Counted from the first letter of the stretch, positions 1 to 21,827 are shown. The stretch is DNA of 21,827 bases from an uncultured archaeon (GCA_964631415.1 CAZVZC010000034.1:1-21827), one strand, 5' to 3'. The notes: generated by a model not told the origin, from the letters alone. Translations and numbers: made by a program.

Positions 1-2089
1 AGGGAACCGCATGGAGAGTTGCAGTACTTCCTGTTCCGCTCTTCGTCACTTCGATGACTGACACACCCTGCAGGTTTGGCACATCGGTATGCGTTATCAG
101 GAATATCTGTTTGAAGCTCTGGTCACCTGTAAGGTTCTCCACTACTGAAGCTCTTCTGTCCTTATCGAGGCCGCCAAGCGGTTCATCTAGGAGCACACAC
201 TGGACGCGGGGGGAGTACGCCGGACTGTCCTTCAATGGACGAATTCTGCTCATGGTCCGACTGATTCCTAGTCTTAGCGCAAGGCTGACCGCGGTCCGAT
301 CTCCATAGCTCAGCTGACTAGCTTTCTTGTCTGCATTGTCACGATGGTCATGTATCTTGAGCACAAGCCCTGCACCGTACTTTGCCATTCCGGGTGTAGG
401 TTCAAGGTCGACGCGCGTGTACTGACCGTTCGTAAACGACTGAACGTACTGGTTTGTAGCCGCTCTGATTATACCAATCAGCCGCTTCTGCACGACGTAG
501 TCCGAAATGAAGCCTTTGACTAGATTCCTCCGCACATACTTGGTGTGCTCAACTAGCTTCTTCATATCCGCAATTTCAGCGCCGAGTTCTCTCATTCGCG
601 CAACCTTGGACTCCAGCTCCCCCATGTCTGCGCGCTCGCGATTGATGTCTTTCTCGATTGTATCGATTTCCTCTCTCAGCGGCTTAAGCTGGTCGTTGAG
701 TCTGTCGACAATTCGTTGCAGTTCGTCTGGACTTCTGGCATTGAACTTGCTGAGAAGCATGTCGAGACTGGATATACCCAAGCTGTTGAGAAACGACTCG
801 AGCTTCCTCCTAGAATCCTGTGACGCGACCTTTGCCGCATCAACTTCCGCCTGCCGCTCTGTGAGTCGTTTCAATGCATCGATAGCCCTTGGGATGGCAA
901 GAAGCCTCTCGTCTATTGCCCTCATTGCCGCGGCAAGCTTCGCCTTTTGCTTGGTGAGCTCGTCACGTCGGGAGGCATCATGGTTCAGTGTCTTCCTGTA
1001 ATCGGCCAGTATCTGATCTCTTTCTTTCACAGACAGGGGCTTGGAGCACGTAGGACACTTCATTCCGTCTCCACCAGATTCGGTTGCTCCCTGCAGTGTT
1101 TCCACTTGTTTGAGAAGATCCTTGTCCACCCTTGAGAGTCCGCCAATCTCCTGGTCTGCCGCCGTCACCTCAGACTCAGTCCTGCTGCGTTGTTCTGTCA
1201 AACGCTCCAGTTCCCGCGTGAGCAAGTCCTGTCGCGCACGAACCACCACGTCCTCTGAGTCGGCAAGACCAGCACTGGCAAGTTCCTTGTCCCTAGCACT
1301 CATAGCATGCTCGTACTCTCGGTCCTTCTCTTCTATTTCCGATGTGACCTCAAGCATTTCCGACAGGACGTCGGCTTTGGGCAGGGATTCTATCTGTGAC
1401 TCCAGCGCGGTCATCTGATCATTCTTGGCCGCAAGGCGCTCCTCATATTCAGTAATCCGCTTAGATGCCTTCTCTACTCGCTCCTCGACACGTTCAGGCG
1501 CCTCGTACTCTTGCCCCAAGGTTTCGACCTTAGCTGTGACATCAGTCTCAAGGTTCTCCAGATGGTTCTCCATTTGGTCGAGAAGCTCAATATTGTACAC
1601 CTTGACTAGGAGATCCCTCAGATCCGACGGAGTAGCACTGGCAATCGTGGCGACCTCCCCCTGTCGAACTAGGAGTGTGTTGAGAGCTTGCTTCAACTGA
1701 AGGTTGAGAATCTCCTCGAGCCTGGAGGCCACAGAGCCGCTCTTATCGGCTATTGGTTTCCATTGGCCGTTGGATTTGGTGAAGAGCGTAACAGACATCC
1801 GTTTGTCCAAGCCGTATGACCGGTGAATCTTGTACTGTATACCCTGCACCTCGAAGACGAGAGTCACCTCGCATGATGCAGAACCAAAACTCACCAGCTC
1901 ATCGTTGTCAAGTTTGACTGCGTCTGCTCCCCACAGACCCCAGAGTATCCCCTCAAACAAGGAGGACTTGCCTGTCGAATTGGATCCTCGAACTAGAATC
2001 AGACCATTTGGAAGGTCAGTTCCGTCATCAGGCAGCTGGAGCTCATGGAACGGCTTGAAGCTCCTGAGTCTTATGCTGAGAAGCTTCAC
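1..2089 (-). CDS. rad50: Rad50/SbcC SMC-like DNA double-strand break repair ATPase (3'-partial, about 696 aa visible; stop lies just outside the window)
   Basis: Translated manually from GTG 2089, which overlaps the mre11 stop (GTGA): MKLLSIRLRSFKPF...Walker A GSNSTGKS; coiled coil; zinc hook CPTC at nt 1057-1046; signature LSYGD at nt 313-299; Walker B/D-loop VLLDEPLGGLD; H-switch LITH. Start, hook and signature are in one frame. Absent from the ORF track because no stop is reached. Confidence 0.95.
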   Translation of the reverse strand, partial: MKLLSIRLRSFKPFHELQLPDDGTDLPNGLILVRGSNSTGKSSLFEGILWGLWGADAVKLDNDELVSFGSASCEVTLVFEVQGIQYKIHRSYGLDKRMSVTLFTKSNGQWKPIADKSGSVASRLEEILNLQLKQALNTLLVRQGEVATIASATPSDLRDLLVKVYNIELLDQMENHLENLETDVTAKVETLGQEYEAPERVEERVEKASKRITEYEERLAAKNDQMTALESQIESLPKADVLSEMLEVTSEIEEKDREYEHAMSARDKELASAGLADSEDVVVRARQDLLTRELERLTEQRSRTESEVTAADQEIGGLSRVDKDLLKQVETLQGATESGGDGMKCPTCSKPLSVKERDQILADYRKTLNHDASRRDELTKQKAKLAAAMRAIDERLLAIPRAIDALKRLTERQAEVDAAKVASQDSRRKLESFLNSLGISSLDMLLSKFNARSPDELQRIVDRLNDQLKPLREEIDTIEKDINRERADMGELESKVARMRELGAEIADMKKLVEHTKYVRRNLVKGFISDYVVQKRLIGIIRAATNQYVQSFTNGQYTRVDLEPTPGMAKYGAGLVLKIHDHRDNADKKASQLSYGDRTAVSLALRLGISRTMSRIRPLKDSPAYSPRVQCVLLDEPLGGLDKDRRASVVENLTGDQSFKQIFLITHTDVPNLQGVSVIEVTKSGTGSTATLHAVP

Positions 2090-3396
2090 TTTCCGCCATC
2101 CTCCGAGAGCGTTTCAAGTGTCAGCTTCTGCTCGCCCCTCTTCACCGACATCTTCAATGCACGCACAGCGACCCTCGTCAAGAGAGCAGGATCGAACTGT
2201 TTGTCGATTCCCTTCAGGCTATCCAGATATGCTCTGAAATCCTCCTCTGGGTTTTCAATCAGGTATTCGGATTCGATTTCGGGATACGCAGACTGACTCG
2301 GCTCGATATTGGGTCGTTGGGTCGTCCAAACGAGCTGGGCTATGTTGTATTGTGAACCCGGCTGCATGACCTTCGTTCTGTAGGTTTCCATGGCGTCACT
2401 CGTGTCAAGGTTGCCAACACTGGAGGACCCTCGAAACACAAGCCGGACTCTTGCGGCAGAGGACAAATCCCAAGCTCCCTTCATGCCCTTCTCAGCAAAC
2501 CAAGTATCGAGTTTCGCGACCAATGAGTCAGCCGTACCGACATCGTCAGTCGTCATTCTGCGATTGTACACTGGCCGCTTGAAGCCGAAGTAATGCGGGG
2601 TTACGACTGGAAGTGTACCCTTAGCTATTTCAGCTACAAGGAAACCCTTCTTGTGCCCAGACTCATCGAATCTCCATCTCTCTGTTGATCCCGCGTACCA
2701 CGCATTCTCAGAATGCTTGTGCTGTCTGTGGTCATGACCGAGAGCAATGTAGTCGTAGCCCATGCTGAAAATCGATGGGTGGAGTGTACGGTCCAGTTCC
2801 ATTCCATGAACAACTGCTATAGAGAGCCTGCGACTCTCAGGACGCTGGCATGTCAGTATCCAGTCGTTGAATTCGGCAGCCAGGTCCGATGACTCAATTA
2901 TGCTCGAGCTCATGTATGGAAAACAAAACACGTCCAGTTTGTCGTATGAGCACTTCAAGGGCTCATGCTTGTTGAAAGCTCGTTTGAAGTCGACCTGTGT
3001 GGCGACATTCAGACCTGAGATCGACATCCTGAGAGAATCCAGAAGCGACACATCGAGTGACCTGTACAGACCATGGTTGCCTTCTATCACAAGGACAGGG
3101 ATTCGTGTCTTTTCTGTGAAACTCTTCAGCACGGAAAGCGCGGTTTCCTGAGCCACAACCGGTGGTTGGGACGGGTTGTCCTCGGAGGGTGAGTCATAAA
3201 GGTCACCCGAGTGAACCACTAGGTCGACAGGAGGGTCAAGTGACGCAATCCTGTCGAAAACCTCTAAGAAGCGCTCGTAGAAGTCGTTCTCAAGGACACG
3301 GGTACGCATCTCTACCGCCCAGACATCTGATCTGACACCCTCTCTCGGTCTGGTGCCCAAATGAGTGTCCGATATGTGAGCGATACGTACCACCAT
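2086..3396 (-). CDS. mre11: Mre11/SbcD DNA repair nuclease (calcineurin-like metallophosphoesterase)
   Basis: Motifs HISDTHLG, HSGDLYD, EGNHG, VVHG, ALGHDH, YAGSTERWRFDE; directly upstream of rad50 with a 4-nt overlap. Confidence 0.95.
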   Translation of the reverse strand: MVVRIAHISDTHLGTRPREGVRSDVWAVEMRTRVLENDFYERFLEVFDRIASLDPPVDLVVHSGDLYDSPSEDNPSQPPVVAQETALSVLKSFTEKTRIPVLVIEGNHGLYRSLDVSLLDSLRMSISGLNVATQVDFKRAFNKHEPLKCSYDKLDVFCFPYMSSSIIESSDLAAEFNDWILTCQRPESRRLSIAVVHGMELDRTLHPSIFSMGYDYIALGHDHRQHKHSENAWYAGSTERWRFDESGHKKGFLVAEIAKGTLPVVTPHYFGFKRPVYNRRMTTDDVGTADSLVAKLDTWFAEKGMKGAWDLSSAARVRLVFRGSSSVGNLDTSDAMETYRTKVMQPGSQYNIAQLVWTTQRPNIEPSQSAYPEIESEYLIENPEEDFRAYLDSLKGIDKQFDPALLTRVAVRALKMSVKRGEQKLTLETLSEDGGK

Positions 3397-3407
3397 GAAG
3401 TAGCGCC

Positions 3408-5171
3408 TCAGAGAGTGTGTTTCTCACCAGCCCGTGTAGATTTGGATGCTTTGTAACGGCTCTTGTCCCGCTCAAAAAGTGTGTCAAAGAGAGGAATGCG
3501 GACCGGCAAGGGGAGCTCGCGATATGATGCTGTGAGTATTGCCTCCCCTCTAGCCATGACCCGAAACTCATCTTCGAAGCCCGATATGTTCACACTCGCA
3601 TTCTCGATGCAAGCCTGAATCTCGCGTTCGTTGCCGAGTCGAAGATTGACCTCTGTGTTCATCTGACTGAGTATGACGTTGTCGAGGACGCTGACCTGCT
3701 GACTCACAACGATAAGGCCGATGTTGAACTTCCTTCCCTGCCGAGAGAGGTCCTTGAAGACGGACTGTCCTCGCATGAGCTCTGGGTTCAGTATGGACGG
3801 GGCCTCTTCGACTGTCACGAGGATTACAGGCATATCGCGCGGATCTCGCACGCCAGACTCGTCGCTTTGCCCACCAGCCGAATAGAACGATTTCGCCTTG
3901 GCTTTGATGCGATTGAAGAAGGGTCCGGGGAGCCTGATTGCGCCCTGACTCTCGAAGTCACCTAGGGTCCCGCTACTCTTTGCAGCTCTTCTGAGATCAG
4001 AGACTGTACGCGCGATCACCGTTGTGAGAAGGAACTGTTCTGTGTCGCTCATCAGGCTGGTGTTGACTACAAGCACCCGACCTGTTTCCATTGCCATAAA
4101 GACGTCGCTCAAGATGGATGAACCACTGCGGATGAAGATTGGCGATCGCTCAATGAAACGAAGACGGCGCTGAACGGCATTGAGAGTGCCTTTTGGCGTG
4201 CCTTCTGGATCCTCCTTCATATCGACGATGGCCGATATCCAGCTCTCTCGGTTCGCGGCATACTGACCGTCAATGAAGACCACCATCTGAGGTGTGAAGT
4301 CCATGATCGTGTAGAGGTCGTGTGGCAGAATCTCCTCCCACAGAATGCGTATCTCTCTGCCATAGCGCTGAATCTCTCGTGGGGTTGCCTTAAGGTGCGT
4401 TGTGAGGTAGTAGAAATCACCGATGACTGCTGTCCTCGTGTCTTGGTCCATTGCCTCGACTATGTGCTGAATGCCGCATGCGGTAACACCCTTAGCAAAC
4501 TCGTCGTGAGGATCTATGCAGAATGCTGAGATGCGAGTTCGTTTTTCATTTGGGCTGCGAATCGCTTCGAGATTAGAGTCTATGATTGATTTAATCAGGA
4601 CCATCATCAGATTGCTCTTTCCTGAGCCTGTGGAGCCAAATATGCCCATGTGCATCGGGAGGTACTTCGATGGTATCTTGACCGGGACATCCAGTGTCGC
4701 TTCTCCGACCTGCAGGTTTCCGATGAACACTTCACCATCGATCTGACTCGCCAGCATCTTCCTCACACTTTCGTCAGAAACATTCGGGACGGGCCGGTAC
4801 ACGTCGGCAAGATGGTCAGGAAGACGACGGGGTGATTTGAATACCCATTTTCCCTTCTCCATTTCAGCGTATCCTAGCATCTTCCCGCCCACTTGGAGAA
4901 GCATATTCCTCTGGATCCCAGAGAGGTAGGCGTCACCCTCGACCATCAGGGTCCCGGCCACACGGGCCATATCATCCACCTGTCGAAGGTAGTTCTGAAG
5001 GGCGAGCACGCGGAAGAAGAATACTCGTTCGTGACCATCGCGGTGGGAGTATATCATGAATATCTCGCCCACGCTCACATCACGGTTGTTGCCCATGATT
5101 CCAAGCGAGGTCTGATCACCCACACTGACCTTGCCATAGAGCTCTCCAAGGTTTCGTATCTCTAGTGTCAT
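3408..5171 (-). CDS. herA: HerA bipolar DNA helicase/translocase (HAS barrel + FtsK/HerA ATPase)
   Basis: N-terminal HAS-barrel-like region; HMGIFGSTGSGKS Walker A; IDPHDEF; Walker B VTVEEAP; arginine finger QGRKFNIGLIVVSQ; GAGGT RBS; lies between nurA and mre11. Confidence 0.93.
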   Translation of the reverse strand: MTLEIRNLGELYGKVSVGDQTSLGIMGNNRDVSVGEIFMIYSHRDGHERVFFFRVLALQNYLRQVDDMARVAGTLMVEGDAYLSGIQRNMLLQVGGKMLGYAEMEKGKWVFKSPRRLPDHLADVYRPVPNVSDESVRKMLASQIDGEVFIGNLQVGEATLDVPVKIPSKYLPMHMGIFGSTGSGKSNLMMVLIKSIIDSNLEAIRSPNEKRTRISAFCIDPHDEFAKGVTACGIQHIVEAMDQDTRTAVIGDFYYLTTHLKATPREIQRYGREIRILWEEILPHDLYTIMDFTPQMVVFIDGQYAANRESWISAIVDMKEDPEGTPKGTLNAVQRRLRFIERSPIFIRSGSSILSDVFMAMETGRVLVVNTSLMSDTEQFLLTTVIARTVSDLRRAAKSSGTLGDFESQGAIRLPGPFFNRIKAKAKSFYSAGGQSDESGVRDPRDMPVILVTVEEAPSILNPELMRGQSVFKDLSRQGRKFNIGLIVVSQQVSVLDNVILSQMNTEVNLRLGNEREIQACIENASVNISGFEDEFRVMARGEAILTASYRELPLPVRIPLFDTLFERDKSRYKASKSTRAGEKHTL

Positions 5172-5193
5172 GACTTTCTACCTCACACATCAT

Positions 5194-6489
5194 CTACAGA
5201 TTGAAGTCCTCCCTATATGGGGTCGTTCGGCGGGGGTCCAGCCCCAACTCATGACGAACATCACTAGCCACCTCTCTCGCCAGCCTGAGATCCTCATAAC
5301 TCAGCTTGCAATCCTCGTGCGCCTGTGCAAGAGCGACGGGATAGCCGTACCATCTCGCGTCTCTAGACATGAATTCGATTTCTTGAAAGAGGGCCTTTTC
5401 GTTTTCCCGGGTCTTCGAAGGGTCGTCTTGTACGAACACGTTGTCAAGCCACCAGACCCTGTCGAAATCGATTCTTGACGGACGGTTGTCCATTGAGAAG
5501 CTGAAAAGATAAGGGACCGCCAGGCGAGGTGGGATGTATGTCCTGTCCTGATAGATGTAGAGCCCCCCACCTGGGTCTTCGCTGCCCGGAAGAAGGCAGA
5601 ACCATTTTGAGCCTTCTCCGAATGTTTCCTGAGCCATCCTAGCAATGCGGTGGGCAAAGGGGATCGTGTGGTTCTTGCTCACAGCACAGAGGACCACACG
5701 TTTCTCTCTGGCGAGCGAGCACAGCTCTCTGAGCATGAAACCGCTTGGCATGGACGGGTACTGACGTGCTTGGTGCATGAAGATTGACATCGCGCCATCA
5801 AGCAGCAGGTACTTGGGGTGAATGTTGCTGGTCAGGACTATTCTTGCAGCAGCATACTCAGAGGCTGTACGCAGCTCATCATGTACGGCGGGGTTGGTCA
5901 GCATCTGCTCTCTGGTAATCAATGACTCCATTGTTCCTAGTGATGACGTATAAGCGCCATAGCTAGACCCCGACAAGTCTGACATTGACTTCAATTGCCG
6001 CTTGGTGATGTCCCTGAAGAATGGCAGTACAAGTGCGCCCAGGTCTTTCAGCGGGTAAATCTCCGCAAGGGAATCTGCCATCTTCGTTCGGGCATCTCCC
6101 CTCACCCCTGAGTGCCAGTGACAGTCCAGAAAGGGTTGAGTACGCCCGAACGCGTCCTCAAGCACTGTCCTGTCCAACGGTCTGAACGGATCTCCTGCCC
6201 GAGTGTTCGTGTCGAGTACGACGGTCGAAGTGCTGAGTAGATGGACTCTGACATCGTCGAGGGTCATGAGGTCACCTGAGCCAGATCCGTCAACTGCAGC
6301 TACAAGGTAGTCCTGATCCAGAGTGACATCCGAAGCATGGGGTGTCACAGTATCAAGGAGCTCCTCTCTTATTCGGACTTCGTCCTTGGCGAACTCCTTC
6401 TCATCGGTACGGTCCTGCTGGTTCTCGATGTCTCTAAAGGTGAGCATGAGTTTGCTCCTGAAGTCGTCGGTAAGAATCCGTTCGAGCAT
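5194..6489 (-). CDS. nurA: NurA 5'-3' nuclease (RNase H-like fold)
   Basis: Motifs VAAVDGS, YLLLDG, AVSK, YGYPVALAQAH. Start reassigned to ATG 6489 (GAGGGGT RBS just upstream), giving 431 aa, instead of the ORF-track start at 6573. Confidence 0.9.
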   Translation of the reverse strand: MLERILTDDFRSKLMLTFRDIENQQDRTDEKEFAKDEVRIREELLDTVTPHASDVTLDQDYLVAAVDGSGSGDLMTLDDVRVHLLSTSTVVLDTNTRAGDPFRPLDRTVLEDAFGRTQPFLDCHWHSGVRGDARTKMADSLAEIYPLKDLGALVLPFFRDITKRQLKSMSDLSGSSYGAYTSSLGTMESLITREQMLTNPAVHDELRTASEYAAARIVLTSNIHPKYLLLDGAMSIFMHQARQYPSMPSGFMLRELCSLAREKRVVLCAVSKNHTIPFAHRIARMAQETFGEGSKWFCLLPGSEDPGGGLYIYQDRTYIPPRLAVPYLFSFSMDNRPSRIDFDRVWWLDNVFVQDDPSKTRENEKALFQEIEFMSRDARWYGYPVALAQAHEDCKLSYEDLRLAREVASDVRHELGLDPRRTTPYREDFNL

Positions 6490-6557
6490 GAGACCCCTCT
6501 TGCACTGTGCTTCTTGGCCAAGCCTTGGCGTCTGGCAGACTTTACTCCTGATGGACT

Positions 6558-6565
6558 CATAAAAA
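6558..6565 (-). promoter_or_regulatory. Putative TATA box for the nurA-herA-mre11-rad50 operon
   Basis: TTTTTATG on the minus strand about 70 nt upstream of the nurA ATG, in an otherwise GC-rich intergenic region. Confidence 0.45.
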
Positions 6566-6693
6566 GATAGCACTCGGCAGGTGTGAGTCTGTAGGCATAG
6601 AGCGCCACTGTGAAACTATGTCATGTCTGGAATCGAGGCCCTCTCCAGCCGGCGGGAGGCCGCGGTTACCACTTTTGACACGTGTGGTGGCAA

Positions 6694-7326
6694 TCACTTC
6701 GTTTCTGCGACGAACTTCCTTGCGAGCTCTACAGCACTGAGAGCATCTCTGCCAAAGGCGTCTGCGCCCGTGAACTTGACGGTCTCCTGATTGATGTCAC
6801 CGCCACCTATCATCACCTTGACCTTTTTCCGGATTCCTGCAGTCTTGAGTGCCTCAATGGTGGTCCGCATCACGTCATGAGTCGTCGTTATCAGCCCACT
6901 CAGTGCCAATACGCGTGCTCCAGTTTCTTTCAGTTTGTTCACGAACATCTCTGGCGCGACATCCTCACCAAGATCGTACACATCGAAGCCATTCGACTTC
7001 AGGAACGCCACTACCAAGTTCTTGCCGATGTAGTGGATGTCGCCCTTGACTGTGCCAATCACGACCTTTCCTTTTTCACTTGTACGTTGGCTGGAAAACA
7101 GCTTTGGCTCAAGCAGGGTCATTGCCTTCTTGAACACGTCAGCGGACATGACCAGCTCCACCAAGAAGTACTCGTTCTTGGAGAACTTGTCACCCACAAT
7201 GTCCATTCCACGTCTCAAGTCATCAAGAATCTGTACCGGTGCCGTTCCTGCCGACAGTTGCTTGTTCACCAGCTGCATCACTTTCTGATCATCAAGGTCG
7301 GCCATAGCCTGTGTCAGTTCGTTCAT
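6694..7326 (-). CDS. Methyltransferase cognate corrinoid protein (MtaC/MttC/MtbC-like; B12 cap + B12-binding domain)
   Basis: Cap domain (GMDIVGDKFSKNEYFLVELVMSA); DxHxxG motif GDIHYIGKNLV; LSGL and MIGGG B12-binding motifs; 210 aa. Confidence 0.93.
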   Translation of the reverse strand: MNELTQAMADLDDQKVMQLVNKQLSAGTAPVQILDDLRRGMDIVGDKFSKNEYFLVELVMSADVFKKAMTLLEPKLFSSQRTSEKGKVVIGTVKGDIHYIGKNLVVAFLKSNGFDVYDLGEDVAPEMFVNKLKETGARVLALSGLITTTHDVMRTTIEALKTAGIRKKVKVMIGGGDINQETVKFTGADAFGRDALSAVELARKFVAETK

Positions 7327-7479
7327 CCGCTTCTTGCCTCAGTCATTCGCGATACGTTGGCATTGAGCCTGCAAGCCGCTTGATTCGAGCCCAACCTTGT
7401 TCGCCGACTCAGTAGCCTTCATACAGACCCGGCCTGCTGAAGATTCGACTGGCATATATGTTTCATTGTGGATACCTGT

Positions 7480-9090
7480 CTAGACCGCACTTTGCGGCTT
7501 GGAATCCAACAAGGTAGCTTCCATGAACATCTGAGCAAACGAAGGATGAGTGGCGAGTTCGATGTAGTCAACCTCATCAATCAGCCGCTCTGCATGTGCC
7601 CTCTCCCGGGTTGACAGCAGCAGTCTCTTTGCACCCTCTCCCGCAGCATTGCCGACAGGGACTATCCTTTCAGGAGGAATTGGCGGAAAGAGGCCAATAC
7701 GAAGGGCGCTCTCAGGGCGTAGGTAGTTGCCAAAAGCTCCAGCCAAGAACAAGAGCTCGATGTCTTTAGGCCGAACACCACAGATTTCCATCAGCACGCT
7801 AGTACCTGCAGATATTGCCGCCTTGGCGAGCTGGACTTGCCTCACATCACTCTGCGTGAAGACGATGCGCGTTTCTGTATCGGAGTCTTCTGACTCGGTG
7901 AGGACATAGCAGAGACCATGTTCGCCATGAGTGACTCTGGGCGAGGGATACATTCGTCCTCTTGCATCTACGATACCCACCCTTCTAAGCTCGGCAACAG
8001 TGTCCAGAATCGCTGAACCGCATAGTCCCCGGGGAGAGCTCTCACCTATTACGGAGAGATCCGGCGGGCATTCAGGACTGGCAATATGTACGTGTTCTAT
8101 CGCACCATCTTGTCCTCTCATACCATGGGTGATTCTTGCTCCCTCAAACGCCGGACCAGCAGCTGCGGAACAACAGACCACCTTCTGGTTGTGTGCCAAC
8201 ACAATCTCTGCATTAGTACCGATGTCGATGCCCAAGATGGTACCCTCCGCTGAATCTAAGCCCTGGGAGATGATGAATCCCACTGTGTCACCTCCCACAA
8301 AGCCTGCGATGTTGGGTGCGATATATGCTTCAGCCGAACCGACGGACTTCAGGCCAAGCGATTCAGCGCTAGAAGCCATTGAATGCCGCATAAGTGGCTT
8401 GTAAGGAGCAAGTCCTAGAGTCGAAACATCCAAGCCCAACAGAAGGTGATGCATTGCAGTGTTACCGACAATCGAAAGCCGGGACACGGCTTCTGGCGGG
8501 AATGCCGCTGTTGCCAGCAGTAGCGCGACAAGCTCGTCGATGCAAGATAGTATTCTCTCTCTGAGGACCTTCCCGTCACTCTCTGCACGGGTCGCGAAGT
8601 CTATCCGCGACATGACATCCTCGCCGAAAGCGATTTGGGGGTTTAGCGTGGCGGCCTGTGCGAGTTGAACTCCTGTTCCAAGGTCCATGAAGTAGGCGAC
8701 CACGGTTGTCGTGCCAAGATCGATGGCCACACCCTTCTGGCCTACCAGACCCGGGTCGCGCTGGCTTCTCATCGGTCTGGACTTGCCGCTTGTGAGTATC
8801 TTCGCCTGTCCCGTCTGCAGAAGAATGATTCGCGTTCTTCTGTCAACCACATGCTCGCAGGCTAGACGAAGCCCCATAGCTAACTCAGATGGAGAGAGAT
8901 GATGTTGATCCTTCTCTGTCGCGATAGGAACGGGTCGAAATGCAACCCTGCATTTGCCGCAGGTGCCCTGCCCGCCGCAGTCTGACGGAATGAACAGGCC
9001 AAGACTTCGTGCCGCCTCAAGGATACACGTCGCTGAATCCACCGAAACGCTGTATCCTGAGGGTTCGAAGATCACGACATGTTTGGGCAC
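7480..9090 (-). CDS. ATP-dependent reductive activator of corrinoid proteins, RACo/AcsV type (N-terminal [2Fe-2S] + ASKHA/DUF4445)
   Basis: CGGQGTCGKC...RLAC ferredoxin motif; IDLGTTT, NPQIAFGEDVMSRI, GNTAM, GFVGGD, DIGTNAE, AAGPAFEG, GLCGS, LAGAFG, GNAAGEGA; AGGTGA RBS overlapping the upstream stop. Confidence 0.93.
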   Translation of the reverse strand: MPKHVVIFEPSGYSVSVDSATCILEAARSLGLFIPSDCGGQGTCGKCRVAFRPVPIATEKDQHHLSPSELAMGLRLACEHVVDRRTRIILLQTGQAKILTSGKSRPMRSQRDPGLVGQKGVAIDLGTTTVVAYFMDLGTGVQLAQAATLNPQIAFGEDVMSRIDFATRAESDGKVLRERILSCIDELVALLLATAAFPPEAVSRLSIVGNTAMHHLLLGLDVSTLGLAPYKPLMRHSMASSAESLGLKSVGSAEAYIAPNIAGFVGGDTVGFIISQGLDSAEGTILGIDIGTNAEIVLAHNQKVVCCSAAAGPAFEGARITHGMRGQDGAIEHVHIASPECPPDLSVIGESSPRGLCGSAILDTVAELRRVGIVDARGRMYPSPRVTHGEHGLCYVLTESEDSDTETRIVFTQSDVRQVQLAKAAISAGTSVLMEICGVRPKDIELLFLAGAFGNYLRPESALRIGLFPPIPPERIVPVGNAAGEGAKRLLLSTRERAHAERLIDEVDYIELATHPSFAQMFMEATLLDSKPQSAV

Positions 9091-9101
9091 GTGTGCGTCA
9101 C

Positions 9102-10007
9102 CTAGCCAATCTTGAAACGGGGGTGTTGACGGTCGGGGCGGATCCTCTTCTCAAGAAGAACTCCCGAAAGGGCTGTGTCAATCATTGCCACTGATGGAAA
9201 CACCACGGGGGCGTGCTTGACAGGGCCATACAAGACAAAGTCAGCGCCAAGCACAACGGGCATTAGACTCGACCCAACAAGAGCTGGCATCTTGGCCTCC
9301 TTTCCGAACTTCGGAACGAGGCCACTCCACATGTTTACTGCATTATGAGCCCCACACCCGACTGGCAGCCCGTGTTTCTCTTTCAGGAGTTGCATCGCTC
9401 TGCATGCCAAGCCGAGTGTCAACAGGTCCACCACGCCTGTGTCAATCAACACGTTGGTCACTCCCGCCCTTGCGGCTTTGGCTATGAGGACATCTGCTGT
9501 TTCAACCCTCTTCATCGCGGAGGCCATGGCTTCCCTTGAGAATGCGAGAAGGACTGCGTTCTTCAGCTTGCTCTCCTTCATCTTATCGTAGATTGCGTCG
9601 CTAGTTTCAGATGCGAGTGAGTTCAGCATGACTCTGTCCAACAGGCCGGCTTCGCGCGCGAAATCAATTCCCGATAGGTTCACCTCTTCTGAACCAGAGC
9701 CATCGATGAGCAAGGGCATGTCAGTGAGATCTGCAAGCAATGACAGGTATTTCCTGATCGCCGCTGATGATGAGGCGACGACATCCAACATGCTCGGGAG
9801 CCCAGTCTTCTCAGAAACCTCAATTAGTGCCTGAAGGGTTTTCTCGGTTTCAGACGTGTCTATCTCCCCTGTCTTGGAGTCAAGGACAAGCTTGTCCTTC
9901 GAGTAGAAGATAGAGCCGATGAGGACAGTCGGCGCAAGTCCCGGTGTCCCACCTATCTTCACGCCGTGAATCTCAAGAGTCTTCTGCTGTGTTGTGTAGT
10001 CGAACAA
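9102..10007 (-). CDS. mtrH: MtrH/MtgA-family pterin (H4MPT/H4F):corrinoid methyltransferase
   Basis: VKIGGTPG..PTVLIGSIFY, LIDTGV, PVGCGAHNA, GADFVLYGP are typical of the MtrH family; no other mtr subunits are adjacent. Confidence 0.9.
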   Translation of the reverse strand: MFDYTTQQKTLEIHGVKIGGTPGLAPTVLIGSIFYSKDKLVLDSKTGEIDTSETEKTLQALIEVSEKTGLPSMLDVVASSSAAIRKYLSLLADLTDMPLLIDGSGSEEVNLSGIDFAREAGLLDRVMLNSLASETSDAIYDKMKESKLKNAVLLAFSREAMASAMKRVETADVLIAKAARAGVTNVLIDTGVVDLLTLGLACRAMQLLKEKHGLPVGCGAHNAVNMWSGLVPKFGKEAKMPALVGSSLMPVVLGADFVLYGPVKHAPVVFPSVAMIDTALSGVLLEKRIRPDRQHPRFKIG

Positions 10008-10155
10008 GCCTTGGGTCTCCAGGGCTCAGTCAGAGCACGAACAACTGAGTCACGAGGGTCAAGCGAGTGGCGTACCTCAATAATCTTTTCACAGGACCGT
10101 CCGAAATACCTCGATAACACATGATTCTCGCCCGACGAGCCGATAGAGGCCCAAT

Positions 10156-10169
10156 TTCCTTTTAAGGAA
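10156..10169. promoter_or_regulatory. Inverted repeat overlapping a TATA-like element in the divergent mtrH / MBL promoter region
   Basis: TTCCTT-TT-AAGGAA, which contains TTTTAA about 75 nt upstream of the MBL gene start. Confidence 0.4.
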
Positions 10170-10239
10170 CCGGACTAACGATTTTTCAACTGCAAGAGTT
10201 CCGGCCTGCCGACAGCCTCGCGGGGCCAAGGGATGTGGT

Positions 10240-10938
10240 TTGTTGCTCAAGATCACCTACTTCGGTCAGACATCTTTCAGACTGGAGTCCAAGGAGACCT
10301 CTGTCCTGTTGAATCCAGGAACGTGGGACGGCAAACCAGTGGTACCCGAAAGCCACGACGTCCGAATCATTGTGGCGACAAACCAGATGGACGATGCAAT
10401 CGGCAATGCGACCGCAATCGCTGCAAGGTCCAAGGCATGGATACTTGGTGATGAACAGACAGTCGAAAAGGTGAAGGCACAGGGCGGCAAGCCTTGGCTT
10501 CTCCATGTTCTGAAGGGCGAGGAGCCCTATCAGATTCCAGGACTGAAGATTACACCACATTCTCTTCAGAGACGAGACACAAAGACGGGTGATAAGATTC
10601 AGAATCTGGGTCTGTACATCGAGATGGGAGGCATGAAGGTTTCCTATCTGGGCGACACAATAGTCCGGGGTCCGTTCGAGCATTTGCAGGCAGATGTCCT
10701 CATTGTGCCGGTAGGGGATGGAGAGGTGTTTGCCGTCAAGGATGCTGTCAGCCTCTGCGTCGACTCAAAGCCTCGGATAGGCATCCCCATGAGATGGACC
10801 ACACCAGAACAGAAGACCAAGTTCGCCAAGTACGTGGAGCAGTTTGTCGGTGGGACGACACCTATGCTCATGGAACCAAAGCAGACCTTGGAGATCCAAT
10901 GGGTCGCAGGCAACGAGTTCAGGTACAAGTTGTCCTGA
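10240..10938 (+). CDS. Metallo-beta-lactamase-fold protein (UPF0173/Lactamase_B_3-like), probably catalytically inactive
   Basis: KITYFGQTSF..LLNPG, YLGDT, DVLIVPVG and IPMRW give the family fingerprint, but THxHxDH reads TNQMDDA. Confidence 0.85.
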   Translation: MLLKITYFGQTSFRLESKETSVLLNPGTWDGKPVVPESHDVRIIVATNQMDDAIGNATAIAARSKAWILGDEQTVEKVKAQGGKPWLLHVLKGEEPYQIPGLKITPHSLQRRDTKTGDKIQNLGLYIEMGGMKVSYLGDTIVRGPFEHLQADVLIVPVGDGEVFAVKDAVSLCVDSKPRIGIPMRWTTPEQKTKFAKYVEQFVGGTTPMLMEPKQTLEIQWVAGNEFRYKLS

Positions 10939-11017
10939 TTCCGTCCCGCGAGTCGAAGCAGTCCGGAGCGACATGAGCCCGAAAGGGTCGGCAGTGGGAC
11001 AGGCAGGTGAGCCATAG

Positions 11018-12799
11018 TTGAGTCAACAGAAGACAGTCATAATCGACCTGGAAGAAACTGAGAAGAGCCGCTTGGGAGAGATGAGCGAGCTTGCATCAGC
11101 AGAGGGATCAGGTGTTCTCAGTGTCAAGAACGTTTCAGCGCAGAATCGCATATGGAACGTCAGAGTACATCTAGGTGACAGCCGGGCCGGGACAAGTATC
11201 CAAGACCAGATGCTGTCAGCTGGCGAGATCGATGCTGGTGCCAAGTGGACTACCAGCTATGGTATCACAGTCAGGGCCCCGGTTCTGAAGCTTATTGAGA
11301 TTTACGACACGTGCAGCACTGTGGCAGCAGAGAAAGCCCACTGGGCCTACGTGCGTGGCAAGGAAAACCCCGTCAGAATCACACTGCATGTCAAGAACGA
11401 AACTGATGGTCAGATTGACAGCCTCATCCTCAACAAAGCAATCCCTCCCGAGCTCTCCAAGGTCAAGGTTGAGAGTGTGAAGTCTGGCACTGCCAAGTTC
11501 GATGAGGGAACTCGACAGGTCGTTTGGAAAGACTTCGTGATATATCCAAGGGAAGAATCCACTCTAGTGCTCATGGCTGTCGGCAGAGTGGATGACGTGG
11601 CGCAGAGAAGCGCAGGTGAGGCCGTCATTTCATATAGAGCCGAGGGCCAACAGAGGTCTTCGCTCAGTCCAGACATGACCGCGCTGACTGAGTTTCTCAG
11701 CGGAATAGAAACCTCCGAAACGGAGCCGAACCACTGGGACTGCACGCTTGAGTGTTCAAATGAGAGCGACCTCATGGTACGACTAGACAGGGCACAGGTG
11801 TTTCTTGCCCCCGAGAAGGGCGGCGAGAAGCGAAAAATGATTGACGAAACTCCACACATAGAGATGAAGCCGAAGCAGTCATGGAGCTCGGCCTTCGATG
11901 TCGACAGCAAGTCTCCACCGAAGTGTACGCACGATGTGGTCTACACTCCGATGAGGGTCATCAAGAAGAGAGTTCTTGGAACCATAAGCAAGACACCTCA
12001 GATGATACCAGTCTTCAGCATCGACTACAAGAAGACCTTCGATCCTCCCGAGGTCAATAGCTTTGACAAGACTCCCGTTGAGGTCACCATTGAAGTCACC
12101 AACAATGGAACTGCGAAACTTAATGACATAGAGATTGAGGACAGCCTTCCAGATGACGTGATGCCACCCAAGAAGGAACACATCACGGTCTGGGTAAGAG
12201 GTAAGGAGTACAAGGGCGGATACACAGTGACGGTCACTCCTGACGATCAAGACCCTGAGAAGCCTCACAAGCTGAGGTTCAAGATCGCCGGCATGAAGGA
12301 TACAGGCGGTGAACTGCAGCCCGGTGAGTCCGTGAAGGTGAACTATGCAGTAATGGCCTGGAGGAGTCGACCAGAGAAAGAGTATCAAAGCCCCATTCAC
12401 TGCTTGGCAAACACGTATCCAGTGGGTATCCCCGCAGAAGCAGCCAGCGCGCCTGACGGTCACAAGTTGGGCGTGGTATATCGGAAGCGGCGCATTGGCG
12501 CAAAGAAGGCAATCAACAAGGGTGGAAAGACAGGAGAGTACGTCGTCGTATTGGTCATTGAGAACAAGGGCGAAGTCACTGTGGAGAATGTGAAGGTGGT
12601 AGACTGGGCCCCTGCAAGCTTCAAGTACGTATCCTCGGACCCGCGCGAGGAGGAACCCAAGGTTGTCCTTGGCAAGGACGGGACCCAGATGATATGGACT
12701 TGGGCACGGATGAACCCCGGGGACAAGAAGTCATTACGCATCACGGTCAGGGGAGAGGGCGAGTACGAGCGACGCGAGCCCGAAGTGACCTCTGACTAA
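11018..12799 (+). CDS. Multi-beta-sandwich protein: N-terminal mu-homology-domain (MHD)-like region followed by two DUF11-like Ig domains
   Basis: 593-aa ORF with AGGTGA RBS at 11005-11010; no signal peptide or TM segment visible; repeated hxhxN...hxDxhP...W...hxPGE Ig motifs; N-terminal segments resemble the mu-adaptin C-terminal domain (see findings). The coding call is firm; the product call is tentative. Confidence 0.7.
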   Translation: MSQQKTVIIDLEETEKSRLGEMSELASAEGSGVLSVKNVSAQNRIWNVRVHLGDSRAGTSIQDQMLSAGEIDAGAKWTTSYGITVRAPVLKLIEIYDTCSTVAAEKAHWAYVRGKENPVRITLHVKNETDGQIDSLILNKAIPPELSKVKVESVKSGTAKFDEGTRQVVWKDFVIYPREESTLVLMAVGRVDDVAQRSAGEAVISYRAEGQQRSSLSPDMTALTEFLSGIETSETEPNHWDCTLECSNESDLMVRLDRAQVFLAPEKGGEKRKMIDETPHIEMKPKQSWSSAFDVDSKSPPKCTHDVVYTPMRVIKKRVLGTISKTPQMIPVFSIDYKKTFDPPEVNSFDKTPVEVTIEVTNNGTAKLNDIEIEDSLPDDVMPPKKEHITVWVRGKEYKGGYTVTVTPDDQDPEKPHKLRFKIAGMKDTGGELQPGESVKVNYAVMAWRSRPEKEYQSPIHCLANTYPVGIPAEAASAPDGHKLGVVYRKRRIGAKKAINKGGKTGEYVVVLVIENKGEVTVENVKVVDWAPASFKYVSSDPREEEPKVVLGKDGTQMIWTWARMNPGDKKSLRITVRGEGEYERREPEVTSD

Positions 12800-12848
12800 C
12801 CTTCCGTTTCATTTCATTTAGGTGAGAGGGACACGTAGTCCCTCCACC
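12800..12848. terminator. T-rich tract plus GC-rich hairpin between convergent genes; putative bidirectional terminator
   Basis: TTTCATTTCATTT follows the + strand stop, then GGTG-A-GAGGGAC-ACGTA-GTCCCTC-CACC (12821-12848; 11 bp with a 1-nt bulge). Confidence 0.6.
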
Positions 12849-12852
12849 CGAT

Positions 12853-13203
12853 TCATTCTGATTCTTCTCTTTCTAGCTCACTGAGCTCTCTTCTTGTTGC
12901 CTCAAGCTCAGCATCAATGTCTTCAAGCGGCACGTAGTCTGTTTCGTCATCAAGTGTGTGTGTGTCAAGCGTATAGAGGACTTTGAAACCTGCCAGAGTC
13001 TTATGTAGTGCATTTGAGATCTCTATGATTGCACTTCCAAGCTCTGACTCTGTCATGTCAGTGGGAGACTCGTGCTTGTAGATGAAGTCATATGCGCCCC
13101 TCACTGGGGTGAAGCCAAGCCCGACCAGTTTCGCAATCACTGTGGAAGGACTTGCTCCCTCACTGTTGAACCATACTGAAACTCGTGTGACGTACTTTGC
13201 CAT
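12853..13203 (-). CDS. Conserved archaeal hypothetical protein with an acidic C-terminal coiled-coil tail
   Basis: FNSEGASPS...LGF.P.RG.YDF.Y resembles a small conserved archaeal family (recalled, not searched); GAGGT RBS favours ATG 13203; 116 aa. Confidence 0.8.
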   Translation of the reverse strand: MAKYVTRVSVWFNSEGASPSTVIAKLVGLGFTPVRGAYDFIYKHESPTDMTESELGSAIIEISNALHKTLAGFKVLYTLDTHTLDDETDYVPLEDIDAELEATRRELSELEREESE

Positions 13204-13251
13204 GACCAAGACCTCGTTGAGCAGGAATACGTGAACAGCTTTCGGTTTTTC

Positions 13252-14370
13252 CTATAACCTTTGCTCAGGATTGGACTTGAGGTCATCATGGACCAGAAGA
13301 GAAGAGTCCTCATGTTCCAGTATGTGTCGCCACAGCGGCAGACACTCACAGTCAACTCCTCCCAGATCAGTGATCTCCTGCGTCAGCGAGAACGAGCGGA
13401 CTGATGCGGTCAGCACAGCATCGCACTTGCCGCAGTTGTGAGTCCCCCGACCCTTTCCAGCTGCCACGGGGTCACACACCACGTTGACTGATCTTGGCAG
13501 TGACTCTCGAGACCGTCTGAGGACTTCCAGAACTGTCCAGAGCCATGGTGGTCTGTACTCACCCCTTGACCACATCCTCTCAACCAGAGTGTACTTCTGA
13601 ACGTTCACAGGATTGAACGAAACAGTCGTGACGCCCATGGTTGCGGCATCTTGTGCGGTCTTGATAGAATCAAGCAGAGCATCCCTCTCCGTCAAGAAGG
13701 GCGGCTTCAACAAGACGTACGCACGTATGCCGATGTCGTGAGCACGAGCGGTTTTCAATGCCCTTCTGAAGCCCTCAGTCGAGAAGCCCTTGTTGATGCA
13801 TATTCGGCGGATGAAGTCACTACTGCTTTCCAAGCCAATGCCGAGCTCAATCTCACGTTCACCTAACGCATTCCGTAACTGAATCATGTTCTCATCGGAA
13901 ACGAATTCGGGCCTCGACTCGACCACGACCTGCCGGATGCGCTGGTCATTATTCAGGCGTGCGAGGATGGAAGCACGAGCTGACAGCGGCACCTCCTCCG
14001 GGTCCAGGAAACTGCCGCTTGTGTAGAGCTTGACGGACAGAGGATCCTGTGCGCCATCCAGCTTGGACATAGCGCGGGCGAACTGCTGCTCCAACTGCTC
14101 TGAAGAGGGCTGCTCCCGAGTACCGTCTAGCAGATAGCTGCACATCGTACATCCACCTGAAGGTCCCTGTGCATGCGCACAACCCTGAGTGGCGAGTACG
14201 ACTGACAATGCATTTCCGACTTCAGAAGAGATACGCGATTGAGATGTCCAAGCCGCAGAGGGCGCTTCCTGCGCATGTGTCCGACGCCTTGCCAAGGAGT
14301 CCTTCCTAGCACCCACTGACTCCTGAATGATGATCCGATGCAAGTCCTCTAATAGATCACTCGTACCCAA
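13252..14370 (-). CDS. raSEA: Archaeosine biosynthesis radical SAM enzyme RaSEA (TIGR01210 family)
   Basis: GCAHAQGPSGGCTMC cluster motif, KLYTSGSFLD, VESRPEFV, IGLES, YVLLKPPFLTE, YRPPWLW, GTHNCGKCD...CEC; 3 nt downstream of arcS. Confidence 0.92.
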   Translation of the reverse strand: MGTSDLLEDLHRIIIQESVGARKDSLARRRTHAQEAPSAAWTSQSRISSEVGNALSVVLATQGCAHAQGPSGGCTMCSYLLDGTREQPSSEQLEQQFARAMSKLDGAQDPLSVKLYTSGSFLDPEEVPLSARASILARLNNDQRIRQVVVESRPEFVSDENMIQLRNALGEREIELGIGLESSSDFIRRICINKGFSTEGFRRALKTARAHDIGIRAYVLLKPPFLTERDALLDSIKTAQDAATMGVTTVSFNPVNVQKYTLVERMWSRGEYRPPWLWTVLEVLRRSRESLPRSVNVVCDPVAAGKGRGTHNCGKCDAVLTASVRSFSLTQEITDLGGVDCECLPLWRHILEHEDSSLLVHDDLKSNPEQRL

Positions 14371-14373
14371 ACT

Positions 14374-16326
14374 TCATCCCACCTTGTGCCTCACCGACAC
14401 CGCGCGGCCCCTCTCAAACTCGCACATCTCGCGGCCAGACATCTCACTTCGACCCACTCCAAGGACATCATTATCGGCGCCAATGATCACTACCTCATCT
14501 CCCGGCCTTATCCCGGGGTCAGCCTCTCTGACCGCGACTGCAAACACGGAACCACCTTCTATGTGGTCACCGTCAAAACGGACCCAGTACCGCTTCAGCG
14601 GGGCAATGCGGCGCGCTCCCTCAATCGTGAGTGACAACGAACCTGTCGCTCCAACGAACGCACAGGTCTGCGCGCCGTCAACACTACAGAGGATTGTCCC
14701 GTAGGGCTTCCCACGTAGCACAGAGGTCTCTGGCACCAGTACCTCGCCTGCTCCGGATCCAAACTGATAGTCGGCCGTGGCGCGAAGTATTTCTCCTAAC
14801 TCATTACGAGCCCCGGCCGGAAGTGACAGTACGTTTCTCAGATCGCTCAGGGTTTCTCTCAGTCCTTCCAGAGACTGCTTACTGGTGGCCGAATGGCCGT
14901 CTGTCGTGTATACTATACTCTGTTCAATCCGAGACTCGGCCGCTTTCACTGCTTCCTCATACCCTTCCGCCACGTGAGCCACTACCACGACAGACCTGTC
15001 GAACTTCGCCAAGTGGGCAGCCAACGCGTCCCCTGCTATGCTGACTTCCTCGGCGTCCCAGTCACCAGTGACCGGGACGTCATAGACAGATGCGGGGTAT
15101 GCCCGCTCGAGCTCTCTCGGCACAACACCGAGTGGAGAAGTGACCACGGCTTCGGCAGCGGAGTTCCTTGATCTTTGAAGCCCGGAGTCAATGGCTTGCG
15201 TGAATAGCTTGTGCGACTTCGAGTCGGAATAGGGCTTCCGGGCTGAACACGGCAGAACCAGGACCAGCTTCTTGTGCTTAGGTGGAGCATACCTTGACGC
15301 AACATACTCACGGAACCGCCTCACAACAGGTGAGTTGTAAGACTCGGGACCGATGAGTGGCAGGACACCGCCTCCAGATGTGCTGGTGAACTCCTCAAGG
15401 TAGCCATACAACCTCTTGTCAACCACTCTCAGAATGGTGGCATGTGCAGTGCTCGAGTGGGTCATGGACTCGACCAGGTACCTTAGATGACCGGCATGGG
15501 CAGCTTGGACACTCTCGGACAGAAGAGACTCATACACGCCCACATTGTGACTAATGAGAGTGCTATCAGCAATCTGACTGGAAGTGTCTGCCATGCTCCG
15601 CCAAGACATACACGCATGACAGGGGCAGTATCTCAGCTCACCAGACCCTGCGACGTCCTCAGATCCCATTGGCCAAAGACGAACTTCATGAAACGCAGCG
15701 CCTGCCGCTCGGCCTACATCGATGAGGTCGAACCCTAGATAGCAGAGCATTGGGATCGCACTTGGATTCACCCTCCCGAGCGCCAATGCCAGCCAGTTGC
15801 AGGGAAGACGCGCGCGCAAGGATAATGACCTCATATCCTCCGGACCCAGACTGCCGTCAATGAGAAACGCAGCGGCTCGAACACCTAGCCTTGCGAACTC
15901 AGGGACGAGTGAGTCCATGTCCTCTGGACGAAGCCGCGGCGGGATTCTCACTATTGCACGAGATGCGGCGAGATCCTTTCCATGCTGATTGAGAACACTC
16001 AGTTGCTCGCGCAGCAATGCCATGGCAAACTCGGGACCCAGACTGGAGGAGGGTGGCAGCGATGGCAGTAGGACAGCTTCCTCAGACCTGATACGATCGA
16101 TAAGACCAGAATCAATCGTTGCTAGGGAAGGGAGTACGACTATCCTTTGCTTGGACTCTGGTTCGGCATCCCGCCCAGCGGTCCAATATGTGAGTTTCAC
16201 CTCAGGAATACTAACACCTGCAATCATTGTAGGGGTCGCCATAGACAGGGTTCCCAACTTCAGATTGCCAAAGCGAGCAGGACCATCATGGCCACGGTCA
16301 ATGAGAAACTCCATCTCTACGATCAC
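14374..16326 (-). CDS. arcS: Archaeosine synthase subunit alpha ArcS (degenerate TGT barrel + catalytic domain + PUA)
   Basis: HDGPARFG N-terminus, Zn site CPCHAC...HN, signature PCSARKPYSDSKSH (PCx3KPYx2Sx2H), TSPLGVVPRELE, YDVPVTGDW, C-terminal PUA (DPGIRPGDEV...GVG); GGAG RBS. Confidence 0.93.
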   Translation of the reverse strand: MIVEMEFLIDRGHDGPARFGNLKLGTLSMATPTMIAGVSIPEVKLTYWTAGRDAEPESKQRIVVLPSLATIDSGLIDRIRSEEAVLLPSLPPSSSLGPEFAMALLREQLSVLNQHGKDLAASRAIVRIPPRLRPEDMDSLVPEFARLGVRAAAFLIDGSLGPEDMRSLSLRARLPCNWLALALGRVNPSAIPMLCYLGFDLIDVGRAAGAAFHEVRLWPMGSEDVAGSGELRYCPCHACMSWRSMADTSSQIADSTLISHNVGVYESLLSESVQAAHAGHLRYLVESMTHSSTAHATILRVVDKRLYGYLEEFTSTSGGGVLPLIGPESYNSPVVRRFREYVASRYAPPKHKKLVLVLPCSARKPYSDSKSHKLFTQAIDSGLQRSRNSAAEAVVTSPLGVVPRELERAYPASVYDVPVTGDWDAEEVSIAGDALAAHLAKFDRSVVVVAHVAEGYEEAVKAAESRIEQSIVYTTDGHSATSKQSLEGLRETLSDLRNVLSLPAGARNELGEILRATADYQFGSGAGEVLVPETSVLRGKPYGTILCSVDGAQTCAFVGATGSLSLTIEGARRIAPLKRYWVRFDGDHIEGGSVFAVAVREADPGIRPGDEVVIIGADNDVLGVGRSEMSGREMCEFERGRAVSVRHKVG

Positions 16327-16334
16327 GCTCCTTG

Positions 16335-18980
16335 CTAGACAATCGGTTGATATCCTGAGTATCCGGTGGTGTCGACCTTCGTTTCAGCACTGCTCAAGAC
16401 CTGTCTAATGCTGTCGAGTGCTCCGAGCTTGAAGAGTGGTTGGTTGTTGTTGCCACACTGGTAAGAGTAGGTGCAAAGCGGGCAGCCATCCACTGTCTTG
16501 CAGTCACAACCAGCCAGAATTGTTTCAGCCCTTTTGAATGCCTCTTCGAGCCTAGTGAACAGGAGCTTCGATGCTCCATTGCCACCCGGACTCCCATCAT
16601 AGACGAAGATGATTCCGGAATCACCCATTGATACGCCGCCTATCTCCCTCGTGCCGCCGCCCGTCAGCATGTCACTCGACTCGATGATGACATGCTCGAC
16701 TGCGTGGAATGTGCCCCCGTACAACTCAGGTACGCCCATCTTCGGGCCTTCCATGCTTTCAAGTCTGCCAGTCTTATAGCCGTTGACTGACTCCACTGGT
16801 TCCGGCATGGAAAAGGCAAAGCCACGAGTCTGGTACGTGTAGGTAAGCGGCTTCGGAAGATCAGACTTGCTCATGATTCTCCCGGAGCGGATTTCCTTCT
16901 TTACGAACCCTGTGACGGTCTGTGTCATCTCAAGACTGCAGTAAACGACACCTATTCCCAAGAGCTTCCTCTCCTCATGGACCTCGAGTATCCTAGGCAT
17001 CGTCATGTAAAGTGGGCGCGTGTAGATACTGCGATCTTGCAGTGGGACGACCTCGGCGACGCCAAGTCCAGGAGCATATCTAAAGTCGACAGACTGGTAG
17101 TTCTTCCCACCATGCAGATACGTCGCACCGGGATGGAGTTCTTGCGCAGCCATGGGCATGGAACGCTCTCCGAGGCTCTTTGCACCGGACCTAATCTCGA
17201 CCGTAGCGCCAATTCCTCTCACATTGTAGCTTCTCCATTCCTTTCTAGCTCTATTGGCGTCCTTCACCTTCACCTTGTCATCGTTCAAGACTTCCAGAAG
17301 GCCTTCCCTCTCAAGGGACTCTACTATCCTGCGCTGACGAGGGAACTGCGACAGCCTGAGCTTCCCGCTCATGGCTGCGGCGAGAAGCTGATAGCGGCCT
17401 ACCACCTCATTCTCAGGTTCCATGTACGCAGAGTCTATGTCTGTGAAATACTTGTCCGGCTTCTGGCTGTAGAATTTCGAGATGGGGTCGTTCTCTCGCA
17501 GAGCAAGCACCGCAACGCTCTCCTGACCCTTCCGTCCCGCACGTCCTATCCTCTGAGTCAGTCTTGTTATAGAAACTATCATGCTGACAACGCTGTCAAG
17601 GTCACCGATGTCAATCCCAAGCTCCAAAGTCGGTGTTGAAACCAAAACTGGAAGCGCCCCGGACTTGAACTGGTCCTCAACAGCACTTCTGTGAGCCTTG
17701 GACAGACCGGCTCTGTGAATCTCAGACTTGACTCCTACATCCTTCAGAAGCAGGTTCAGCAGCTCGGCTTCGGAGTGTGTGTTGCCAAACACCAGTGTCT
17801 TATATCCGCCCCTATTGATCATTTGAACTAGATTCACCATCATGGCGTACTTGCTCCGACCGCCGGGGTAGTACATGAAGAAGTGGAATGGTCCGCGCCT
17901 TGCAGACTTGGACTCTATGAGCTGGACTGGTCTGTCAAAGAGCTGCTCCCCGAATTCCGCCGGGTTCGAGATGGTTGCAGATGCGCCAATGACTTGGAAT
18001 CTTCCTGACTCCATCTCCAGTCGCTTCAGTATGTAGTACACATTTGCGCCCATTGACCCTGTGTACATGTGAATCTCGTCTAGCACTACATACTGAACAC
18101 TCCTCAACAGCGGGACCAGACGAGACTGATTCCATCCTAGATGGTAGTGCAGGACGTCGGGGTTGGTAAGAAGGATGTCAGGCGGGGTCTCGTAGGTCTT
18201 CTCCCTCTGGGTCTGCGGCACGTCTCCATCAAAGATACCGGCTGTGAGCCCTGATGCCTCACACATCTGCACGATCTTGTCGAACTGATCCCTGGCCAGA
18301 GCCTTTGTCGGATAGACTAGAAGAGCTCTGACCCCAAGATGTCCGAACGTGTTTCCGAAGGTCATCAGAAGCTGCTGTACAATCGGCAGGACGAATGCCT
18401 CTGTTTTACCTTGGCCGGTCGGAGCCACTATGACAACGTCCTTGCCGTCCAATATGGCAGTGACCGCCTCATCTTGGAACCTGTATAGTCGCTCAATGCC
18501 CTTGTTCCGCAACAAATCCTTCAGTCTTTTCGGAATCTTCAGGTCGCCTATGGCACATCCATACTCGGCCTCTGTCGCAGGATTGTAGCGATAGCTGACC
18601 AAGTAGTCCTGACCATTGTCAGTCAGATAACGTAGGGCCTTTGGCAGCTCGTCAACACCCTTACCCCCTGCCGCCACTAGTCTAGCGATTTCCTGAGGGG
18701 ACTGTACTCTTGAACTGGCGACTCGTGGTTTTCTCTTCTTCCCGGCTTCCTCTATCGAAACAGTTTCAATTGCTTGTCGCTTCTTGTCTGTTTTCTGCAT
18801 CGTGTCTGTTGTGAGTTCGCCTTCTCTGACGGATTCAGTATATGCCTCATAGGCCTCAAGCAGATCCCGGTACTTGCCATCGATGCTGGTACCACAGTTG
18901 CCGCATCTCACTGTCCATATCTGATCCACTTTGTATATGTCCAGCTTCGAACCACATTTGAAACAGTGAAGGACCGGCAC
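16335..18980 (-). CDS. SF2 DEAH-box helicase with C-terminal DUF1998/MZB Zn domain (Hrq1/MrfA/SftH-like) and an N-terminal zinc ribbon
   Basis: LYRFQ, APTGQGKT, YPTKALARDQ, DEIH, SAT, TPTLELGIDIG, QRIGRAGR; FHAVEH..IFVYDG..GG.G..CDCKTVDGCPLC. Start reassigned to GTG 18980 (GGGTGG RBS; 881 aa); the ORF-track extension to 19448 is antisense to the thioredoxin. Confidence 0.92.
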   Translation of the reverse strand: MPVLHCFKCGSKLDIYKVDQIWTVRCGNCGTSIDGKYRDLLEAYEAYTESVREGELTTDTMQKTDKKRQAIETVSIEEAGKKRKPRVASSRVQSPQEIARLVAAGGKGVDELPKALRYLTDNGQDYLVSYRYNPATEAEYGCAIGDLKIPKRLKDLLRNKGIERLYRFQDEAVTAILDGKDVVIVAPTGQGKTEAFVLPIVQQLLMTFGNTFGHLGVRALLVYPTKALARDQFDKIVQMCEASGLTAGIFDGDVPQTQREKTYETPPDILLTNPDVLHYHLGWNQSRLVPLLRSVQYVVLDEIHMYTGSMGANVYYILKRLEMESGRFQVIGASATISNPAEFGEQLFDRPVQLIESKSARRGPFHFFMYYPGGRSKYAMMVNLVQMINRGGYKTLVFGNTHSEAELLNLLLKDVGVKSEIHRAGLSKAHRSAVEDQFKSGALPVLVSTPTLELGIDIGDLDSVVSMIVSITRLTQRIGRAGRKGQESVAVLALRENDPISKFYSQKPDKYFTDIDSAYMEPENEVVGRYQLLAAAMSGKLRLSQFPRQRRIVESLEREGLLEVLNDDKVKVKDANRARKEWRSYNVRGIGATVEIRSGAKSLGERSMPMAAQELHPGATYLHGGKNYQSVDFRYAPGLGVAEVVPLQDRSIYTRPLYMTMPRILEVHEERKLLGIGVVYCSLEMTQTVTGFVKKEIRSGRIMSKSDLPKPLTYTYQTRGFAFSMPEPVESVNGYKTGRLESMEGPKMGVPELYGGTFHAVEHVIIESSDMLTGGGTREIGGVSMGDSGIIFVYDGSPGGNGASKLLFTRLEEAFKRAETILAGCDCKTVDGCPLCTYSYQCGNNNQPLFKLGALDSIRQVLSSAETKVDTTGYSGYQPIV

Positions 18981-19136
18981 TGAACCACCCAAGACCCTGC
19001 ACTTGGCCCGTGCAGCGCTTATCAAAGTTTGGCAGTGTCGTAGGGTGAAACATTTCAGGAGCCGAGTCGCATCACAACTGTTAAATGCGGTTGTGCGTGG
19101 TCTATGCACAACCCCCAACTGCGGAGAGGCACCTTG
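18981..19136. promoter_or_regulatory. Divergent promoter region (helicase-arcS-raSEA operon / thioredoxin 1)
   Basis: Minus-strand TTTGATAA at 19019-19026; plus-strand TTAAAT at 19081-19086; RBS GGAGAGG at 19123-19129. Confidence 0.5.
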
Positions 19137-19496
19137 ATGGTTGAAGAAATAAGGGCCGATCAGCTTGACCTGATTATCGGTAGCAGCAAACTGGTCTTTG
19201 TCGACTGTATGGCCGTGTGGTGTCATCCGTGCAAGACCCTCGGTCCAATGCTTGAGGAACTGGATGAGAAGTACAGGGAAAGAGGGTTCAAAGTCGTCAA
19301 GATAGATGTGGACAGAAACCGCGACTTCAGCATGGAGAACGAAATCAGTGGAGTACCTAGTGTCTTTGTATACAGCGAGGGCAAACGCGTTGTGTTCGAT
19401 GACGGCAGAGGAAAGAGGATGGACAGACTCGTGGGTGTGATGCCACAAGAGGCCTATACAGAGATCATTGAGAACCTGCTGTCACAGCCAGCCTAG
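19137..19496 (+). CDS. trxA: Thioredoxin (WCHPC active site)
   Basis: FVDCMAVWCHPCK..P..EEL, KIDVD, GVPS cis-Pro loop, DRLVG; RBS 7 nt before ATG 19137. Confidence 0.92.
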   Translation: MVEEIRADQLDLIIGSSKLVFVDCMAVWCHPCKTLGPMLEELDEKYRERGFKVVKIDVDRNRDFSMENEISGVPSVFVYSEGKRVVFDDGRGKRMDRLVGVMPQEAYTEIIENLLSQPA

Positions 19497-19626
19497 TCAT
19501 TGCCAGTAACGTCCCGAGCAGAGAGAACTGCGAAGAGCCGCCCATCAATCAGGGCTGCACTCCAGAACTCAAAGACAACAAGATTCATAATTACGAGAGA
19601 GCCGGATAGATGGTGAGTGATCCTGT

Positions 19627-19995
19627 TTGGTGAGCGACGTAGACCCTGCAACAATCAAGAAGGCCATCGCAGAAACAAGGCTTCTTTTCGTTGATAGTTG
19701 GGCTCCGTGGTGTGGGCCCTGTGTCGCTCTGGCACCTGTGCTCGAAGAACTGAGTGAGAAGTATGCCAGCAACCCCGACGTGAAGTTTCTGAAGATCAAT
19801 ACCCAGAACCACCCGGAGTTTGCCGCTCAGAACAACATCAACGCAATACCATGTGTATTGGTCTACTTCGAGGGTCAGCCTGCCCGTTTCGAGTCTCTAG
19901 ACACCAGAGGTGGAAAACGCGCCATGACTGACCGTCTCATAGGACTCAGGCCCGCCGCACACTATGAAACGGTGATTCACCACTTCCTTGGGTGA
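19627..19995 (+). CDS. trxA: Thioredoxin (WCGPC active site)
   Basis: FVDSWAPWCGPC..LAPVLEEL, KINT, AIPC loop, DRLIG; GGTGA RBS at 19612-19616. Confidence 0.93.
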   Translation: MVSDVDPATIKKAIAETRLLFVDSWAPWCGPCVALAPVLEELSEKYASNPDVKFLKINTQNHPEFAAQNNINAIPCVLVYFEGQPARFESLDTRGGKRAMTDRLIGLRPAAHYETVIHHFLG

Positions 19996-20024
19996 TGATT
20001 GAAGACTCATCGACCTGATGTTAG

Positions 20025-20066
20025 TTTAAAAGTGTGGACTACCCGCTGGAGAACCAGATGAGGTGA
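20025..20066 (+). promoter_or_regulatory. TATA box and RBS of the gamma-CA-like gene
   Basis: TTTAAAAG at 20025-20032 and GAGGTGA at 20060-20066, ahead of ATG 20071. Confidence 0.65.
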
Positions 20067-20070
20067 GTCA

Positions 20071-20595
20071 ATGCCAATCCATCCTTTTGGAGACCGCTTG
20101 CCGAAAGTGGACCCAACGGCGTTCGTGAGCCCTCAAGCTACTATTGTCGGAGATGTGGAGATCGGCGCCAAGACAAGCATATGGCCCGGTGCAGTGATAC
20201 GTGGTGATCAGGCCTCTGTCAGAATAGGAGACAGTACATGTGTTCAGGACAGTGTGGTCATCCACGCCCACACAAAGAACAACCCGGCCATAATAGGCAA
20301 CTTGACCATCATAGGGACTGCGTCTGTAGTTCATGGTGTGTACATAGGTGACAACGTGAACATCGGAGACGGTTGCGTGGTCTTCGATGGAGCAACGCTC
20401 GGTGAGGGTGTGATGCTGGCCCCCGGAAGCATTGTGCCGGCCAACGTTGTGATACCCCCTAGAAGCATGAACTCTGGAGCCCCGGCTGCCCAGATACGTG
20501 AGGTCTCAAGAGAAGACGTAGGCAGGCATACAGCAAAGGCCGAAACCATCGCTCAGGTGTTCCAGAAGCTGAGGAGATGGCAGACCCAAACCTGA
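20071..20595 (+). CDS. Gamma-carbonic anhydrase-like left-handed beta-helix protein (YrdA/CaiE/PaaY family)
   Basis: PKVDPTAFV..ATIVGDVEIG..SIWPGAVIRGD..QD..VIH, hexapeptide repeats, G.PA..IR and a C-terminal helix. Confidence 0.92.
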   Translation: MPIHPFGDRLPKVDPTAFVSPQATIVGDVEIGAKTSIWPGAVIRGDQASVRIGDSTCVQDSVVIHAHTKNNPAIIGNLTIIGTASVVHGVYIGDNVNIGDGCVVFDGATLGEGVMLAPGSIVPANVVIPPRSMNSGAPAAQIREVSREDVGRHTAKAETIAQVFQKLRRWQTQT

Positions 20596-20596
20596 T

Positions 20597-21724
20597 CTAC
20601 AGGGTCTCTCTCGACACACCTGTCAGGCTCTCGCAACCATCAGCTGTTATGAGAAGGATATCAGCTATTTTTGCGCAGCCAGCTTCCAAATCATGAACTG
20701 TCGGGTGCACAGAGAACACCATGCCTTCGCGCAGGCTGGACTTGCTCTCAGGTACGATGTACGGGGGCTCATGAACGTCAAGCCCGACCGAACTGCCAAT
20801 AGGTTGCATGATCTGTATTGCTGTAGGACCGTTGTTCACCATCTTCATCGCCTGAGTGGCGGCATCTGAAATCCTAGCATCCGGAGCCATCAGGTCTTGG
20901 AGAGCCCTGCTCACGGCAAGAGCAGAGTCGAACAACTTCCGTTGTGCTGCTGACGGAGTCCCGGCATGTACAGTCCGAGCCACCTCTACAAGGTACCCCG
21001 AGTGGCTTACCGTGATGTCGACAATGACCAGCTCATTGGTGTTTACTCTCGTGGCAGTTGGCTGAGCGAATGGAAAGCGAGCATGATTGCCTGCGAGAAC
21101 TGCGGCCCTGATACCGCGTAACTCACCCCCAGCTCCTCTCATCGCTGCCTCGATCTCAATTGAACACTGGGCCTCAGTCTTGCCTGCAACCACGGTTTCC
21201 AGAGCAGTCCTTACTCCAATCTCGGAGATTCTGACTGCTTGACGAATGGCATCAATCTCGGCTGCATCTTTTATCTGTCTGAGCCGCCAAAGAGCTTTTG
21301 AGAAGTCCTTGAATCCAGCTCCGGGGAGTGCAGACTTCAGACCATCGAACTCTTTCATCGAGAGTGCATCGTGCTGTATGCCAAGCATGGCGTTCTTCGC
21401 TCCCGCCTCTTTGAGAACGTCGAACACGCAGGCCCAGAAGCCCGGTCCATGTGTGGGATACCAGTCCTCAGAAAGCACGTTGGTGAAGGACCGCACCTTG
21501 GCAATCGTCGACTCCTGACCCATGGCTTCGCGTTGAAGATCAGATACTATGAGATACGGCTGCTGGCCGTCCACAAGAACACATCCAACAGGAAGACTGT
21601 CATTCGTACTCCCGTAGCCAGTCAGATACTGAACGTCGGTCTTGCGCGTGACCAGCACTGCATCCACTGACTCATGCTGCATCGCCCGATGGACTCTGTC
21701 GATTCTCTGCGGTGTGAACTGCAT
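20597..21724 (-). CDS. M24B Xaa-Pro aminopeptidase/creatinase-fold protein with degenerate metal ligands
   Basis: Creatinase_N-like N-terminus (DVQYLTGY), LRQIKDAAEID, ARTV, VGLDVHEPP, LREGMVFS, ILLITADGCESLT. Start is uncertain (21724, 21733 or 21736). Confidence 0.88.
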   Translation of the reverse strand: MQFTPQRIDRVHRAMQHESVDAVLVTRKTDVQYLTGYGSTNDSLPVGCVLVDGQQPYLIVSDLQREAMGQESTIAKVRSFTNVLSEDWYPTHGPGFWACVFDVLKEAGAKNAMLGIQHDALSMKEFDGLKSALPGAGFKDFSKALWRLRQIKDAAEIDAIRQAVRISEIGVRTALETVVAGKTEAQCSIEIEAAMRGAGGELRGIRAAVLAGNHARFPFAQPTATRVNTNELVIVDITVSHSGYLVEVARTVHAGTPSAAQRKLFDSALAVSRALQDLMAPDARISDAATQAMKMVNNGPTAIQIMQPIGSSVGLDVHEPPYIVPESKSSLREGMVFSVHPTVHDLEAGCAKIADILLITADGCESLTGVSRETL

Positions 21725-21827
21725 TGGATGCATCACTGGACCATGTATGTTCCGATCTGGCCATGAGAGGCTTCGGTCAGTCCTCTACCGTGCCAGTCCC
21801 GCCGCATTTAAGCTTCACGACAGCGGA

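Follow-up and report, generated by a model that had tools for sequence, protein, structure and literature searches.

We found that a 593-amino acid protein encoded by an uncultured archaeon contains, judging from its predicted structure, a genuine mu-homology domain (MHD) formed by residues 2-327 and interrupted by an Ig domain at the tip of subdomain A. The gene is on a 21,827-nucleotide stretch of DNA that was analyzed as a whole (the window). On the same modeling, the full protein appears to be a soluble, cytosolic rod of five beta-sandwich domains (Table 1). Its closest named homologs are from Thorarchaeota; they are 593-612 amino acids long and 62-95% identical.

The mu-homology domain and its setting

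The open reading frame starts with TTG in frame +1, and all of the protein segments quoted in the initial annotation are in this frame. That annotation ended the feature at position 12010 (331 amino acids). The frame continues to 12799, orthologs have 593-608 amino acids, and the 262 C-terminal residues that had been overlooked carry the predicted site for a partner protein. A scan of the locus for promoters and terminators did no better than chance.

The 593-residue protein has no signal peptide or transmembrane helix. Its 19-residue hydropathy maximum is 0.82, and a hydrophobic segment is also absent from the 120 closest homologs. That is, the signal peptide or anchor that marks exported proteins, as in those with CLIPPER/DUF11 domains, is missing. 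There is also no longin domain N-terminal to the MHD, which begins at residue 2. The initial annotation had described the protein as probably cytosolic, without longin domain, signal peptide or transmembrane helix, and these results agree with that description.

Table 1. Features of the MHD protein gene and its upstream neighbor (window positions)
Feature	Position	Strand	Description
Whole ORF	11018..12799	+	All-beta; predicted MHD (A+B) with inserted Ig, then two CLIPPER/DUF11 domains; five sandwiches
GGTGA, Shine-Dalgarno-like	11006..11010	+	7 nt 5' of TTG; putative function, from sequence
MHD subdomain A, first part, aa 2-87	11021..11278	+	D10 = mu2 D176, E13 = E179, K37 = K203
MHD subdomain B, aa 88-211	11279..11650	+	CLIPPER/DUF11 homolog; swapped buried pair E94/K140; G200 at Asn site
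Strand returning to subdomain A, aa 212-225	11651..11692	+	I9-A222 covariation
Ig-like insert, aa 226-311	11693..11950	+	Replaces short loop 5' of last MHD strand; S40-D251 = top covarying pair
Last MHD strand, aa 312-327	11951..11998	+	Equivalent of peptide-binding strand in mu2
D4, aa 333-488	12014..12481	+	CnaA-type pilin/CLIPPER fold; K339 and D375 kept; Asn site = I460; predicted partner loop 350-353
D5, aa 491-593	12488..12796	+	DUF11/CLIPPER; conserved K497/D529/E587; predicted partner site 521-523, 563-568
UPF0173-type metallo-beta-lactamase-fold (MBL) gene, upstream	10240..10938	+	Predicted to bind the MHD protein; without the metal motif in Thorarchaeota

Searches with the single sequence did not find an MHD. 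Pfam gave DUF11 and DUF7507 and no match to PF00928 (Adap_comp_sub), the profile that had been proposed as a check, and phmmer found no MHD in the PDB. Across the family, PF00928 matched 53 of 94 homologous N-terminal halves (E<=0.01; best E 1.5e-11). DUF11 matched 65 of the 94, and the PF00928 matches are mostly in subdomain B, a region that DUF11 also matches. Examples of full-length homologs scored 21-31 bits against PF00928, for which the cut-off is 31.6. When a profile of the family was compared to the PDB, the best matches were mu3A (E 9e-5), delta-COP (9e-4) and mu2 (1.2e-3), and the match to delta-COP covers both MHD subdomains.

The AlphaFold2 model is all-beta (pLDDT 96.6). Residues 2-327 of the model align in sequential order with residues 168-435 of mu2 (Z 17.1, rmsd 3.2 A, 226 residues aligned), and all of the top 49 rows of the structural alignment are entries that contain an MHD. 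About 100 residues of this range of the model have no counterpart in mu2, which fits an insertion at residues 226-311; an extra beta domain before the last strand had been suspected from the sequence and is confirmed. A wide structure search that did not use Foldseek gave MHDs in the top eight rows, led by mu2, mu4, mu3, delta-COP, SGIP1 and mu1. With Foldseek and the whole model, long multi-Ig proteins came first (rmsd ~40 A), and the best target TM-scores, 0.57-0.64, were those of MHDs. Structural comparison with known MHDs, a further check that had been proposed, thus matched mu2, delta-COP, SGIP1 and Syp1. In the model the chain runs through the two sandwiches in the order A-B-A, and the last strand completes A.

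Because a structure predictor may remember mu2, we also checked the topology by residue covariation, using 384 sequences (Neff ~175; 54,615 pairs; the signal is noisy). Four pairs, T6-M312, T14-R318, E15-G321 and R18-T326, rank in the top 120 of the 54,615; running in parallel at an offset of 304-308, they tie strand 1 to the last strand like the rungs of a ladder (nominal p 4e-5). I9-A222, S198-P327 and F226-Y309 also ranked high, and S40-D251 ranked first. Noisy as it is, the covariation agrees with the interdigitated fold of an MHD, independently of AlphaFold. The interdigitated topology of subdomains A and B that the initial annotation proposed is borne out by this pattern and by the sequential alignment to mu2.

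The upstream MBL-fold protein and other neighboring genes

The gene directly upstream encodes an MBL-fold protein of the UPF0173 family (E 3e-20). It was directly upstream in 36 of 36 loci from Thorarchaeota and in 5 of 5 loci from two further Asgard families. No adjacent MBL gene was found in the remaining lineages examined (most Asgard lineages and Thermoplasmatota), so the MBL-fold protein is not a general partner of the family. Its identity is 55-76% within Thorarchaeota but 41% in the sister family. The HxHxDH motif of active hydrolases is gone from the Thorarchaeota proteins: the first His is Asn in 26 of 29, the second is variable, and the last is Ala in 27 of 29. The motif is kept in the two other Asgard families. 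From its sequence, the Thorarchaeota protein would be a catalytically dead pseudoenzyme. Two genera of Thorarchaeota lack both genes; in three of their genomes the flanking genes are 0.6-1.6 kb apart on one contig. The two genes could have been lost together in one block deletion of neighbors.

The two proteins are predicted to form a complex, with the MBL-fold protein docking on the rear domains D4 and D5. The ipSAE for the pair was 0.65 and that of the best control was 0.00; the ipSAE mark is attained by 58 of 80 solved complexes and by 2 of 110 mismatched pairs. The prediction runs share at least 94% of their contacts, and the pLDDT of the partner is at least 89. The predicted interface (loop 350-353 of D4; 521-523 and 563-568 of D5) does not involve the MHD. 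In lineages with an adjacent MBL gene, D350, K351, P353, R564 and P567 never vary, whereas in the others they do. Positions of this kind make up 5 of 19 at the interface and 8 of 574 in the rest of the protein (Fisher p 2e-5), a comparison in which the sequences from outside Thorarchaeota are five and related, so that kin are not independent and lineages are few. These results support binding and do not show it.

We tentatively favor a model in which the 593-residue protein is a cytoplasmic scaffold, with its rear domains holding the pseudoenzyme and the free edge of its MHD binding linear motifs other than YxxPhi. The MHD would then work outside any heterotetramer of the AP/COPI type. D4 and D5 would use the 350-353 loop and R564/P567 to grip the co-encoded, dead MBL-fold protein, leaving the MHD free. 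Its free edge (strand 1, with the conserved D10, and the last strand) would bind short linear motifs by strand addition, as eukaryotic MHDs do. The Ig insert adjoins the position of the peptide strand in the model and may block this predicted edge. The protein would thereby link a client to the pseudoenzyme or, in other lineages, to fused HEAT repeats or to helical or acidic extensions.

Several other genes are near the MHD gene and its relatives. On the minus strand of the window, between a HerA cluster and the MBL gene, three genes (6694-10007) resemble, by eye, those for a corrinoid protein, an iron-sulfur corrinoid activator and a methyltransferase; this trio is absent from the related loci L031, L066, L067 and L070. 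On the other side (12853-16326, minus strand) there are, in Thorarchaeota, a conserved unannotated gene for a 118-residue protein, a radical SAM gene and a DUF5591/TGT/PUA gene. The latter two are presumably an archaeosine synthesis pair. In one Asgard family (L059-L062), the gene is within ~4 kb of one actin-family gene, or of two, and of several genes for short helical proteins. The copies in Poseidoniales (800-1100 amino acids) have a Pro-rich N-terminus and an acidic C-terminus (L072:3721-9336 and other loci). At most of these loci, the gene has a PF03029 ATP/GTP-binding gene as its head-to-head neighbor and is followed closely downstream by a gene of the EMC3/TMCO1 family.

CLIPPER-type domains and the cargo-binding face

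DUF11 has been renamed CLIPPER, a domain of adhesin stalks in which a Lys-Asn bond is catalyzed by Asp (bioRxiv 10.1101/2025.04.25.650565). The 593-residue protein matches DUF11 in Pfam with 50 bits, and D4 is similar in structure to SpaD (Z 13.8), to the CLIPPER structure 9ifr (Z 11.2) and to pilin shaft domains (Z 13-14). That is, the fold is a CnaA-like Ig fold. K339 and D375 of D4 align with K199 and D241 of SpaA, and they covary. At one stage we considered K339, D375 and N465 to be an intact isopeptide triad. N465 is conserved in 94% of Thorarchaeota. Covariation and an alignment to GhpA place I460, five residues before N465, at the Asn site facing K339, and we dropped the triad. On these sequence grounds, a canonical isopeptide bond in D4 is unlikely. 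In D5, K497 faces E587, and position 587 is Glu or Asp in nearly all orthologs. K497, D529 and E/D587 are near-invariant in Thorarchaeota and Thermoplasmatota and are at the positions of the CLIPPER triad (window 12488-12796). It is possible that K497 and E587 are part of a buried salt-bridge network, or that they form an unusual, non-canonical Lys-Glu/Asp cross-link in a cytoplasmic protein.

Subdomain B of the MHD is also a CLIPPER homolog by profile-profile comparison. The HHalign values are 97.9% for B and D5, 97.1% for D4 and D5, and 93.1% for B and D4. In B the buried pair is swapped: the Lys site is occupied by E94, the Asp site by K or R (position 140) and the Asn site by G200. We infer an archaeal origin for the MHD in nested Ig domains of the CLIPPER/DUF11 type, with eukaryotes later keeping its two sandwiches as a core and adding a longin domain by fusion; the homology between subdomain B and pilin-like CLIPPER domains suggests where the MHD fold came from.

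It is possible, though doubtful, that the protein is purely a structural Ig rod (a spacer, or the subunit of a lattice or filament). Its MHD would then be an ancestral unit of nested Ig domains that binds no ligand, with the pseudoenzyme serving as a cap or in assembly. Five Ig-like sandwiches, three of them CLIPPER homologs, are consistent with such a rod, as are the likeness of D4 to pilin shafts, the retained buried Lys/Asp pairs, and the even conservation along the protein (0.72-0.86 in Thorarchaeota). In contrast, the near-invariance of D10 in Thorarchaeota, on what is the cargo-binding face by equivalence to mu2, speaks against this reading. So do variable N- and C-terminal fusions that resemble effectors (HEAT, NACHT and glycosyltransferase), which fit an adaptor.

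The tyrosine pocket of mu2 is formed by F174, D176, K203, W421 and R423 (PMC2133128). The N-terminal register to mu2 is ungapped, with I8 at F174, D10 at D176 and K37 at K203; structure and profile alignments agree with the placement of D10 and K37 that had been made by eye. If the last strand is aligned without gaps from its end point (327 to 435), W421 is equivalent to about R313 and R423 to about I315, a register uncertain by 2-3 residues. The initial annotation was right that W421 is not kept: there is no Trp at positions 308-327 in any of the 185 homologs checked, and no register yields one. Its own register for this strand is probably off by about three.

Of the five pocket residues, D10 alone is conserved in Thorarchaeota (127 sequences): D10 is present in 99% and K37 in 14%, and position 313 is Arg or Lys. 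At the Phi-pocket positions (mu2 L173, L175, V401, L404, V422 and K420), V7 and I9 are hydrophobic, P218 is at V401, and V314 is variable. Asgard orthologs from outside Thorarchaeota have D10 in 65%, K37 in 47% and Tyr or Phe at position 313 in 61%. In the Thermoplasmatota copies D10 is lost and position 313 is Pro. Orthologs of ~700 amino acids (P0131-P0143; L045-L065) have an unannotated C-terminal extension of ~110 residues, and their pocket (D10, often K37, Y/F313) is more like that of mu2 than is the pocket in Thorarchaeota. Since the equivalents of F174, W421 and R423 are gone and K37 is rare in Thorarchaeota, classic YxxPhi binding by the 593-residue protein is unlikely, and most of the mu2-like cargo pocket is missing. 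By analogy, the MHD could possibly bind some other motif; according to PDB titles, solved MHDs of delta-COP and SGIP1 have WxW and DPF peptides bound.

The pocket also bears on an improbable alternative, that the protein is a true proto-adaptor whose MHD binds tyrosine-type sorting motifs in the tails of membrane proteins and joins separate longin and HEAT proteins in a vesicle coat like that of AP complexes. Such a role would suit the mu2-like fold, the conservation of D10 and, outside Thorarchaeota, the frequent K37 and Y/F313. All five AP domains were found in Asgard archaea by Eme et al. (PMC10307638), some paralogs have HEAT repeats, and D5 is faintly like the gamma-adaptin ear (E 0.006). 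However, Thorarchaeota lack three of the pocket residues, the family extends to Thermoplasmatota where D10 too is lost, and the HEAT matches in paralogs are of the PBS-lyase type and not Adaptin_N. Beside the Asgard orthologs examined, there is no conserved gene for a longin, HEAT or GTPase protein, and a member fused to a longin domain was found neither here nor by Eme et al.

Distribution, significance and known systems

We found the MHD-rod family in 259 of 301 Asgard genomes, including 70 of the 76 from the taxonomic family of this archaeon. It is missing from several near-complete genomes, so the protein is not essential everywhere. A second member was not found in the archaeon's own genome (85% complete), in which the gene is single-copy. 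The family is also present in 43 of 151 Thermoplasmatota genomes (Poseidoniales among them); 42 of the 43 match at E below 1e-90, nearly all over the full length. These copies, together with one in a MAG labeled Methanopyri, do not fit a protein confined to eukaryotes and Asgard archaea, and they weaken the earlier description of it as a eukaryotic-signature protein. In an unrooted FastTree tree, the Thermoplasmatota copies cluster with a second subfamily, to which Asgard paralogs with N-terminal extensions (some of them HEAT) also belong. Without a root, we claim neither a donor nor a direction of transfer.

Three of the paralogs (P0185, P0199 and P0217) have PBS-lyase-type HEAT repeats N-terminal to the MHD rod, and one member of their cluster is labeled Thorarchaeota. 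In P0203 and P0261, all or part of the rod is fused with a NACHT-like ATPase domain and a family 2 glycosyltransferase. Some paralogs have an N-terminal domain of ~100 residues with no significant match to longin or anything else; its Atlas feature score to the PF00928 cluster was 0.77, below the usable level.

Two five-domain homologs, P0204 (L071:7001-8992) and P0209 (L130:10001-12052), have an N-terminal hydrophobic segment and a Pro-rich linker. With the relative labeled Methanopyri archaeon, they form one branch of the tree. Their sequences suggest that export or anchoring of the same rod is possible. These homologs, and the usual role of DUF11/CLIPPER domains as adhesin stalks, are what would be expected if the protein studied here were at the cell surface or in the envelope, like other CLIPPER/DUF11 proteins, and exported without a classical signal peptide. 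We consider this highly improbable: the protein and the great majority of its homologs have no signal or transmembrane segment, D4 has another residue at the isopeptide Asn site, and the predicted MBL partner also has no N-terminal hydrophobic segment. Still harder to credit, and largely refuted, is a row of independent tandem DUF11/Ig domains that merely resembles an MHD (the outcome named at the outset as a refutation), for although the query alone lacks a PF00928 match and the family's matches are mostly in the DUF11-like subdomain B, a single sequential alignment pairs 226 residues with mu2, the profile match to delta-COP spans both subdomains, and strand 1 and the last strand covary.

An MHD protein has already been published from Asgard archaea, as a candidate family. 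Eme et al. 2023 (PMC10307638, Supplementary Table 3) listed Asgard Adap_comp_sub (PF00928) proteins, including Thorarchaeota orthologs, as candidate eukaryotic signature proteins on the basis of profile matches, called their distribution sparse, and found no fusion to longin. By eye, their Thorarchaeota sequences are colinear with residues 1-325 of our protein. Common motifs mark these, and those listed as Jord-, Hel-, Hermod- and Lokiarchaeal, as evident orthologs or paralogs, and one Lokiarchaeal sequence starts identically to our homolog P0213. In UniRef, the Heimdallarchaeum members are named 'MHD domain-containing protein'. A literature search on the mu homology domain in Asgard or other archaea returned nothing beyond Eme et al. 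We found no paper on the architecture of the family, its link to CLIPPER, its members outside Asgard or its partner, and the main text of two later structural surveys does not discuss it. What we add to Eme et al. is the presence in 259 of 301 Asgard genomes and in Thermoplasmatota, the fold, the nested architecture, the state of the pocket and the predicted partner.

The origin of cargo recognition by vesicle coats is an open question in eukaryogenesis. The MHD-rod family is the best structural candidate for an archaeal source of the MHD, and it is near-universal in Asgard rather than sparse, and not limited to Asgard. A specific soluble two-protein complex is predicted, which makes the function of the family directly testable. 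In the boldest version of the favored scaffold model, which we regard as rather unlikely, the eukaryotic cargo-binding MHD goes back to a rod in the cytoplasm of archaea, made of nested Ig domains of the CLIPPER/pilin type. This rod would already be a motif-binding adaptor in Asgard, its rear recruiting a pseudoenzyme or a fused HEAT module. If so, AP/COPI cargo selection would have had a forerunner in this single-chain rod, with the edge of the MHD reading peptide signals.

Each part of this system resembles something known. The upstream protein belongs with the UPF0173 metal-dependent hydrolases (TM1162, Igni_1254) but differs from them in having lost HxHxDH in Thorarchaeota; none of the solved relatives listed has an MHD protein as a partner. 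D4 is like the CLIPPER and CnaA-type domains of pilins (SpaA, SpaD, BcpA, RrgB; PDB 9ifr; Z 11-14), and D5 and subdomain B are homologous to them. In contrast to those domains, these three are apparently cytoplasmic, and their Asn sites (I460 in D4, E587 in D5, G200 in B) would not give the canonical Lys-Asn bond. The MHDs of delta-COP, SGIP1/FCHo and Syp1 share the fold (Z 13-15) and are in proteins of different architecture. Unlike the mu subunits of AP complexes, to which it is 11-14% identical, the archaeal protein has no longin domain, an Ig insertion of 86 residues, two extra domains, and no equivalents of F174, W421 and R423. Like the MHDs of AP-1, AP-2, AP-3 and AP-4 mu, it has two interdigitated sandwiches (Z 15-17), with the positions of D176, E179 and K203 in register.
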